Below are positions 1-64,000 of a stretch of DNA of 64,000 nucleotides, piece by piece. The stretch's first letter is position 1. Each line of letters begins with the position of its first letter. The translations under genes were made by a program, and so were the position numbers. Location of the stretch: positions 53,128 to 117,127 of the forward strand of contig CAZAXR010000039.1 in the NCBI GenBank assembly GCA_964489185.1, in the 5' to 3' direction. Under the pieces are notes generated by a model. It ran no database searches. It worked only from the letters and a program-made list of their open reading frames with translations, and was not told the origin of the DNA. Source of the stretch: an uncultured Steroidobacteraceae bacterium. Its GTDB lineage: Bacteria; Pseudomonadota; Gammaproteobacteria; Steroidobacterales; Steroidobacteraceae.

Positions 1-295
1 CGCGCACCCATTCGGCGTTGGCCTTGTCGTGCGGCGAGCCTACGTGATTGGCGTCCGAGGACAGGTTCTGGAGCCATGCGCGCAGGTCCGCCGGATCGAG
101 CTGGGCATCAAAGCTCCGTTCGAAGCCTGCTTCGTGCGCGGCCTGCGCCGGGCCGAAGCCGAACAGCGTCTGGCCGCCGCTGTCGCCGCTCGCCGCGGCG
201 GCGCTCAGTGCCGTCAGCAGCGCGAGCAGGAGCAGCAGCGCGCGGCGCACCGCTCCGATCCGAGCCCGTCCATAGGTCCGCAGCGTCTCGTGCAT
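1..295 (-). CDS. M28-family (PA-domain, glutamate-carboxypeptidase-II-like) peptidase, N-terminal fragment running off the window edge
   Basis: Absent from the ORF track because there is no stop in the window. My own minus-strand translation from ATG 295 (GGAGGT about 7 nt upstream) gives MHETLRTYGRARIGAVRRALLLLLALLTALSAAAASGD...FERSFDAQLDPADLRAWLQNLSSDANHVGSPHDKANAEWVR. This is a signal peptide followed by the N-terminal motif typical of bacterial PA/M28 peptidases. Confidence 0.45.
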   Translation of the reverse strand, partial: MHETLRTYGRARIGAVRRALLLLLALLTALSAAAASGDSGGQTLFGFGPAQAAHEAGFERSFDAQLDPADLRAWLQNLSSDANHVGSPHDKANAEWVR

Positions 296-497
296 CTCAA
301 ACCTCCGTAAATCCCCAAATCCCCGCTGGTGCGCACTCCGCGCTCGCGCGCGGGCCGGCATTGTAGAGCGCTGCCGCAGCCCGGGTCATTCAGAAAGGGC
401 GCGCAGGCGGGGGCAGAGTCCAGAGCAAGCGCCACCGGCGCAGTTATCCACAGAGGCCACGGGCCGCCGAGCGAGCACAAATCTCAGCCGAAATGTG

Positions 498-512
498 CTG
501 TGCGTCGCACAG
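498..512. promoter_or_regulatory. Perfect 7-1-7 palindrome CTGTGCG-T-CGCACAG in the 370-bp region upstream of the fibre-like operon; candidate operator
   Basis: Read directly at 498-512. It lies between divergent genes (M28 fragment start at 295, subunit gene start at 673). No binding protein can be assigned. Confidence 0.15.
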
Positions 513-672
513 CGCACGCACCCGCGCGCGGCACCGCAGCGAGATGTGAATCAGCCCCCCAAAATCCGCCCGCGAAGCGTGACATAAGCCCGCCGCGGCC
601 CGGAGGGGCGTCGGTACGATGACTCGCAAGGCTTAGGCCACAGAATCCTCAACCAAGCTCAGGAATGTGAAT

Positions 673-1311
673 ATGCGGACGTCAGTTATTGTTCGGAGCG
701 TGCTCGCGGCGGCGGCCCTCGCGGCCCCAATGCTCGCTACCGCCGAATCCAACTTCCAGACCGGCGCCGGGGCCCTCACGGCCACCGCGCACGTGGACTT
801 TCAGATCACGATTCCGAAGTTCCTGTTCCTGCGCGTCGGCGCGGGCACGGGCACCGCGGCGGGCGGCTTTGCCACCAACGCCACGGTCGACCAGATCACC
901 TGGGCTCCGACGTCCGCGCAGGTCGGTAACAGCACCGCGCTCGCAGGCACCGGCGGTGACCTGACCGGCGGGGTCGAGACCGCAGTGGTCGTGGGCAACA
1001 ACGGTAACGTGACGTTCAGCTCCACCACCACCGGCCCGCTGAACGACGGCGCGGGCGACACCATCAGCTACACTCAGATCAAGACGACGCAGAGCGCCAA
1101 TTCCACTCCGACCGTGCTGGCCCCGCCGGCCCTGGCCGACGGTGCCACGACCAGCACGACGCTCACCGCGGTCGCCAAGATCGTGCAGCAGGATGCCAAG
1201 TGGGCCTACTCGTACCTGAACACCACGGTGCCGCCGGCGGGCACGTACGGTGGCGGCGGCGCGGGTAACGTCGGCGCCGGTCGCGTGACGTACACCGCGT
1301 CGGTGCCCTAA
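673..1311 (+). CDS. Secreted Thr/Gly/Ala/Asn-rich pilin-like subunit A (hypothetical)
   Basis: ORF 667..1311; I prefer ATG 673, 8 nt after AGGA. Signal peptide MRTSVIVRSVLAAAALAAPMLATA|ESN. An alternating-hydrophobic strand (HVDFQITIP) follows the cleavage site. The C-terminus PPAGTYGG...GRVTYTASVP resembles the last beta-strand of chaperone-usher pilins. Confidence 0.6.
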   Translation: MRTSVIVRSVLAAAALAAPMLATAESNFQTGAGALTATAHVDFQITIPKFLFLRVGAGTGTAAGGFATNATVDQITWAPTSAQVGNSTALAGTGGDLTGGVETAVVVGNNGNVTFSSTTTGPLNDGAGDTISYTQIKTTQSANSTPTVLAPPALADGATTSTTLTAVAKIVQQDAKWAYSYLNTTVPPAGTYGGGGAGNVGAGRVTYTASVP

Positions 1312-1341
1312 CTCCGGGCTACCGCGAGCACACGGTGCACT

Positions 1342-2055
1342 ATGTCCCCCGGGAGGCGCGACATGGAGCAGCGCCCCCCGGGGGATGACCGTCGCAGGCA
1401 CCTGCGCACTGTAGGTGCGGCCATGGCGCTCGCGGCCGGCGCTATTACTGCTGCCGCGGGCGCGCTGGCGTTCACCGCCACGCTGACTCCGGCCTCTCCC
1501 AAGACCATCTACCTGCAGGTCGGCAACGGCACCTTCACCGGCGGCAACTACACGCCCATCAAGGGCAACGGTCAGCCGAGCGGCAATCCCGGCAACAACG
1601 CCACCATCAACAAGGTGACGGTGAGTGTCGCCGCGGCGAGCGTCGGCAACGGCACCGCGCAGGCAATGACCACCGACAGCACCGCGGCCAACAGCTTCTG
1701 GGACGGATTCGCCTTCTGCAACCTGCCACAGCAGCTGTACATCGGCGGCTTCTACCGCACCACCGGGGCCGGCGCCGGCAACGTGTCGGTGATCGCCACG
1801 GTTCCCGTCTCGCTCACCGCTGTCGCCGGCGATACGATCCCCTTCTCCCAGATCAGTTGGACCAGCGCTGGCAACGCCGATGCGGGCGCCGAGCCGTTTC
1901 CGGCCGGCAGCTTCTCGGGCACCACGCTCAACGTGGGCAGCATCGGCCAGAACCAGTGGGCCGAGAGCTGCTGGACCTTCTCCTACAAGAACACCGTCGT
2001 TCCAGCCGCGGGCACCTATACGGGCCGCGTGCTGTACACGCTGGCGGCGCCGTAG
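1342..2055 (+). CDS. Secreted pilin-like subunit B, paralog of subunit A (hypothetical)
   Basis: Starts 30 nt after gene A. Leader is ...RRRHLRTVGAAMALAAGAITAAAGALAFTA|TLTP (start 1342 or 1363). It has two Cys (FAFCNL...ESCWTF). The C-terminus VVPAAGTYTGRVLYTLAAP parallels gene A. Confidence 0.6.
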   Translation: MSPGRRDMEQRPPGDDRRRHLRTVGAAMALAAGAITAAAGALAFTATLTPASPKTIYLQVGNGTFTGGNYTPIKGNGQPSGNPGNNATINKVTVSVAAASVGNGTAQAMTTDSTAANSFWDGFAFCNLPQQLYIGGFYRTTGAGAGNVSVIATVPVSLTAVAGDTIPFSQISWTSAGNADAGAEPFPAGSFSGTTLNVGSIGQNQWAESCWTFSYKNTVVPAAGTYTGRVLYTLAAP

Positions 2056-2080
2056 TCGGCGTACCGATAGGCACCGCCGC

Positions 2081-2542
2081 ATGCGTCCGCTTCGTATCCT
2101 CGCATTCTGCATAATCTGGCTCGCGGCCACGGCCGCGCACGCCGCCAGGACCTCGGTCGTCGACGACTCGGGGACGCTTCCCAACAACGCCGCGGTGGCG
2201 ATGCGCTGGCAGCAACAGCAGCCGCGCGGTCCGGGCGCCACCCAGATGGTGGGTACGCTGCTGCTGCGCGTGCGACTCAACGTCACCCCGTGGCTCAAGC
2301 GCGCCGGTCGCATCTACCTGACGCTGCCCGCCCAGCAGCCTGGCGGCATTACGGCCACCTGGACCACGCAGGGACGGCTGCTGCCGGGGCAGGTCGTGTC
2401 CGGCAGCCGCACGCTGGTCTACGCCGGTCCCATCAGCACCCCTTTCATCGAGGACGTCGTGCAGCTGACGGTCACCGTCGACGGCCGACGCATGCTGCAG
2501 AGCTACCCGGTCAACTTCCGCTTTGAAATCGACGAGGACTGA
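2081..2542 (+). CDS. Small secreted protein (153 aa) of the fibre-like operon, unknown function
   Basis: Internal ATG 2081 of ORF 1880..2542 gives MRPLRILAFCIIWLAATAAHA|ARTS, a clean signal peptide. It starts 25 nt after gene B and stops 2 nt before the next gene. Confidence 0.55.
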   Translation: MRPLRILAFCIIWLAATAAHAARTSVVDDSGTLPNNAAVAMRWQQQQPRGPGATQMVGTLLLRVRLNVTPWLKRAGRIYLTLPAQQPGGITATWTTQGRLLPGQVVSGSRTLVYAGPISTPFIEDVVQLTVTVDGRRMLQSYPVNFRFEIDED

Positions 2543-2544
2543 TC

Positions 2545-3336
2545 GTGCGACGCCTGATACTCACCGCCGCCCTGTTCACCGCCGCCTGCACCGTCACCGA
2601 AGTCCGGGCCGACGGGTTTGCCGCCCTGGTATCGCCACCGCGCTTTGAGCTCACCGGCAAGTCCGGTGCCACGCTGCGGCAGGTGATCGAGGTCACCAAC
2701 CGCGCGAACACACCGAGCCGCTTCCGGCTGCACACCGCGGACTTCGTGCTCGGCAAGGACTACGGCGCCGCCTTCCACGACGAGCTGCTGCCCGGCAGCT
2801 GCCGCCCGTGGGTGGCGATCGAGCGGCCGCTGGTGTCACTGCCAGCCGGCGCCACCATCCGCTACCGCTTCGAGGTGCAGGTGCCGCAGGAGGCACCCGC
2901 GGGGGAGTGCCGCTTCGCGATCATGATCGAGGCGGACGAGCCCTCGGTCACCAAGGCCGGCGCTGTGCAGCTGCCGATCGTCGGGCGCATCGGCGTCATC
3001 GTCTACGTGAGCGTTGGGAATGCCACCCCGCAGCTCGAGGTGTTTGGTCCGGAGGTGATCACGCTCAACGGCCAGCGTCTGCCGGCGGTGCGCGTGCACA
3101 ACTCCGGCAATGCGCACACGCGCCTGAGCGGGTTCCTGACCGGCAAGGATGCCGCCGGGCGCAAGTACGACTTCACTCCGTCCGACTTCCCGATCCTGCC
3201 CGGCGAGGAGCGCGAGATCTTTTTCACGCCCTCCACTGCCGATAACCCGACGCCGACCCTGACCTTCCCGGTCACCGTGCAGGGGACCCTGGAATGGGCC
3301 GACCAGCGCACCGATCTCGACGAGCGCTTCAATTGA
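2545..3336 (+). CDS. Periplasmic PapD-like (two Ig-like domains) chaperone candidate
   Basis: GTG 2545 with GAGGA upstream. Signal peptide MRRLILTAALFTAACTVTEVRA|DG. The N-domain pattern LVSPPRFELTGKSGATLRQVIEVTNRANTPSRFRLH and the second-domain pattern LPAVRVHNSGNAHTRLSGFL...ILPGEEREIFF both match pilus chaperone sequence patterns. The mature length is about 240 aa. Confidence 0.55.
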   Translation: MRRLILTAALFTAACTVTEVRADGFAALVSPPRFELTGKSGATLRQVIEVTNRANTPSRFRLHTADFVLGKDYGAAFHDELLPGSCRPWVAIERPLVSLPAGATIRYRFEVQVPQEAPAGECRFAIMIEADEPSVTKAGAVQLPIVGRIGVIVYVSVGNATPQLEVFGPEVITLNGQRLPAVRVHNSGNAHTRLSGFLTGKDAAGRKYDFTPSDFPILPGEEREIFFTPSTADNPTPTLTFPVTVQGTLEWADQRTDLDERFN

Positions 3337-5387
3337 AAGCGCGCGCAGCACGCGCCCTCAGGCGGGCGGCGTGCGGCGGTGTGCTCGCGGCGGCGCTGCT
3401 AGCGGGGACGGGCGCGCGCGCCCAGACCCCACCCAGCAGCGCCCCACCGGCGGCATACGAGGACCGCCTGATCGGCGGCGGCGCGCTGTCGCCGGACATC
3501 TCCAGCGGCGACTATTACAGCAGCAGCGACACGAGCGGCCTGGCGCGCTCGCTGCGTGTGGATGGGCTCGTGAGTGTGTTGACCCAGGAGGGAGCGAACG
3601 CCGCACCGACGCTCCACGAGAACGGCATGGTGTTCGACACCCAGTGGGAAACCCGGGCCTACGGCACGTGGTCCGCGGACGGTGCGGTGCGCATCGGCAG
3701 CGACGACGATCGTCTCGGGACGGGCACCTCCCATGGCTCGTTCGTGCTGCATGAGCGCGGCATGCCCTTCGATGACGGCTGGCAGGCCGACAACGCCCTC
3801 GGCGACCTCAACGCACCCCTCATCAACCTGGCGCGCACCCAGCCGCGCTTCGTGCTCTCCTCGGGCACCATGCTCGGGGCGGAGACCGAATGGCGCGGAC
3901 CGTCGGGAGCGCAGATCGTCGCCGGTGGCGGCGAGCCCGGCATCTACGGCGGCATCAAGGTACCGACCTTCGACACGCTCGGAGGCTCGACCGCGACCGT
4001 GGGTGCGCAGTGGTCGCCCGACCCGCATTGGTCAGTCGGTGGGGAGTACGCCGGGGCGCGCGACGCCAACATCTACTTCCAGCCGCTGGAGTCCACGCTG
4101 CTGCCGCCGACGGTGGCCAACCAGCGCATCTCATCCAACACCGGGCTCGTGAGCACCGCCTGGGCGGACGGCGGCAACCGGGCGCAGCTGAACCTGATCG
4201 ACGGCACGCTGGACGGCAACAGCAATGCCTTCGGCGTATGGGCCGATGCCTCGCACACCCATGGCGCTGTAACGCAGTCGTTCGGGGCCTTCCGCATCGA
4301 TCCCAATCTCGCCTGGGGCAACCAGCTGATCACGAGCGACGTCGAGGGCGGCTACTACCGCGTCGGCTACCAGAGCCGGCGCTGGACCGCCGACGCCGGT
4401 GTCGATGAGGTGCGGTCGGTATCCGGCAACGGCGCCAACAGCACCTTCCTGAACGGTGACGCCCGCTACCAGCTGTCGCGTGACTGGGGCATCGGCAGCG
4501 TCGCCAACGTGCTGCTGACGAGCGACGGCAGCCACAACACCTCCTGGTCGCTGGAGGGCTACGTGGATGCCATCAACCGCTACGGCAGCGGTCGGGTGCA
4601 GCTCGATTACGCCACCGACCCGCTCACCCAGGACGCCAGTATCACGGTGCAGCAGGACTGGACCACCCGCCCGGGTTTGCGCCTCGCCACCAGCGTCTCG
4701 CTCGACCGCGTACACACTGGCGCAGCGCCCGGGCTGCCCCAGGAGGACAGCACCATCGTGCGACTGGCCGCTTACGGTGGCGGCGACCTGACCGCACGAC
4801 TGTCGCTCGACGGCAGCGTGCAGTGGGCCGATGCCGTGCAGGGACGCGCCGCGCCGACTACCGCCGCTGACGTGACGCTCACTTACCAGATGGCTCGCTC
4901 CTGGGGGCTGCTATTCAGCTTCTATGAGAGCCGTGTCGGCTCCTGGACGCCGCTCGTGGTGACCTCGCCGCTCACGCCGCCGGTGCCGACCCCGCAGCCT
5001 TCGCAGGGCCAGCGTGGATTCTTCCTCACCCTGCGCTACCAGTCGGCGAGCGGCCTGCACTTCGTGCCGCTCGGGGGCATGCCGGGCATGGGGTCCGGGC
5101 GGCTGACGGGAGTGGTGTATCTCGACAGCAACGAGAACGGCCGCTTCGATGCGGGCGAGACCGGAGCGGCGAACGTCACCGTGATTCTCGACGGCCGCTT
5201 CTCGACGCGCACCGACGCCAACGGGCGCTTCGACTTCCCAGCCGTGGCCGCGGGCCACCATGTGCTCACCGTGCAGGGCGACAACCTGCCGCTGCCGTGG
5301 GTACTCAGTCACGAGGGGCGCACCGAGGTGGAGGTTGGCACGCGCGACCGCGTCGACGTCAACATCGGCGCGCTGCGCATGAAGTGA
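3333..5387 (+). CDS. Large secreted protein: predicted outer-membrane beta-barrel with C-terminal Cna-B/CarboxypepD_reg-like domain (usher-analog candidate)
   Basis: TTG 3333 overlaps the stop of the previous gene (TTGA) and gives MKARAARALRRAACGGVLAAALLAGTGARA|QTP. The body has alternating aromatic/Gly-rich stretches typical of barrels (WSVGGEYAGARD, YYRVGYQSRRWTADAG). The tail is GRLTGVVYLDSNENGRFDAGETGAANVTVILDG...TDANGRFDFPAVAAGHHVLTV. Confidence 0.55.
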   Translation: MKARAARALRRAACGGVLAAALLAGTGARAQTPPSSAPPAAYEDRLIGGGALSPDISSGDYYSSSDTSGLARSLRVDGLVSVLTQEGANAAPTLHENGMVFDTQWETRAYGTWSADGAVRIGSDDDRLGTGTSHGSFVLHERGMPFDDGWQADNALGDLNAPLINLARTQPRFVLSSGTMLGAETEWRGPSGAQIVAGGGEPGIYGGIKVPTFDTLGGSTATVGAQWSPDPHWSVGGEYAGARDANIYFQPLESTLLPPTVANQRISSNTGLVSTAWADGGNRAQLNLIDGTLDGNSNAFGVWADASHTHGAVTQSFGAFRIDPNLAWGNQLITSDVEGGYYRVGYQSRRWTADAGVDEVRSVSGNGANSTFLNGDARYQLSRDWGIGSVANVLLTSDGSHNTSWSLEGYVDAINRYGSGRVQLDYATDPLTQDASITVQQDWTTRPGLRLATSVSLDRVHTGAAPGLPQEDSTIVRLAAYGGGDLTARLSLDGSVQWADAVQGRAAPTTAADVTLTYQMARSWGLLFSFYESRVGSWTPLVVTSPLTPPVPTPQPSQGQRGFFLTLRYQSASGLHFVPLGGMPGMGSGRLTGVVYLDSNENGRFDAGETGAANVTVILDGRFSTRTDANGRFDFPAVAAGHHVLTVQGDNLPLPWVLSHEGRTEVEVGTRDRVDVNIGALRMK

Positions 5388-5405
5388 GCGCAGCTCGAGT
5401 CGGAG

Positions 5406-5795
5406 TTACTCGACCACCGAGGACTGGATCGCAATCCCCGCCTTCAGCACGCTCGTGACCGTGGTGCCGGCGGCGACTTCCAGGAGGCGGGTGCGCTGTT
5501 CGACAGTCAGCGGCTTGGCGAAGGACAAGCGCCGCTCGATGTGATCGCGGCCCGCAGCGTCGCGCGTCCAGCGCAGCCCGACGGTGATCCTGCCGAGGGG
5601 CCAGTCGTGCTGCGCGGCGTGCCGGCGCAGCGCCACCGCAGTATCGGAGCCCAGACTCGCCAGCAGCAGCTCGCGCGGGGCGAGGCCGGCGTCGCTGCCG
5701 CCGGCGGCAACCGGCTCGTCCGCCGTCAGATGATGATGGCCGGAGACGATCTGCTGAACATGCTGATGTTCATTGATTACGGTCACGTAGGCCAT
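5406..5795 (-). CDS. OsmC family peroxiredoxin-like protein
   Basis: MAYVTVINEHQ...HLTADEPVAAGGSDAGLAPRELLLASLGS fits the OsmC pattern (DEP..GG.D.G..P.ELLL). The start at 5795 is preceded by GGGGAGAA. Confidence 0.75.
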   Translation of the reverse strand: MAYVTVINEHQHVQQIVSGHHHLTADEPVAAGGSDAGLAPRELLLASLGSDTAVALRRHAAQHDWPLGRITVGLRWTRDAAGRDHIERRLSFAKPLTVEQRTRLLEVAAGTTVTSVLKAGIAIQSSVVE

Positions 5796-6819
5796 TGCCA
5801 GGTTCTCCCCCGGACGTGCGCTCACGCCGCGCCCAACGTGCCTGGGCGTAAATGCCGGCGTGCGACAGCCGTCCGAGCATGCTGCGCGCGATGCTGCTGA
5901 CGCTCAAGCCGGTCGCATCCTCCAGGCGGTAGGGTGTGCCCTCGAGGATCGCGGCCGCGGCGCGCAAGCCGCTGCGCACCGCCGGTCCGATGCCCTCTCC
6001 CAGGTCGCGCGTAGCGAGCCCCGCGGCATCGCCGGTGATGAAGGCATTGTCGCGCCGCGCGACATCGACGCGCCCGCGCAGATAGTAGCTGTACCCGGTG
6101 GGGTCGTAACGTGCGCCCGGGGCGAGAGCGCCGTCGAGCTTAGCAGCGAGTTGCGCCCAGTGGGTGCGGATGTCCTGCGCACGCGCTTTCAGCCGCTCGG
6201 CAAGGGCGCCGATGCCGACGTTGAGCCAGCCACGCTCCTTGGGCACGTACCAGGAATAGCCCGGCAGGCCGTGCTCGAAGAACCACAGGTGGCAGTCCGC
6301 GTCCTTCCAGTCGTATTGAATCTCGTGTTCGAGCGTCACGATCTGCAGCTCGCTGGCACGCGGATTCAACTCGCGGAACAGCTCGCGGTATACCGGGCAG
6401 CGGGTGCCGCCGGCCCCGATCAGGTGGCGGCAGCGGTACGCGCCGTCGATCACGTAGCCGCCCCCGTCCGCGACGATGTGGCGCACGTTGTGCACCTCGA
6501 GCGGCGCGCCCGAGCGCTGCAGCAGCCACGCATCGAACTCGTAGCGGCGGATCGAGTGCTGCACGCAGGGCACCGACACGTTGAGCTTACCCATGTGCAG
6601 GCGCAGCCGCGGGAAGGTGAGCAGCCGGTGCGGGTAAGCCGCGATGTCCATGCCCAGCTCGCGCACCACTTCCGGGGTGATCCAGCCGGCGCACAGCTTC
6701 TGGCGCGGAAAGGGCTCGCGGTCGAGCACCAGCACGTCGGCGCCGGCGGCCGTGAGCTTCCAGGCGGCGCTGGAGCCGGCGGGGCCGCCGCCGACGATGA
6801 GCACGTCACAGCTGCGCAT
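5770..6819 (-). CDS. FAD-dependent oxidoreductase (geranylgeranyl-reductase family)
   Basis: The N-terminal dinucleotide fold is CDVLIVGGGPAGSSAAWKLTAAGADVLVLDRE. The C-terminal GD motif is FITGDAAGLATRDLGEGIGPA. Confidence 0.8.
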   Translation of the reverse strand: MRSCDVLIVGGGPAGSSAAWKLTAAGADVLVLDREPFPRQKLCAGWITPEVVRELGMDIAAYPHRLLTFPRLRLHMGKLNVSVPCVQHSIRRYEFDAWLLQRSGAPLEVHNVRHIVADGGGYVIDGAYRCRHLIGAGGTRCPVYRELFRELNPRASELQIVTLEHEIQYDWKDADCHLWFFEHGLPGYSWYVPKERGWLNVGIGALAERLKARAQDIRTHWAQLAAKLDGALAPGARYDPTGYSYYLRGRVDVARRDNAFITGDAAGLATRDLGEGIGPAVRSGLRAAAAILEGTPYRLEDATGLSVSSIARSMLGRLSHAGIYAQARWARRERTSGGEPGNGLRDRNQ

Positions 6820-6829
6820 GGAGGCAGGT

Positions 6830-8116
6830 TCAGCGGCTGTAGAGGTGCGCGCGGGTCAGCGGGATATCGTTGCTCTCGCCGGGCGCAAACACCACCTGGA
6901 ACAATTGCAGCGAGCCGGTGGTGAAGCCGGCGACCGAGCCGCAGAGGTACAGCCGCCACATGCGCACGAACTTCTCATCGAACATCCCGCGCACCCGCTC
7001 GGCGGCACCCTCGTAGAGGGCGAGCCAGTGCCGCAGCGTCTGTGCGTAGTGCAGGCGCAGGTTCTCGACATCCAGGATGGAGAAGTTCCACGGCTCGAAG
7101 ATGCGCGATATCTCCCCCAGCGTCGGCGGATAGGCCCCTGGGAAGATGCGCTTTTCGATCCAGGGCTGCAGGCGCGCCGGGCAGTTGCGCCCGATGGAAT
7201 GGATCAGGCCCCGGCCATGCCCCGCGAGGCAGCGCGCTACCACCTGACCGAGCGCCGGGTAGTTCTTCAGGCCGACGTGTTCAAGCATGCCCACCGAGAC
7301 GAAGGCGTCGTAACGCCCCTCGATGTTGCGATAGTCGTCTTCCACGTACTCTACGCGCCCCGCCAGGCCCTCGCGTACCGCATGGGCGCGCGCGTACACG
7401 ATCTGCTCGTGAGAGATGTTGTAGGCGCGCACCCGCACCCCGTAATGCCGCGCCATGTGCAGTGCCAGCGTGCCCCAGCCGCAGCCGGCCTCCACCACGC
7501 TCTCGCCGGCCTTGAGCTGCAGCTTGCGGCACACGTGGTCCATCTTGGCGACCTGTGCCTCATTGAGCGTGGCGCTGGGCGTGGGGTAGTAGGCGCAGGT
7601 GTAGGCCATGGTGCTGCCCAGCCACAGCGCATAGAAATCGTTGCCGATGTCGTAGTGATGGTGGATGTTGTCGCGCGAGCGGGCGAGCGTGTTGAGATGC
7701 GGCCGCCTGAGGCGGCTCAGCACGCGGCGCCACAGGGGGGTGCTGCCGGAAGCGCCCGCCTGGTACACCGTCTCGAGCAGCCGCACCAGATCCCCCTCGA
7801 TGACGACCGCCCCGTCGCTGTAGGCATCGCCGAAGCGCAGCCACGGGTCAGACAGCGTCCAGAGCAGCGTCGCGCGGCTCGCAAAGATGACCCGCGCCAC
7901 CGGCTCGGCCGGCCGCACCTGCGCGCTGTTGCGGATCGCGAACTCGACCGGCGGATGGCCCAGGACGGCCGCCAGCTTGGATAGCAGCCAGCCATCCACA
8001 GCTCTCCCGCCCCGACGCCCCCCGTGCTCCGCGCTCACCGTGGGGGGTGCAGCAGCTTGCGGCACCGCGTCGCTCGCGCGGGCAGATGACAGGCGGTCTT
8101 CGGCGGAGGCGTTCAC
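6830..8116 (-). CDS. cfa: Cyclopropane-fatty-acyl-phospholipid synthase family SAM methyltransferase
   Basis: HHYDIGNDFYALWLGSTMAYTCAYY...VVEAGCGWGTLALHMARHYGVRVRAYNISHEQ...MLEHVG are classic CFA synthase motifs. Confidence 0.85.
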   Translation of the reverse strand: MNASAEDRLSSARASDAVPQAAAPPTVSAEHGGRRGGRAVDGWLLSKLAAVLGHPPVEFAIRNSAQVRPAEPVARVIFASRATLLWTLSDPWLRFGDAYSDGAVVIEGDLVRLLETVYQAGASGSTPLWRRVLSRLRRPHLNTLARSRDNIHHHYDIGNDFYALWLGSTMAYTCAYYPTPSATLNEAQVAKMDHVCRKLQLKAGESVVEAGCGWGTLALHMARHYGVRVRAYNISHEQIVYARAHAVREGLAGRVEYVEDDYRNIEGRYDAFVSVGMLEHVGLKNYPALGQVVARCLAGHGRGLIHSIGRNCPARLQPWIEKRIFPGAYPPTLGEISRIFEPWNFSILDVENLRLHYAQTLRHWLALYEGAAERVRGMFDEKFVRMWRLYLCGSVAGFTTGSLQLFQVVFAPGESNDIPLTRAHLYSR

Positions 8117-8212
8117 GAACCGATCCTTCCCTACAGGTCCCGAAGGTTAGGTTATCACGGACGACCGCCGCAGGCCGCCGGGGGCTCCCCGACGGTGACG
8201 CGGCGCCATCGT

Positions 8213-8686
8213 TCAAGCGCCGGGCTTGGCGGCGGGCTTGTGCAGCCGTGAGGACCAGAAGCTCCTTTCGGTCCGGAAACCGCTTTGGGCCTCGCCGGGG
8301 GTCAGGGGACGCTCCTGATCGACATGCTGGTAGGCGAGCGCCTTGCGCAGCTGGCCGTCGGGGCCGATCAGATACGCCACGCTGTCGTTGGTGTGGATGT
8401 CGACGCTGAACATCACGATGTCGTTGTGATTGGCCACGCTCACGTTGAACGTCCGGGCGTGATGACCGGAGCGCGAAATGAGCTGCCGCACTTCGGTGCC
8501 CTCCTCCGGCTTCGCCAGTCCGAGGGTCTTGGAGAGCTTCGGCGGCAGCCGCGACAGAAACCCCGAATCGAGCGTCTGGGCGGCGAGCGCCTCGGCCCAG
8601 GGGGTATCGGCGTACGTGCCGGGCGGCGCCAGAGCGCCAAGCGCCAGCGGGGCAAGCCACGTCAACAACATGCGCCGTTTCATCAT
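8213..8686 (-). CDS. Small secreted hypothetical protein (157 aa)
   Basis: The ATGATG start at 8686 is preceded by GGGAGGTA and overlaps the nuclease stop (TAATG). Signal peptide MMKRRMLLTWLAPLALGALAPPGTYA|DT. I recognise no family. Confidence 0.55.
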   Translation of the reverse strand: MMKRRMLLTWLAPLALGALAPPGTYADTPWAEALAAQTLDSGFLSRLPPKLSKTLGLAKPEEGTEVRQLISRSGHHARTFNVSVANHNDIVMFSVDIHTNDSVAYLIGPDGQLRKALAYQHVDQERPLTPGEAQSGFRTERSFWSSRLHKPAAKPGA

Positions 8687-9573
8687 TACCTCCCGCGCAG
8701 CGCCGCAGCCGGCGCCAGTGACTGATCGAGAAGGGCCGCCAGGCGGGCCCCGGCGAGCAGCAGCCGCTCGTGCACGATCGGCACCGCCTCCTGCTGGTAG
8801 TGCGCCTCCAGGATCACGATGCCCTCGGGCACAGTGTTGCACGCAAAGCCTGTGTAGTTGTACGCGACGTTGCGCGCGAGATTGTTGGATTCCGCTGCCC
8901 AGCTGTCGGGTGATCCCTGCCCCGCATTGCGCGCCAGCTCGGCCGCCTCGTGCGCCAGCTGCGCGATGTCGCGGGGTGGCTGCTGATGGCCCTGGGTGTG
9001 CAGCGCGAGCCTGACCAGCTCCCCGTCCCAGGCGCGGTGCAGATTTTCCCGACCGCGGGTCCTCACCCCCGCCAGCGCGACCTGTACCCGATTGCCTCCA
9101 CGGTCGGAGTTGTCGGCGGCGTGCAGCGGCTGGTGCAGGTCCCCGATCAAGTGCACCACCCACTTGAGTGCCTCGTTGCGGGAGCGCGGCGGCGCGTGCG
9201 GGTTGGCAAGCACCGCGATCAGGCGCTTCAGCTGTTCGCTGTTGCACTGCCCGTCCGGGCAATAGCGCGACTTGGGGGCGCTACCACAGATCGGCGCATC
9301 GTCGTAATGCCAGCTGGGCTCGGCCGCCGGCGTAGCGTGCAGCTCGTCTGCCCAGTCGGACACCTCTTCCAAGCTCGTGCGCCCGGACAGGTTACCGAAC
9401 TTGTCGAGGTCTCCCTGCAGCAGCTGCGCAACCGCGGCGCGCGTGGCGGGCCTTATCAGCGCATCGGCGATCGCCCCGATGGTGCGATGACCCTGCGGTC
9501 CCCACGCCCAGGCGCCCGGCGCGCACGCCGAGACGATCACCAGGAACAGGGCCCGAAGGTTACGCTTGGGCAT
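8686..9573 (-). CDS. S1/P1 family nuclease (secreted)
   Basis: MPKRNLRALFLVIVSACAPGAWAWGPQGHRTIG... The mature N-terminal WG..GH, WHYDD and HLIGDLHQPLHA are S1/P1 zinc-ligand motifs. Confidence 0.85.
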   Translation of the reverse strand: MPKRNLRALFLVIVSACAPGAWAWGPQGHRTIGAIADALIRPATRAAVAQLLQGDLDKFGNLSGRTSLEEVSDWADELHATPAAEPSWHYDDAPICGSAPKSRYCPDGQCNSEQLKRLIAVLANPHAPPRSRNEALKWVVHLIGDLHQPLHAADNSDRGGNRVQVALAGVRTRGRENLHRAWDGELVRLALHTQGHQQPPRDIAQLAHEAAELARNAGQGSPDSWAAESNNLARNVAYNYTGFACNTVPEGIVILEAHYQQEAVPIVHERLLLAGARLAALLDQSLAPAAALRGR

Positions 9574-9685
9574 AAGTGCGGCCGAGTATTCGGCCAGCGC
9601 AGTGACAGATTCAACATCTGGCGGTTGCTGTAGACTCGCCGCCCTCCCCGCCCCCACCCGGGGCTGCCACTTTGAGGAGCAGGAG

Positions 9686-11755
9686 ATGATCCGCACTCCC
9701 CGCACCCGCATGCGCACATTCTTGTTGACGGGCGCCAGCGCGGCGCTCGTGACGGCAGCGCTCGCAGCCACAACGCCGGCCACCGAACACGGTCTGGACG
9801 TGGCGGGCATCGATCGCAGCGTCGGCCCCGGGGACGACTTCTTTGCCTTTGCCAACGGAGCGTGGCTCAAGTCGACCGCGATTCCGCCCGATCGCAGCGT
9901 CTGGGGCACCAGCGGACAACTCACCGAGCTCACCGACGCACGGACTGCCGAGCTGATCAAGAGCGCCGCGGCCTCGGGGGCGCCCGGAACCGAAGCGCGC
10001 AAGATCGGCGACTACTACAAGGCATTCATGGACGAGACCGGGATCGAGCGCAAGGGACTGAGCCCGCTCGCTGCGGCGCTGCAGCGCCTCGACGGCATCC
10101 GCGATCGCGCCGCACTCGCCCGCGCGCTCGGGGAAACGCTGCGCGCCGACGTCGACGTGCTCAACGCCACCAACTTCTACACCGAGAACCTGTTTGGCCT
10201 GTGGGTCGCTCAGGACCTGGACGATCCCGCGCGCTACTTGCCGTTCCTGCTGCAGGGCGGGCTCGGCATGCCCGACCGCGATTACTACGTAAACCCATCG
10301 CAGAAGATGGCCGACATCCGCGCCAAGTACCAGGCGCACATCGCCGCGGTGCTCGAGCTCGCCCACCTGCCGGATCCCGCCGCGAGCGCGGCGCGCATCT
10401 TTGCCCTGGAACACAAGATCGCGGCCGTGCACTCGACGCGCGCCGAGTCTGTGGACGTGCTCAAGGGCAACAACCACTGGACCCGCAAGGACTTCGCCGC
10501 GCGCGCACCGGGACTCGACTGGAGCGCGTATTTCGCCGCCGCGGGCCTCGGCGCTCAGCAGCGGTTCGTGGTGTGGCAGCCGGGGGCCGTCACCGGGATC
10601 GCCGGGCTTGCGGCTAGTGAGCCGCTCGAGACCTGGAAGGAGTACCTGCGCTTTCACCTGATCGAGCGCAACTGCCCCTACCTGCCCAAGGCCTTCGTCG
10701 AAGAGCATTTTGCCTTCCATAGCCGTGTGCTGTCGGGCACGCCGCAGATGCGACCGCGCTGGAAGCGTGCCGTGTCGGACACCAATGCCGCGCTCGGGGA
10801 GGCGGTCGGCAAGCTGTACGTAGCACGCTACTTCCCGCCCGCGGAGAAAGCGCGCGCGGAGCAGATGGTGCACAACCTCATCGGGGTCTTCGCCACGCGC
10901 ATCGACCGGCTCACCTGGATGGCGCCCGCCACGCGCGCGAAGGCCAAAGCCAAACTCGCGGCGCTCAAGGTGGGCGTCGGCTATCCGGACAAGTGGCGCG
11001 ACTATTCCGGACTCAAGGTGCTGCCCGATGATGCCTTTGGCAACGCCGAGCGTGCGGAGCTGTTCGAGTATCACCGCAACCTCGCCAAGCTCTCCCAGCC
11101 GGTCGACCGTGGCGAGTGGGTCATGAATCCGCAGCTGGTGAACGCGGTCAACCTGCCAGCGATGAACGCGCTCAACTTCCCGGCGGCCATTCTGCAGCCG
11201 CCCTACTTCGATCCGCAGCGCGATCCGGTGATGGACTACGCCGCCACCGGCGCGGTCATCGGGCACGAGATCAGCCACAGCTTCGACGATCAGGGGGCGC
11301 TGTTCGATGCTGACGGGCGGCTCAAGAACTGGTGGACCAAGGAAGACTTCGCGCACTTCCAGGCCGCCGGCGAGCGCCTGGTGGAGCAGTTCGAGCACTA
11401 TCGCCCGTTCCCGGACATCCATGTGAACGGCAAGCTGACGCTCAGCGAGAACATCGCCGACGTCGCCGGCCTGTCGGTCGCCTACGACGCCTGGCGGCTG
11501 ACGCTCGCCGGTAAGCCTGGCCCGACACAGGCGGGCTTCAATGGCGATCAGCTCTTCTTCCTGGCTTTTGCGCAGAGCTGGCGCGAGAAGTTCCGCGAGG
11601 AGGAGCTGCGGCGGCGCATCGTCATCGACAGCCACGCCCCGCCCGAATACCGCGCCGACACGGTCCGCAACCTCGACGCCTGGTACGGCGCCTTCCAGGT
11701 GCACCCCGGGCAGAAGCTGTACCTGGCACCCGCCGAGCGGGTGCGCGTGTGGTGA
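9686..11755 (+). CDS. pepO: M13 family metallopeptidase (PepO / endothelin-converting-enzyme-like)
   Basis: ATG 9686 follows GAGGAGCAGGAG, with a signal peptide. Motifs are GDDFFAFANGAWL, NAVNLPAMNALNFPAAILQPPYF, the zincin motif VIGHEISHSFDDQG, and ENIADVAGL. Confidence 0.9.
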   Translation: MIRTPRTRMRTFLLTGASAALVTAALAATTPATEHGLDVAGIDRSVGPGDDFFAFANGAWLKSTAIPPDRSVWGTSGQLTELTDARTAELIKSAAASGAPGTEARKIGDYYKAFMDETGIERKGLSPLAAALQRLDGIRDRAALARALGETLRADVDVLNATNFYTENLFGLWVAQDLDDPARYLPFLLQGGLGMPDRDYYVNPSQKMADIRAKYQAHIAAVLELAHLPDPAASAARIFALEHKIAAVHSTRAESVDVLKGNNHWTRKDFAARAPGLDWSAYFAAAGLGAQQRFVVWQPGAVTGIAGLAASEPLETWKEYLRFHLIERNCPYLPKAFVEEHFAFHSRVLSGTPQMRPRWKRAVSDTNAALGEAVGKLYVARYFPPAEKARAEQMVHNLIGVFATRIDRLTWMAPATRAKAKAKLAALKVGVGYPDKWRDYSGLKVLPDDAFGNAERAELFEYHRNLAKLSQPVDRGEWVMNPQLVNAVNLPAMNALNFPAAILQPPYFDPQRDPVMDYAATGAVIGHEISHSFDDQGALFDADGRLKNWWTKEDFAHFQAAGERLVEQFEHYRPFPDIHVNGKLTLSENIADVAGLSVAYDAWRLTLAGKPGPTQAGFNGDQLFFLAFAQSWREKFREEELRRRIVIDSHAPPEYRADTVRNLDAWYGAFQVHPGQKLYLAPAERVRVW

Positions 11756-11771
11756 GTACCGCGGGCGGGAC

Positions 11772-12530
11772 TCAGGCCCTGAGCTGACCGAAGTACACGA
11801 GCGTCTGGTAGGGAAACTCGATGCGGCCGTCGCGCGCGTGCCGGGCAAACACCTCGCGCAGGCCCGCGAGCATCGGCGCGTGCTGCGGATGCCCCGGCTC
11901 GGGCGCATAGGAGGACGACATCAGGCGCCCTTCGAGCCCTGCAAAGTCAAGGATCTGCTGATTGGGGAAGGTCGCGAGCTGCATCGTTCCGCCGAAGTAC
12001 CCGCGCATGCTCGTCTCGTCCGCACGGCTCGCCTTGATGGCGGCGTACTCGGCCGCGCAGCGCATCAGCAGCGCCTCGTAGTCGGCAAGGAACGCTGTCG
12101 CCTGCGGCGGGCGCTCGTTCCAGAGCAGCGCACCCCAGCCACCCGGTCGCAGCACGCGCAGTGCCTCACGCCGCGCGCGCGGTACGTCGAACCAGTGAAA
12201 GGCCTGGCCCGCGACGATCAGATCGATGCTCGCGGCCTCCAGCCCGGTCGCCTCGGCGCTGCCCTTGACACTTGCGAACCCTGGCGTGCGCGCGAGGCGC
12301 GCCTCACAGGCCGCGCGCATCGCGTCGTTGGGCTCTATGGCCAGGGACCGTGCACCGCGCTCCAGCAGCAGCTCGGTGAGGATGCCGGTGCCCGCGCCGA
12401 CATCTGCGACTACCGCCCCCGGGGCCAGACCGCAACGCGCCTCCAGCAGATCGATGGCGGCGCGCGGATACCCGGGGCGACAGCGGGCATAGTTGTCGAC
12501 GCGGGTGGAAAAGCGCTCGGACGGACGCAT
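11772..12530 (-). CDS. Class I SAM-dependent methyltransferase
   Basis: The start MRPSERFSTRVDNYARCRPGYP is at 12530. Motif I is VADVGAGTGILTELLLERGARSLAIEPNDAM. Confidence 0.8.
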   Translation of the reverse strand: MRPSERFSTRVDNYARCRPGYPRAAIDLLEARCGLAPGAVVADVGAGTGILTELLLERGARSLAIEPNDAMRAACEARLARTPGFASVKGSAEATGLEAASIDLIVAGQAFHWFDVPRARREALRVLRPGGWGALLWNERPPQATAFLADYEALLMRCAAEYAAIKASRADETSMRGYFGGTMQLATFPNQQILDFAGLEGRLMSSSYAPEPGHPQHAPMLAGLREVFARHARDGRIEFPYQTLVYFGQLRA

Positions 12531-12674
12531 CAGCTGCCCCGGTCCGCGCGGCCGTGCGGCTGTACTGGCCGCGCGCCGACACAGTGCCGTCCGGCCTGCA
12601 TACGCGCGTCTCTCCATAAAGGCATACGGACACGGTAGCGTATCCCTGTGACAATCGCACCGCTGGAGTCTTCC

Positions 12675-13829
12675 ATGTCAGATCCCTTCACGCGCATCGA
12701 GACGAAGCTGGTGCACGCCGGCGAGCCGTCGCCGCGTATCGCCGGCGCGGTGGAAATGCCGATCTTCCAGTCGGCGACCTACGAGTACGCCGGCGAAGGC
12801 AGCTACGATGACGTGCGCTACCTGCGCCTCAACAACACGCCCAGCCAGCTGGCGCTGCACGCCAAGCTGGCGGCGCTCGAGGGCGCCGAAGCCGCGTTGG
12901 TCACCGCCAGCGGCATGGCGGCGATCTCCACCACGCTGCTCACCGTGCTCACGCCAGGTGACCACCTGCTCGCCCAGCGCTGCCTGTACGGGGGCACACA
13001 CGACCTGCTGACCCGGGAGTTCCCGCGGCTCGGCATCGCGGTCGACTTCATCGACGCCGGCCGGCCCGACACCTGGGCCGCGCAGCTCAAACCCAGTACG
13101 CGCGCCATCTACGTGGAAGCGATGACCAACCCGCTGCTGGAGGTCGCGGACCTGCCGGCGGTGGTGCGCTTCGCCCGCGCGCATCGCCTCACCTCGATGA
13201 TCGACAATACCTTCGCCAGTCCGGTCAATTATTGCCCGATCGAGGCTGGCTTCGATCTCTCGCTGCACAGCGCCACCAAATACCTGAACGGACACTCGGA
13301 TATCGTCGCCGGCGCGGTCGCCGGCACGGCCGAGACCATCGAGCGCATCCGGCACAAGGCCAACCATCTCGGCGGCGCGCTCGATGCGCACGCCGCGTTC
13401 CTGCTGAAGCGGGGCCTGAAGACCCTGGCGTTGCGCGTGCGCTATCAGAACGAGAGCACCCTGCGGATTGCGCAGTTTCTCGCCGCTCAGCCGGCCGTGG
13501 TGCGCGTGAACTACCCCGGCCTGGAGACCCACCCGCAGCACGCGCGCGCCCGGAGCCTGTTCGCCGGCTGCGGCGGGGTGCTGAGCTTCGAGCTCGACGG
13601 TGGGGTGCAGCGCGCCGAAGCCTTCGCGGCGCGGCTGCGCATCCCCATCGTGGCGCCAAGCCTCGGCGGGGTGCACAGCCTGCTCACCCGTCCGGCCACG
13701 ACATCGCACGCCGGACTGTCCGCGCAGGAGCGCCACAGCCTCGGCATCAGCGATGAGTTGCTGCGCTTGTCGGTCGGCATCGAATCCACCGCGGACCTGC
13801 TGGAGGACTTCCGGCAGGCGCTGCGCTGA
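12675..13829 (+). CDS. Cys/Met-metabolism PLP-dependent enzyme (cystathionine gamma-synthase/beta-lyase/methionine gamma-lyase family)
   Basis: ATG 12675 follows GGAG. The PLP-lysine motif is SATKYLNGHSDIVAG, and the C-terminal motif is LRLSVGIES..DL..D. Confidence 0.85.
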   Translation: MSDPFTRIETKLVHAGEPSPRIAGAVEMPIFQSATYEYAGEGSYDDVRYLRLNNTPSQLALHAKLAALEGAEAALVTASGMAAISTTLLTVLTPGDHLLAQRCLYGGTHDLLTREFPRLGIAVDFIDAGRPDTWAAQLKPSTRAIYVEAMTNPLLEVADLPAVVRFARAHRLTSMIDNTFASPVNYCPIEAGFDLSLHSATKYLNGHSDIVAGAVAGTAETIERIRHKANHLGGALDAHAAFLLKRGLKTLALRVRYQNESTLRIAQFLAAQPAVVRVNYPGLETHPQHARARSLFAGCGGVLSFELDGGVQRAEAFAARLRIPIVAPSLGGVHSLLTRPATTSHAGLSAQERHSLGISDELLRLSVGIESTADLLEDFRQALR

Positions 13830-13888
13830 ATATGCGCAGCAAGGAACGGGTGGCCGAGTGCCGCTCTCAACTGAGATCCTGAGGTCGC

Positions 13889-14827
13889 ATGTCCACCACT
13901 GATTGCTCAAGCACTGCGGCCGTCGCCGCCGCCCCGCCACCTCCCCGTGCCGTTGGCGCGCCCGCGGAATCCGGCTGGCGCACGCCCGTGGAGCTCACGC
14001 TGCTCGGGGCCATCTGGGGCGGCTCATTCCTGTTCATGCGCGTGGCGGCCCCGGACTTTGGCGCCTTCCCGCTGGTCGAAGCACGGCTCGCGCTCGGCGC
14101 GCTGGTGTTGCTGCCATTTCTTTGGCGCGCACGGGCGCAGTTCACCCCGCAGCTGTGGCTGCGCATCGCCGGCATCGCCGCGGTGAACTCGGTGACTCCG
14201 TTCGCGCTGTTCGCGTGGGGAGCCGAGCGTGCGCCGGCCGGCATCGGCGCCATCACCAACGCCATGACCGTCATGTTCACCGCGCTGGTGGCCTATCTCT
14301 TCTTCGGCGAGCGCATCGGGGCGCGGCGCATCATCGGCCTGGTGGCCGGATTCGTGGGCGTCATCATCCTCGCCAGCGGCCGGACCGCCGGACAGAGCGT
14401 GTGGCAGGCGGCACTCGCGGGCACCACCGCCTCGCTCATGTACGGCTTCGGCATCAATCTCGTGCGGCGTCACCTCTCGGGCTACCCCGCCGCGGCGGTG
14501 GCGGCGGCCAACCTCGCCACCGGCGCGCTGCTGCTGGCGCCACTGGCGCTGTACAACTGGCCCCACCACTCGATCGGTGCCGGGTCCTGGCTGAGCGCGA
14601 TCCTACTAGGCGTGCTGTGCACCGGCATCGCCTTCGTCTTCTACTACCGGCTGATCGCACGCATCGGCGCGCCGCGCACCTCCACCGTGACGTACCTGAT
14701 ACCGCTGTTCGGGGTGATCTGGGCGTGGCTGCTGCTCGCGGAGCCGCTCACCCTCAGCATGGCGGCAGCGGGAGCGCTGATCCTGGGCGGGGTGGGATTG
14801 AGCCAGAAGCGCGAAGCGAAGAGCTGA
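13889..14827 (+). CDS. EamA/DMT family transporter
   Basis: The protein has about 10 hydrophobic segments and duplicated EamA-like halves (LLGAIWGGSFLFMRVA... and ...YYRLIARIGAPRTSTVTYLIPLFGVIWAWLLLAEPL). Confidence 0.8.
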   Translation: MSTTDCSSTAAVAAAPPPPRAVGAPAESGWRTPVELTLLGAIWGGSFLFMRVAAPDFGAFPLVEARLALGALVLLPFLWRARAQFTPQLWLRIAGIAAVNSVTPFALFAWGAERAPAGIGAITNAMTVMFTALVAYLFFGERIGARRIIGLVAGFVGVIILASGRTAGQSVWQAALAGTTASLMYGFGINLVRRHLSGYPAAAVAAANLATGALLLAPLALYNWPHHSIGAGSWLSAILLGVLCTGIAFVFYYRLIARIGAPRTSTVTYLIPLFGVIWAWLLLAEPLTLSMAAAGALILGGVGLSQKREAKS

Positions 14828-14841
14828 GGTACCGTTAAGGG

Positions 14842-15564
14842 ATGCACGACCCGCAACGCCGACTGGCCTTTCCCGGTCTCCTTAACGCGCGCGACCTCGG
14901 CGGTTATCCGACGGTCGATGGGGCGCTCACCCGCTGGCGCTCGCTGCTGCGCGCGGACGACCTCGCGCAGCTCACGGACGCGGGCCTGCAGGCGCTGCGC
15001 AACTACGGCGTCGAGACCGTCCTCGACCTGCGCTGGCCCGAGGAGGCGGCCCGCTTCCCGGGTCCGGCATGGGCCTCGGTCCCGGGCGTGCGCTACCAGC
15101 GCATCTCGCTTCTGACCGGCACCGAGGACGAATGGCGGCTGCGCAGCCGGGATGCTGCCAAGGAGCTGTGGAAGTGCGCGGTGCTCGAGCACGTGCGCCA
15201 GGAGCTGCGGCAGGCGCTGGCTTTCATCGCCGCCGCCGGACCCGGGCCACTCCTCTTTCATTGCGTCGCCGGCAAGGACCGCACCGGACTGATCGCCGCA
15301 TTGCTGCTGGCGCTGGCGGACGTGGAACCACAGGCGATCGCAGCCGACTACGCGGTCAGCTCCGATAACCTGCGCGAGGGGTACCTGCAGCGTTACGCGG
15401 ACGTGCACCCGGAACGCATCCTCGAGGCGCTGCGTTGCCCCGAGGAAGGAGCACACAACATGTTGCGTTTCCTGACGCGCGCCGGCGGAGCGGGTGCCTA
15501 CCTGGCGCAGATCGGCCTGAGTCGCGCGGAGATCGCCCAGCTGCGCGCGCGCCTGCGCGGCTGA
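14842..15564 (+). CDS. Tyrosine-protein phosphatase (PF13350-like)
   Basis: NARDLGGYPT...LLRADDL is followed by the CX5R active-site loop LLFHCVAGKDRTGLIAALLL. Confidence 0.8.
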   Translation: MHDPQRRLAFPGLLNARDLGGYPTVDGALTRWRSLLRADDLAQLTDAGLQALRNYGVETVLDLRWPEEAARFPGPAWASVPGVRYQRISLLTGTEDEWRLRSRDAAKELWKCAVLEHVRQELRQALAFIAAAGPGPLLFHCVAGKDRTGLIAALLLALADVEPQAIAADYAVSSDNLREGYLQRYADVHPERILEALRCPEEGAHNMLRFLTRAGGAGAYLAQIGLSRAEIAQLRARLRG

Positions 15565-15580
15565 GCACTATCCCTTTGGT

Positions 15581-15598
15581 GAGACGCGGCCGCGTCTC
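15581..15598 (+). terminator. GC-rich perfect palindrome GAGACGCGGCCGCGTCTC 17 nt after the phosphatase stop; possible terminator hairpin
   Basis: Read directly. The stem is 7 bp with a GGCC loop. There is no clear U-tract, so its strength as an intrinsic terminator is uncertain. Confidence 0.3.
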
Positions 15599-15792
15599 CG
15601 TTGGGCGAGCCGCGGCTCAAGCGCCGTGGCGATTCACCGCCGGTTCAGGGCCGGCGCACAATACTCTTCATCGCACCGGTTTGAACGCGCTCCCGAGCGG
15701 CCCACAATTTTCAGCGCGGGCACCATTTTGCAGCATGCTCGGATTTGAGTTCGTATCACTCCGGTGCGCTCCCTTTCCCTTATCATCGGTAC

Positions 15793-16164
15793 ATGGAAGT
15801 CACCGGCGGCTGCCTGTGCGGGGCGGTGCGTTACTCGATCAGCGCCGCCCCCATCATCACCCGCACCTGCTGGTGCCGTGTCTCCCGAGCGCGGCGCTCA
15901 AAGTCAGCGGCGAAACTCGCGACTACACTCTGCTCGCCGACAGTGGCAATGTGGCGCACCGGCGCTTCTGCCCGGTGTGCGGAACGCATCTGTTCAGCGC
16001 TTCCGAGGCGCGGCCGCATCTGGTGTTCGTGCGCGCCGGCACGCTTGAATGAGCGCGAGCTCGCCCGCCCTGCCCTCACCATCTGGACGAGCAGCGCACC
16101 CAGCTGGGCGTATTTTGACGAGCGCATTCCGCAGGTCGAGCGGCAACCGCCACCCGCGGCCTAG
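15793..16164 (+). pseudogene. GFA-family (glutathione-dependent formaldehyde-activating enzyme-like) gene, frame-disrupted
   Basis: The family signature is split over two frames. MEVTGGCLCGAVRYSISAAPIITRTCWCR is in frame 1. ALKVSGETRDYTLLADSGNVAHRRFCPVCGTHLFSASEARPHLVFVRAGTLE* is in frame 3. ERELARPALTIWTSSAPSWAYFDERIPQVERQP is back in frame 1. Removing one A at GAATGAG (about 16046) restores GTLDERELAR. Confidence 0.65.
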
Positions 16165-16886
16165 GGAGACGGCAAACCCAGAGCGTGCCGCAGCTCGGCC
16201 GCGGTCAGCAGGCGCGTGTACACCGGGGTTCCGACATCAAACTCCCGCGCTTTCGCCAGCGGCCCGACCACCACCGGCTCAAACCCGGCGTCTTTGACCA
16301 GGCGCTGTGCCACCGCCAGCGCTTCCGGGTCATCACCCGCGAGCGGAATGGCATACGGCGTGCCGTGACGGTGCGCCTCGTTGCGCAGGTCTCCGGAGTT
16401 GATGGCGTTGAATGCGCGCACCAGCCGCACTCCCGGCAGAAATTGCGCCGACGCCACGCCGGTGCCTTCGCGCCGCGCCTGCAGCGCCATGTCGCCGTCG
16501 CGCTGCGGGTAGGGATTGCCGGTTTCCAGCACGATCTTTCCGGCCAGCTCCGCTTTCAGGTCACGCCCGACCTGCGGCAGCGCCGCATAAGGCACGGAAA
16601 TCAGCACCACATCCCCGAAGAGCGCTGCCTCGCGTGGAGTCCCCACGCGGGCCGCCGGGCCGAGCGACTGTGCCAGAGCCCGAAGCTCATCGGGATGACG
16701 CGAGGACAGCAACACCTGATGCCCCGCCTTCACCCACAGTGCCGCAAGCGTGCCGCCGATGTGGCCGGTCCCGATGACACCGATCTTGAGCGGCCCTGGG
16801 ACGGCAGCCGGCGGTGCCGCCGCAGCGGCGAGCGTCGCGAGCGCGAGCGCAGCCCCGAGTGCATTCAGCAGATGTGTGCGGGTCAT
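16161..16886 (-). CDS. NADP oxidoreductase, F420-dependent-type Rossmann protein (NpdG/PF03807-like) with N-terminal hydrophobic leader
   Basis: MTRTHLLNALGAALALATLAAAAAPPAAVPGP is followed by LKIGVIGTGHIGGTLAALWVKAGHQVLLSSR, a dinucleotide-binding fold. Confidence 0.7.
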   Translation of the reverse strand: MTRTHLLNALGAALALATLAAAAAPPAAVPGPLKIGVIGTGHIGGTLAALWVKAGHQVLLSSRHPDELRALAQSLGPAARVGTPREAALFGDVVLISVPYAALPQVGRDLKAELAGKIVLETGNPYPQRDGDMALQARREGTGVASAQFLPGVRLVRAFNAINSGDLRNEAHRHGTPYAIPLAGDDPEALAVAQRLVKDAGFEPVVVGPLAKAREFDVGTPVYTRLLTAAELRHALGLPSP

Positions 16887-17072
16887 GTAGGCGAGAACTC
16901 CATGATCGCCGATGAGCCCGGTGAGCTTGAACAGGGCGGCGCGCCGCACGCCCAGACAGCCGGTGTCGGAATGTCAGCCGGCGCACCGCGACGCCGGCAC
17001 CTCGGAATCGGCGGCCTCGCCCGTCGCTATCGCTGTGACGATCGCGCCCGGGCCGCAAAAGCTGTGCCTCCG

Positions 17073-17276
17073 CTACTTGCGGCGCCGGGCTCCGGAGCGC
17101 TTAGCAGCTCTGAAGGAAATTCCGCTGCGCATCGCCTTCTGCTGGACCGCAGCAGCGGTGCGCCCAAGCTTCTTGGCCACCTGACTGGTCGGTGTTCCCG
17201 CCTTCGCGAGCGCCTTGAGGGTTTGCATTTCACGGGCGCTCCACGATGCGCCGTCGTTCGGTGGTCGTCTTGCCAT
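17073..17276 (-). CDS. Small basic Myb/SANT-like HTH protein (67 aa), hypothetical
   Basis: ATG 17276 lies 7 nt after GGAG. The sequence MARRPPNDGASWSAREMQTLKALAKAGTPTSQVAKKLGRTAAAVQQKAMRSG has a W-x-x-x-E...L helix-turn-helix pattern and a basic tail. Confidence 0.4.
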   Translation of the reverse strand: MARRPPNDGASWSAREMQTLKALAKAGTPTSQVAKKLGRTAAAVQQKAMRSGISFRAAKRSGARRRK

Positions 17277-17989
17277 CACTCTGCTCCGCAAATCATCACC
17301 CAACGAGGGGGCGGGTTGGCGATCATACACCGATCAGTAGACCAGCGGACACCCTGGTACGTTCCGTAACATGTTGGAAGTGAGGCGCGTTGGTAACGCG
17401 CAAGCGCCACGCTCCCGCAGACCAACTTGTAACTTCTGTGTGACCGCACATTCGGCGCCGAGTTTCAAGTCCGCATCGCGCCCGCGCGCGCCAACGGCGG
17501 TGTTTGTTCAGCGTGCGTCGGTGCTCGCCGACAGTGCCCCGTCCGTCGGCACGCAGCCGCAGCTACTGCACGATGGCGTCGGCCATTTGTGGATGAAGTG
17601 AGCAGAAAAAGCGGCAGATTGAAGCGGAAAGAGAAGCTCGCGCTCGTGTCATCAGCGCTCGAAACGTCGAGGCTGAACGCCGCGTGCGACCGGTATCCGT
17701 TTGTCCAGGTCACGGTCGAGCCTGACTCGAGCCGTTGTTCAGAGGTCTGCGCGAGCGTGAGCGTGCTCAGGGCCGCAAAGCGGCCGTGGGCCCCGCGAGG
17801 TGTTGGTCGTAACAATGTCCGTTAGTGAGCGGTGCGCGCCTGAACGCAGCGTGAGCGGATGCTTCAGCGCGCTGGCGGGCCTCAGCGTCCGAGCCGGGAA
17901 GCACTACCCGCCGCGGGCCGCCGACCGATCGTAGGCGGGCCCGAGTGGAGGGAACTGTTCCAGCGCGGCAGAGCGTAGTGCCGGGCCGC

Positions 17990-18793
17990 CTATCCCCTGG
18001 CATCGCGCGCGCCGAGATCGCGCAGCAGACTCACCAGATCCTGCAGCTCCGTCCAGCCGGTGTCGGAGACCGCGCAATACTCCACGTTCCCCAGCGGCCA
18101 ACACGCGATGTGATAGCCATTGCGCGTCGTCTGCTCCGGCAGGCGGTGGCTCACACCAGCCCAGCTGAACACGTTGATGATGTGCGGGCCGTGTTCGTAG
18201 ACGACCACTGCCGCGCGATGCCCGTCGAAGTAGTCTGCGCGGCCACCCACCAGACGATAGCCCTGCGCGGCGAAGTCAGCCACCACGGGTGACACGTCGG
18301 CGTGGCCCGCGAACCACGGCTTCACCGTGTGTCGGTCGGTGGAGACCACGTCGGTGAGATGCGTCGGCATGAGCGAGCGCACATGTGCTGCGACCAGATC
18401 ATCGAGCAGTGCCTGTGGAGCCGCGGGTGACATCAGGAACAGGAACCACGCCGCCACCGCGGCGCACGCGGCCGCGGCGAGGCCGGTGGCCGTTCCCGCC
18501 CAGAACGGCGCCCGCGGCCGCCACGCTGCCCGCCGCGCCCACGGCGTTGCGCGCGCCGCGCGCCGCTCGACGACGCTTTCCGCATCGAGGCAGTGCGTTA
18601 CGCGCGCGCGCAGCTCATGCGGGGCGTGCTCGGGGGGTGCGCTCCGCAGTAGCTCGCGCGCGCGCTGCAGATCCTGGCGCAGCGCTCGACACTCGGCGCA
18701 GCGCTCGAGATGGCGCTCGAGGTCCGCGCTCGACAGCGCATCGAGCTCGCCGTCGAACCACGCCTGGACACGCAGTGACTCAGCGCATTGCAC
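17990..18793 (-). CDS. Anti-sigma factor (zf-HC2 type, single TM, periplasmic C-terminal domain)
   Basis: The GTG start overlaps the sigma gene by 14 nt. The N-terminus is CAESLRVQAWFDGELDALSSADLERHLERCAECR (the H-x3-C-x2-C motif). The TM segment is AGTATGLAAAACAAVAAWFLFL. Confidence 0.8.
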   Translation of the reverse strand: MQCAESLRVQAWFDGELDALSSADLERHLERCAECRALRQDLQRARELLRSAPPEHAPHELRARVTHCLDAESVVERRAARATPWARRAAWRPRAPFWAGTATGLAAAACAAVAAWFLFLMSPAAPQALLDDLVAAHVRSLMPTHLTDVVSTDRHTVKPWFAGHADVSPVVADFAAQGYRLVGGRADYFDGHRAAVVVYEHGPHIINVFSWAGVSHRLPEQTTRNGYHIACWPLGNVEYCAVSDTGWTELQDLVSLLRDLGARDARG

Positions 18794-19325
18794 GGGGTTC
18801 TCCTGCAGAGTCCTTGAGCCAGCTCAGCTTGAGGGCCGCGCGGGCGCGGGCGAGACGTGACATGACGGTGCCGATCGGCAGCTGCGTCACCGCGGCGATT
18901 TCGCGGTAACTCAGATCCTCCATTTCCCGCAGCAGCAGCACTTCGCGATGCTCGACGCCCAGCCCGGCGAGCAGTCGCGCCAGCCTGCGACGCTCCTCGT
19001 CCTCGATCGATGCGGTCTCGGGATCGGGTGGCGCGGCTAGCGTGGCCGGAACGACCGCGGCATCGTCCTGATCCGGTAGCGGCTGGAAGCCGCGCCGCTG
19101 TTCCTGGCGCACGCTCGTCACGTGGCAGTTGCGCACGATGGCGAGCAGCCAGCTCTTCACGTCCGTGCCCCGCAAGCTGTCAAAGGCACGGAACGCGCGC
19201 AGGAAGGCCTCCTGGACCACATCGTCCGCCTCGCTGGACGAGCGGGTGAGCCAGCGCGCAAAACGGTAGGCAGCGTCCAGGTGCGGCATGACCTGCGCCT
19301 CGAAACGTCTGCGCTTTTCGTCCAT
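18780..19325 (-). CDS. ECF-type RNA polymerase sigma-70 factor
   Basis: Region 2 is MDEKRRRFEAQVMPHLDAAYRFARWLTRSSSEADDVVQEAFLRAFRAF. Region 4 is LLLREMEDLSYREIAAVTQLPIGTVMSRLARAR. Confidence 0.9.
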   Translation of the reverse strand: MDEKRRRFEAQVMPHLDAAYRFARWLTRSSSEADDVVQEAFLRAFRAFDSLRGTDVKSWLLAIVRNCHVTSVRQEQRRGFQPLPDQDDAAVVPATLAAPPDPETASIEDEERRRLARLLAGLGVEHREVLLLREMEDLSYREIAAVTQLPIGTVMSRLARARAALKLSWLKDSAGEPRAMR

Positions 19326-19381
19326 TGTCGAAACCGCTCTGCCCTCACGCGGCTGCACCCGCCCCACCCCGCCTGGCGGAA

Positions 19382-19407
19382 GACGCCCCGCGGGCGGATT
19401 TTATTCC
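19382..19407 (-). promoter_or_regulatory. Candidate ECF-type autoregulatory promoter GGAAT-N17-CGTC
   Basis: The minus strand reads GGAATAAAATCCGCCCGCGGGGCGTC about 55 nt upstream of the ECF sigma start, and fits the generic GGAAC/T-N16-17-CGT pattern. This is a pattern match only. Confidence 0.3.
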
Positions 19408-19416
19408 CGCGACCGG

Positions 19417-20342
19417 CTAGGCGGGCGCGCGCAGGTAGGCGGCGTCGACCGTGTTGCTCAGCAGCATGGCGATGGTCATCGGGCCCAGTCCTCCGGGCAC
19501 CGGGGTGATCCAGCCGGCGCGCGCCGCAGCGCTGGCAAACTCCACATCGCCGACGAGCTTGCCATCGGCGGCGCGATTGATGCCCACGTCGAACACCGCG
19601 GCGCCCGGGCGCACCCAGTGCCCGGGAATGAAGCCGGCCTTGCCGACCGCGCCGACCAGCACCTCGGCGCGCTCGACCTCGGCACGCAGGTCGCGCGTGC
19701 CGGTATGGCACACGGTGACCGTGGCGCGCGCCAGCAGCAGCTCGAGCGCCATCGGGCGACCGACGATGTTGGATGCTCCGACGACGGTGGCGCGCGCGCC
19801 GGTGAGCGCGATGCCGTACTCGTGCGCCAGGCGGATGACGCCGAAGGGGGTGCAGGGGCGCAGCCGCGGACGCTTCTGCGCGAGCAGCCCGGTGTTGACC
19901 GGATGGAAGCCGTCGACATCCTTGGCCGGGTCGACCGCATCCATGACGCGGTTGGCGTCGACTCCTTTCGGCAGCGGCAGCTGCACGAGAATCCCGTCGA
20001 CGCGCTGGTCGTGATTGAGCGCCTGCACCAGGGCCAGGATGCGCGCCTCCGCAGTGTTCGCCGGCAGATCGTGCGCGAACGACTCGATCCCGGCTTCCAG
20101 CGAGGAGCGGCGCTTGTTGCGCACGTACACGCTCGAGGCAGGGTCCTCACCCACCTGCAGCACCGCGAGCCCCGGCCGGCGCCCGTAGCGCGCGGCAAAC
20201 TCGGCGGCCCGCTTGGCGACCTCGGCACGCACACGCGCGGCGACCGCCTTGCCGTCGAGGATAATCGCGCCGCCGGTAGTGCGCGGCAGCGCCGCTCCCG
20301 GGTGTGCGGGAGCGGCGCCCGCTTCGCTCGCTGAGCCGCCCA

Positions 20343-20343
<1 letters not shown>
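19417..20343 (-). CDS. folD: Bifunctional methylenetetrahydrofolate dehydrogenase/cyclohydrolase
   Basis: AIILDGKAVAARVRAEV...PGLAVLQVGEDPASSVYVRNKRRS...VDGILVQLPLPKG...GKAGFIPGHWVRPGAAVFDVGINR. The ATG at 20343 overlaps the ahcY stop (TGATG). An N-terminal extension of about 22 aa makes the exact start uncertain. Confidence 0.9.
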
Positions 20344-21761
<1,418 letters not shown>

Positions 21762-21784
21762 GCTCGATACTCCGCTGATACAGA

Positions 21785-21870
21785 GTGAGCGCCGTGTGAA
21801 CACGTCCGCCTGCTGAGCCTGGCAGCCCCGCGGGGCGATCCCCGGGCTGTCGCAACGCTCCTCAGCAGGC
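21785..21870 (-). promoter_or_regulatory. SAH riboswitch (RF01057-type) in the ahcY 5-prime leader
   Basis: The minus strand reads CUGCUGAGGAGCGUUGCGACAGCCCGGGGAUCGCCCCGCGGGGCUGCCAGGCUCAGCAGGCGGACGUGUUCACACGGCGCUCAC. P1 pairs CUGCUGAG with CUCAGCAG, and P2 pairs CAGCCC with GGGCUG. The conserved GAGGAGCGUUGCGAC and ACGGCGCUCAC can form the pseudoknot (GAGCG/CGCUC). The element ends about 24 nt before the ahcY ATG. Confidence 0.85.
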
Positions 21871-21903
21871 GCGGCTGCCGCGAATGCGGCTGCAATCTCA
21901 TTT

Positions 21904-23076
21904 CTAGGCGGCGCGGATCCCTTTGGCCTCCGCGGCAAGCGCCTCGGCCCTATCGGTACGCTCCCAGTGAAACTCCGGCTCGGTGCGGCCGAAGTGCCCG
22001 TAGGCGGCGGTCTTCTGGTAGATCGGCCGCACCAGGTCCAGCATCTCGCGCAGCCCGTAGGGCGTCAGATCGAAGTGCTTGCGTACGATCTGCGTCAGGC
22101 GCTCGCGCGAGAGGCGGCTGGTGCCGAAAGTTTCCACCATGATCGAGGTGGGCTCGGCCACGCCAATTGCGTATGACACCTGCACCTCGCAACGCGAGGC
22201 GAGCCCCGCCGCCACCAGGTTCTTCGCCACGTAGCGCGCGGCATAGGCGGCCGAGCGGTCTACCTTGGACGGATCCTTGCCGGAGAATGCCCCGCCGCCG
22301 TGGCGCGCGAAGCCACCGTAGGTATCAACGATGATCTTGCGCCCGGTGAGGCCGCAGTCGCCCACCGGACCGCCGATCACAAAGCGTCCGGTCGGATTGA
22401 TGTGGTACTTGGTGCGCTTGTCCACCCATTTCGCCGGCAGCATCGGCTTCAGGATCTCTTCCATCACCGCCTCGCGCAGCGCCTTGGTAGACACCTCCGG
22501 GCTGTGTTGGGTGGAGAGCACCACTGCCTCGAGGCCGACCGGCTCACCATCCTCGTAGCGCAAGGTGACCTGGCTCTTGGCATCCGGCCGCAGCCAGGGA
22601 AGCTTGCCGGACTTGCGCACCTGCGCCTGGCGCTTCACCAGGCGATGCGCCAGGGTGATCGGCGCCGGCATCAGCACGTCGGTCTCGTTGGTCGCGTAGC
22701 CGAACATCAGCCCCTGATCGCCGGCGCCCTGCTTGCGCTCATCCTTGCGGTCCACGCCCTGCGCGATGTCGGGGGACTGCTTGCCGATGATGTTGAGCAC
22801 ACCGCAGCTCGCCCCGTCGAATCCCATGTCGGAGGAGTTGTAGCCGATCTCGAGCACCGTCTTGCGCACCAGCGCCTCGACGTCCACCCAGGCGGTGGTG
22901 GTGATCTCGCCGGCGACGATGACCACGCCGGTCTTCACCATCGTCTCGCAGGCCACCCGCCCGCGCGTGTCCTCCTTGAGGATCGCATCCAGCACCACGT
23001 CCGAGATCTGGTCCGCGACCTTGTCCGGATGGCCCTCGGAAACAGACTCGGAAGTGAAAAGATAGTCATTCGCCAT
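21904..23076 (-). CDS. metK: S-adenosylmethionine synthase
   Basis: [26 protein letters not shown]...[12 protein letters not shown]...[19 protein letters not shown] (390 aa). Confidence 0.95.
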
Positions 23077-23194
23077 GGGGTGATTCCGCCGCGGATCCTT
23101 GGGGATTAGAAGACTAAGTTTAACCCAGATGAGCGCGCCGCGGCTCGCGGTGCGCCACATAACGCGCCACGCTGGACATATGCCGCCCGGCTAT

Positions 23195-24136
23195 CTAAGG
23201 GAAGGCTGCCGCCAGGCGTGCTTCGAATTCTGCGCGCGTAAAGCGATGATTCTGCGTGCCGCGCGACTCGATCTTGATGGCGCCCATGAGCGAGGCAATA
23301 CGCCCCGTGGCGCGCCAGTCGAGCCCACGCAACAGCCCGTGAATGAGGCCGGCGCGGTAGGCATCGCCGCAGCCGGTCGGGTCCACCACCGCGCTCGGCC
23401 GAGCCGCGGGGATCGTGAACTCGGCGGCACGGGTGTGGATGGTGGAGCCTGCGGCGCCGCGCGTGACGATGAGCGCCTCGACGTGCTGGATCAGGTCCGT
23501 CTCGGACCAGCCGGTCTTCTGCTGTACCAGCTGCCACTCATAGTCGTTCACGGTCACCCAGCGGGCCTGGGTGACGAAGCGCCGCAGCTCCTCGCCGCCG
23601 AACATCGGCAGGCCCTGTCCGGGGTCGAATATGAAAGGAATGCCCGCCTCGGCAAACTGTGCCGCGTGCTGGATCATGCCTTCGCGGCCGTCGGGCGCGA
23701 CGATCCCGAGGGCGAAATCGCGGGCCTCGCTCACACGGTTGAGGTGCGCCTGTTGCATCGCGCCGGGATGAAAGGCGGTGATCTGGTTGTCATCGAGATC
23801 GGTGGTGATGAACGCCTGCGCCGTCAGCTCCGCCTCGACGACCCGCACGTGATCAAGCGGCACGCCGACACGCATCAGCCACTCCCGGTACGGGCCGAAA
23901 TCGCGGCCGACCGTGGCCATGGGGTAGCCGCTGTCGCCCAGGAGCCTGAGGTTGTAGGCGATGTTGCCCGCGCAGCCGCCATACTCGCGGCGCATCTGCG
24001 GCACCAGGAACGACACGTTCAGCATGTGGATGCGGTCGGCCAGGATGTGATTTGCGAAGCGATCGGCGAACACCATGATGGTGTCGAACGCGAGCGAGCC
24101 GCAGATCAGCGCGCGGCCGGCGGGCTGGGCACTCAT
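23195..24136 (-). CDS. PfkB-family carbohydrate/nucleoside kinase (adenosine-kinase-like)
   Basis: ICGSLAFDTIMVF...FLVPQMRREYGGCAGNIAYNL and the C-terminal DPTGCGDAYRAGLIHGL are PfkB motifs. Placement next to metK/ahcY suggests adenosine kinase. Confidence 0.75.
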   Translation of the reverse strand: MSAQPAGRALICGSLAFDTIMVFADRFANHILADRIHMLNVSFLVPQMRREYGGCAGNIAYNLRLLGDSGYPMATVGRDFGPYREWLMRVGVPLDHVRVVEAELTAQAFITTDLDDNQITAFHPGAMQQAHLNRVSEARDFALGIVAPDGREGMIQHAAQFAEAGIPFIFDPGQGLPMFGGEELRRFVTQARWVTVNDYEWQLVQQKTGWSETDLIQHVEALIVTRGAAGSTIHTRAAEFTIPAARPSAVVDPTGCGDAYRAGLIHGLLRGLDWRATGRIASLMGAIKIESRGTQNHRFTRAEFEARLAAAFP

Positions 24137-24954
24137 TTCAGCCGGTGCGGATGCGCGTAGACGACGTGCCGGTCGGTGCGCGCGAACGCTACCAGCGTGA
24201 GGCCCGCGCGCTGCGCCAGGCGCACCGCGAACGCGGTCGGCGCCGAAAACGCCACCAGCAGCGAGATGCCGACGGTGGCCGCCTTCTGCACCATCTCGTA
24301 GCTGGCGCGGCTGGTGATGAGCATGTAACCGGCGGAGAAGTCCGCCTGGGCGCGCGACAGCGCCCCGATGGTCTTGTCGAGTGCGTTGTGACGCCCGACG
24401 TCCTCGCGCACCACCTGGATGCCCTCACCGGGCACGACCCAGGCGGCGGCGTGCACGCTGCCGGTGCGGGAGTTGATCAGCTGCCGCTCCGGCAGCTGTG
24501 CCATCGTCGCGTGCAGCTCCTGCGCCGTGATGCGCACTCCCTCTGGTACCGGGGGAAGTTCGCGGATGGCATCCTCGGCGGTCTCCGCCCCGCACAGCCC
24601 GCAGCCGGTGCGCCCGGCGAGGTTGCGGCGACGCTGCAGCAGCTGCGTAAAGCGCTCCCAGGCGACCGAGATGTTGACGTCGGCGGAAGCGGCGCCCTGG
24701 GTCACCGTGACACCGCGGATCTCATCGGCACGCGCCACCAGCCCCTCGCTGAGGGTAAAGCCGACGGCGTAGTCTTCCAGGTCCGCGGGCGTGGCGAGCA
24801 TCACCACGTGCGGTACCTCGTGGTACACCAAGGCCACCGGCATCTCCTCGGCGACCAGGTCGGTCGCCTGTGCGAGCGTGCCGTGCGTCCAGCGCTCGAC
24901 GTTCACCTGCGCGCTCACCGCCGCGGACGGCTGTACCGCCGGCTCGGGCCTCAT
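24133..24954 (-). CDS. fdhD: Formate dehydrogenase accessory sulfurtransferase FdhD
   Basis: The start is at 24954 (MRPEPAVQ...). Motifs are EMPVALVYHEVPHVVMLATPADLEDYAVGFTLSEG, GRTGCGLCG and DVGRHNALDK. The stop overlaps the kinase start (ATGA). Confidence 0.9.
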   Translation of the reverse strand: MRPEPAVQPSAAVSAQVNVERWTHGTLAQATDLVAEEMPVALVYHEVPHVVMLATPADLEDYAVGFTLSEGLVARADEIRGVTVTQGAASADVNISVAWERFTQLLQRRRNLAGRTGCGLCGAETAEDAIRELPPVPEGVRITAQELHATMAQLPERQLINSRTGSVHAAAWVVPGEGIQVVREDVGRHNALDKTIGALSRAQADFSAGYMLITSRASYEMVQKAATVGISLLVAFSAPTAFAVRLAQRAGLTLVAFARTDRHVVYAHPHRLK

Positions 24955-25146
24955 CCTCTGCCCGCCCGCGCGGCAGCCCAGCCGCCCCGCCCGGCAGTCG
25001 CCCATCGCGGCCATGCCCCGCCTTCGGCGACAATACGCTGCGCGACGCCATGCCCGGCCGGCGGTAGGGTGTCCATGGTTTCCAGTATACGTCGGGCACG
25101 GCAGTGGGGCCCGCGCACGTCCCAGGGAATACGCCGCACAACCACC

Positions 25147-25917
25147 GTGGTCCAACCGCACTCCCTCAATCGCGCGCGCCCGCGTTACCTGCTGGCGTGG
25201 ATGGTGCTGGGCGCCGGTGCAGCACCCGCGCACGCCTCCGCACTGGGCCAGGACCTGAGCTTCGGCGGCAACCTCGCCCTCACCAGCGACTACATCTACC
25301 ACGGAGTCTCCGAGAGCGACGGGCACGGCGCCGTGCAGGGGGATCTGCACCTCAGCACGGTGGGCGGCACGTTCGGCGGAGTGTGGGGCTCGACGCGCGA
25401 CAGCGACCTGGATCCGGGAGGCAGTTACGACTTCGAGATCTATCTCGGGCATCGCTTCGATCTGAGCAGCGCGTGGAATCTGACCCTGAGCGCGCGCGGC
25501 CACTACTTCGCCGGCGGCGTGGTCGAGCCCTCTGCCGACTACCATGAGATCCTGGCAAGCATCGCCTATGAGGATCGCTGGGCGTTCACGCTGACCGCGA
25601 TCCCGAACGCCGTGCGTTACTGGTTCTACCGGCGCCTGAGCCGGGCGCCGGCGTGGGTGGCCGACACTGCCGGACAGTGGCTGATCCTGCCCGGGCTGTT
25701 CGTGACCGGCGGTGTGGGCTACTACTACTCAAGCGGCACCGGCCCCGGGATCGAGGCGGCGGCCGGGTATGCCTACGGCAATGCGGGCCTGGCGTGGGAG
25801 TGGCGCCGCTTCCGCGTCGATGTCGGCTACTTCCTCACCCAGAAGGACGCCGCAAAATTGTTCCCCTACCCGCTCGCAGATCAGCAGGTGGCGGGCACGG
25901 TGACCTGGCGCTTTTGA
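25147..25917 (+). CDS. TorF-family (TIGR02001-like) outer-membrane beta-barrel protein
   Basis: The C-terminal part of ORF 24145..25917 reads FGGNLALTSDYIYHGVSESDGHGAVQGDLHL...YDFEIYLG...GYFLTQKDAAKLF...VAGTVTWRF with a terminal Phe. The start is ambiguous: GTG 25147, which gives a leader ending AHASA|LG, or ATG 25201. Confidence 0.65.
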   Translation: MVQPHSLNRARPRYLLAWMVLGAGAAPAHASALGQDLSFGGNLALTSDYIYHGVSESDGHGAVQGDLHLSTVGGTFGGVWGSTRDSDLDPGGSYDFEIYLGHRFDLSSAWNLTLSARGHYFAGGVVEPSADYHEILASIAYEDRWAFTLTAIPNAVRYWFYRRLSRAPAWVADTAGQWLILPGLFVTGGVGYYYSSGTGPGIEAAAGYAYGNAGLAWEWRRFRVDVGYFLTQKDAAKLFPYPLADQQVAGTVTWRF

Positions 25918-26034
25918 CCCCCCTGGGCGGCGGGGGGATAGTGAAGCCCTTGAACCCACAGGACCTGCGCCGACACTTACCGTTGTAGGGGCGTGACCGT
26001 TTTAAGGGCGTGGGTGCTATTTGTGAAGGGCAGC

Positions 26035-26634
26035 ATGGCGGAGCCGACTTATCGCAGTGCAGTGGGCGTAGCGCGCGAACACGATCTGATGGCGCGCGTA
26101 GCCGAAGGCGACCGCCGGGCGTTCGAGGAGCTTTACAACCTCTATCACCGGCGCATGGCACGGTTCCTGACGCGCCTGACGCACCGCTACGACGTTGCCG
26201 AAGAGATCATCAACGACACCTTCTGGGTCGTGTGGCGCAAAGCCCGCGAGTTCCGCGGCGACTCGCAACCCTCGACCTGGATCCTCGGCATCGCCTACCG
26301 CAAGGCACGGAACGCGTTCCGCTCCGCGGCGCGCCTGCAGGAGAAGAACCTCGCCGTCGCACCCGAACCACTCACTCACGACGAGCCCTTTGGCACCGAG
26401 GAATTGCGCGACTGGCTCGGACAGGCTCTCGAGCAGCTGCCGGTGGAGCAGCGTCTCGCGGTGGAGCTGTGTTACGAGCTGGGTTATTCCTGCGAGGAGA
26501 TCGCGGCGATCATGAACTGTCCGGTCAATACCGTGAAGACGCGCCTGTTCCATGCGCGTGCCAAGCTGCAGAAACTGTTACCGCAGCTGGCGGGCGCGGC
26601 GACGAAACCGAGCACACCGCAAGGCGAGCCATGA
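26035..26634 (+). CDS. ECF-type RNA polymerase sigma-70 factor
   Basis: DLMARVAEGDRRAFEELYNLYHRRMARFL...DVAEEIINDTFWVVWRKA (region 2) and LAVELCYELGYSCEEIAAIMNCPVNTVKTRLFHARAKL (region 4). Confidence 0.9.
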   Translation: MAEPTYRSAVGVAREHDLMARVAEGDRRAFEELYNLYHRRMARFLTRLTHRYDVAEEIINDTFWVVWRKAREFRGDSQPSTWILGIAYRKARNAFRSAARLQEKNLAVAPEPLTHDEPFGTEELRDWLGQALEQLPVEQRLAVELCYELGYSCEEIAAIMNCPVNTVKTRLFHARAKLQKLLPQLAGAATKPSTPQGEP

Positions 26635-27332
26635 TGACGACGAGCTTGAATCACGAGGAATCCTGGCTGCTGCTGCCATGGCTGGCCAACAGCCGCCTGT
26701 CACAGGCCGAGCGCGCGCGCCTCGAGGAGCACGTGCGCAGCTGCGGCGCCTGCACCGACCAACTCGCCGTGCAGCGTCTGCTGTGCGAGGCACTCACGGC
26801 ACCCGACCGCGTCACGTACGCCCCCGGGCCCTCGTTCCGCAAGCTGATGCAGCACATCGACGGCACGGCTCCCGCCGAGCGGCCCGAGAAGCGGCGTGCG
26901 GCGCGGGTGCACGGCTTCCCGGCTCCGGGGTTCTCGGCCTGGCGTCCGCCTGGCCTGGCGTTTGCTGCGAGCTTCGTGGCCGCGCTCGGACTGGCCCTCG
27001 CTGCGGCCACCGCCCATCACTGGGCGCAGCCGCTGTACCTCACGCATACCTCCACCGCCCCGGCGCCCACGGCGGTGCTGCACATCGCCTTCGAGCGCTC
27101 GCTGCCCATCGGCGAGGTGGAGGAAGCGCTGCATCTGGCGGGGGCGCGGGTGGTCGAAGGACCCGACGCCAGTGGCATCTTCGGGGTGACCCCGGCAGGG
27201 GGCGCCCGCCCCGGTGCGCAGGACCTGTACCAGCTCGCCCAGCAGCTGCGCGCCGACGCGCGCGTGCGCTGGGTCGAGCCGCTCAGCGGTGCGGAGGTTG
27301 CAGCGCAGGGGCCGCGCCCGCAGGGTCGGTAA
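26631..27332 (+). CDS. Anti-sigma factor (zf-HC2, one TM, small periplasmic domain)
   Basis: There is an ATGA overlap with the sigma gene. MMTTSLNHEESWLLLPWLANSRLSQAERARLEEHVRSCGACTDQL. The TM segment is LAFAASFVAALGLALAAATA. Confidence 0.8.
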   Translation: MMTTSLNHEESWLLLPWLANSRLSQAERARLEEHVRSCGACTDQLAVQRLLCEALTAPDRVTYAPGPSFRKLMQHIDGTAPAERPEKRRAARVHGFPAPGFSAWRPPGLAFAASFVAALGLALAAATAHHWAQPLYLTHTSTAPAPTAVLHIAFERSLPIGEVEEALHLAGARVVEGPDASGIFGVTPAGGARPGAQDLYQLAQQLRADARVRWVEPLSGAEVAAQGPRPQGR

Positions 27333-27334
27333 CC

Positions 27335-28603
27335 ATGCGCACCCTGGTGCACGCGGCTGCGTGGCTGGCGATGCTGGTGCTCGGCGGCGCAGCAGCCGCG
27401 ACGCCTGCCGCCGAGCCCGGCCTGCAGGCGCCACCGCGCATCGTCGTCGGGTTCTCCAACGAGATGCACGGCGGGCTCGCCCCGGCCGGGGCAACCGGCA
27501 GCCGCTACGGCGGCGAAGGCTACCACGCATCCCAGGCCGCACAGCTGATGGCGCGCCGCGTCGCCGCCCAGTATGCGCTGCGGGCGGTCGCCAGCTGGCC
27601 GATCAAGGCGCTGTCGATGCACTGCGTAGTATTCGAGATCACCGACGGCAGAGCGGTGAGCGAGGTGCTCGCCGCGCTGTCCAAAGATGCGCGCGTGCTG
27701 CTGGCACAGCCGCTGCAGCAATTTCACACCCTCACTGACGCCAACGCCCAGGGCGTGTCCTACAACGACCCGCTCTATGACCTGCAGACCAATCTGGTCT
27801 CGCTCGGCATCGCCCGGGCGCACGCGCGCGCCCAGGGCGCGGGAGTGCGCGTCGCGCTCATCGACACCGGGGTCGACAGCGGGCATCCGGACCTCACCGG
27901 CCGCATCGCCGGGACGCATTCGTACCTTGCGAGCGCCGCACTGTCGCCGGCATGGCTGCGCCACGGCACTGCGATGGCGGGCGTGATCGCCGCGGTCGCC
28001 AACAATCACGTCGGCATAGTCGGTATCGCGCCGCTCGCGCAGCTGGAGATCTTCGAGGCCTGCTGGCAGCTCGAGCCGGGCAAGGACGCCGCGGCCTGCA
28101 ATACCTTCACGCTGGCGCAGGCGCTCGCCGGCGCCCTCGCCTCCGGTGCCCCGCTCGTCAATCTGAGCTTCGCCGGACCCGCGGATCCGCTGCTGACGGC
28201 GCTGGTGGAGACGGGCCTGAAGCGCGGAGTCACTTTCGTCGGTGCCGCGGCCGGCCCGCAGGCGCCGTTCCCGACGGCCATCCCCGGCGTCATCGCCGCC
28301 AGCGGCAGCGAACACCCGCTGCCGGCGGGCACCCTCGGTGCGCCGGCGGAGCACGTGCTGACGCTGCGGCCCGGTGGCGAGTACGACTTCGAGTCCGGCT
28401 CCTCGGTGGCCGCTGCGGAACTGACCGGGGTGATCGCGCTGCTGCTCTCGGCCGGCTCGCCGCGTCCCGCGGGCGCGAGTCTCGAGGAGCTGCTGCGCCA
28501 GGGCTCGGGCACGGCCGGCCAGGCCGAGCCGGTGGATGTGAACGCGGCGTTCGCGCGGCTCGATGCGCTGCGCGAATCGCGCCTGGCTTCACGCGCGCGC
28601 TGA
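27335..28603 (+). CDS. S8 family (subtilisin-like) serine peptidase with N-terminal propeptide, secreted
   Basis: ATG 27335 lies 2 nt after the anti-sigma stop, followed by a signal peptide MRTLVHAAAWLAMLVLGGAAAA. The catalytic triad motifs are VALIDTGVDSGHPDL (Asp), HGTAMAGVIAA (His) and GSSVAAAELTGVIALL (Ser). Confidence 0.85.
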   Translation: MRTLVHAAAWLAMLVLGGAAAATPAAEPGLQAPPRIVVGFSNEMHGGLAPAGATGSRYGGEGYHASQAAQLMARRVAAQYALRAVASWPIKALSMHCVVFEITDGRAVSEVLAALSKDARVLLAQPLQQFHTLTDANAQGVSYNDPLYDLQTNLVSLGIARAHARAQGAGVRVALIDTGVDSGHPDLTGRIAGTHSYLASAALSPAWLRHGTAMAGVIAAVANNHVGIVGIAPLAQLEIFEACWQLEPGKDAAACNTFTLAQALAGALASGAPLVNLSFAGPADPLLTALVETGLKRGVTFVGAAAGPQAPFPTAIPGVIAASGSEHPLPAGTLGAPAEHVLTLRPGGEYDFESGSSVAAAELTGVIALLLSAGSPRPAGASLEELLRQGSGTAGQAEPVDVNAAFARLDALRESRLASRAR

Positions 28604-28631
28604 CAGCTTGACCCGCCGAGGTGCGCTGCCC

Positions 28632-29624
28632 ATGCTGCGGCGCATGGCCCACCCGGACGACGCACACGGCCTGACCCCGGCGCTGCTCGCCCAGGCGCGC
28701 GAGCGCATCGCCGGCAAGGTGCACGTGACGCCGCTGCTGACCAGCGCCACGCTCGATGCGCAGGCCGGGGCACAGCTGTACTTCAAGTGCGAGAACCTGC
28801 AGAAGGGCGGCGCGTTCAAGGCGCGCGGGGCCACCAACGCGGTGTTCGCCCTCGACGAGGACGAGGCGCGTCACGGCGTCGCCACGCACTCCTCCGGCAA
28901 TCACGCCGCCGCGCTGGCGCGCGCCGCGCGCCTGCGTGGGATTCGTGCCTACATCGTGATGCCCGACAACAGCGCCGGGGCGAAGCGCGCGGCGGTCGAG
29001 CGCTACGGCGCCGAGATCACCTGGTGCGCACCGACCCTCGCGGCGCGCGAGAGCACCGCCCGCCAGGTGCTCGCGGCCACCGGTGCAACGCTGGTGCATC
29101 CGTACGATGACCTCATGGTGATGGCCGGACAGGCGACCGCGGCCATGGAGCTGCTGGAGCAGGCTCCGGATCTCGAGGTCATCCTGTGCCCGGTCGGGGG
29201 CGGCGGCTTGCTCGCCGGCACAGCGGTGGCGGCCAAGAGCGTGAACCCCGCGATCCGCGTGCTGGGCGTCGAGCCAGCCGGCGCCGACGACGCGGCACGC
29301 TCGCTGCGCGCCGGCGAGATCTTGCCCAGCGTGAGCCCGAACACCATTGCCGACGGGCTGCGCAGCTCGCTCGGCGTACGCCCGTTCGCCGAGATCCGCA
29401 AGCGCGTCGATGACATCGTCACCGTGTCAGAGGAGTCGATCGTGCGCGCGATGCGTACGCTCTGGGAAGTGCTCAAGACGGTGGTCGAGCCCTCGGGCGC
29501 GGTGGCCTATGCGGCGCTGCTCGATCCGCCCGCAGCGCTGCGCGGCAAGCGCATCGGGATCATCGTCAGCGGCGGCAACCTCGATCTCGACCGGCTACCC
29601 TGGAACGCGCCGGCGGCCCGCTAG
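28632..29624 (+). CDS. PLP-dependent threonine/serine dehydratase (serine-racemase-like)
   Basis: TPLLTSATLDAQAGAQLYFKCENLQKGGAFKARGATNAV...HSSGNHAAALARAA...GGGGLLAG. Confidence 0.85.
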   Translation: MLRRMAHPDDAHGLTPALLAQARERIAGKVHVTPLLTSATLDAQAGAQLYFKCENLQKGGAFKARGATNAVFALDEDEARHGVATHSSGNHAAALARAARLRGIRAYIVMPDNSAGAKRAAVERYGAEITWCAPTLAARESTARQVLAATGATLVHPYDDLMVMAGQATAAMELLEQAPDLEVILCPVGGGGLLAGTAVAAKSVNPAIRVLGVEPAGADDAARSLRAGEILPSVSPNTIADGLRSSLGVRPFAEIRKRVDDIVTVSEESIVRAMRTLWEVLKTVVEPSGAVAYAALLDPPAALRGKRIGIIVSGGNLDLDRLPWNAPAAR

Positions 29625-29627
29625 CGC

Positions 29628-30833
29628 TCAGACGCGCTCGAGCACCACCGCGATGCCCTGCCCCACGCCGATGCACATGGTGCACAGCGCATAGCGGCCG
29701 CGCACCGCCGCGAGCTGCCAGGTGGCGGTGGTCGCGAGCCGCGCTCCGGACATGCCGAGCGGATGGCCGAGCGCGATGGCGCCGCCGTTGGGGTTGACGT
29801 GCGCGGCGTCGTGCGGCAGCTCCAGTTCCCGCAGCACCGCGAGCGCCTGCGCGGCGAAGGCCTCGTTGAGTTCGATGACCTCGAGCTGCCCGAGTGCGAG
29901 CCGCGCCAGTGACAACACCTTGCGCGTCGCCGGTACGGGTCCCATTCCCATGATGCGCGGTTCCACGCCGGCAGTGGCGGCGGCAACGATGCGGGCACGC
30001 GGTGTCAGGTCGAAGCGCCGCGCCGCCTGTTCGGAGGCGATGAGCAGCGCCGCCGCCCCGTCGTTGACGCCGGAGGCGTTGCCGGCGGTGACCGTGCCGC
30101 CGGCGCGAAACGGGGTGGGAAGCGCCGCGAGCTGCTCGAGGGTGGTCTCCGGGCGCGGATGCTCATCCCGCGTCACGCTGAGCGTCGTGCCCTTGCGCTG
30201 CGGGATCTCCACCGCCACCAGCTCCGCATCATAGAAGCCGCGCGCGTAAGCAGCCGCGGTGCGCTGCTGGCTGCGCAGTGCGAAGCGGTCCTGGTCGGCG
30301 CGGGTAATGTGGAACTGCGCGGCGACGTTTTCACCGGTCTCGGGCATCGAGTCGACGCCGTAACGCTCCTTGAGGCGCGGGTTGATGAAGCGCCAGCCGA
30401 TGGTGGTGTCGTGGATCTCCGCGTGGCGGCTGAAGGGGCTATCGGCCTTGGGCAGGACGAAGGGTGCGCGCGACATCGATTCGACGCCGCCGGCGAGCAC
30501 CACTTCAGCCTCGCCGGCGCGGATGATGCGCGCGGCGCTCGCCACCGCATCGAGCCCCGAGCCGCACAGCCGGTTCAGCGTCGCTGCGGGTACCGACACC
30601 GGCAGTCCCGCGAGCAGCGCTGCCATGCGCGCGACATTGCGGTTGTCCTCGCCCGCCTGGTTGGCGCAGCCCAGCAGCACCTCTTCGATGGCGGCGGGCT
30701 CAAGTGCGGGATTGCGCCGCATGAGCGCCGCCAGCGCAATCGCGGCCAGATCATCGGCACGTACCGCCGCGAGGGCGCCGCCGTAGCGCCCGATGGGGGT
30801 TCGGACGGCATCGCAGATGAAGGCGTCTGTCAT
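29628..30833 (-). CDS. Thiolase (3-oxoadipyl-CoA / acetyl-CoA C-acyltransferase, PcaF/PaaJ-like)
   Basis: MTDAFICDAVRTPIGRYGGAL...LNRLCGSGLDAV...GWRFINP...NPNGGAIALGHPLGMSGARL...CIGVGQGIAVVLERV (401 aa). Confidence 0.9.
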   Translation of the reverse strand: MTDAFICDAVRTPIGRYGGALAAVRADDLAAIALAALMRRNPALEPAAIEEVLLGCANQAGEDNRNVARMAALLAGLPVSVPAATLNRLCGSGLDAVASAARIIRAGEAEVVLAGGVESMSRAPFVLPKADSPFSRHAEIHDTTIGWRFINPRLKERYGVDSMPETGENVAAQFHITRADQDRFALRSQQRTAAAYARGFYDAELVAVEIPQRKGTTLSVTRDEHPRPETTLEQLAALPTPFRAGGTVTAGNASGVNDGAAALLIASEQAARRFDLTPRARIVAAATAGVEPRIMGMGPVPATRKVLSLARLALGQLEVIELNEAFAAQALAVLRELELPHDAAHVNPNGGAIALGHPLGMSGARLATTATWQLAAVRGRYALCTMCIGVGQGIAVVLERV

Positions 30834-30990
30834 GGCGCTGCCATCATAAGCCGCCCATGCACCGCGAGGCACTGCCGGGCGCGGCGTACCGGTTGGCACC
30901 CGGTACAGTTCGCGCCGCGTGACCGCGGCTGTATCTGCCTCGCAGCCAGCGCTTCACGCACCCTGCTGCTCCCGCTACCAGGATGCACCC

Positions 30991-31578
30991 ATGCCCGACC
31001 CGCTGCCCTTCATCACCTATACCTTCGTCATGTCGATCACGCCCGGACCGAACAACGTCATGCTGACGGCCTCGGGCGCGAACTTCGGCTTGCGGCGCAC
31101 CGTGCCGCATCTCCTCGGGGTCGTCACCGGCTTCGTCGTGCAGCTGCTGGCGGTGTGCGCGGGACTCTCGGCGCTGTTCGCGCGCTGGCCCGCGCTGCAG
31201 AGCACGCTCGCCTGGGTGGGGGCCGCGTACCTTGTGTACCTCGGCTGGCGCATGCTGCGCCTGGAGAGCGCGCAGGCCGGCGCTGCCACGCGGCCGGTCA
31301 GCTTTCTCGAGGCGGCGCTGTTCCAGTTCCTCAATCCCAAGGCCTGGGTGATGACCATTACCTCCGCCACCCTGTTCCTGCCGCAGGAGCTGTCGTGGCT
31401 GGCCCGCGGCGCCTACATGGCGGGCATCACCGAGGGTATCGGCGTGCCGTGCATGGCGGTGTGGGCGCTGTTCGGCAGCTCGCTGCGGGGCCTGCTCGCG
31501 GCGCCCCGCGGGCGGCAGGTATTCAATGCCGCCATGGCGCTTGCACTGGCCACCACCGCGTTCATGATGGTGCGCTAG
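30991..31578 (+). CDS. LysE/RhtB family amino-acid exporter
   Basis: MPDPLPFITYTFVMSITPGPNNVMLTASGANFG...LNPKAWV is the LysE signature, with about 6 TM segments. Confidence 0.85.
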   Translation: MPDPLPFITYTFVMSITPGPNNVMLTASGANFGLRRTVPHLLGVVTGFVVQLLAVCAGLSALFARWPALQSTLAWVGAAYLVYLGWRMLRLESAQAGAATRPVSFLEAALFQFLNPKAWVMTITSATLFLPQELSWLARGAYMAGITEGIGVPCMAVWALFGSSLRGLLAAPRGRQVFNAAMALALATTAFMMVR

Positions 31579-31600
31579 ACAGAGCGGTGCGGGGACGCAC

Positions 31601-33001
31601 ATGTTCGAGCTGACGCGGGACTCGCAGGTCCCGCTGGTCGATCAGATCTGCGAGCACGTCACACAGCTGGTGCGCCACGGCCAGCTGCCCGCCGGCGCCC
31701 GCCTGCCCTCGATCCGCCGGCTGGCGCGCCAGGTGCATGCCAGCCCCTTCACGGTGGTGGACGCCTACGACCGGCTGGTGGCGCGCGGGCTGCTCGAGTC
31801 GCGCGCCGGGCGCGGATTCTTCGTGACGCAGCGCCATCTGTCGCCGCCGCTGGTGGCGGTCGAGGCGCTCGGCGACGCCGGCTCGGACGCGCTGGCCCTG
31901 GCGCGCCTGTGCGTCTCGCACCCCGCCGACGTGGTCGCCGCCGGCTCGGGGTTCCTGCCGGAGAGCTGGCTCCTGGAGGCAGCCTCCGCGGGCGTGCTCA
32001 CGCGCCTCGCCCGCAGCCGCCGCGCGCGGCCGTGGGTGCCGTGCCCGCCGCAGGGGCTGACGGAGCTGCGCGAGCAGATCGCCGCGCGGCTGCTGCAGCA
32101 GGGCATCGCGGCGAGCGCCGCGAACATCGTGACTACCTACGGCGCAAGCCACGCCTTCGACCTGCTGGCCCGCATCCTGTTTGCCCCGGGCGATGCGGTG
32201 CTGGTGGAGGACCCCGGGTACTTCATCCTGTTCGAGCAGCTGCGCGCCCATCACGTGCATCTGATTCCGGTAGCGCGCCGCGCCGATGGACCGGACCTCG
32301 AGGGGCTGGAGGCCGCCTGCCGCGCGCACCGCCCACGCGCCTTCTTCATGCAGACCTTGGTGCACAACCCCACCGGCTACAGCGCCGATCCCGCGCACTG
32401 TCACCGCATCCTGTCGCTCGCCGAGCAGTACGGGTTTGCGATCGTCGAGGACGATGTGTACGGGGATCTGTACCAGGGACCGGCGGTGCGCCTTGCGCAG
32501 ATCGACGGCCTGCGCCATGTCATCTACGTCCACAGCTACACCAAGCTCATCGGCCCCTCGGTGCGCGTCGGCTATGTCGCGGCCGATGCCGCGCTGGTGG
32601 CGCGGCTGGTGGAGCGCAAGGTGCTGTCGGTGCTGTCCGGCTCGACGCTGCTGGAGTGTGTCGTGTCCGAGGTGCTCGACGGCGGCCGCTACAAGCGCCA
32701 CGTGGAGCAGACGCGCGCGCGCCTGGCGCGCATGCGGCGCGATGCGCGCGCCGCGCTCGAGTCCGCCGGCGTGCGCTTCGATGCGGCCCCCGGCGAGGGC
32801 ATCTTTCTGTGGGGACAGCTGCCCGACGAGGTGGCGATGGACGAGCTGGTGCGCCGCGCCTGGCAGCGCTCGATCCTGCTGGCGCGCGGCTCGCTGTTCT
32901 CACCCGCGCAGCGCTGCGCACAGTGGCTGCGTTTCAACGCCGCCCACAGCAACAGCCCGCCTCTCGTGCAGTTCCTGCGCGAGGCGCTGCACGCGGGCTG
33001 A
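31601..33001 (+). CDS. MocR-type regulator (GntR HTH fused to aminotransferase class I/II domain)
   Basis: The N-terminus LVDQICEHVTQLVRHGQLPAGARLPSIRRLARQVHASPFTVVDAYDRLVARGLLESRAGRGFFV is a GntR winged helix. The C-terminal aminotransferase-like domain contains HSYTKLIGPSVRVGYV. Confidence 0.85.
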   Translation: MFELTRDSQVPLVDQICEHVTQLVRHGQLPAGARLPSIRRLARQVHASPFTVVDAYDRLVARGLLESRAGRGFFVTQRHLSPPLVAVEALGDAGSDALALARLCVSHPADVVAAGSGFLPESWLLEAASAGVLTRLARSRRARPWVPCPPQGLTELREQIAARLLQQGIAASAANIVTTYGASHAFDLLARILFAPGDAVLVEDPGYFILFEQLRAHHVHLIPVARRADGPDLEGLEAACRAHRPRAFFMQTLVHNPTGYSADPAHCHRILSLAEQYGFAIVEDDVYGDLYQGPAVRLAQIDGLRHVIYVHSYTKLIGPSVRVGYVAADAALVARLVERKVLSVLSGSTLLECVVSEVLDGGRYKRHVEQTRARLARMRRDARAALESAGVRFDAAPGEGIFLWGQLPDEVAMDELVRRAWQRSILLARGSLFSPAQRCAQWLRFNAAHSNSPPLVQFLREALHAG

Positions 33002-33016
33002 GCCCGGAGTACGGCA

Positions 33017-33488
33017 GTGCGGGTCTGCGCCGCCTGCGAGGCCGACCTGGCGGGCATCAGCGCCATCTACAACGAGGTCGTCGCCACCTCCACCGCCATC
33101 TTCTCGCACCTGCCGGTCACTCCCGAGGAGCGCGCCCACTGGTGGCAATCGCGCCTCGCACACGGCTACCCGTGCTGGTGGCCCGCGATGCGCACGGGGT
33201 CGTCGGCTTTGCCAGCTTCGGGGAGTTCCGCGCCTGGCCGGGCTATCGCTTCACGGTCGAGCACACGGTGCACGTGCGCGCCGACGGCCGCGGCCGCGGC
33301 ATCGGCAGCGCGCTGATGCGCGCGCTGTTGACGCACACCGCCGTGCTCGGCAAGCACGTCATGGTGGCGGCATCGGCTTCCACGAGCGCCTCGGGTTCGA
33401 GCGCGCCGACCGCCTGCGGGAAGTAGGTTACAAGTTTGACCGCTGGCTCGACTTGGTTTTTCTGCAGCGCGCGATCCAGGACCGGTAA
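33017..33488 (+). pseudogene. GNAT acetyltransferase (phosphinothricin-acetyltransferase-like), frame-disrupted
   Basis: The family sequence is spread over three frames. VRVCAACEADLAGISAIYNEVVATSTAIFSHLPVTPEERAHWWQSRLAHGYP is in the first. VLVARDAHGVVGFASFGEFRAWPGYRFTVEHTVHVRADGRGRGIGSALMRALLTHTAVLGKHVMVAA is in the second. GIGFHERLGFERADRLREVGYKFDRWLDLVFLQRAI is in the third. There is one missing G at CCG(G)TG, about 33170. The second junction, near 33370, seems to lack about 7-8 codons. Confidence 0.65.
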
Positions 33489-33497
33489 GATGGCGGC

Positions 33498-34094
33498 ATG
33501 TTTTCCGTGCCGCCCGCCACGCGCGCCCTGATCTTCATCAACGTCGGCGTATTCCTGCTGCAGCTGTTCGCGGGCAGCGCCGTCGAACAGCTATTTGCGC
33601 TGTGGCCGCTGGGCAGCGGCCAGTTCCGAGCGTGGCAGCTGCTGAGCTACGCCTTCCTGCACGACCCCCAAAACCTCAAGCACATCTTCCTCAACATGTT
33701 CGCGTTATTCATGTTCGGCCGCGCGCTGGAGATGCACTGGGGCGGCCGGCGCTTCGTTGTGTTCTACCTGGTGTGTGTGCTCACCGCCGCCCTGACACAG
33801 CTCGCCGTGCAGGGCGCCTCCAGCGAACCGCAGCCAGTAATCGGAGCTTCGGGCGGAGTGTTCGGGGTGCTGCTGGCGTTCGCCTGGTACTTCCCGCGCG
33901 AACGGCTGTTCCTGATTCCGATCCCGATCCCGATCCCGGCGTGGCTGTTCGTGACGCTGTACGCATTTGTCGAGCTGTTCCTCGGGGTCACCGGGCGCGA
34001 GGCGGGCGTGGCGCATTTTGCGCATCTCGGCGGCATGCTGGGCGGGGCACTATGCATCGGGTACTGGCGCGCCCGCCGTCGCTTCGGCTCCTGA
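33498..34094 (+). CDS. Rhomboid family intramembrane serine protease
   Basis: There are six TM segments. Motifs are WQLLSYAFLH, the catalytic GASGGVFGVL and HFAHLGGMLGG. Confidence 0.9.
   Translation: MFSVPPATRALIFINVGVFLLQLFAGSAVEQLFALWPLGSGQFRAWQLLSYAFLHDPQNLKHIFLNMFALFMFGRALEMHWGGRRFVVFYLVCVLTAALTQLAVQGASSEPQPVIGASGGVFGVLLAFAWYFPRERLFLIPIPIPIPAWLFVTLYAFVELFLGVTGREAGVAHFAHLGGMLGGALCIGYWRARRRFGS
33918..33938 (+). repeat. (CCGATC)x3 hexanucleotide tandem repeat inside the rhomboid gene, encoding PIPIPIP
   Basis: The sequence reads ttCCGATCCCGATCCCGATCCCGgc, a short in-frame microsatellite. Confidence 0.8.
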
Positions 34095-34302
34095 GGCGGC
34101 GGGGCTGGTCACGGACCGGCACCCGTGCCGGTTGGCCGGCTTACCTCTCCTCGCGACTCCCTGAGGTATTGTTCGTAGATTAAGGATACTTCACAAAAAG
34201 ACTTCGAGGTTGAAATCCGCCCCGCGGCGCCGGCAAAATCGCGCGCTTTCGACGCGATGGGAACTTTTCCGGCACGCCCCGAACGAAAGAGCCGAAACTC
34301 TC

Positions 34303-35226
34303 ATGATCAAGACCGAACACCTCACCAAGCGCTACGACACCCTCACCGCGGTAGATGATGTGAGTTTCGAGGTGGGACCGGGCGAGGTGCTCGGCTTCCT
34401 CGGACCCAATGGCGCCGGCAAGACCACGACCATGCGCATGCTCGCCGGGTTCGTGACGCCCACCTCCGGGCGCGCCAGCATCTGCGGCCACGACGTCGAG
34501 AGCAGCCCGCTGGAAGCCAAGGCGGCCCTGGGCTACCTGCCCGAGGGCGCGCCGAGCTACGGCGAGATGAGCGTGCGCCGTTTTCTCAGTTTCATCGCCG
34601 ACGTGCGCGCACTTGAGGGCGCGCGGCGCGCCGCGCGCCTGGCCCACGTCATCGAGCACCTGCAACTCGGCGGGGTGCTCGAGCAGACCATCGATACGCT
34701 GTCCAAGGGCTTCCGGCGTCGCGTGGGGCTGGCACAGGCGATCATGCACGACCCGCCGGTGCTCGTCCTGGATGAGCCGACCGACGGACTCGACCCCAAC
34801 CAAAAGCACGAAGTGCGTACGCTCATCAACGACATGGCGCGCGACAAGATCATCGTCATCTCCACTCATATCCTCGAGGAGGTCGACGCCGTCTGCACCC
34901 GCGCCATCATCATCGCGCGCGGCCGCATCGTCGCGGACGACACGCCCGCGGGGCTGGCGGCGCGCTCGCGTTATCACAACGCGGTGTCGATGCAGCTCGA
35001 GCAGCCGGCGCAGCTCATGAGCGCGCGCGCCGCCGTGGCAGCCCTGCCGGCGGTCGAGCGTGTGGAGGTGAGCGAGCGCGATGCGCGCCTCACCGCGCTG
35101 CCGCAGACCGGCGCCACCATCCTGGCGGCGGTATCGGAGCTCGCCGCGCGCAGCGGACTGAAACTGAAGGAACTGCACCTGGAATCGGGACGCCTCGACG
35201 AAGTGTTCCGCACCATCACCGCCTGA
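34303..35226 (+). CDS. ABC transporter ATP-binding protein (GldA-like, ABC-2 type)
   Basis: MIKTEHLTKRYDTLTAVDDVSFEVGPGEVLGFLGPNGAGKTTTMRML contains Walker A. The signature is LSKGFRRRVGLAQA and Walker B is VLVLDEPTDGLD. Confidence 0.9.
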   Translation: MIKTEHLTKRYDTLTAVDDVSFEVGPGEVLGFLGPNGAGKTTTMRMLAGFVTPTSGRASICGHDVESSPLEAKAALGYLPEGAPSYGEMSVRRFLSFIADVRALEGARRAARLAHVIEHLQLGGVLEQTIDTLSKGFRRRVGLAQAIMHDPPVLVLDEPTDGLDPNQKHEVRTLINDMARDKIIVISTHILEEVDAVCTRAIIIARGRIVADDTPAGLAARSRYHNAVSMQLEQPAQLMSARAAVAALPAVERVEVSERDARLTALPQTGATILAAVSELAARSGLKLKELHLESGRLDEVFRTITA

Positions 35227-35239
35227 GGAACCGACCACC

Positions 35240-35974
35240 ATGCGCAACGTGGGCATCATCATGCGCCGCGAGCTTGCGAGCTATTTCGCAACCCCGCTGG
35301 CCTACGTCTTCATCCTGATCTTCCTGGTGCTGGCGAACGCCTTCGCCTTCTACCTCGGCGGCTTCTACGAGCGCGGCCAGGCGGACCTCGACCCGTTCTT
35401 CACCTTCCATCCGTGGCTGTACCTGTTCCTGATCCCGGCCATCTCCATGAAGCTGTGGGCGGAGGAGCGCAAGTCCGGGAGCATCGAGCTGCTCATGACG
35501 CAGCCGGTGAAGCTGTGGGACGCGGTACTCGGCAAGTTCCTGGCCGCCTGGATCTTCACCGCGCTGGCGCTGGCGCTCACCTTCCCGCTGTGGATCACGG
35601 TCAACTATCTCGGCCATCCGGACAACGGCGCAATCCTGGCCGCTTACCTCGGCAGCCTGATGCTCGCCGGCGGCTTTCTCGCGGTGGGCTCGTGCATGTC
35701 GGCCCTGACGCGCAGCCAGGTGGTGGCGTTCATCCTGGCGGTGGTGGTGTGCTTCGCGTTCCTGCTGGCGGGCTTCCCGCTGGTGCTCGACGCCTTCCAT
35801 GGCTGGGCGCCGCAAATGCTGGTCGATGCGATCGCCTCGCTCTCCTTCCTCACCCATTTCGACTCCATCATGAAGGGCGTCATCGACGTGCGTGACCTGC
35901 TGTACTTCGCGATGCTGATCGGGTTCTTCCTGCTCGCGACCGCGATCACCCTCGAGCTGCGCAAAGACCTATGA
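35240..35974 (+). CDS. ABC-2 type transporter permease (GldF-like)
   Basis: RRELASYFATPLAYVFILIFLVL...EERKSGSIELLMTQPV, with six TM segments. Confidence 0.85.
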   Translation: MRNVGIIMRRELASYFATPLAYVFILIFLVLANAFAFYLGGFYERGQADLDPFFTFHPWLYLFLIPAISMKLWAEERKSGSIELLMTQPVKLWDAVLGKFLAAWIFTALALALTFPLWITVNYLGHPDNGAILAAYLGSLMLAGGFLAVGSCMSALTRSQVVAFILAVVVCFAFLLAGFPLVLDAFHGWAPQMLVDAIASLSFLTHFDSIMKGVIDVRDLLYFAMLIGFFLLATAITLELRKDL

Positions 35975-37875
35975 ACAAACGCTCGACCCTCGGCGGCGGC
36001 GCCCTCCTCGGGCTCGGACTGCTGCTCATCGGACTCACGGTGGTGTTCAACTATGCGCTGCGCGGCTGGCGGCTGGATCTGACCGAGAACCGCCTGTACA
36101 CGACGGCGCCGGGCACCGATCGCATCCTCGGCAACATCAAGGAGCCGATCAATCTGTACTTCTTCTTCTCGGAGAAGACCGCGGCGCAGCTGCTGCCGCA
36201 GCTGAAGACCTACGGCGTGCGCGTGCGCGAGCTGCTCGAGGAGCTCGTCGCCCGCTCCAACGGCAAGCTGCGCCTGCACGTGATCGACCCGCAGCCGTTC
36301 TCGGAGGAAGAGGACCGCGCCGCCGAGCTCGGGGTGCGGGGCGCGCCGGTGGGCGCCGCCAATACCCAGCTGTACTTCGGTCTGGCCGGCACCAACGCCA
36401 CCGATGGCCACGCTGCGATCGAATTCTTCGATCCCAACAAGGAGCAGTTCCTCGAGTACGACGTGGTGAAGCTCATCTATCAGCTCGCCAACCCGAAAAA
36501 GCCAGTGGTCGCCTGGATGTCGACGCTGCCGATGGGGCCGGGCTTCGACCCGCAGACCGGGCAGATGCGCGAGCCGTGGGTGCTCTACAGCGAAGTGCAG
36601 CAGCTGTTCGATCTGCGGCCGCTCGATCCGGGCGCTGCGCGCATCGAGCCGGACACCAACGTGCTGGTGCTGGTGCATCCGAAGAACCTGCCGCCAGCCA
36701 CGCAGTTCGCCATCGACCAGTTCGCGCTGCGCGGCGGCCACATCCTGGCGTTCGTCGATCCGCTGGCGGAAGCCGACCCCTCCGGCGCCGAGCCCGGCAA
36801 TCCCATGGCGGCCATGAGCGCCGACAAGTCCTCGCACCTTGCAGAACTGCTCAACGCCTGGGGCGTGCAGTTCAATCCCGGCGAGGTGATCGCCGACCGC
36901 GGCCACGCGCTCACCGTGAGCATGCGCCAGGGTCAGGCGCCGGTCATGCACCTCGGAGTGCTCGGGCTCGATAAGGACAGCTTCACCAGCGATGACGTGA
37001 TCACCGCCGGACTCTCCAACGTCAACGTCGCGACCGCCGGCTACCTCGAGCCCGTCAAGGGCAGCAAGGTGCGTTTCGAGCCGCTGCTGCAGTCGAGCAC
37101 CGACGCCGCGGCGCTGCCGGTGGAGCGCTTCCGCATGCTGTTCGATCCCGGCACGCTGCTCGACGGCTTCAAGCCCACGAACCGCCGCTACACCTTCGCG
37201 GCGCGCGTCACCGGCACGGTGCACAGCGCCTTCCCCAACGGGCCGCCGGCCGGGGTGCAGCTGCCACCCGGGCAGCTCGATCTGAAGGAATCCACCAAGC
37301 CACTCAACCTGGTGGTGTTTGCCGATACCGATCTGCTGTCGGATTATCTGTGGGTGCGCCAGCAGAGCTTCTTCGGCCAGCGCATGACGCAGGCCCTGGC
37401 GAGCAACGGTGACATGGTGCAGAACGCGCTCGACAACCTTTCCGGCAGCGCCGACCTGATCAGCGTGCGCGGCCGCGCCTCCTTCACGCGTCCGTTCGAG
37501 CGCGTCGAGAAACTGCGGCGCGCCGCGGACGAGCGCTTCCGCGCCAAGGAACAGGAGCTGGAGAAGCAGCTGCGCGACACCGAGGAAAAGCTCACCGCGC
37601 TGCAGAGCAAGGGCGGCAAGAGCGCCGAACTGATCGTCACGCCCGAGCAGGAGCAGGAGATCGCGCACTTCCAGACCGAGAAGCTGCGCATCCGCAAGGA
37701 GCTGCGCGCGGTGCGCGCCGGGCTGGATGCGGACATCAAGCGCCTCGGCACCACGCTGAAGATTCTCAACATCGTTGTGGTCCCGGTGGCCTTCGCGCTG
37801 TTCGCGCTGCTCATCGCCGGCTGGCGCGGTCGCCGCCGCACGCCGCCCGCCGGCGCTACGGAGCCACGGCCATGA
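35971..37875 (+). CDS. GldG-family ABC-transport auxiliary protein (PF09822-like)
   Basis: There is an ATGA overlap with the permease. It has an N-terminal TM segment, LDLTENRLYT...INLYFFFS, a large periplasmic domain, a coiled coil (EQELEKQLRDTEEKLTALQ) and a C-terminal TM segment. Confidence 0.8.
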   Translation: MNKRSTLGGGALLGLGLLLIGLTVVFNYALRGWRLDLTENRLYTTAPGTDRILGNIKEPINLYFFFSEKTAAQLLPQLKTYGVRVRELLEELVARSNGKLRLHVIDPQPFSEEEDRAAELGVRGAPVGAANTQLYFGLAGTNATDGHAAIEFFDPNKEQFLEYDVVKLIYQLANPKKPVVAWMSTLPMGPGFDPQTGQMREPWVLYSEVQQLFDLRPLDPGAARIEPDTNVLVLVHPKNLPPATQFAIDQFALRGGHILAFVDPLAEADPSGAEPGNPMAAMSADKSSHLAELLNAWGVQFNPGEVIADRGHALTVSMRQGQAPVMHLGVLGLDKDSFTSDDVITAGLSNVNVATAGYLEPVKGSKVRFEPLLQSSTDAAALPVERFRMLFDPGTLLDGFKPTNRRYTFAARVTGTVHSAFPNGPPAGVQLPPGQLDLKESTKPLNLVVFADTDLLSDYLWVRQQSFFGQRMTQALASNGDMVQNALDNLSGSADLISVRGRASFTRPFERVEKLRRAADERFRAKEQELEKQLRDTEEKLTALQSKGGKSAELIVTPEQEQEIAHFQTEKLRIRKELRAVRAGLDADIKRLGTTLKILNIVVVPVAFALFALLIAGWRGRRRTPPAGATEPRP

Positions 37876-38942
37876 CCGCGCGCCGCGTCGCCTGGCTGCT
37901 GGGGGCGGGACTTGTAGTCATCGCGTTCGCCATCTGGCTGTCCTCGCGTCGCCACCTGGAGCGCGCCACGATGGCAGGAGACCCGGTGCTGCCGGGGCTC
38001 ACGCAGAGCGTCAACACCGTGACCCAGCTGCAGCTCACCAAGGGCGATGGGACGAAGGCGACCATCCAGAAAAGCGGCGATGCCTGGAGCGTCAGCGAGC
38101 GCAGCTGGCCGGCGGACGTCGGCAAGGTGCGCAAGCTCCTGCTGGCGCTCGGCGCGCTCAACGTGGTGGAGGAGAAGACGCGCCTGCCGGCGAACTACCC
38201 GCAACTCGGGGTCGAGGACGTCACCTCTCCCAAGGCGAGCGGTACGCGGGTGGAGGTGGTGACGCCCACGCACACCTGGGCGCTGATCGTCGGCAAGTCC
38301 TCGAGCGCCAAGTCCGGCTACGTGCGCGTGGCAGGCGCCGAGCAGAGCCTGCTGGCCGCACCGCTGCTGTCGGTCGACGCCGATCCCAAGAGCTGGCTCG
38401 AAAATGCCCTCATCGATCTGCCGGTAGAGCGCGTCAAGCAGGTTGATGTGAAGCCGGCGCAGGGTCCGGCCTTCAGCGCGGCCCGGGCCAAGAAAGAGGA
38501 TGCGCACTTCACGGTCACCCCGCTGCCCAAGGGGCACGAGCTCAGCGGCCCGGGCGCCGCCGACGCCATTCCGGCCGCGCTCGCCGCCCTGACGCTTGAC
38601 GATGTCCACAAGGGCACTGCGCCCCCGGATGCGCACCTCGTTCATTCCCTGTTTCGCGGTTTCGACGGCCTGGAGGTCGACGTCGCCGGGCGCAAGGACG
38701 GCACGCGCTCGCTGATCGCCATCAACGCGCACGGCAGCGGCAAGGACACGCAGGCGGAGGCCGACAAGCTGAACGCACGCCTTGGAGGCTGGGAGTTCGA
38801 CGTCCCCGAGTACAAGTACGCGGCGCTCTTCACCCCGCTCGATGAGCTGCTGAAGAAACCTCCGGAAGCGGCCAAGCAGGCCGCGTCCCCGGGGGCAACG
38901 AAGTCCAAGTCTCCAAAGGCGCCGGCCGCCGCGCCGCACTGA
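37872..38942 (+). CDS. DUF4340-like protein (N-terminal anchor, periplasmic repeats)
   Basis: There is an ATGA overlap with the GldG-like gene. The N-terminal TM segment is VAWLLGAGLVVIAFAIWL. The call rests on position after GldA/F/G and overall composition, with no motif certainty. Confidence 0.55.
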   Translation: MTARRVAWLLGAGLVVIAFAIWLSSRRHLERATMAGDPVLPGLTQSVNTVTQLQLTKGDGTKATIQKSGDAWSVSERSWPADVGKVRKLLLALGALNVVEEKTRLPANYPQLGVEDVTSPKASGTRVEVVTPTHTWALIVGKSSSAKSGYVRVAGAEQSLLAAPLLSVDADPKSWLENALIDLPVERVKQVDVKPAQGPAFSAARAKKEDAHFTVTPLPKGHELSGPGAADAIPAALAALTLDDVHKGTAPPDAHLVHSLFRGFDGLEVDVAGRKDGTRSLIAINAHGSGKDTQAEADKLNARLGGWEFDVPEYKYAALFTPLDELLKKPPEAAKQAASPGATKSKSPKAPAAAPH

Positions 38943-38944
38943 GC

Positions 38945-39592
38945 CTAGGCCGCAGGCACGCCCGCCAGCGCGAGCAGCTGCGTCACCGTGCGCCAGTTGC
39001 GCGCCGTGCCGCCCACACCGAGCGCGCGCTCGGCGCGCGCGGCGAGCTTGGAGCGTCCCACCCCCTGTGGCGCGTGCAGATACAGCACGGTGCCGCGCAC
39101 CACGAAGCGCTCGCTGGCATCACACAGCGGCTCGAGGCGTTTGCGTGCTCCCGTCCCCGGAGCCCGGTCCAGGAACCAAAGATGCACCCGTTCGGGCGCC
39201 GTGCGACATTGCGGAAAAGGGTTGGCGGCCGCGGCCCGTGCCAGCGCGCGCGCCGGCAACAGCATGAGAGCCGGGCGAAACCCGAAACGCGCTGCGATGG
39301 CCGCGCTGATGAGCTCCCGCAGCGCCGCAGCGTCTCGGGAACTGCGGAACACGAAGTTACCGCTCTGGATGTAGGTCCTCACCTCGCGCAGCCCGAGTCC
39401 GCCGAGCAACGCCGCCAGATCCTGCATCGGCAGTTTTTGGTGACCCCCGACGTTGACACCGCGCAGCAGCCCGACCCAGGCGCGCTCGCGCGCGGCCGCC
39501 GCCGGGCGGGTGGCGGGCAGCCGCCTCAGGGCTTCACCTGCGCGAGGAGGCCGAGCGGGCGGCCCTCCGGGTCGTTGAAGTGCGCCAGCCAT
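38945..39592 (-). CDS. DUF1697 domain protein
   Basis: VGLLRGVNVGGHQKLPMQDLAALLGGLGLREVRTYIQSGNFVFRS is the DUF1697 N-terminal signature. The only ATG (39592) overlaps the upstream gene by 67 nt, so the true start is uncertain. Confidence 0.7.
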   Translation of the reverse strand: MAGALQRPGGPPARPPRAGEALRRLPATRPAAAARERAWVGLLRGVNVGGHQKLPMQDLAALLGGLGLREVRTYIQSGNFVFRSSRDAAALRELISAAIAARFGFRPALMLLPARALARAAAANPFPQCRTAPERVHLWFLDRAPGTGARKRLEPLCDASERFVVRGTVLYLHAPQGVGRSKLAARAERALGVGGTARNWRTVTQLLALAGVPAA

Positions 39593-40158
39593 TCCTCGGT
39601 GCCGTCGGCATGGCGGTGGATCAGGTGTGGCGCCTGGGCAAACTCCACCCCGCGCGCGCGCAGGGTCTCATAGGCGGAGCGGATGTCCTCGACGCGCAGG
39701 TACAGGATGGACTCCGGCCCCGGCTTGTCGGTGGCGCTCAGATACAGCCGCGTGCCGCCGCAGTCGAAGAATGCGAACGAGCCGAACGTGTACAGGTGCC
39801 TGAGCCCGAGCGTCTGGCCGTACCAGGCCTCGGACTCCTTGATGTCGCGCACCGTGCGCGCCACCTGCGCCAGCGGGCCCAGTTTCAGCGTGGTCATCGA
39901 TAGCTCCTTGCGGGCGAGCGCGCTGCCGCGCGGCTCGCGAAACCAGCGTCGCAGCGCCGCGCGATTCGCGAGTCCGAGCTTGGCCACGGCGTTCGCGACG
40001 TGGTACTTGACCGCGTCGAGACTCACGCCGCGGCGCGCGGCGATCTCGCGGTTGCTGAGGCCGTGCTGGATCGCGTGCACCACGCGCCACTCGGTGGGTG
40101 TCAGCACGTCATCCGACGCGGGTCGACCTCTGCGGCTCCTGCCCGGCATGGGACGCAT
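39526..40158 (-). CDS. LuxR/GerE-type HTH fused to a VOC (glyoxalase/bleomycin-resistance) domain
   Basis: The N-terminus LTPTEWRVVHAIQHGLSNREIAARRGVSLDAVKYHVANAVAKLG is a GerE HTH. The C-terminus is VARTVRDIKESEAWYGQTLGL...FFDCGGTRLYL...LYLRVEDIRSAYETLRARGVEF...FNDPEGRPLGL, a VOC fold. Both lie in one uninterrupted frame. Confidence 0.7.
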   Translation of the reverse strand: MRPMPGRSRRGRPASDDVLTPTEWRVVHAIQHGLSNREIAARRGVSLDAVKYHVANAVAKLGLANRAALRRWFREPRGSALARKELSMTTLKLGPLAQVARTVRDIKESEAWYGQTLGLRHLYTFGSFAFFDCGGTRLYLSATDKPGPESILYLRVEDIRSAYETLRARGVEFAQAPHLIHRHADGTEEWLAHFNDPEGRPLGLLAQVKP

Positions 40159-40331
40159 CCTAAGCGGCGCCGCGGCGAATTACCCTCCCCCGCCTGCGCC
40201 AGCTCTTGCAGCGCAGCAACCAGAGCGTGACGGGAAGCGGGAACGTGGCGTGCCGTGCGGCAGCGAGCGGGCGTAGAATTTTTTTCGCGGCGGGAGGCAA
40301 CCCACCGAGAGAGCTTGCCAAGGAGAGGGAT

Positions 40332-40805
40332 ATGAGCGCTGTGCTACTGGCCGTATTCAGCGACTATGGGATGGCGGACCGTGTGCGTACACGGCTGGTC
40401 AGCGACGGTTTCCCCACCGACCGCGTTGAGCTGACCTCGGCGACCGACCCCGGACGCGCGGGGCTGGCGCCGGCCGGATCACCGCACGCGAGGTTCATCC
40501 AGTACTTCCGCACCCTGATGAGCGGCGCGGACGAGCAGCCGTTCGTGGAGGCGCTGGCATCGCGCGTCGAACAGGGGGTCGCCACCGTCGCAGTGCACCC
40601 GCGCGGGGACATCGAGACCCAGCGTGCGGCGGAAATTCTCGAAGATGAGGGAGCGATCGAAGTCGTCGGGCACGATCTTGCCCACCAGTCCTTCGAGCAC
40701 GCCGCCGCGCGTACCGACGGTTACTGGGTGCGGCACTTCAGGCTCGGCAACCCGGGCGGCGCCGACTGCATCTACTGCCGGCTGTTCCCCGGGCACGAGC
40801 ACTGA
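40332..40805 (+). CDS. Hypothetical protein (157 aa), YflT/general-stress-like N-terminus
   Basis: ATG 40332 follows AGGAGAGGGA. The sequence begins MSAVLLAVFSDYGMADRVRTRLVSDGFPTDRVEL. No confident family is recognised. Confidence 0.5.
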   Translation: MSAVLLAVFSDYGMADRVRTRLVSDGFPTDRVELTSATDPGRAGLAPAGSPHARFIQYFRTLMSGADEQPFVEALASRVEQGVATVAVHPRGDIETQRAAEILEDEGAIEVVGHDLAHQSFEHAAARTDGYWVRHFRLGNPGGADCIYCRLFPGHEH

Positions 40806-40850
40806 GCTCGTGCCGGGAGCCCGCGCGCGGCAGGCTCCCGGCGCGCGTAA

Positions 40851-41621
40851 CTACTGCTTATCGAGTGTGTAGGTCGTGCTCTGCCCGTGCGCGACGTCCT
40901 TATCGGTGACCGCGATGGTCTTGCCGTCCTTGGCCGCCGCGAGGCGGATCTCGTCGACGACCTTGCCCTGGCGATGATCGGTCTCCTCCACGGTGTTGTC
41001 ATCGATGCGCTTGACCGACACCGTCGTGTGACCCGGATCGCCCGTTACCGGGTATTCCTTGCCGTCGAACTTCGCGTCGTAGCTCTGCCCGTTCCAGTGC
41101 ATGGTGAAATGCTCGGGCGTCATCGAGTACTTCACGGTGCGCATGGCGTCGTTGGCCTGGATCTGATCCTGTTGCCAGGAACCTGAGACCGGGTGCGAAC
41201 CGGCCGGCCCGCTGGCGACGCGCTGCTCGGTCGTGACGCCCGTGATGGTCTGCTCGCCCACGTGGTTGGTGAACTTGCTGGTCAGGGTCTTGCCGTCGGC
41301 GGACACTGATTCGGTGATGTGCGCGAACTCCTTGTCGCCCTGTTTCAGTACGATCTCATCCGAAGCCGGGCCGGTCACTTTCACCATCGCCGCGTCGTAG
41401 TAGGGGTGGCCGCTCACCTTGTGGTCGGCGCCGTCCGCCTTGACCTTGAGTTCCGGGACGCAGCTCGAGCAGGTGTACTCGCCGCCGGCGAGCAGATATA
41501 CGTCCGGCTTGCCGCTCACCTTCATCGAGTCGAGGTTGGTCTTCCACGTGCCGTCGAACGGGCTCGTGGCCAAGGCGGCCGCAGGCAGCAGCGCGAGTGC
41601 TGACCCCATCGCGATCTTCAT
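40851..41621 (-). CDS. Secreted protein made of two homologous about 110-aa modules (lipocalin/beta-sandwich-like), hypothetical
   Basis: Signal peptide MKIAMGSALALLPAAALA|TS. Module 1 is FDGTWKT...KADGADHKVSGHPYYDAAMVKVTG...SADGKTLT. Module 2 is VSGSWQQ...KFDGKEYPVTGDPGHTTVSVKRID...AKDGKTIA. Confidence 0.6.
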   Translation of the reverse strand: MKIAMGSALALLPAAALATSPFDGTWKTNLDSMKVSGKPDVYLLAGGEYTCSSCVPELKVKADGADHKVSGHPYYDAAMVKVTGPASDEIVLKQGDKEFAHITESVSADGKTLTSKFTNHVGEQTITGVTTEQRVASGPAGSHPVSGSWQQDQIQANDAMRTVKYSMTPEHFTMHWNGQSYDAKFDGKEYPVTGDPGHTTVSVKRIDDNTVEETDHRQGKVVDEIRLAAAKDGKTIAVTDKDVAHGQSTTYTLDKQ

Positions 41622-41726
41622 GTTGTTTTCCCCTGTTGGTTCTTGTGCCGCGCCGCGGACCCGCGGCGCCGGAGGCGCGGCAGTGTATGCCCGCGCGCAC
41701 GCGATACCAACAGCCCAGTTCAGGTC

Positions 41727-43607
41727 TCAGTTGGCGCGCGGCTTCAGGGTCTCCGCCAAGGCGTCGGCACGCCCGCTGATGCGCACGAGGTGCGGGAAGC
41801 GTGGGCCCTCGAAGTACTCGACCGCGAGCGTGCGGTAGTAGTCGCCGTTCTCCACCAGCAACTCGATCGGCTTGTGGTTGTCGTGCGCGGCGGCGATCGC
41901 CGCGTCCAGCACCTCGGGCGAGTACCTGCGCCCGTTAACGGCGATGACGGTCATGCCCGGCGCCGCCCCGGCCCGCGCCGCGGCACGGGTCTCGACGCTG
42001 TCGGTGATCGCTCCCTTGTCATCCAGCGTCAGGCCGATCGACCATTCGCGATAGGTGCTCTTCTTGCGCTTCTGCCGCGTCTCAATGTAGGAGTTCTTGG
42101 CCGGTGAGTAGGTGAGCTGCCAGCCCCCACTCTCCAGGCCCGCGAGCAGCGCCTGCGGGCCGAGCGAATCGAGATGGCGCCGGATGAGCGCGCGCCAGTC
42201 GGCCGCTGCGATGCTCGTAAGCGCTGCGTACACGTCGGCCTCGATGTAAGGCTTGAGCGCCGGCTGGCCGCTGGAACCGGCGTAGAAGCGCTTCATGAAA
42301 TCATCCAGCGAGGCGTGCCCGCCCGTGCGTGCGCGCAGCTCCGCATCCACGTTCAGCCACAGAAACTCGGACGCCTCATAGAAATCGACGCTGCGGCGCG
42401 CCGACTCGAAGGCCGCCGGGGCGTCGTACAGGATCTGCGCTGCGACCGCGGTATCGGCCAGCGGACGCCAGCGGTCGCCGCTCTCCACGTCGAAGGTGCC
42501 GGCGAGGCTGGCCAGCATCTCGCGGTGGCTCTCGGGCGTGATGAGCCCGGCGCGCACCGGCAGCACCGTCCCCCAGAACTGCGTCAGCCCCTCATAGACC
42601 CACAGCAGCGAGCCGTCCATCGGCTTCTGATAGTCGGGACTCAGCAGGCCCGCCGGACGACGGTACTTGCCGTTCCAGCTGTGCACGTACTCGTGCGCCA
42701 GCAGCTCCGCCACCCCCTCGCGCAGCGCGGCGTCACCGAGTGAGTTCTCGTCCATGCGATTGTCGCTCGATTCGTGATGCTCGAGCCCGTTGTTGATCAG
42801 GTGATCGGACAGGCTCAGTAGCCAGGTGTAATGCCGGTACAGGCGCGAGCCGAACAGCGCGCCCGCTTCGGCGACCAGCCGGCCGTAACCGGCGGCGAAC
42901 TCGTCCGGGACCGTGAGCGCCGCTTCGCTGTCGGCGACGATGGAGATCGCATGCTTGAGCTGCGGCCGCGGCGGCGACCCTGGCAGTTCAATGCGTTTCG
43001 CGTAGCGGCCCATCTGCAGCGGCGAGTCGATCAGCCGCGCGAGGTCCCCCGGTTCGAGCCGCACGCTGCCGTCGGGCTGCGGCTGCAGGGCGAGTGCGCA
43101 GCTGAGGTGCCAGCCCGGCGGCGCCAGTAGCGTCGCTTCGGTGCTGATCGCGCCGGCGTCGTGCCCCTTGGGCAGCAGCACGAACTGATTCCACGGCAGC
43201 ACCGCAAGCTGCGCGCTGCTGACCGGCGCGATGCTGAACAGGCCTGCCTGGGTCGGCAGCCCGGAGTCCATCGAGATCTCCAGGCGCGTGACGCCTGCCG
43301 GCACGGTCACGCTGATGGCGTACAGGTCGAGCGGGTCGCGCCGCCAGCTGAGCAGCGCTCCATCGGCGCGGATCGTCAGCCCGATGATGGTCTCCAGCGG
43401 CCCCGAGGGTGAGTGCTCCCCGGGAATCCACTTGGGAAACACCAGCGTCAGCGGACCGCCCTGCACCGCGAGCCGCAGATCCGTGTGCACGCGGCGCGCC
43501 GCCACCTCGCGCGCATCGAGGCGCACCGTCAGATCGGCGCCGTGGGCGAGCGCACTGCCCGCCAGCAGGGCGCAGCTGAGGATCACCGACACTCGTACCG
43601 CTCGCAT
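41727..43607 (-). CDS. M61 family (glycyl aminopeptidase-like) metallopeptidase with C-terminal PDZ, secreted
   Basis: The start at 43607 gives MRAVRVSVILSCALLAGSALAHG. The zinc motif is LAHEYVHSWNGKYRRP. The PDZ-like tail is GLTLDDKGAITDSVETRAAARAGAAPGMTVIAVNG. Confidence 0.85.
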   Translation of the reverse strand: MRAVRVSVILSCALLAGSALAHGADLTVRLDAREVAARRVHTDLRLAVQGGPLTLVFPKWIPGEHSPSGPLETIIGLTIRADGALLSWRRDPLDLYAISVTVPAGVTRLEISMDSGLPTQAGLFSIAPVSSAQLAVLPWNQFVLLPKGHDAGAISTEATLLAPPGWHLSCALALQPQPDGSVRLEPGDLARLIDSPLQMGRYAKRIELPGSPPRPQLKHAISIVADSEAALTVPDEFAAGYGRLVAEAGALFGSRLYRHYTWLLSLSDHLINNGLEHHESSDNRMDENSLGDAALREGVAELLAHEYVHSWNGKYRRPAGLLSPDYQKPMDGSLLWVYEGLTQFWGTVLPVRAGLITPESHREMLASLAGTFDVESGDRWRPLADTAVAAQILYDAPAAFESARRSVDFYEASEFLWLNVDAELRARTGGHASLDDFMKRFYAGSSGQPALKPYIEADVYAALTSIAAADWRALIRRHLDSLGPQALLAGLESGGWQLTYSPAKNSYIETRQKRKKSTYREWSIGLTLDDKGAITDSVETRAAARAGAAPGMTVIAVNGRRYSPEVLDAAIAAAHDNHKPIELLVENGDYYRTLAVEYFEGPRFPHLVRISGRADALAETLKPRAN

Positions 43608-43688
43608 AAGACCTCGTCGTCGCGCGCAAAGGGTGGCGATTGTCGGGGCAAATGGCCCGCCGAGGCAACGAGTGCTAACGTCCGGAGC

Positions 43689-44099
43689 ATGCAAGCCGAC
43701 AGCTATCGCGGCGGCTGCCTGTGTGGCGCGGTGCGCTACGAAGCCACCGGCCAGCCGGAGAATGCGTGCTTCTGCCACTGCCGCAGCTGCCGCCTCGCGG
43801 CCGGTGCGCCGCTGGTGCCCTGGGCGACGTTCGCGCGGCAGCAGTTTCACATCACGCGCGGCACGCTCACCGAGCGGCGCTCCTCGGCACGCGTGTGGCG
43901 CGGATTCTGCGCCGCATGCGGCACCGCGCTCACCTACCGCAACGAAGCGCGCGCTGCCGAGATCGACGTGACGCTCGCGACCCTCGACGAGCCGGCCGCG
44001 ATCGCACCGCAGATGCACCTGTGGGTGGCGCAGAGGCTGCCGTGGATCTCGCTCACCGACGGCCTGCCGCAGTTTCCCGCCGGCAGCGGCAGCGCCTGA
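43689..44099 (+). CDS. GFA family protein (intact)
   Basis: MQADSYRGGCLCGAVRYEATGQPENACFCHCRSCRLAAGAP...GFCAACGTALTY...VTLATLDEP carries the full Cys pattern of the GFA fold (136 aa). Confidence 0.85.
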   Translation: MQADSYRGGCLCGAVRYEATGQPENACFCHCRSCRLAAGAPLVPWATFARQQFHITRGTLTERRSSARVWRGFCAACGTALTYRNEARAAEIDVTLATLDEPAAIAPQMHLWVAQRLPWISLTDGLPQFPAGSGSA

Positions 44100-44103
44100 A
44101 GGC

Positions 44104-45171
44104 TCAGCGCGCGCGCGCCAGCAACCCCACGGTCACCACGGCCAGCAGCGCCGTCGGCAGCCAGGCGAGCACCACCGGGTTGAGGTTGAACACCACCGTG
44201 CCGCTCTCGATCAGGCGCTGCAGCAGGAAGAAGCCGATGCCGAGTATCAGGCCCATCATCATGCGCGTTCCGGCGCCCGCGGCGCGCAGCGAGCCGAGCA
44301 CGAACGGGATGGCGAGCAGCACTGTGAACGCGATCGCCACGGTGCGCGCGATGCGTGACCAGAAAGCGAACAGGTATTCGCGGGTATCCAGGGCGTTGCT
44401 CTGGAAGTAGCGGATCAGGCGCCACAGCGCCCGGCTGGTGAGCTGCTTGGGGTCCTCGATGGCAAGCCCCAGGAACCCGGCGCTCACGTTGGATTCGAGC
44501 AGGCGCTGCCCGGACGGGGTTGCCGTCACGGTATCGTCCACGAAGCGCGATTCGGTGTAGTCGGCCAGCAGCCACTTGCCCTTGGCGCCCGCGGTGGCGT
44601 GCGCGGCGTGTCCCAGCGCGAGCAGGCGGTGCTGCGGCGAGAGTTCAAAGATCTGCATGCTGCCGAACTGGCGCTGGCCGGACTGCCCGGCGACGTTCAG
44701 TATCAGGTCGCCGTCGCGCACCCAGGCTCCGCTGCCGCCGCCGAAGCTGACGTTGGAGAGCTTGCTGAAGGCCTTGTGCTCGCGCGCCGCCTGCTGCAGC
44801 GGCGGGGCGAGAAACTCCCCGAGCAGCACCTCGATGATGACCAGGATCAGCCCGGCGGACAGTGCGATGCCCGCCAGCCGCCCGACCGATACACCGGTGG
44901 CGCGAATGACGGTGAGCTCGCTGCCGCGCGCCAGCGACCCCAGGCCGAGGAGCGAGCCGATGAGCGCCATGATCGGCAGCAGCTCGTAAGCAAGCTGCGG
45001 CAGGTTGAGCAGCGTGTACCAGAAGGCCGCGAGTGCGGTGTAATGCCCGGTGCCGATGTCGCTCTGCTGATCGATGAACACGAACAGCGCACCGAGCACC
45101 AGCACCACCGCCACCACCAGCAGCACCGCGCCGAGAATGGCGCGCACCACGTAGCGGTCGAGCACGCTCAC
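44104..45171 (-). CDS. lptG: LPS export ABC transporter permease LptG
   Basis: The GTG start overlaps the lptF stop (GTGA). MSVLDRYVVRAILGAVLLVVAVVL...LPIMALIGSLLGLGSLARGSELTVIRATGVS. Confidence 0.9.
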   Translation of the reverse strand: MSVLDRYVVRAILGAVLLVVAVVLVLGALFVFIDQQSDIGTGHYTALAAFWYTLLNLPQLAYELLPIMALIGSLLGLGSLARGSELTVIRATGVSVGRLAGIALSAGLILVIIEVLLGEFLAPPLQQAAREHKAFSKLSNVSFGGGSGAWVRDGDLILNVAGQSGQRQFGSMQIFELSPQHRLLALGHAAHATAGAKGKWLLADYTESRFVDDTVTATPSGQRLLESNVSAGFLGLAIEDPKQLTSRALWRLIRYFQSNALDTREYLFAFWSRIARTVAIAFTVLLAIPFVLGSLRAAGAGTRMMMGLILGIGFFLLQRLIESGTVVFNLNPVVLAWLPTALLAVVTVGLLARAR

Positions 45172-46259
45172 AGGCCGCGCATCCGGTAGCGCAGGCGGTT
45201 GGCGATCCCTGGCCCGAGGATCACCGCGAGCGCGAGCAGTCCCACCACCACGTGCGTCCACCACAGCCCGAGTACCTCCGGGGCGGTGCCGCGTGAGATC
45301 CAGGTCTTGCCGGTCGAGGCCAGGGCGTAATAGAGGAAGAAGATCAGCACCGCGATCCACACCCGCGCGTAGCGCCCCTGGCGTGGGCGCAGCCGCGCCA
45401 GCGGCACGGCCAGCAGCGCCAGCACCATGCACATGATGGGCATGCTGATGCGCCAGTGCAGTTCGGCGCGCTCGGGCGCGTCGGAGGAGCTGAGCAGGCT
45501 CCAGGTGGGACGGGCCTCGAGCGCCTTGATGACGTCGGTAATCGGGGGTATCTGCACCGGCACCACGTGCTCGGCGAAGCGTACGATGCGGAACTGCATG
45601 CTGCCGGGCACGCCTTCGAAACGCTCCCCATCGTAAAGTGTAAGAATGTGTGTCATGCCGTCCGGCGTGACGGCGTGACGGGCGCGCTCGGCGAGGGCCA
45701 CCTCGACCTCGGCCCCGAGGTTGCGCTCGACGAACACGTTACCGAGGCTACCGTCCTTGTTGACCTCCTGGGCGTATACCACGGCGTTGACGGCCCCGAA
45801 GGTGCGGAATTTGCCCGGCACGATGGGCGCGAACTGCCCGGCGCGCAGCGCCGTGTTACGCAGGCTGAGCGCGTGCTGCGTCGCGTCCGGGGACAGCACC
45901 AGGCTCAGGTAAGCCAGCGCCGAGCTCACCAGCAACGCCAGCAGCGCCACCGGCACGTACAGGTTCTGCGGCCCCGCGCCGCAGGCGAGCGCGGCCGCCA
46001 TCTCGCTGTCGTGGTACAGCCGGCCGAAGGCCAGCACCACCCCGAGCAGCAGCCCCACCGGCAGCAGGATCGCCAGGTCCTGCGCCGCCCCAAAGCCGAT
46101 AAGCTCAAGCACCACGCTCTGCGGATACTGATTGGCGGCGGCCCGCTCGAGCACGCCCACCACCTGGTTGGCGAGCAGGATGATGAGCAGCACGCTGGTC
46201 ACCGCCAGCCACGCTGTCAGTACCTCGCGCAGAATGTAGCGGCCGAGGATCGTCCCCAA
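45168..46259 (-). CDS. lptF: LPS export ABC transporter permease LptF
   Basis: ILGRYILREVLTAWLAVTSVLLIILL...LPVGLLLGVVLAFGRLYHDSEMAAALACGAGP. The likely TTG start at 46259 is uncertain; the ORF track offers an ATG at 46364. Confidence 0.85.
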   Translation of the reverse strand: MGTILGRYILREVLTAWLAVTSVLLIILLANQVVGVLERAAANQYPQSVVLELIGFGAAQDLAILLPVGLLLGVVLAFGRLYHDSEMAAALACGAGPQNLYVPVALLALLVSSALAYLSLVLSPDATQHALSLRNTALRAGQFAPIVPGKFRTFGAVNAVVYAQEVNKDGSLGNVFVERNLGAEVEVALAERARHAVTPDGMTHILTLYDGERFEGVPGSMQFRIVRFAEHVVPVQIPPITDVIKALEARPTWSLLSSSDAPERAELHWRISMPIMCMVLALLAVPLARLRPRQGRYARVWIAVLIFFLYYALASTGKTWISRGTAPEVLGLWWTHVVVGLLALAVILGPGIANRLRYRMRGL

Positions 46260-46443
46260 AGGTGCGCTGCCCCACCCGCCCGTTCCAGAAACCGGGCGGC
46301 CTCTTGAGTTACACTTGCCTCGCGTGCACCCGTCACCGCGCACTAAGCGCCCAATAAACATCAAACGGAGCGAGGCGCGTTAAGAGTCCGCGAATAAGGT
46401 AAATCAGAACGCACGCGCGCCTCAACGGCAAGGGGGATATTGC

Positions 46444-47934
46444 ATGGAATTCGGAGTCTGGACGAAGGGCTTGGCAACTCTGGCGGTTGACTGCCTGGTG
46501 CTGGGCGTCTTCGAGGAGGCCGAGCTGTCCGGCGAGGCGCGCGCGGTCGACACCGCGAGCGGCGGGCGGCTGAAGCAGCTGCTCGGGCGCGGCGATTTCG
46601 CCGGCCGCGCGGGCGAGACGCTGCTCATCGGCGAGCTGCCGGGGATCAGCGCCACACGCGTGCTGCTCACCGGGCTCGGCACCAAGAAGAACTTTCAGCG
46701 CAAGAGCTGGCGCAAGGCGTGGGCGGCCGCCGCGGCGGCGCTGGCGCGCACGCGCATCGCCAGCTGTGCGGTCGCGCTCGATCGTCCGGAAGCGCGGCAG
46801 CTCGATGACTACTACCTGGGCCGCGCCGTGGCCGAGATCGCCGGCGCCGCACTCTACCGCATCAACGACCTGAAGACCGCCAAGAAGCCGCCGCCGCCTG
46901 CGCTGAAGAAGGTGCTGGTCGGACCGGTGCGCAAGGCTGCCGCCGCCGAGCGCGGACTGGCGCATGGCGAGGCCATCGCCGCGGCGCAGAACCTGCAGCG
47001 TGACCTCGCGAATCTGCCCGCCAACGTGTGCACGCCTACCTTTCTCGCCGAGCAGGCGCGCGCGCTCGCCAAGGGTCAGGGTCCGCTGCGCGTGCGCGTG
47101 CTCGATGAAGCCGCTATCCGGCGCGAGAAGATGGGCTGTCTGCTCGCGGTCGCGCAGGGCAGCCAGCAGCCGCCGCGCTTCATCGTGCTCGAGCACCAGG
47201 GGGCGCGCAAGAAAGCGCAGCCGCCGGTGGTGCTGGTCGGCAAGGGCGTGACCTTCGACAGCGGCGGCATCTCGCTGAAGGATCCGCCCGGGATGGACGA
47301 GATGAAATTCGACATGAGCGGGGCGGCGGCCGTGATCGCCACGCTCACCCTCGCCGCCACGCTGCGCCTGCCGCTGCACGTGGTCGGACTGGTGGCGGCG
47401 GTGGAGAACATGCCGAGCGGCAAGGCCGTCAAGCCCGGCGACATCGCCACCAGCGCCTCCGGCCAGACGGTCGAGATCCTCAACACCGACGCCGAGGGGC
47501 GCCTGATCCTGTGCGATGCCCTGCACTACGCGCGCCGCTTCCATCCGGCCGCGGTGGTGGACATCGCCACCCTCACCGGCGCCTGCGTGGTCGCCCTCGG
47601 CCATCACCATGCGGGCGTCATGGGCAATGACGAGGCACTGGTGCGCGAGCTGCTGGAGGCCGGGGTGCGCGCCGACGATCGCTGCTGGCAGCTGCCGCTC
47701 ACCGAAGAGTACGCCGAGCAGCTCAAGAGCAACTTCGCTGACTTCGCCAACGTTGGCGGCCGCGACGGCGGCGCCATCACCGCCGCCACCTTCCTCGGCA
47801 AGTTCACGCAGGGTTTGAAATGGGCGCATCTCGACGTCGCGGGCGTTGCCTATCAGAGCGGTGCCCAGAAGGGCAGCACCGGGCGCCCGACACCGCTACT
47901 CGCGGACTTCCTGTTGCGGCGGGCGGGGCTGTAG
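46444..47934 (+). CDS. pepA: Leucyl aminopeptidase (M17)
   Basis: VGKGVTFDSGGISLKD, DMSGAAAV and the signature NTDAEGRLILCDAL. It is divergent from lptF as in many gammaproteobacteria. Confidence 0.95.
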   Translation: MEFGVWTKGLATLAVDCLVLGVFEEAELSGEARAVDTASGGRLKQLLGRGDFAGRAGETLLIGELPGISATRVLLTGLGTKKNFQRKSWRKAWAAAAAALARTRIASCAVALDRPEARQLDDYYLGRAVAEIAGAALYRINDLKTAKKPPPPALKKVLVGPVRKAAAAERGLAHGEAIAAAQNLQRDLANLPANVCTPTFLAEQARALAKGQGPLRVRVLDEAAIRREKMGCLLAVAQGSQQPPRFIVLEHQGARKKAQPPVVLVGKGVTFDSGGISLKDPPGMDEMKFDMSGAAAVIATLTLAATLRLPLHVVGLVAAVENMPSGKAVKPGDIATSASGQTVEILNTDAEGRLILCDALHYARRFHPAAVVDIATLTGACVVALGHHHAGVMGNDEALVRELLEAGVRADDRCWQLPLTEEYAEQLKSNFADFANVGGRDGGAITAATFLGKFTQGLKWAHLDVAGVAYQSGAQKGSTGRPTPLLADFLLRRAGL

Positions 47935-48084
47935 CGCGCCGCGGCGCCAGCCACGGCCGCCGCGTGCGCCACGTGCACTACTGCCGCACACGGCCGCGCG
48001 CGGGCCGCAAGGCGCGCGCGGTGCGCGCGCCCTGACACCCCCCGTCGCCCGGGACCGCGCCGCCAAGCCGCTATAATCGTTGGC

Positions 48085-50856
48085 ATGGACAAGGTGTACG
48101 CGCCGCAGCAGATCGAGCGGCGCATCTACGCACGCTGGGAATCGCACGGCTGGTTCGCGCCGCGCGGCAGCGGCGTGCCCTACTGCATCATGATCCCGCC
48201 ACCGAACGTGACCGGGACGCTGCACATGGGGCATGCGTTCCAGCACACGCTCATGGACGCGCTCACGCGCTATCACCGCATGCGCGGGCGCGACACGCTC
48301 TGGCAGCCGGGAACCGATCACGCCGGCATCGCCACGCAGATGGTCGTGGAACGGCAGCTCAACGCCCAGGGCCTGAAGCGCACCGAGCTCACCCGCGAGG
48401 CGTTCCTGGAGCGCGTGTGGGCGTGGAAGGAGCAGTCCGGCGGAACCATTAGCCAGCAGATGCGCCGCCTCGGCGAGTCGGTCGACTGGTCGCGCGACCG
48501 CTTCACCATGGACCCGGGCATGTCGCGCGCGGTGCTCGAGGTGTTCGTGCGCCTGCACGAGGAGGGGCTCATCTACCGCGGCAAGCGCCTGGTCAACTGG
48601 GACCCCGTGCTGCTCACGGCCCTGTCGGACCTGGAGGTGCAGGCGCAGGAAGAGGACGGGCAGCTGTGGCATCTGCGCTATCCGCTCGCCGACGGCGGCG
48701 GCCACGTGGTGGTCGCCACCACGCGCCCGGAGACCATGCTGGGCGATACCGCGGTGGCGGTGCATCCCGAGGATGAGCGCTACCGGCCGCTCATCGGCCG
48801 GCACCTGCGCCTGCCGCTCGCCGCGCGTGACATCCCGATCATCGCCGACAGCTACGCCGACCCGGCCTTCGGCTCGGGCTGCGTGAAGATCACGCCCGCG
48901 CACGATTTCAACGACTACGAGGTCGCACAGCGCCACCACCTGCCGCTGATTAATATCTTCACCCCGCGCGCCACGCTCGCGGATGACGTGCCGGAGCGCT
49001 TCCGCGGGCTCGACCGCTTCGAGGCGCGCAAGCGCATCGTCGCCGAGCTCGAGAGCGCGGGACTGGTGGAGCGCGTCGAGAAGCACCGTCTGGTGGTGCC
49101 GCGCGGCGACCGCAGTGGCGCGGTGCTCGAGCCCTATCTCACCGACCAGTGGTACGTGAAGATCGCGCCGCTGGCGGCGCCGGCGATCGTGGCGGTCGAG
49201 GAGCGGCGCACGCGCTTCGTGCCCGAGAACTGGGCGCGCACCTACTTCGAGTGGATGCGCAACATCAAGGACTGGTGCATCAGCCGCCAGCTGTGGTGGG
49301 GGCACCGCATCCCTGCCTGGTACGACAGCAGCGGGCGCGTGTACGTCGGCCGCAGCGAAGCTGAAGTGCGGGAGCGTCACGGACTTGCCGCAGCGCTCGC
49401 CCTGCGCCAGGACGAGGACGTGCTCGACACCTGGTTCTCCTCGGCGCTGTGGCCGTTCTCGACCCTCGGCTGGCCGGAGACCACCGGCGCGCTCAGCCGC
49501 TTCTACCCCGGCAGCGTCCTGGTCACGGGCTTCGACATCATCTTCTTCTGGGTCGCCCGCATGATGATGATGGGCCTGAAGTTCATGGGCGACGTGCCGT
49601 TTCGCGACGTGTACATCACCGGGCTGATCCGCGATGAGCACGGCGAGAAGATGTCCAAGTCCAAGGGCAACGTGATCGACCCGCTCGACATCGTCGATGG
49701 CATCTCGCTTGAGGACCTGGTCGCAAAGCGCACCAGCGGACTGATGCAGCCGCAGCTCGCGCCCGCGATCGAGCGGGCGACGCGCCGGCAGTACCCGCAC
49801 GGCATCGCGCCGCACGGCGCTGACGCGCTGCGCTTCACCTTCGCCGCCCTCGCCTCCCCCAGCCGCGACATCCGCTTCGATCTGGGGCGCGTCGCCGGCT
49901 ACCGCAACTTCTGCAACAAGCTGTGGAACGCGGCGCGCTTTGTCACCCTGACCCTCGGGGACGGCGTGCCTGCCGCAGCGGGCGAGGTCGAGCTGTCGGT
50001 CGCCGACCGCTGGATCGGCTCGCGCTTCGGGCGCACGCTCACCGCGGTGGAAACTGCCTTTGCCGAGTACCGCTTCGACTACGCCGCGAGCGCGTTGTAC
50101 GAGTTCACCTGGTACGACTTTTGCGACTGGTACTTGGAGCTCACCAAGCCGGTCCTGCAGGGTGAAGGGGTGAGTGCGGCGGCGCGGCGCGGCACGGCGC
50201 GTACGCTGGCGCAGATCGCCGAGGCTCTGCAGCGCGCGTTGCATCCACTCATGCCGTTCATCACCGAGGAGATCTGGCAGCGCATTGCCCCGCTCGCCGG
50301 GCGCGCCGCCGAGACCCTCATGCTGCAGCCCTACCCGGCCGCGGCCGAGTTCCCTGCCGATGAGGAGGCCGAGCGCGAGGCCGCCTGGATCCAGGCGGTG
50401 GTGCTCGGCGTACGCCAGATCCGCGGCGAGATGAACATCGCCCCGGGCAAGCGCATCCCGGTGCTGCTGAAGGACGCCTGCGCGGAGGATGCCATGCGCG
50501 CTGAGCGCCACCGCACCTGGCTCGAGCGCCTCGCGGGGCTGCAGAGCCTCACGGTGCTGTCGCCCGGCATGCCGGCACCGCAGTCGGCGGTGGCGCTCGT
50601 CGGCACCCTCAGTGTGCTGGTGCCGATGGCCGGGCTGATCGATGCGGCCGCCGAAGCCGAGCGTCTCGGCAAGCTGCTCGCCAAGGCCGAGGGGGACTTG
50701 CAGAAGATCCGCACGCGGCTCGCCAACGACAATTTCGTGCGCGGCGCGCCGCCGCAGGTGGTGGCCAGCGAGCGCGAGCGCGTCGCCGAGCTCGAGCGCA
50801 CCACCAACTCGCTCAGCGCCCAGCTCGAGCGCGTGCGCGGGCTGCTGGCCTCGTGA
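48085..50856 (+). CDS. valS: Valine--tRNA ligase
   Basis: [15 protein letters not shown] is the HIGH motif and KMSKSKGN is the KMSKS motif. A C-terminal coiled coil is present (923 aa). Confidence 0.97.
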
Positions 50857-51797
50857 GCGCGGCGCCCGCCAGCGTGGATGCCGCGGCGCTCGTGCGCGTG
50901 CTCGCGAGCCTCGAGACCATCATCCTTGGCAAGCCCGACCAGATCCGCCTGTGCGTGGCGTGCCTGCTGGCGCGCGGTCACCTGCTCATCGAGGACGTTC
51001 CCGGCGTGGGCAAGACCACGCTGGCGCACGCGCTCGCGCACGTGCTGGGGCTCGCCTGGCAGCGCGTGCAGTTCACCAGCGATCTGTTGCCCGCGGACAT
51101 CGTGGGAGTATCGGTGTTCGATCGCGCCAGCCAGCGCTTCCACTTCCGTCAGGGGCCGATCTTCACCCAGCTGTTGCTCGCCGATGAGGTGAACCGTGCC
51201 AGCCCCCGCACCCAGAGCGCGCTGCTGGAGGCGATGGAGGAGCGTCAGGTGAGTGCCGACGGCACGACCTACGCGCTGCCCGAGCCGTTCTTCGTGGTCG
51301 CCACCCAGAACCCCCACGAGCAGCTCGGCACCTACGCCCTTCCCGAATCGCAGCTCGACCGCTTCCTGATGCGCGTGACTCTCGGCTATCCGGACACGGC
51401 GCACGAGCGCGAGCTGCTGCGCGGCGGCGAACGGCGCGAACTGCTGCCGGCGCTGGCGCCGGCGCTGACGGCGGCGGACGTGGTCAGCGTGCAGCGCGCG
51501 GTGCGCGCCGTACACGTCGCGGAGACGCTGCTGGATTACGCCCAGGCCCTGATCGCCCGCAGCCGCGAGCGCGGCGACCTAAAGCTCGGGCTGTCGCCGC
51601 GTGCCGGTCAGGGCCTGATCCGCGCCGCGCAGGCCTGGGCGTACCTGGCCGCGCGCGACGCGGTGCTGCCCGAGGACGTGCAGGCGGTGCTGCCGGCGGT
51701 GGTGGCACACCGCCTCGAGCCGCGTGACCCGGCGAGCGCCGCGGAGCGCGCCGACCTCGCCGCCGAACTGGTACGCGCCGTGCCGGTGCCGCTCTGA
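50853..51797 (+). CDS. MoxR-family AAA+ ATPase
   Basis: The GTG start overlaps the valS stop. [20 protein letters not shown] contains Walker A. Other motifs are [39 protein letters not shown] and FFVVATQNP. Confidence 0.9.
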
Positions 51798-51835
51798 GCG
51801 CGTTCGCGCCCCTGGGCGCGTGGTTCGACACGCGC

Positions 51836-52768
51836 ATGGCGCACTGGATGCGCCGCCGCCAGGGGGAGGATCGCCTGCCCGTCACGCTCGCGCGGCGGCG
51901 GCTGTACATCCTGCCCACGCGCGCGGGCGCGGCGTTCGCGGGGCTGCTGTTCCTCATGCTGCTGGCGGGCCTGAACTACGCCAACAGCCTGGCGCTGTTC
52001 CTCACGTTCCTGCTCGCCGCTTTCGCTCTGGTGGTGATGCAGCAGTGCCACCGCAACCTGCTCGGCGTGCAGGTCGTGTCGCTGAGTGCGCCGGCGGTGT
52101 TCGCGCGCAGCCCGGGGGCGGTGCACGTGGTGCTCGCCAGCGACGTACCGCGCCCGCAGCTCGAAGCCGCGCTCGCCGGCACCCCGCGGATCGTGGCGGA
52201 CCTGCCCGCGCAGGGACGGGTGCGGCTCACCGTACCGCTGCCGCCCGGCGCGCGTGGCCTGGTGCGCATCGAGCGCCTGCGTCTTTCCACCGCGCACCCC
52301 TTCGGCCTGTTCCGTGCCTGGACCTGGGTGCATGCGCCCGCGCAGCTGTGGGTGTACCCGCATCCGCACGGCTCGCTGCCCATGCCGCTGCACGGCGGCA
52401 CACGGCGCGGGCGGCGGGCGCGGCAGGAGAGCGGCGCGGACGAGTGGTCGGGGCTGCGACCCTTTCGCGACGGCGACTCGCCGCGCTCGGTCGACTGGAA
52501 AGCGTACGCGCGCGAGGCGCCGTTGCTGGTGAAGGAGTACACCCTGGAAGCCTCCGAGTTGCGCCTGTTCGAGTTCGCGCAGCTGCGTCTGCCCGACCCC
52601 GAGACGCGCCTGTCGCAGCTGGCGCGCTGGATCGTGGACGCCGAGGCGCAGGGCGAGCGTTACGGGCTCACCCTCCCGGCGGTGCAGCTGCCGCCCGACC
52701 GCGGTCCCGAGCACCGTCACCGCTGCCTGGTGGCGCTCGCGGCCTTCGGGCTCGATCGCGGGCGCTAG
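51836..52768 (+). CDS. DUF58 domain protein (vWA-like partner of MoxR)
   Basis: There are two N-terminal TM segments. The DUF58 motif is LRPFRDGDSPRSVDWKAYAREAPLLVKEY. Confidence 0.85.
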   Translation: MAHWMRRRQGEDRLPVTLARRRLYILPTRAGAAFAGLLFLMLLAGLNYANSLALFLTFLLAAFALVVMQQCHRNLLGVQVVSLSAPAVFARSPGAVHVVLASDVPRPQLEAALAGTPRIVADLPAQGRVRLTVPLPPGARGLVRIERLRLSTAHPFGLFRAWTWVHAPAQLWVYPHPHGSLPMPLHGGTRRGRRARQESGADEWSGLRPFRDGDSPRSVDWKAYAREAPLLVKEYTLEASELRLFEFAQLRLPDPETRLSQLARWIVDAEAQGERYGLTLPAVQLPPDRGPEHRHRCLVALAAFGLDRGR

Positions 52769-52770
52769 TC

Positions 52771-54780
52771 GTGTCCGTCGTAGCGGGCGCGGTATCCGCC
52801 GAGCGCGAGGTGCTCGGGCCGCTTGCCTGGGCGTGCGCAGCATTTGCCGGCGGGGTGCTGCTGAATGCCGGCAGCGCTCCGCTCTGGGCGGTGGTGAGCG
52901 CGCTGGTGCTCATCGCCTGGCGACTGGCGACGGCGCGCTCCACGCACTGGGTGCCGGGGACACCGACGCGGGCAGTGCTCGCCCTGGGGCTGGTGGTGAT
53001 CGTGCTGGCGCGCTTCCACACCCTCAACGGGCTCGCCGCCGGCACGACGCTGCTGATGCTGATGGCGGCACTGAAGCTGCTCGAGACGCGTACGCGTCGC
53101 GATCAGTCGGTGCTGGTCGGGGCGGCGCTGTTCCTGCTGCTGGCGGCGTGCCTGGAGGGCCAGAGCCTGGCGCGCACGCCGCTGTACGCGCTCGAGACCT
53201 GGCTGTGCTGCGCGGCGCTTGCGGTCATCGCGGCCGCGGCGCTGAGCACGCGCGCGGCGCTGTGGCTGGCCGGCCGCGCGCTGCTGCTCGCCCTGCCGCT
53301 CGCGCTGCTGCTGTTCCTGTTCTTCCCGCGTCTGCCGGGCTCGTTCTGGGCCATCCCGCACCGCGAGGAAGCCACCAGCGGGCTGTCCGACACCATGAGT
53401 CCGGGCAGCATCTCGCAGCTGATTCTGAGCTACGAGCCGGCCTTCCGCGTGCGCTTCCGCGGCCTCCCGCCGCCGCCGCAGGAGCTGTACTGGCGCGGTC
53501 CGGTGCTGCACGACTTCGACGGCTACACCTGGCGGCGCATGAGCGGGGTGTTCCTGCCGCGCCAGCCGCTGCGCTATCTGGGTGAGCCCTATCGCTACCA
53601 GGTGTCGCTGGAACCGAGCCGCGAGCGCTGGTGGTTCGCGCTCGATACACCGCAAGAGAGCGCCGGCGCGCGCGCACTGCTCACCTACGACTATGAACTG
53701 GTGGGCTCCGAGCCGGTGCGGCAGCTCATGAGCTTCGATGCCGTCTCCTATACGCACAGCGAGGCCAGCGAGGCGCTCGATCCCGGCGCGCGCCGCCAGG
53801 ACACCTACCTGCCGCGCAACACCAACCCGCGCGCCGCCGCACTCGCGCACACGCTCCGGCAGCAGGCGCCCGAGGACGCCGCGTTCGTGCAGGCGGTCCT
53901 CGATTATCTGCGCCGTGGCGGCTTCGTGTACTCGCTCACCCCGGAACGGCTCGGGCGCGACGCGGTCGATGACTTCCTCTTCAACACCCGCAGCGGCTTC
54001 TGCGGGCACTACGCCAGCGCTTTCGTCACCCTGATGCGCGCGGCCGGTGTGCCGGCGCGCGTGGTCAGCGGCTACCTCGGCGGCGAGTGGAACCCGGCCG
54101 GCGGCTATTTCATCGTGCGCCAGTCCGATGCCCACGCCTGGGCGGAGGTATGGCTCGCCGGGCGCGGCTGGACGCGCTTCGATCCCACCGCGGTGGTCGC
54201 TCCCGAGCGGCTGCGGCGCGGCATCCTCGACCTGATGCCGGACTCGCTCTCGGTGGGCGAGCGGTTGGTGCACGAGTCGCCATGGCTCGCGCACCTGTTG
54301 CAGCGCTGGGACGCCGCCAACAACTGGTGGAGCGAGCACGTCGTGCGGTACGACTACCTCATGCAGCTCGACCTGCTCACGCGGCTCGGAGTGCGCGAGC
54401 CGGACGTGCGCCACCTGGGATGGGCGTTCACGCTGGCCCTGCTCGTGTGGCTGGCGCTCATCGGCTGGTCCCTGGGCCGGGGCGCGCGCCCGGTACGCCC
54501 CGATGCACTGGCGCGCGCCTACGCGCGCCTGTGCCGCAAGCTCGCGCGCGTGGCCCCGGCGCGCGCCCCGCACCAGGGACCGCTCAGCTTCGCCGCCGCG
54601 GTGGCCGCGCACCGGCCGGACATCGAAGGCCGGGTCGGCGCGCTGCTGGCGCGCTACGCGCAGCTGCGCTACGGGCCGTCGCAGCCTGCGACCCGCGCGC
54701 TGCAGATCGAAGAGTTCCGGCGCGCGGTCGCGCGGCTGTCGCTGCCGCGCCGCGCCCCGCGGCCGCTCACCGCGACTTGA
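52771..54780 (+). CDS. Transglutaminase-domain membrane protein (TgpA-like; DUF3488 + transglutaminase core)
   Basis: GTG 52771 lies 2 nt after the DUF58 stop. There are multiple N-terminal TM segments. The catalytic core is GFCGHYASAFVTLMRAAGVPARVVSGY...SDAHAWAEVWLAGRGWTRFDPT (Cys-His-Asp). Confidence 0.85.
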   Translation: MSVVAGAVSAEREVLGPLAWACAAFAGGVLLNAGSAPLWAVVSALVLIAWRLATARSTHWVPGTPTRAVLALGLVVIVLARFHTLNGLAAGTTLLMLMAALKLLETRTRRDQSVLVGAALFLLLAACLEGQSLARTPLYALETWLCCAALAVIAAAALSTRAALWLAGRALLLALPLALLLFLFFPRLPGSFWAIPHREEATSGLSDTMSPGSISQLILSYEPAFRVRFRGLPPPPQELYWRGPVLHDFDGYTWRRMSGVFLPRQPLRYLGEPYRYQVSLEPSRERWWFALDTPQESAGARALLTYDYELVGSEPVRQLMSFDAVSYTHSEASEALDPGARRQDTYLPRNTNPRAAALAHTLRQQAPEDAAFVQAVLDYLRRGGFVYSLTPERLGRDAVDDFLFNTRSGFCGHYASAFVTLMRAAGVPARVVSGYLGGEWNPAGGYFIVRQSDAHAWAEVWLAGRGWTRFDPTAVVAPERLRRGILDLMPDSLSVGERLVHESPWLAHLLQRWDAANNWWSEHVVRYDYLMQLDLLTRLGVREPDVRHLGWAFTLALLVWLALIGWSLGRGARPVRPDALARAYARLCRKLARVAPARAPHQGPLSFAAAVAAHRPDIEGRVGALLARYAQLRYGPSQPATRALQIEEFRRAVARLSLPRRAPRPLTAT

Positions 54781-56743
54781 AGCCGATCTTCGCGTGCGTA
54801 CCGTCGCAGAAGGGCTTGTTGGCGCTGCCGCCGCAGCGGCACAGATACGCGGCGGTGCCGCGCGCCACCACGCGCCCGGTGCCGCTGGTGATCTCGAGGT
54901 TGCCGCGCACCCGTAGCGGTCCGTCCGGCTGCGGATTGATCGCCAGCACTCCATCGCGCACCTCCAGCATGTCGGTCTTGCCGGAGGGTGGCTCGCCGCT
55001 GGCCGCGAAGCCGATCTCGTGGTGCGAGCCGTCGCAGAATGGCTTGTTCTTCGAGGCGCCACAGCGGCACAGCGTGGCGCGGTAGCCGGCCGGCGCGCCG
55101 TCGATCTGCAGTTGCCCGCGAAAGGCGTACGGCCCGCCCTCGCGCAGCGTGGCGAGATTCACCGGCGGCAGCGGTTCCTGCGCGCCGCCGTCGAGGCGGC
55201 GGTAGCGGATTGCACCCGAAGGGCAGGCGTGCGCCACCTCCACCAGCTGCTCCACCGGCATGGCATCCGGATGGATCCACGCTCCCTTGACGTTGGCCAG
55301 GAACACCCGCGGCGCCCAGGTGACGCAGAAGCGCGAGTGGATGCAGCGCTGGGCTTCGAAGTCGAGCTCGAGCCGCGCGCCGCGCACGCGCTCCACGCCG
55401 TTGGCGACGGAAGGCTCCGGCGCCGCGGCCGCTGCCGGAGTCGGTGGCGGGGCGGACGGCGCCATCGCGACGCTCGCCGCGGCGCTCAGCTCGAAACCGC
55501 GCGCCGCGCGCGCCGCGAGGCGCGCGAGGGCGTCGGCTGCGGCGCACGCACGCGCCTCGCCCCGCGCGGCGAGCCGTGTGGCCGCTTGCGCGAGCTGGCC
55601 GAAGCGCTCGATGAACAGGCGGCGCGCCGCAACGCCCGGGATGAGCGCGGCGGAGTCGCGCGGTGCGATGAAGGTGACCCCCGCATTGCAGTGGGGGTTG
55701 GAGGGCCCGGCCGGCAGCCGCGCGGCCCGTTCCGCGAGCGGCACCAGCGCCTGCATCAGTCCGATGCCGAGATCCACCGCGAGCGATTTCTCGGGGCCCG
55801 GTCCGCGCACGCTGTAGGCGTAGGCCAGCTGCCGCAGCATCAGCGCATAGCAGGCGTTGGCGAGGTCCACGGTCGCGAACGCCTCCGCATCCTCGATCCA
55901 CACCCGTCCCTCCGGGCGCGGCGGCCGGCGCAGCACCGGATTGGTCGCGGCCGGGAAGGCGGGCACGAACTGCGGGGCTTGCTGCGTGAGCTGCCGCAGC
56001 TCAGAGCGCACGCCGAGAAACTTCTGGAAGTGCGAGCCGGCCGAATCGCGCGGCGCCCCCTCGCCCTGCTCCACGATGGAGGCGAAGGCGGCGAGCGCGG
56101 TCTGCAGGCAGCGCACCGGGCGCGCGCCGGGCAGATTGACCTCCGCGGTCGAGAGCTGCAGCGCCGGGTCGCCGCCGAAGGCCGCGGCCTCGCCGTGCAG
56201 CTCGACGAAGCCGCGCAGCCCCTCGCCGAGGCGCGCGTAGAAATCTCCGACCGTGTTGTAGTCGCGGGCCATCGGGGTGAGGTGCGGGCGCTCGGTGCCG
56301 CGCGCGTACGGGCGCTCACACGCAAAGCCCGCGCCCTCGGGCTCGGTGGACTCGTGCGGACGCTCGAGAAACACGAAGTGCTGCAGCGTCTCGGCGTTGA
56401 AGGGCGCGAGCTTCACGGTGATGCTCGCCGGCAGGTACCCCGGATCGAGCGGGAAGTTCGCGCGTCCGAAGCGCGGGCTGCCGCCGAGCGCTGAGGTGAT
56501 GTTCCACACCGCCGCGAGGTGCCCCATCTCCTCGACCGCCACCTGCAGCAGCACCTGGCGCCAGCGCGCCACCGCGGCGCTCTCCACCGGCTTCAGTCCC
56601 TCCCCGGTGCCGGCCTTGAGGCTGAAGGCGGCGTACAGGTAGGTGCACATGAGATTGTGCTCGAGCTCCGAGGCCTCGTAGAGCCGGTTGATAAGGATTT
56701 CGCGCTGGGTGAGGGGCGGCGCCGCCGCGGTGACTTCGCTCAT
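54767..56743 (-). CDS. Ferritin-like domain protein fused to a YjdI-type divergent 4Fe-4S domain and two CDGSH [2Fe-2S] domains
   Basis: ATG 56743 follows GGAGGG. The N-terminus LINRLYEASELEHNLMCTYLYAAFSL...VAVEEMGHLAAVWNITSALGG is PF12902-like. The middle is FEAQRCIHSRFCVTWAPRVF...WIHPDAMPVEQLVEVAHACPSGAIRY. The C-terminus has LCRCGASKNKPFCDGSHHEIGF and LCRCGGSANKPFCDGTHAKIGF. Confidence 0.8.
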   Translation of the reverse strand: MSEVTAAAPPLTQREILINRLYEASELEHNLMCTYLYAAFSLKAGTGEGLKPVESAAVARWRQVLLQVAVEEMGHLAAVWNITSALGGSPRFGRANFPLDPGYLPASITVKLAPFNAETLQHFVFLERPHESTEPEGAGFACERPYARGTERPHLTPMARDYNTVGDFYARLGEGLRGFVELHGEAAAFGGDPALQLSTAEVNLPGARPVRCLQTALAAFASIVEQGEGAPRDSAGSHFQKFLGVRSELRQLTQQAPQFVPAFPAATNPVLRRPPRPEGRVWIEDAEAFATVDLANACYALMLRQLAYAYSVRGPGPEKSLAVDLGIGLMQALVPLAERAARLPAGPSNPHCNAGVTFIAPRDSAALIPGVAARRLFIERFGQLAQAATRLAARGEARACAAADALARLAARAARGFELSAAASVAMAPSAPPPTPAAAAAPEPSVANGVERVRGARLELDFEAQRCIHSRFCVTWAPRVFLANVKGAWIHPDAMPVEQLVEVAHACPSGAIRYRRLDGGAQEPLPPVNLATLREGGPYAFRGQLQIDGAPAGYRATLCRCGASKNKPFCDGSHHEIGFAASGEPPSGKTDMLEVRDGVLAINPQPDGPLRVRGNLEITSGTGRVVARGTAAYLCRCGGSANKPFCDGTHAKIGFKSR

Positions 56744-56816
56744 AGGCCCTCCGTCATGGGGCGCTATGTGGCACAAATCCCGCCCGCGCGCCATCCCCCA
56801 TCGGGGGGCGGTGGCT

Positions 56817-58403
56817 TCAGAGCGCGTGCTCGCGCGTCTCGCGGAAGCTGATCCCCGGCCAGCGCTCGAGCGTGAGCTGCAGATTGACGCGCGACGGGGC
56901 CAGATACACGAGCAGGCCGCTGTGATCGAGCGCGAGGTGCTCGTGCAGGCGGGCCTTGAACTCCTCGAGCTTGCGCGCATCGCCGCTCTCGACCCAGCGC
57001 GCGGTGTACACCGTCACCGGTTCAAACACGCACTGCACGCCATACTCATCCTGCAGGCGGAACGCCACCACCTCGAACTGCAGCGGCCCGACCGCACCCA
57101 GGATCAGGTCGTTGTTGCGCAGCGGCTTGAACAGCTGCGTGGCGCCCTCCTCGCACAGCTGCGACAGGCCCTTCTGCAGCGCCTTCATCTTCAGGGGATC
57201 CTTGAGCACCGCGCGCCGGAAGATCTCGGGGGCGAAGTTCGGCACGCCGGTGAAGGTGAGCCGCTCGCCCTGGGTGAAGGTGTCGCCGATGTTGATGGTG
57301 CCGTGGTTGTGCAGGCCGATGATGTCGCCCGCGAAGGCCTGCTGCGCCTGGGCACGGTCGGCCGCCATGAAGGTCAGGGCATCCGCCACGCGCACCTCCT
57401 TGCCCAGGCGCACGTGGAACAGACGCATGCCGCGCTCGTAGCGACCCGCGCACAGGCGCAGGAACGCGATCCGGTCACGGTGCGCCGGATCCATGTTGGC
57501 CTGGATCTTGAATACGAACCCGGCGAGCGCCGGCTCCGCAGGCTGCACGGTGCGCTCGCGCGTGGCGCGCGGCAGCGGCGCCGGCGCGCAGGCGCTGAAG
57601 GCGGCGAGCAGCTCCTCGACGCCGAAGTTGTTGATCGCCGAGCCGAAGAACACCGGGGTCTGGCGCCCGGCGCGGTAGGCGGCGAGATCGAAGGCGTGGG
57701 TGGCGCCCTTCACCAGCTCGATCTCCTCCTCGAAGGCGCGCGCCTGCTCGCCGAGGAACTGCCGCGCGGCCGGGCTCGCGAGCTGCTCGATGGTGCGGTT
57801 CTCGCCCACGCGGCCGCGCTCGCCGGGCTCGTACACGTAGATGCGGTCCTCGGCGAGGTGATAGATGCCGCGCAGCTCGCGGCCCATGCCGATCGGCCAG
57901 GTGACCGCGGCGGTGCCGATGCCGAGTACGCGCTCGATTTCGTCGAGCAGCTCGATCGGGGGGCGCCCGTCGCGGTCGAGCTTGTTGATGAAGGTCATGA
58001 TCGGGGTATCGCGCAGCCGGCACACCTCCATCAGCTTGATGGTGCGTTCCTCGACGCCCTTGGCGCAGTCGATGACCATGAGCGCCGAATCCACCGCGGT
58101 GAGGGTACGGTAGGTGTCCTCGGAGAAATCCTCGTGGCCCGGTGTGTCGAGCAGGTTCACGATGCAGTCGCGGTACGGGAACTGCATCACCGAGGAGGTG
58201 ACGGAGATGCCGCGCTGCTGCTCGAGCCGCATCCAGTCCGAGGTCGCATGGCGCGCGGCCTTGCGGCCCTTGACGGTGCCGGCCATCTGGATGGCGCCGC
58301 CGAACAGCAGCAGCTTCTCGGTGAGCGTGGTCTTGCCGGCGTCCGGGTGCGAGATGATCGCAAACGTGCGGCGCCGAAGGATCTCGGCAGCGAGCTCAGT
58401 CAT
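56817..58403 (-). CDS. prfC: Peptide chain release factor 3
   Basis: [29 protein letters not shown]...[18 protein letters not shown]...INKLDR (528 aa). Confidence 0.95.
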
Positions 58404-58418
58404 GGTAGCGCCGCGGGC

Positions 58419-58922
58419 TCAGCCGGGGGTGGGGGCGGCAGCAGCGCGCAGCGTGCGCCTGAGCACCGCGGCATCTTCGCGGCCGCCGACGGCCTGGTAG
58501 TAGCCGCGGCGCATGCCGACCTGCTCGAAGCCCAGCGACAGGTACAGGCGGATCGCGGCGGTGTTCGAGGGGCGCACCTCCAGAAACGCCTCCCCCATGC
58601 CGGCGAGCGTGGCGCGCTCGATGAGCGAGTTCAGCAGGCGCTTGCCCACGCCGCGGCAGCGGAACGTCTCCCGCACGCACAGATTGAGGATGTGCGCCTC
58701 GCCCGCCCCGAGGCTCATCACTCCGTAGGCCATCACCTGGCGGCTGACCGTCATCACCCGGCACACGTAGCCCACCCGCAGGCAGTCGCGGAAGATCCCC
58801 TCGCTCCAGGGAAACTGGTAGGAGGCGCGCTCCAGGGTGACCACGTCCGCAACGTCCGCCACGCGCATCGGGCGGATCAGCACCTCGGGGGTGGACTTCA
58901 GCAGTTCAGGAGCCGTCGCCAT
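58419..58922 (-). CDS. rimI: Ribosomal-protein-alanine N-acetyltransferase
   Basis: IRPMRVADVADVVTLERASYQFPWSEGIFRDCL...RRGVGKRLLNSLI...LEVRPSNTAAIRLYLSLGFEQVGMRRGYY. Confidence 0.85.
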   Translation of the reverse strand: MATAPELLKSTPEVLIRPMRVADVADVVTLERASYQFPWSEGIFRDCLRVGYVCRVMTVSRQVMAYGVMSLGAGEAHILNLCVRETFRCRGVGKRLLNSLIERATLAGMGEAFLEVRPSNTAAIRLYLSLGFEQVGMRRGYYQAVGGREDAAVLRRTLRAAAAPTPG

Positions 58923-59634
58923 CGGTTGTCTGGGTGAGTCGCTGGTAGACGCTGCGCGCGAATTTTAAATCTTCCCATGCCTTGCGCTTGTCCGCCGGGG
59001 TCCGCAGCAGGTAGGCGGGATGATAAGTGACGACCAGGGGGGTGTTGAACTCGCCGAAGCGGTGCACCTGCCCGCGCAGGCGGGAGAGCGGTGCCTCGGT
59101 CCCGAGCAGGTTCTGGGCGGCGATGCGGCCCACCGCCAGGATGATCTTCGGCTGCAGCAGCGCCACCTGGCGCAGCAGGTACGGCATGCAGGCCGCGACT
59201 TCCTCGGGTTTGGGATCGCGGTTGCCGGGGGGCCGGCTCTTGAGCACGTTGGCGATGTAGACGTTGCTGCGGCGGTCGAGCCCGATAGCCTTCAGCATGG
59301 CATCGAGCAGCTGCCCGGCCGCTCCCACGAAGGGTTCCCCGCGACGGTCCTCCTCCGCCCCCGGCGCCTCTCCGATCACCAGCCAGTCGGTGCGCAGCGG
59401 CCCCACCCCGAGCACCCCCTGGGTGCGGGTGCGGTGCAGCGTACAGCGGGTGCAGCCGCGCACCTCGGCACGCAGGCCCTCCCAGGCCGCCGTGTCACTC
59501 AGGGGTGCATCGGCGCGGGCCGGCGCCGCGGGCAGCGGGTGCGGCGCCGCGGACGGGCCGCGCCTGGCATCGCGCGCCACCCACAGATCGATGCCGATCG
59601 CCTCCAGGTACTGACGCTGCCGCTCGGAATGCAC
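58906..59634 (-). CDS. Uracil-DNA glycosylase, family 4
   Basis: [51 protein letters not shown]...HPAYLLR. The Cys pattern is consistent with the 4Fe-4S UDG family. Confidence 0.85.
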
Positions 59635-59644
59635 GCCGAACGCC

Positions 59645-60424
59645 CTAGGTCGAGGATGGTGCGCCGCGCAGCAGACGCCGCAGACGCCGTCCGACCCACA
59701 GAAGCGGCGCCGACACCGCGTAGGTGCCGAACACCGACAGCAGCATCGTGGGTGGGTCGACGGCGATCAGCACGAACACCAGCGGCACCAGCAGCAGGTA
59801 GACGAAGCGCACGCGCTTGTCGAGGTGGAACTGCTTGAAACTCGGGTAGCCGAAGCGGCTCACCATCAGCGCGCCGGCGCTGGCCGTGACCACGAACGCG
59901 GCGATCAGGCCGCCGAGACCCGGTTCATGCCAGTCGCTCACGAACCACACGAAGGCCGCCACGATGGCGGCCGCGGACGGGCTCGGCAGACCCTCGAAAT
60001 AGCGCTTGTCGGCCACCGCGGCACGCGCATTGAAGCGCGCCAGGCGCAGTGCCGCCGCCACCGCATAGAAGAAGCACGCCAGCCACCCGAAGCGCCCCCA
60101 GTGATGACCGAATTCGGCGATGCGCACCACGCCCCACTGGTAGGCGACGATGGCGGGGGCGAGCCCGAAGGAGACCATGTCGGCGAGCGAGTCGTACTCC
60201 TTGCCGAAGGAGCTCTCGGTGCGCGTCAGGCGCGCGATGCGCCCGTCGAGCGTGTCGAAGATCATGGCCGCGAACACCGCCATGCCGGCGTGATCGAAGT
60301 GCTTGTCGATGCCCGCCACCACCGCATAGAAGCCCGAGAACAGGCAGCCGGTGGTCAGCAGGTTCGGCAGCAGGTAGATGCCCTTGCCGCGGGGCCTGGT
60401 GTACTCGTCGGTGTCGGTCGCCAC
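59645..60424 (-). CDS. pssA: CDP-diacylglycerol--serine O-phosphatidyltransferase
   Basis: The start is GTG. The CDP-alcohol phosphatidyltransferase motif is [31 protein letters not shown], with multiple TM segments. Confidence 0.85.
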
Positions 60425-60490
60425 GCCGGCAATCTTAGCAGGGGGCTCCTGCTAAGATGCCACGCTCGAATTGCCAGCCACTCGCAAGCG

Positions 60491-62200
60491 ATGCAGCTCT
60501 CCCGGTACCCCATAAACACCATGAAAGAGACCCCCGCGGAAGCGGAGGTCGTCAGCCACCAGCTGATGCTGCGCGCCGGTCTCATCCGGCGCCTGGCGGC
60601 TGGGCTCTACAGCTGGCTGCCGCTGGGCTTGCGGGTGCTGCGCAAGGTGGAGCGCATCGTGCGCGAGGAAATGGACCGTGCCGGGGCGCTCGAGGTGGTG
60701 ATGCCGGTGGTGCAGCCGGCGGAGCTGTGGCAGGAGTCAGGCCGCTGGACGCAGTACGGCCCGGAGCTGCTGCGCTTCAAGGACCGGCACGAGCGCGACT
60801 TCGTGGCCGGCCCCACGCACGAGGAAGTGATCACCGACATCGCGCGGCGCGAGCTGCAGAGCTACCGCCAGCTGCCGGTCAACTTCTACCAGATCCAGAC
60901 CAAGTTCCGCGACGAGGTGCGCCCGCGCTTCGGCGTCATGCGCGCGCGCGAGTTCATCATGAAGGACGCGTACTCCTTCCACCTCGACGAAGCCTCGCTG
61001 CAGGCCGGCTACCGCGCCATGTACGAGGCCTATACGCGCATCTTCACGCGCACCGGCCTCACCTTCCGCGCCGTGCGCGCCGACTCCGGCGCCATCGGCG
61101 GGGACGTGTCGCAGGAGTTCCACGTGCTCGCCGCATCCGGCGAGGACGCCGTCGTGTTCTCGGACGAGGACGACTACGCGGCCAGTCTCGAGGTGGCGGC
61201 GGCGCTGCCGCCGCGCGCGCCGCGCCCGGCGCCGCGCGAGACGCTGCGCAAGCTGCCCACGCCCGGGGCGCGCACCATCGAGGAGCTGGCGCGCTTCCTG
61301 AAGGTCGAGCCGGCACGCTGCCTGAAGACCCTGATCGTCGACGGCCAGGGTGAGGAAGTGGTGGCCCTGGTGGTGCGCGGCGATCACGAGCTCAATGCGC
61401 TCAAGGCGCAGAAGCTGCCGGGGGTGGCCAATCCGCTGCGCATGGCGAGCGCGGCGCGGGTGCTCGCCGCTACCGGCACCGAGCCCGGTTACGTGGGCCT
61501 GCCCGGCCTCAAGTGTCGCGTGTACGCCGACCACAGCGCGCTCGCGCTGGCGGACTTCGTGTGCGGCGCCAACGAGAAGGACATGCACTTCACCGGCGTC
61601 AACTGGGGACGCGACGTGCCCGAGCCGCAGGCGGCCGACCTGCGCAGGGTGGTCGAGGGCGACCCCAGCCCCTCCGGCCGCGGGCGCCTCAAAGTGGCCC
61701 GTGGCATCGAGGTGGGCCACATCTTCCAGCTGGGCCGCAAGTACAGCGAGCCGATGAAGGCGGTGGTACTGGACGAGGCAGGCAAGGAGGTCACGCTCCT
61801 AATGGGCTGCTATGGCATAGGTGTGACGCGCATCGTCGCCGCGGCAATCGAGCAGAACCACGATGAGCGCGGCATCATCTGGCCGGAGCCGCTCGCACCG
61901 TTCCAGGTAGTGCTGGTACCACTGAATCTGCAAAAATCCGCCCGTGTCCGCGAAGTCAGCGACCGCCTGTATGAGCAGCTCTGCGCCGCCGGAGTCGAGG
62001 TGCTGTACGACGACCGCGACGCGCGTCCCGGGGTCAAGTTCGCGGACGCGGAGCTGCTGGGCATTCCGCATCGCGTGGTGGTGGCCGAGCGCGGACTGGA
62101 GGCGGGCAAGCTCGAGTACCGCCAGCGCCGCGATACCGCTAGCACCGACTTCCCGCTCGGCGACGCGCTCGCTTTTGTGCGCGCGCGTCTCGGGGCCTGA
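60491..62200 (+). CDS. proS: Proline--tRNA ligase (bacterial type with editing domain)
   Basis: [46 protein letters not shown]...[25 protein letters not shown]...[11 protein letters not shown] (569 aa). Confidence 0.95.
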
Positions 62201-62828
62201 TCCGGGCAGGGGCGCGCGCGGCGCGCTCGCAACGCTCCTGGCGCTCACCCTGCTCAGTGCCGCGGCGGCGCGCGCCGATCAGCAGCGCGATCCGGAGCTC
62301 GAGTCGGTGGTCGCCAGGGCCATCGCCCAGGCGCAGTGCTTCAGCGACCAGTACGACTCGGCGGTGTGGTACACGCTGATGGAGCCGCGGCTGCGCAACC
62401 TGGTCAAGCAAAAGGACGAGCGCCTGGACATCCTGCAGCAGGTGTACTGCGAGACGCACCGCAGCGGCGAGGCGCGGCTGCCGCCCGGACTGGTGATGGC
62501 GCTGATCGCGGTGGAGAGCCGCTTCGACCGCTGGGCCGTGTCATCCGCCGGCGCCGTGGGCCTGATGCAGGTGATGCCCTTCTGGCCCGAAAAGCTCGGC
62601 ATGCACCGCTACGAGCTGGTGCACGTCGCACCTAACGTCCGCATGGGCTGCGCGATCCTGCGCTACTACATGCGCTACGAGCACTTCGACGTGCGCAAGG
62701 CACTCGCCCGCTACAACGGCAGCCCCGGCCAGCGCAACTACCCGGACCTGGTGATCAGCCAGTGGGGCCGCTGGGGCGGCGCGGACGACCTGGGATTTCC
62801 GAAGATCAAGGTGACGCCGATCCACTGA
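62175..62828 (+). CDS. Lytic transglycosylase (SLT domain), exported
   Basis: [30 protein letters not shown]...AILRYYM...ALARYNGS carries the SLT catalytic Glu motif. The leader is [18 protein letters not shown]|DQ. The start is uncertain: I propose TTG 62175, which overlaps the end of proS. Confidence 0.75.
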
Positions 62829-62841
62829 CCGGCGCGCGGGC

Positions 62842-64000
62842 CTAACCGGTACCGTGACGGCGCTGCCCCTCCTGGGGCGCGAGCATGCGCGCCACCCCTT
62901 CGCGGCGTGAATCAGCAGCGCCTTCGTAGCTGCCGTCGGGGCGGCGCACTACGGCATGCAGCCCTGAGTTCTCGGCCCGGCCGGATTTGAGTTCGATGCC
63001 GCGATCGCGCAGGCCGGCGACCACCGCCGGCGGAAAACGCCCGATCTCGCCGCTGAAGGCGGTACCGCGCGCGATCAGGTTCGGCAGCTCGATCGCCTGC
63101 TTGATGGGCAGTTTCCAGGCGAGCAGCGCCACCAGCGTCTTGGCGTTGTATTCGAGGATGGCGTTGCCGCCGGGCGAACCGAGCGCGGCCACGAAGTCGC
63201 CGGCTTTATCCAGCACGATGACGGGCGCCATCGAGGAGCGCGGGCGCTTGCCGCCGCGCACGGCGTTCGCCACCGGGCCGGCGGCGTCTTCCGGCACGAA
63301 CGAGAAATCGGTGAGCTGATTGTTCAGCACGAAGCCGCCGACGGTCCGGCCGGAGCCGAATATCGATTCGACCGTGGTGGTCATCGACACCACGTCCCCG
63401 TCCGCGTCCACGATCACGAAATGGCTCGTGCCCGCGGATTCAGTGGTGGCATCGCGGCCGCGCGGCAGCGCGATGTCCCCGGGCGGCGGGGGCGCACCCG
63501 CGTGCTGGCCGATGAGCGCCGCGCGCAGCTTCACGTAGGCCGGATCGAGCATGCGCTCCACCGGCACCGGCACGAAGTGCGGATCGCCGACATAGCGGTC
63601 GCGATCGGCGTACATGAGACGGCTCGCCTGCGCGAACAGGAACCACGCCTGTGGGTCCGACGCGGAGCGCGCGGCGATGTCGGTGCGGTCGAGGATCGAG
63701 AGCATCTGCAGCAGCGACACCCCGCTCGAGGGGGGCGGCGGCACGCACACCGAGTAGCTGCGGAACGGGCGGCACAGCGGCTGCGCCCAGTCGGGACGGT
63801 ACGAGGACAGATCCTTGGAGGTCATCGTGCCCGGCAGCGGCTGCAGGTGCGTCGCCGTCACAATGTCCGCGGCGATCGAGCCGGTGTACAGCGCGCGCGG
63901 ACCCTCCTTGGCGATGCGCTCGAGCGTGTGTGCGTACTCGGGATTCTGGAACAGGTCGCCCTCCTCGATCGTCGCGCCATCCGGGCGCGAGAACAGCGTG
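62842..64000 (-). CDS. ggt: Gamma-glutamyltransferase, C-terminal about 385 aa (5-prime end outside the window)
   Basis: The autoprocessing site GTSHFVIVDADGDVVSMTTTVES is followed by NNQLTDFSF and SSMAPVIVL. The frame stays open upstream of the listed ATG to position 64000 (...NPEYAHTLERIAKEGPRALYTGSIAADIV). Confidence 0.9.
   Translation of the reverse strand, partial: TLFSRPDGATIEEGDLFQNPEYAHTLERIAKEGPRALYTGSIAADIVTATHLQPLPGTMTSKDLSSYRPDWAQPLCRPFRSYSVCVPPPPSSGVSLLQMLSILDRTDIAARSASDPQAWFLFAQASRLMYADRDRYVGDPHFVPVPVERMLDPAYVKLRAALIGQHAGAPPPPGDIALPRGRDATTESAGTSHFVIVDADGDVVSMTTTVESIFGSGRTVGGFVLNNQLTDFSFVPEDAAGPVANAVRGGKRPRSSMAPVIVLDKAGDFVAALGSPGGNAILEYNAKTLVALLAWKLPIKQAIELPNLIARGTAFSGEIGRFPPAVVAGLRDRGIELKSGRAENSGLHAVVRRPDGSYEGAADSRREGVARMLAPQEGQRRHGTG

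Follow-up and report, generated by a model that had tools for sequence, protein, structure and literature searches.

Four described systems come closest to the locus presented here. WxL/Csc clusters comprise a WxLIP protein (DUF916+DUF3324), small and large WxL proteins, and a small LPXTG protein, and Firmicutes hold >91% of the known WxL sequences (PMC9772566). Chaperone-usher (CU) pili (classical Fim/Pap, alternate CFA/I, and archaic Csu/CupE) follow the order subunits, periplasmic two-Ig chaperone, and outer-membrane barrel, the usher barrel having 24 strands, a plug, a globular N-terminal domain, and two C-terminal domains. A barrel of 26 strands occurs in MtrB, the sheath of the MtrCAB porin-cytochrome complex, and in LptD, and the lumens of both are filled by separately encoded partners (MtrA and LptE, respectively). 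Finally, a plasmid cluster of Deinococcus sp. NW-56 (L082) encodes a WxLIP-like protein, a small protein, and then a 1013-aa SdrD_B/CarboxypepD_reg protein.

In the window, that is, the whole stretch of 64,000 nt analyzed, five ORFs of the + strand spanning 673-5387 share the CU order of subunits, chaperone, and barrel. We consider it about as probable as a coin toss (roughly 50%) that this unit serves assembly and export in the manner of a chaperone-usher system but with different protein families. No part of it belongs to a described pilus family, and we found no description of the module in Pfam, NCBIfam, or the literature searched. It looks built for the surface display of a fiber or complex, and a fiber would be the product that we favor. 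The features referred to below are the following:

660-664, + strand: AGGAA, ribosome-binding site of gene 1 as read from the sequence, 8 nt 5' of the ATG
673-1311, + strand: gene 1, first in the operon, secreted subunit candidate (ORF, 212 aa, ~188 aa mature)
781-813, + strand: gene 1 residues 37-47 (ATAHVDFQITI), conserved strand-like segment (alignment of 68 orthologs)
1342-2055, + strand: gene 2, second subunit candidate (ORF, 237 aa; 230 aa from the probable start at 1363)
2081-2542, + strand: gene 3, secreted protein (ORF, 153 aa, ~130 aa mature; 77-sequence alignment)
2545-3336, + strand: gene 4, periplasmic WxLIP-like protein with a predicted PapD-like fold (ORF, 263 aa; AlphaFold2 [AF2] model, Foldseek, hhalign)
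2944-3015, + strand: gene 4 residues 134-157, low-confidence beta-hairpin and last strand of domain 1 (..AGAVQLPIVGRIGVIVYV; AF2, alignment)
3333-5387, + strand: gene 5, outer-membrane protein (ORF, 684 aa; TTG start overlapping the gene 4 stop, TTGA)
3423-3542, + strand: gene 5 residues 31-70, conserved unstructured N-terminal segment (YxDRxI...GxxRxLR; alignment, AF2)
3546-5051, + strand: gene 5 residues 72-573, predicted 26-strand beta-barrel (AF2 DSSP)
5100-5384, + strand: gene 5 residues 590-684, C-terminal SdrD-B/Cna-B-type beta-sandwich (Pfam, PDB profile search)

Gene layout and conservation of the unit

The genes are co-directional and tightly packed: the gaps measure 30, 25, and 2 nt, and the start of gene 5 overlaps the stop of gene 4 in a TTGA at 3333-3336, as the preliminary description had stated; its first gap would become 51 nt, however, if gene 2 starts at the ATG at 1363, which appears more likely than 1342 on sequence grounds, a GGGAGG being located 7 nt 5' of it. 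Because the local DNA has 69% GC and every frame holds long ORFs (e.g., an antisense 543-aa ORF at 682-2313), ORF length alone is no coding evidence. The computed third-position GC is 0.87-0.89 in all five frames (0.88 in gene 1), and homologs of all five products were found in thousands at the protein level or as hundreds of family representatives. Read from the sequence, each of the five N-termini has a basic n-region followed by a hydrophobic core and closes with an AxA-type end, in agreement with the Sec signal peptide previously ascribed to every product, and an oxidizing compartment would accord with the Cys pairs conserved in genes 2 and 4. On the opposite strand 3' of the unit lie OsmC-like, FAD oxidoreductase, cyclopropane-fatty-acid synthase, and S1/P1 nuclease genes, so the ordinary housekeeping flanks noted earlier are borne out for the downstream side.

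The gene order is identical in 80/80 related Steroidobacterales loci, only ~27 of which keep the downstream genes, and it recurs in three distant loci (L084, L087, and L091) in which gene 5 is 25-29% identical; integrase or relaxase genes adjoin the unit in two of these three. Every part of the unit in L084 was confirmed by hhalign, including the gene 3 counterpart (Prob 99.8). Subunit copy number differs between loci: L007 has gene 1 duplicated in tandem, and L084 and L087 each have a third subunit-like gene. No glycoside hydrolase, transporter, TonB-box/plug domain, or regulator is co-conserved with the unit across the Steroidobacterales and distant loci. The five genes are a conserved, horizontally mobile module, the co-conservation in related genomes being one of the points on which the preliminary description had made its proposal depend.

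The WxLIP-like protein and its candidate subunits

The AF2 model of gene 4 comprises two Ig-like domains (pLDDT 83), the fold that had been anticipated for this product. Foldseek ranked WxLIP (9i25/9i1y) first, followed by CfaA, YadV, CsuC, EcpB, FimC, CupB2, PapD, and Caf1M, such that WxLIP and every CU chaperone class were matched at E 1e-8 to 1e-5. By hhalign, gene 4 aligned with the Deinococcus WxLIP-like protein at Prob 97 and with an Arthrobacter DUF916 protein at Prob 96, versus only Prob 6 for FimC, and a PapD-type assignment by sequence was rejected on this comparison. The two-Ig part of the PapD-type chaperone claimed earlier is thus retained in the model and the Foldseek matches, whereas the PapD-type sequence patterns are not. 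Among 52 family members, WxLIP_PGBD matched 19 below threshold, PapD-like (PF14874) matched four, and PapD_N matched one (E 0.23), no PapD_N/C match reaching significance. Some of the 3762 gene 4 homologs are named 'fimbrial chaperone' by JGI. Judged from its sequence, gene 4 is a homolog of the WxLIP (DUF916/DUF3324) family that lacks the membrane anchor; it has an invariant Cys pair (C86/C122) and no C-terminal transmembrane helix. The homologous Deinococcus protein is also devoid of this helix, but its neighbors are unrelated to genes 1-3, and the 1013-aa protein encoded there has the Cna-B-type domain of gene 5 and not the barrel.

Within gene 4 residues 134-157, pLDDT falls below 50 at 135-138 and 141-146, the adjoining strand 148-157 is confident, and P144, G147, R148, I149, I152, V153, and Y154 are invariant in the alignment. 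For the equivalent disordered hairpin of WxLIP, the prediction is that it becomes ordered and completes the WxL beta-sandwich (PMC10599100), and the gene 4 hairpin, with its alternating hydrophobics, occupies the corresponding place; we propose that residues 134-157 could serve as a strand-donating element.

Genes 1 and 2 are paralogs (hhalign Prob 98.7, E 4.5e-16) and their products are Thr-, Ala-, and Gly-rich, as the preliminary description had recognized. Common to both are a conserved N-terminal strand with alternating hydrophobic residues and an invariant ...Y-T-x-x-x-P at the C-terminus, the gene 2 product terminating in AGTYTGRVLYTLAAP. Gene 2 has two invariant Cys residues (C126 and C210; 66 orthologs), and the gene 1 product has none. 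Near the mature N-terminus of gene 1, residues 37-47 alternate between small and hydrophobic side chains, with A37, A39, F43, and I47 invariant or almost so in the 68 orthologs, and the AH(V/I)DFxIxxP motif is the sole part common to gene 1 and the extra 166-aa subunit-like gene of L084; this segment is proposed as a donor or complemented strand. Not one of the 2372 gene 1 homologs is informatively named or carries a Pfam domain, and no match was obtained for gene 1 in Pfam, NCBIfam, or PDB, nor for gene 2 in Pfam or PDB. Pfam likewise detected no fimbrial-subunit family (including Fimbrial and SCPU) among relatives of either gene, apart from a chance-level P_gingi_FimA match (E 0.068) in one gene 1 relative. 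Both products might be pilin-like subunits with an incomplete Ig fold.

With one WxLIP-like protein, a pair of related secreted partners, and a small accessory protein, the module has the same set of parts as WxL/Csc clusters. It differs from these in the missing transmembrane helix of gene 4, in the missing LPXTG motif of gene 3, in genes 1 and 2, which the WxL domain does not match (Pfam, hhalign), in having a dedicated outer-membrane barrel of 26 predicted strands as well, and in its hosts, which are Proteobacteria.

The outer-membrane barrel

Gene 5 has a 684-aa homolog at 95% identity and 443 family representatives at E<1e-30. In the AF2 model, DSSP assigned 26 long strands, most of them at pLDDT 80-93. 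The loops are short and no plug domain is inserted, and the model supports the barrel reading previously given to the last gene. Foldseek retrieved MtrB (6r2q_B, E 4e-10, TM 0.42-0.44), then FimD and SlpA, with PapC lower and TonB-dependent receptors and porins among the weaker matches, all TM-scores being low (0.38-0.44). At the sequence level, the barrel matched no PDB barrel, Pfam returned no porin or receptor family, Usher, PapC_N, and PapC_C were not found in gene 5 or 10 distant relatives, and a diverse profile (Neff 5.7) gave Prob 0.3 against FimD by hhalign. By sequence, gene 5 thus matched none of the characterized barrel families whose detection would have undermined the earlier proposal, and its remark that PapC/FimD usher, spore-coat-U (SCPU), curli, and Fap signatures are absent was confirmed by the searches.

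The C-terminal domain holds VYLDSNENGRFDAGE, a DxNxNGxxDxxE pattern, and although the AF2 model is poor there, Pfam matched SdrD_B (E 5e-7) and CarboxypepD_reg (E 8e-7); against PDB, the family profile retrieved the SdrD and UafA B domains (E 2e-9), this Cna-B domain being the sole match and bearing out the C-terminal assignment made at the outset. The even strand count of the model would place this domain in the periplasm. The N-terminal segment (pLDDT <50), in which Y42, D44, G69, and R72 are almost invariant even in a 25%-identity alignment, should also lie in the periplasm and might, speculatively, act as a docking site or plug.

A large barrel with a periplasmic C-terminal beta-sandwich, along with variable subunit number, is reminiscent of CU pili. 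The gene 5 model nevertheless has 26 strands versus 24, neither a plug nor a globular domain at the N-terminus, and a single C-terminal domain, of Cna-B type, where ushers have two. The smaller pore of the preliminary description was consequently not upheld; gene 5 is shorter than an usher only because it lacks the N-terminal domain, the inserted plug, and the second C-terminal domain. MtrB, the best structural match, has the same strand count as the model; however, gene 5 has no sequence similarity to MtrB or LptD, neither cytochromes nor Lpt genes are part of the unit, and the Cna-B domain and chaperone-like partner are missing from both systems.

Proposed assembly pathway and competing readings

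In the pathway that we infer, the products of genes 1 and 2, perhaps joined by that of gene 3, would cross the inner membrane via Sec, and the soluble gene 4 protein would capture the subunits in the periplasm by inserting the hairpin and last strand of its domain 1 into their incomplete beta-sandwich, comparably to the predicted WxLIP-WxL binding and to PapD-type chaperone-pilin binding. The resulting complex might dock on the periplasmic N-terminal tail and the C-terminal Cna-B-like domain of gene 5, whose wide barrel would let the subunits through to the surface, most likely for display as a short polymer linked by strand exchange. This reading is supported by the conservation of the unit in the 80 related and three distant loci; by the two-Ig model, Foldseek matches, WxLIP-like homology, and hairpin of gene 4; by a modeled barrel at least as wide as an usher's, with both ends predicted periplasmic and a C-terminal beta-sandwich; and by the paralogy, varying copy number, common N-terminal strand, and C-terminal end of the subunits. 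Against it, in the WxL clusters, its closest characterized relatives, WxLIP is thought to remain in a non-polymeric surface complex and not to be a recycling chaperone (PMC10599100). The top structural match of the barrel, at the low TM-scores given above, is a protein-holding sheath and not a translocon, the model shows no plug to gate a 26-strand pore, and genes 1-3 matched no family or fold in the Pfam, NCBIfam, and PDB searches.

An unlikely but substantial competitor is a static, non-polymeric surface complex, a Gram-negative counterpart of the Gram-positive WxL/Csc clusters, in which gene 4 would be a lasting, bound structural partner of genes 1 and 2, gene 5 would hold the complex across the outer membrane as its anchor or sheath, in the way that MtrB holds MtrA and MtrC, and gene 3 would stand for the small LPXTG protein. 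The closer proximity of gene 4 to WxLIP than to PapD in structure and sequence, the equal component count (genes 4, 1, 2, and 3), and the MtrB match all agree with it, and genes 1 and 2 have C-termini (..TYTGRVLYTLAAP) reminiscent of the second WxL motif, and actinobacterial WxL-like partners end ..TYTATLTHSVL, a resemblance only. Pfam WxL, however, matched 0/134 family members of genes 1 and 2, hhalign against the actinobacterial WxL-like proteins was negative, and the W/Y motif spacing is ~30 residues versus 68-106 in WxL domains. The transmembrane anchor by which WxLIP is tethered has moreover been lost from gene 4, and pilus operons are the more usual setting for a varying number of subunit paralogs.

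An uptake or substrate-processing system, with gene 5 as a large substrate-specific channel and genes 1-4 binding a polymeric nutrient in the periplasm or at the surface, is quite improbable. Ig-like and Cna-B-like domains are common in glycan-binding proteins, and receptors and porins do appear among the weaker Foldseek matches. Such a role would also parallel the first proposal for the Lactobacillus csc (WxL) clusters, for which carbohydrate utilization was originally suggested (PMC1534035). The unit nevertheless has none of the conserved hydrolase, transporter, TonB-box/plug, or regulator genes sought, Pfam matched no porin or receptor family, and the plugless barrel as modeled would be far wider than nutrient channels. 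Still less credible is a very divergent true member of the chaperone-usher superfamily, with gene 5 descended from an usher that shed the N-terminal and plug domains and with divergent pilins of archaic or alternate type encoded by genes 1 and 2, since the FimD and PapC matches of the barrel, the CU chaperones filling the gene 4 Foldseek list, the operon order, and the scattered PapD_N and PF14874 hits are outweighed by the missing usher and fimbrial-subunit families, the hhalign values for FimD and FimC, the Cna-B domain as the only PDB profile match, and the plugless 26-strand model.

Returning to the chaperone-usher-like assembly module, gene 3 would act as an adaptor, terminator, or lumen plug, the last being suggested as a possible role by analogy with the lumen partners of MtrB and LptD. 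Gene 3 belongs to no known family (no Pfam or PDB match) and proved unrelated to gene 1 or 2 when compared. It is a 153-aa secreted protein, as first described from the ORF and its N-terminal features, and its position is constant, between the subunit genes and the chaperone-like gene.

Layout and conservation of the five-gene unit

The module comprises five ORFs on the plus strand (673-5387), and the tight packing reported in the preliminary description, with gaps of 30, 25 and 2 nt and, where gene 4 runs into gene 5, a TTGA overlap of stop and start codons, matches the sequence. All five N-termini could likewise be read, by eye from the sequence, as the signal peptides ascribed to them, and the flanks are as ordinary as had been stated, carrying OsmC-like, FAD oxidoreductase, CFA synthase and S1/P1 nuclease genes on the opposite strand.

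Features of the module
673-1311, plus strand: gene 1, ORF of 212 aa, subunit candidate
1342-2055, plus strand: gene 2, ORF of 237 aa, subunit candidate
2081-2542, plus strand: gene 3, ORF of 153 aa, small secreted protein
2545-3336, plus strand: gene 4, ORF of 263 aa, chaperone candidate
3333-5387, plus strand: gene 5, ORF of 684 aa, predicted outer-membrane barrel
682-2313, minus strand: antisense ORF of 543 aa over genes 1-3, one of many long spurious ORFs

Since the window DNA has a GC content of 69% and long ORFs in all frames, ORF length by itself is no proof; third-position GC lies at 0.87-0.89 in the five plus-strand frames, and every one of the five products has many protein-level homologues. 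An AGGAA is located 8 nt upstream of the gene 1 ATG, and gene 2 probably starts at the ATG at 1363, preceded by GGGAGG 7 nt upstream, rather than at 1342. The beginning of gene 2 (1342-1470) encodes a long signal peptide with an Arg-rich n-region (DDRRRHLRTVG); many orthologues exhibit RR followed by hydrophobic residues (LRRALVG, LRRTFG) in a Tat-like manner, some have no RR, and gene 2 produced a weak match to the NCBIfam model formate_TAT (E 0.018). Downstream of the module, the OsmC-like ORF (5406-5825, minus strand) and the FAD-oxidoreductase ORF (5770-6819, minus strand) overlap as listed by 56 nt (5770-5825), and the true OsmC start probably lies further downstream because its Pfam match starts at residue 43. 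No second copy of the module was found within the window.

The conservation of the unit was examined by scanning one genome per GTDB species with two peptide patterns from gene 4, which returned relatives of this gene in 283 stretches. The best 80 of these 283 were all from metagenome-assembled genomes labelled Steroidobacteraceae, Steroidobacterales, Nevskiaceae or unclassified Gamma-/Proteobacteria, a taxonomic breadth that is a lower bound because the patterns are clade-specific. The proposal of a fibre system had been made to depend on the five genes being conserved together, and their order was the same in 80 of 80 loci, contig ends excepted, at amino acid identities of 29% to 88% (mostly 45-85%). 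Only 25-27 of the 80 loci kept the two genes downstream; conservation of the unit therefore does not depend on its neighborhood.

A broader profile search with gene 5 against 1.84 billion cluster representatives retrieved 443 proteins at E<1e-30, and among the best 150 relatives 92 had full length (600-820 aa), with 25-57% identity to gene 5. Three distant relatives were followed to their contigs (L084, L087 and L091), and the same cassette was present in all three.

Cassettes and neighbors of three distant gene 5 relatives
L084 cassette (GC 57%): genes of 208, 166, 220, 159, 287 and 760 aa
L084 neighbors, 1122-2270 and 15740-18283: IS1-type transposase, T4SS coupling protein, relaxase
L087 cassette (NCBI assembly, GC 52%): genes of 221, 220, 212, 168, 294 and 748 aa
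L091 cassette (GC 70%): genes of 214, 219, 158, 265 and 701 aa
L091 neighbors, 612-1637 and 12122-14556: phage-type integrase on one side, relaxase/ArdC on the other

The orthologues of genes 1, 2, 3 and 4 in L084 were recognized by hhalign with Prob 99.8-100, and a protein of Variovorax sp. TBS-050B, a cultured isolate, belongs to the 90% cluster of the L091 barrel. This recurrence in distant loci indicates that the cassette is widespread in Proteobacteria and horizontally mobile, and the transposase, coupling protein, relaxase, integrase and ArdC genes adjoining it in L084 and L091 indicate that it travels on integrative or conjugative elements. A search of plasmids with gene 5 (tblastn) gave no match.

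Subunit candidates and the chaperone-like protein

Genes 1 and 2 are paralogous, as first suggested, with an hhalign Prob of 98.7. Both contain IPKxLYLRVGTG / APxTVYLQVGVG, VGNGTA, GDTIxFxQI and W-x-[YF]-x-Y motifs and end in a C-terminal AGTY..G.V.YT...P, and gene 2 additionally has two invariant cysteines. The subunit candidates carry a conserved alternating-hydrophobic N-terminal strand, which in gene 1 takes the form A-x-A-x-V-x-F-x-I-x-I near the mature N-terminus. Subunit number varies among loci: L007 harbors a tandem gene 1 duplicate (3316-3945 and 4167-4802), and a third subunit-like gene occurs in L084 and in L087 (within the stretch 3453-5559), the extra 166-aa gene of L084 (5442-5942) having only the N-terminal AHIDFAIVVP motif in common with gene 1. 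The wider spacing of L007 was also observed in the loci L013, L015 and L018. Gene 3 was considered as a shortened paralogue of gene 1 or 2 and rejected.

Scanning all family members, we found no family for genes 1, 2 or 3 in Pfam, NCBIfam or the PDB. Fimbrial-subunit families (Fimbrial, SCPU and others) gave no significant match in the 134 relatives of genes 1 and 2 (68 and 66, respectively), the sole hit of this kind being P_gingi_FimA at E 0.068 in one member; the absence of curli (CsgG/CsgA) and Fap signatures noted from the sequence was borne out by Pfam and NCBIfam for all five proteins. The C-terminal motif had raised the suspicion that genes 1 and 2 encode WxL domains (PF13731), which found no support at the sequence level: no Pfam match appeared in the 134 members at E<=5, hhalign against three actinobacterial WxL-like proteins gave Prob 0.4-2.2, and the motif spacing is unlike that of the dual WxL motif. 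Weak Pfam matches to Phage_nozzle, probably compositional, were observed in 21 of the 66 gene 2 relatives (best E 0.001).

For gene 4, Pfam and NCBIfam scans produced no significant match, PapD_N (PF00345) and PapD_C (PF02753) were absent at E<=1, and PDB sequence searches with the single sequence and the family profile returned nothing. Among 52 relatives, PapD_N was detected in one (E 0.23), and WxLIP_PGBD (DUF916, PF06030), a domain of the WxL-interacting proteins (WxLIPs) of Gram-positive WxL clusters, in 19, all below the curated cut-off (best E 0.018). The preliminary description had staked its chaperone assignment on 2545-3336 folding as two Ig-like domains, and the AF2 model built with 52 homologues (pLDDT 83) indeed predicts two beta-sandwich domains, in keeping with the boomerang of two Ig-like domains that characterizes the chaperones of chaperone-usher (CU) systems. 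Foldseek comparison of this model with the PDB placed the Enterococcus faecium WxLIP first (9i25_C and 9i1y, E about 1e-8), followed by chaperones from all CU classes, namely CfaA, YadV, CsuC, EcpB, FimC, CupB2, PapD and Caf1M (prob 1.00, TM 0.39-0.57). When plasmids were searched by tblastn, all proteins that gene 4 retrieved came from Gram-positive bacteria or Deinococcus, and one bore the annotation 'DUF916 domain-containing protein'. Profile alignment by hhalign matched the gene 4 family to a Deinococcus WxLIP-like protein (Prob 97, E 5e-11, 214 columns) and to an Arthrobacter DUF916 protein (Prob 96, E 1e-9, 199 columns) over both domains; membership in the PapD family was rejected (Prob 6 against FimC). 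The Foldseek, hhalign and Pfam results taken together therefore suggest that gene 4 combines a predicted PapD-like fold with descent shared with the WxLIP (DUF916/DUF3324) family.

Unlike WxLIPs, gene 4 has no C-terminal transmembrane helix, its chain stopping at residue 263 right behind the final strand of domain 2, and should thus be soluble in the periplasm. An invariant PPRFE motif near its mature N-terminus is similar to a conserved strand of WxLIPs, YFDLK, and its Arg presumably sits where PapD has Arg8. In the model, residues 134-146 form a low-confidence hairpin preceding the last strand of domain 1, a stretch in which P144, G147, R148, I149, I152, V153 and Y154 are invariant. The G1 strand of PapD is the donor in donor-strand complementation, to which the WxLIP hairpin is a parallel. 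The WxLIP hairpin that corresponds to residues 134-146 of gene 4 is disordered and is predicted to form a strand and so complete the WxL partner's beta-sandwich (PMC10599100).

The relatives of gene 4 beyond Proteobacteria were also inspected in their genomic context. In plasmids of Arthrobacter and Streptomyces (L081, 4161-5813; L089, 4299-5876; L090, 4308-5909), DUF916-type proteins, annotated as DUF916 in both Arthrobacter records and as 'hypothetical' in Streptomyces, are preceded by a gene for a 170-180-aa secreted protein with a weak WxL match (E 9e-4) that ends in ..TYTATLTHSV. This arrangement is a minimal two-gene WxL cluster outside Firmicutes, the phylum to which over 91% of WxL domain sequences belong (PMC9772566); the WxLIP paper makes no mention of Gram-negative bacteria or Proteobacteria (PMC10599100). 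A plasmid of the diderm Deinococcus sp. NW-56 (L082, 3935-9508) encodes an anchorless WxLIP-like protein, then a 190-aa protein and a 1013-aa SdrD_B/CarboxypepD_reg protein. Relatedness to proteins of the window is confined to the chaperone-like protein and the Cna-B-type domain, homology of the neighbors to genes 1, 2, 3 or the gene 5 barrel having been rejected, and the cluster may represent one more version of this logic.

The predicted gene 5 barrel

The sole signal detected at the sequence level in gene 5 was a C-terminal SdrD_B/CarboxypepD_reg domain (Pfam), which includes VYLDSNENGRFDAGE, a DxNxNGxxDxxE pattern. Searching the PDB with the single sequence returned nothing, and a diverse profile matched only in the Cna-B domain (B domains of SdrD and UafA, E 2e-9). 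The earlier reading had recognized no PapC/FimD motifs, and this held: neither Usher (PF00577), PapC_N and PapC_C nor MtrB_PioB and other porin or receptor families were detected by Pfam in gene 5 or in ten distant relatives (25-30% identity), the PDB profile search returned no usher, and usher homology was rejected by hhalign of close and diverse (Neff 5.7) profiles against FimD (Prob 0.2-0.3).

The AF2 model (pLDDT 70 overall, 80-93 over most of the barrel) contains 26 long strands spanning residues 72-573, which are joined alternately by turns (2-5 residues) and loops (3-22 residues). As no connection between strands exceeds 22 residues, the model holds no inserted domain, and the even strand count places both ends of the protein on the periplasmic side. 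The N- and C-terminal regions are poorly modelled; the N-terminal segment is conserved and unstructured, with Y42, D44, G69 and R72 nearly invariant family-wide. Foldseek ranked MtrB, also of 26 strands, first (E 4e-10, TM 0.42-0.44), then FimD and SlpA, with PapC lower, all at low TM-scores. Sequence and model together thus make gene 5 a predicted large barrel whose sequence family is new. It had been supposed to form a smaller pore; the protein is shorter, but the 26-strand barrel of the model is not narrower.

Like an usher, gene 5 is predicted to enclose a wide pore and to carry a C-terminal beta-sandwich on the periplasmic side. An usher barrel has 24 strands, and its plug domain sits between strands 6 and 7; the gene 5 model has 26 strands and no plug, and it is also without the N-terminal domain and the second C-terminal domain. 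With the MtrB/PioB sheath, which goes with an adjacent periplasmic multihaem cytochrome, the similarity is at the fold level only, and the unit contains no cytochrome genes of any kind.

Assembly reading and its alternatives

CU pili are the textbook case of energy-free fibre assembly across the outer membrane. The module unites a variable number of secreted paralogous subunits, a soluble two-Ig protein whose hairpin is flexible and hydrophobic, and a wide barrel bearing appendages in the periplasm; its genes are coupled in translation and passed on together in a single mobile cassette. This anatomy is best explained by a CU-like assembly and export module that displays the gene 1 and 2 products on the surface, probably as a strand-exchanged polymer, a reading to which we assign a probability of about 0.5. 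The hairpin of gene 4 (134-146) and the last strand of its domain 1 would serve as strand donor to the subunits, and strand donation, docking, translocation and polymerization are the steps that we infer.

The main rival, which we consider rather unlikely, casts the unit as a static surface complex, the counterpart of the Gram-positive WxL/Csc complexes; the barrel would be its sheath or anchor. The kinship of gene 4 with WxLIPs and the first rank of MtrB among the structural matches are consistent with it; in contrast to WxL clusters, genes 1 and 2 give no WxL match at the sequence level and gene 4 has no membrane anchor. An uptake system is distinctly improbable, the porin and receptor scans being negative. 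Least probable of all is a hyper-divergent true CU system, compatible with the chaperone-like fold of gene 4; to our knowledge, all recognized CU classes have homologous chaperones and ushers, and hhalign supports neither homology here.

On the CU-like reading, the logic of these systems is kept with different parts, namely a WxLIP-related gene 4, a barrel with no sequence-detectable relation to ushers and subunits of no known family. More tentatively, and as something quite possible, the module may constitute a new class of outer-membrane assembly and secretion pathway in Proteobacteria, in which a strand-donating chaperone sharing its origin with the WxLIPs and a translocon of a new 26-strand barrel family unrelated to ushers build a new kind of fibre. 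Such a pathway would move among soil bacteria aboard integrative and conjugative elements. Pfam (2025) and NCBIfam (June 2026) contain none of the five families, full-text literature searches returned no description of the five-gene system, and in the source records the proteins go by 'hypothetical', 'SdrD B-like domain' or, through annotation transfer, 'fimbrial chaperone'. If the module does build a structure on the surface, the coupling of donor-strand-type assembly to a pore in the outer membrane would have arisen repeatedly, or a deep evolutionary link would connect monoderm WxL complexes with diderm pili. A function would also be gained for a few thousand 'hypothetical proteins', mainly from soil metagenomes and at least 283 GTDB species, and a new family of large barrels would be defined, for which gating in the absence of an inserted plug would call for an explanation. 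Experiments on the system are within reach, as Variovorax sp. TBS-050B has a gene 5 homologue and a metagenome contig of the same 90%-identity cluster has the whole unit.
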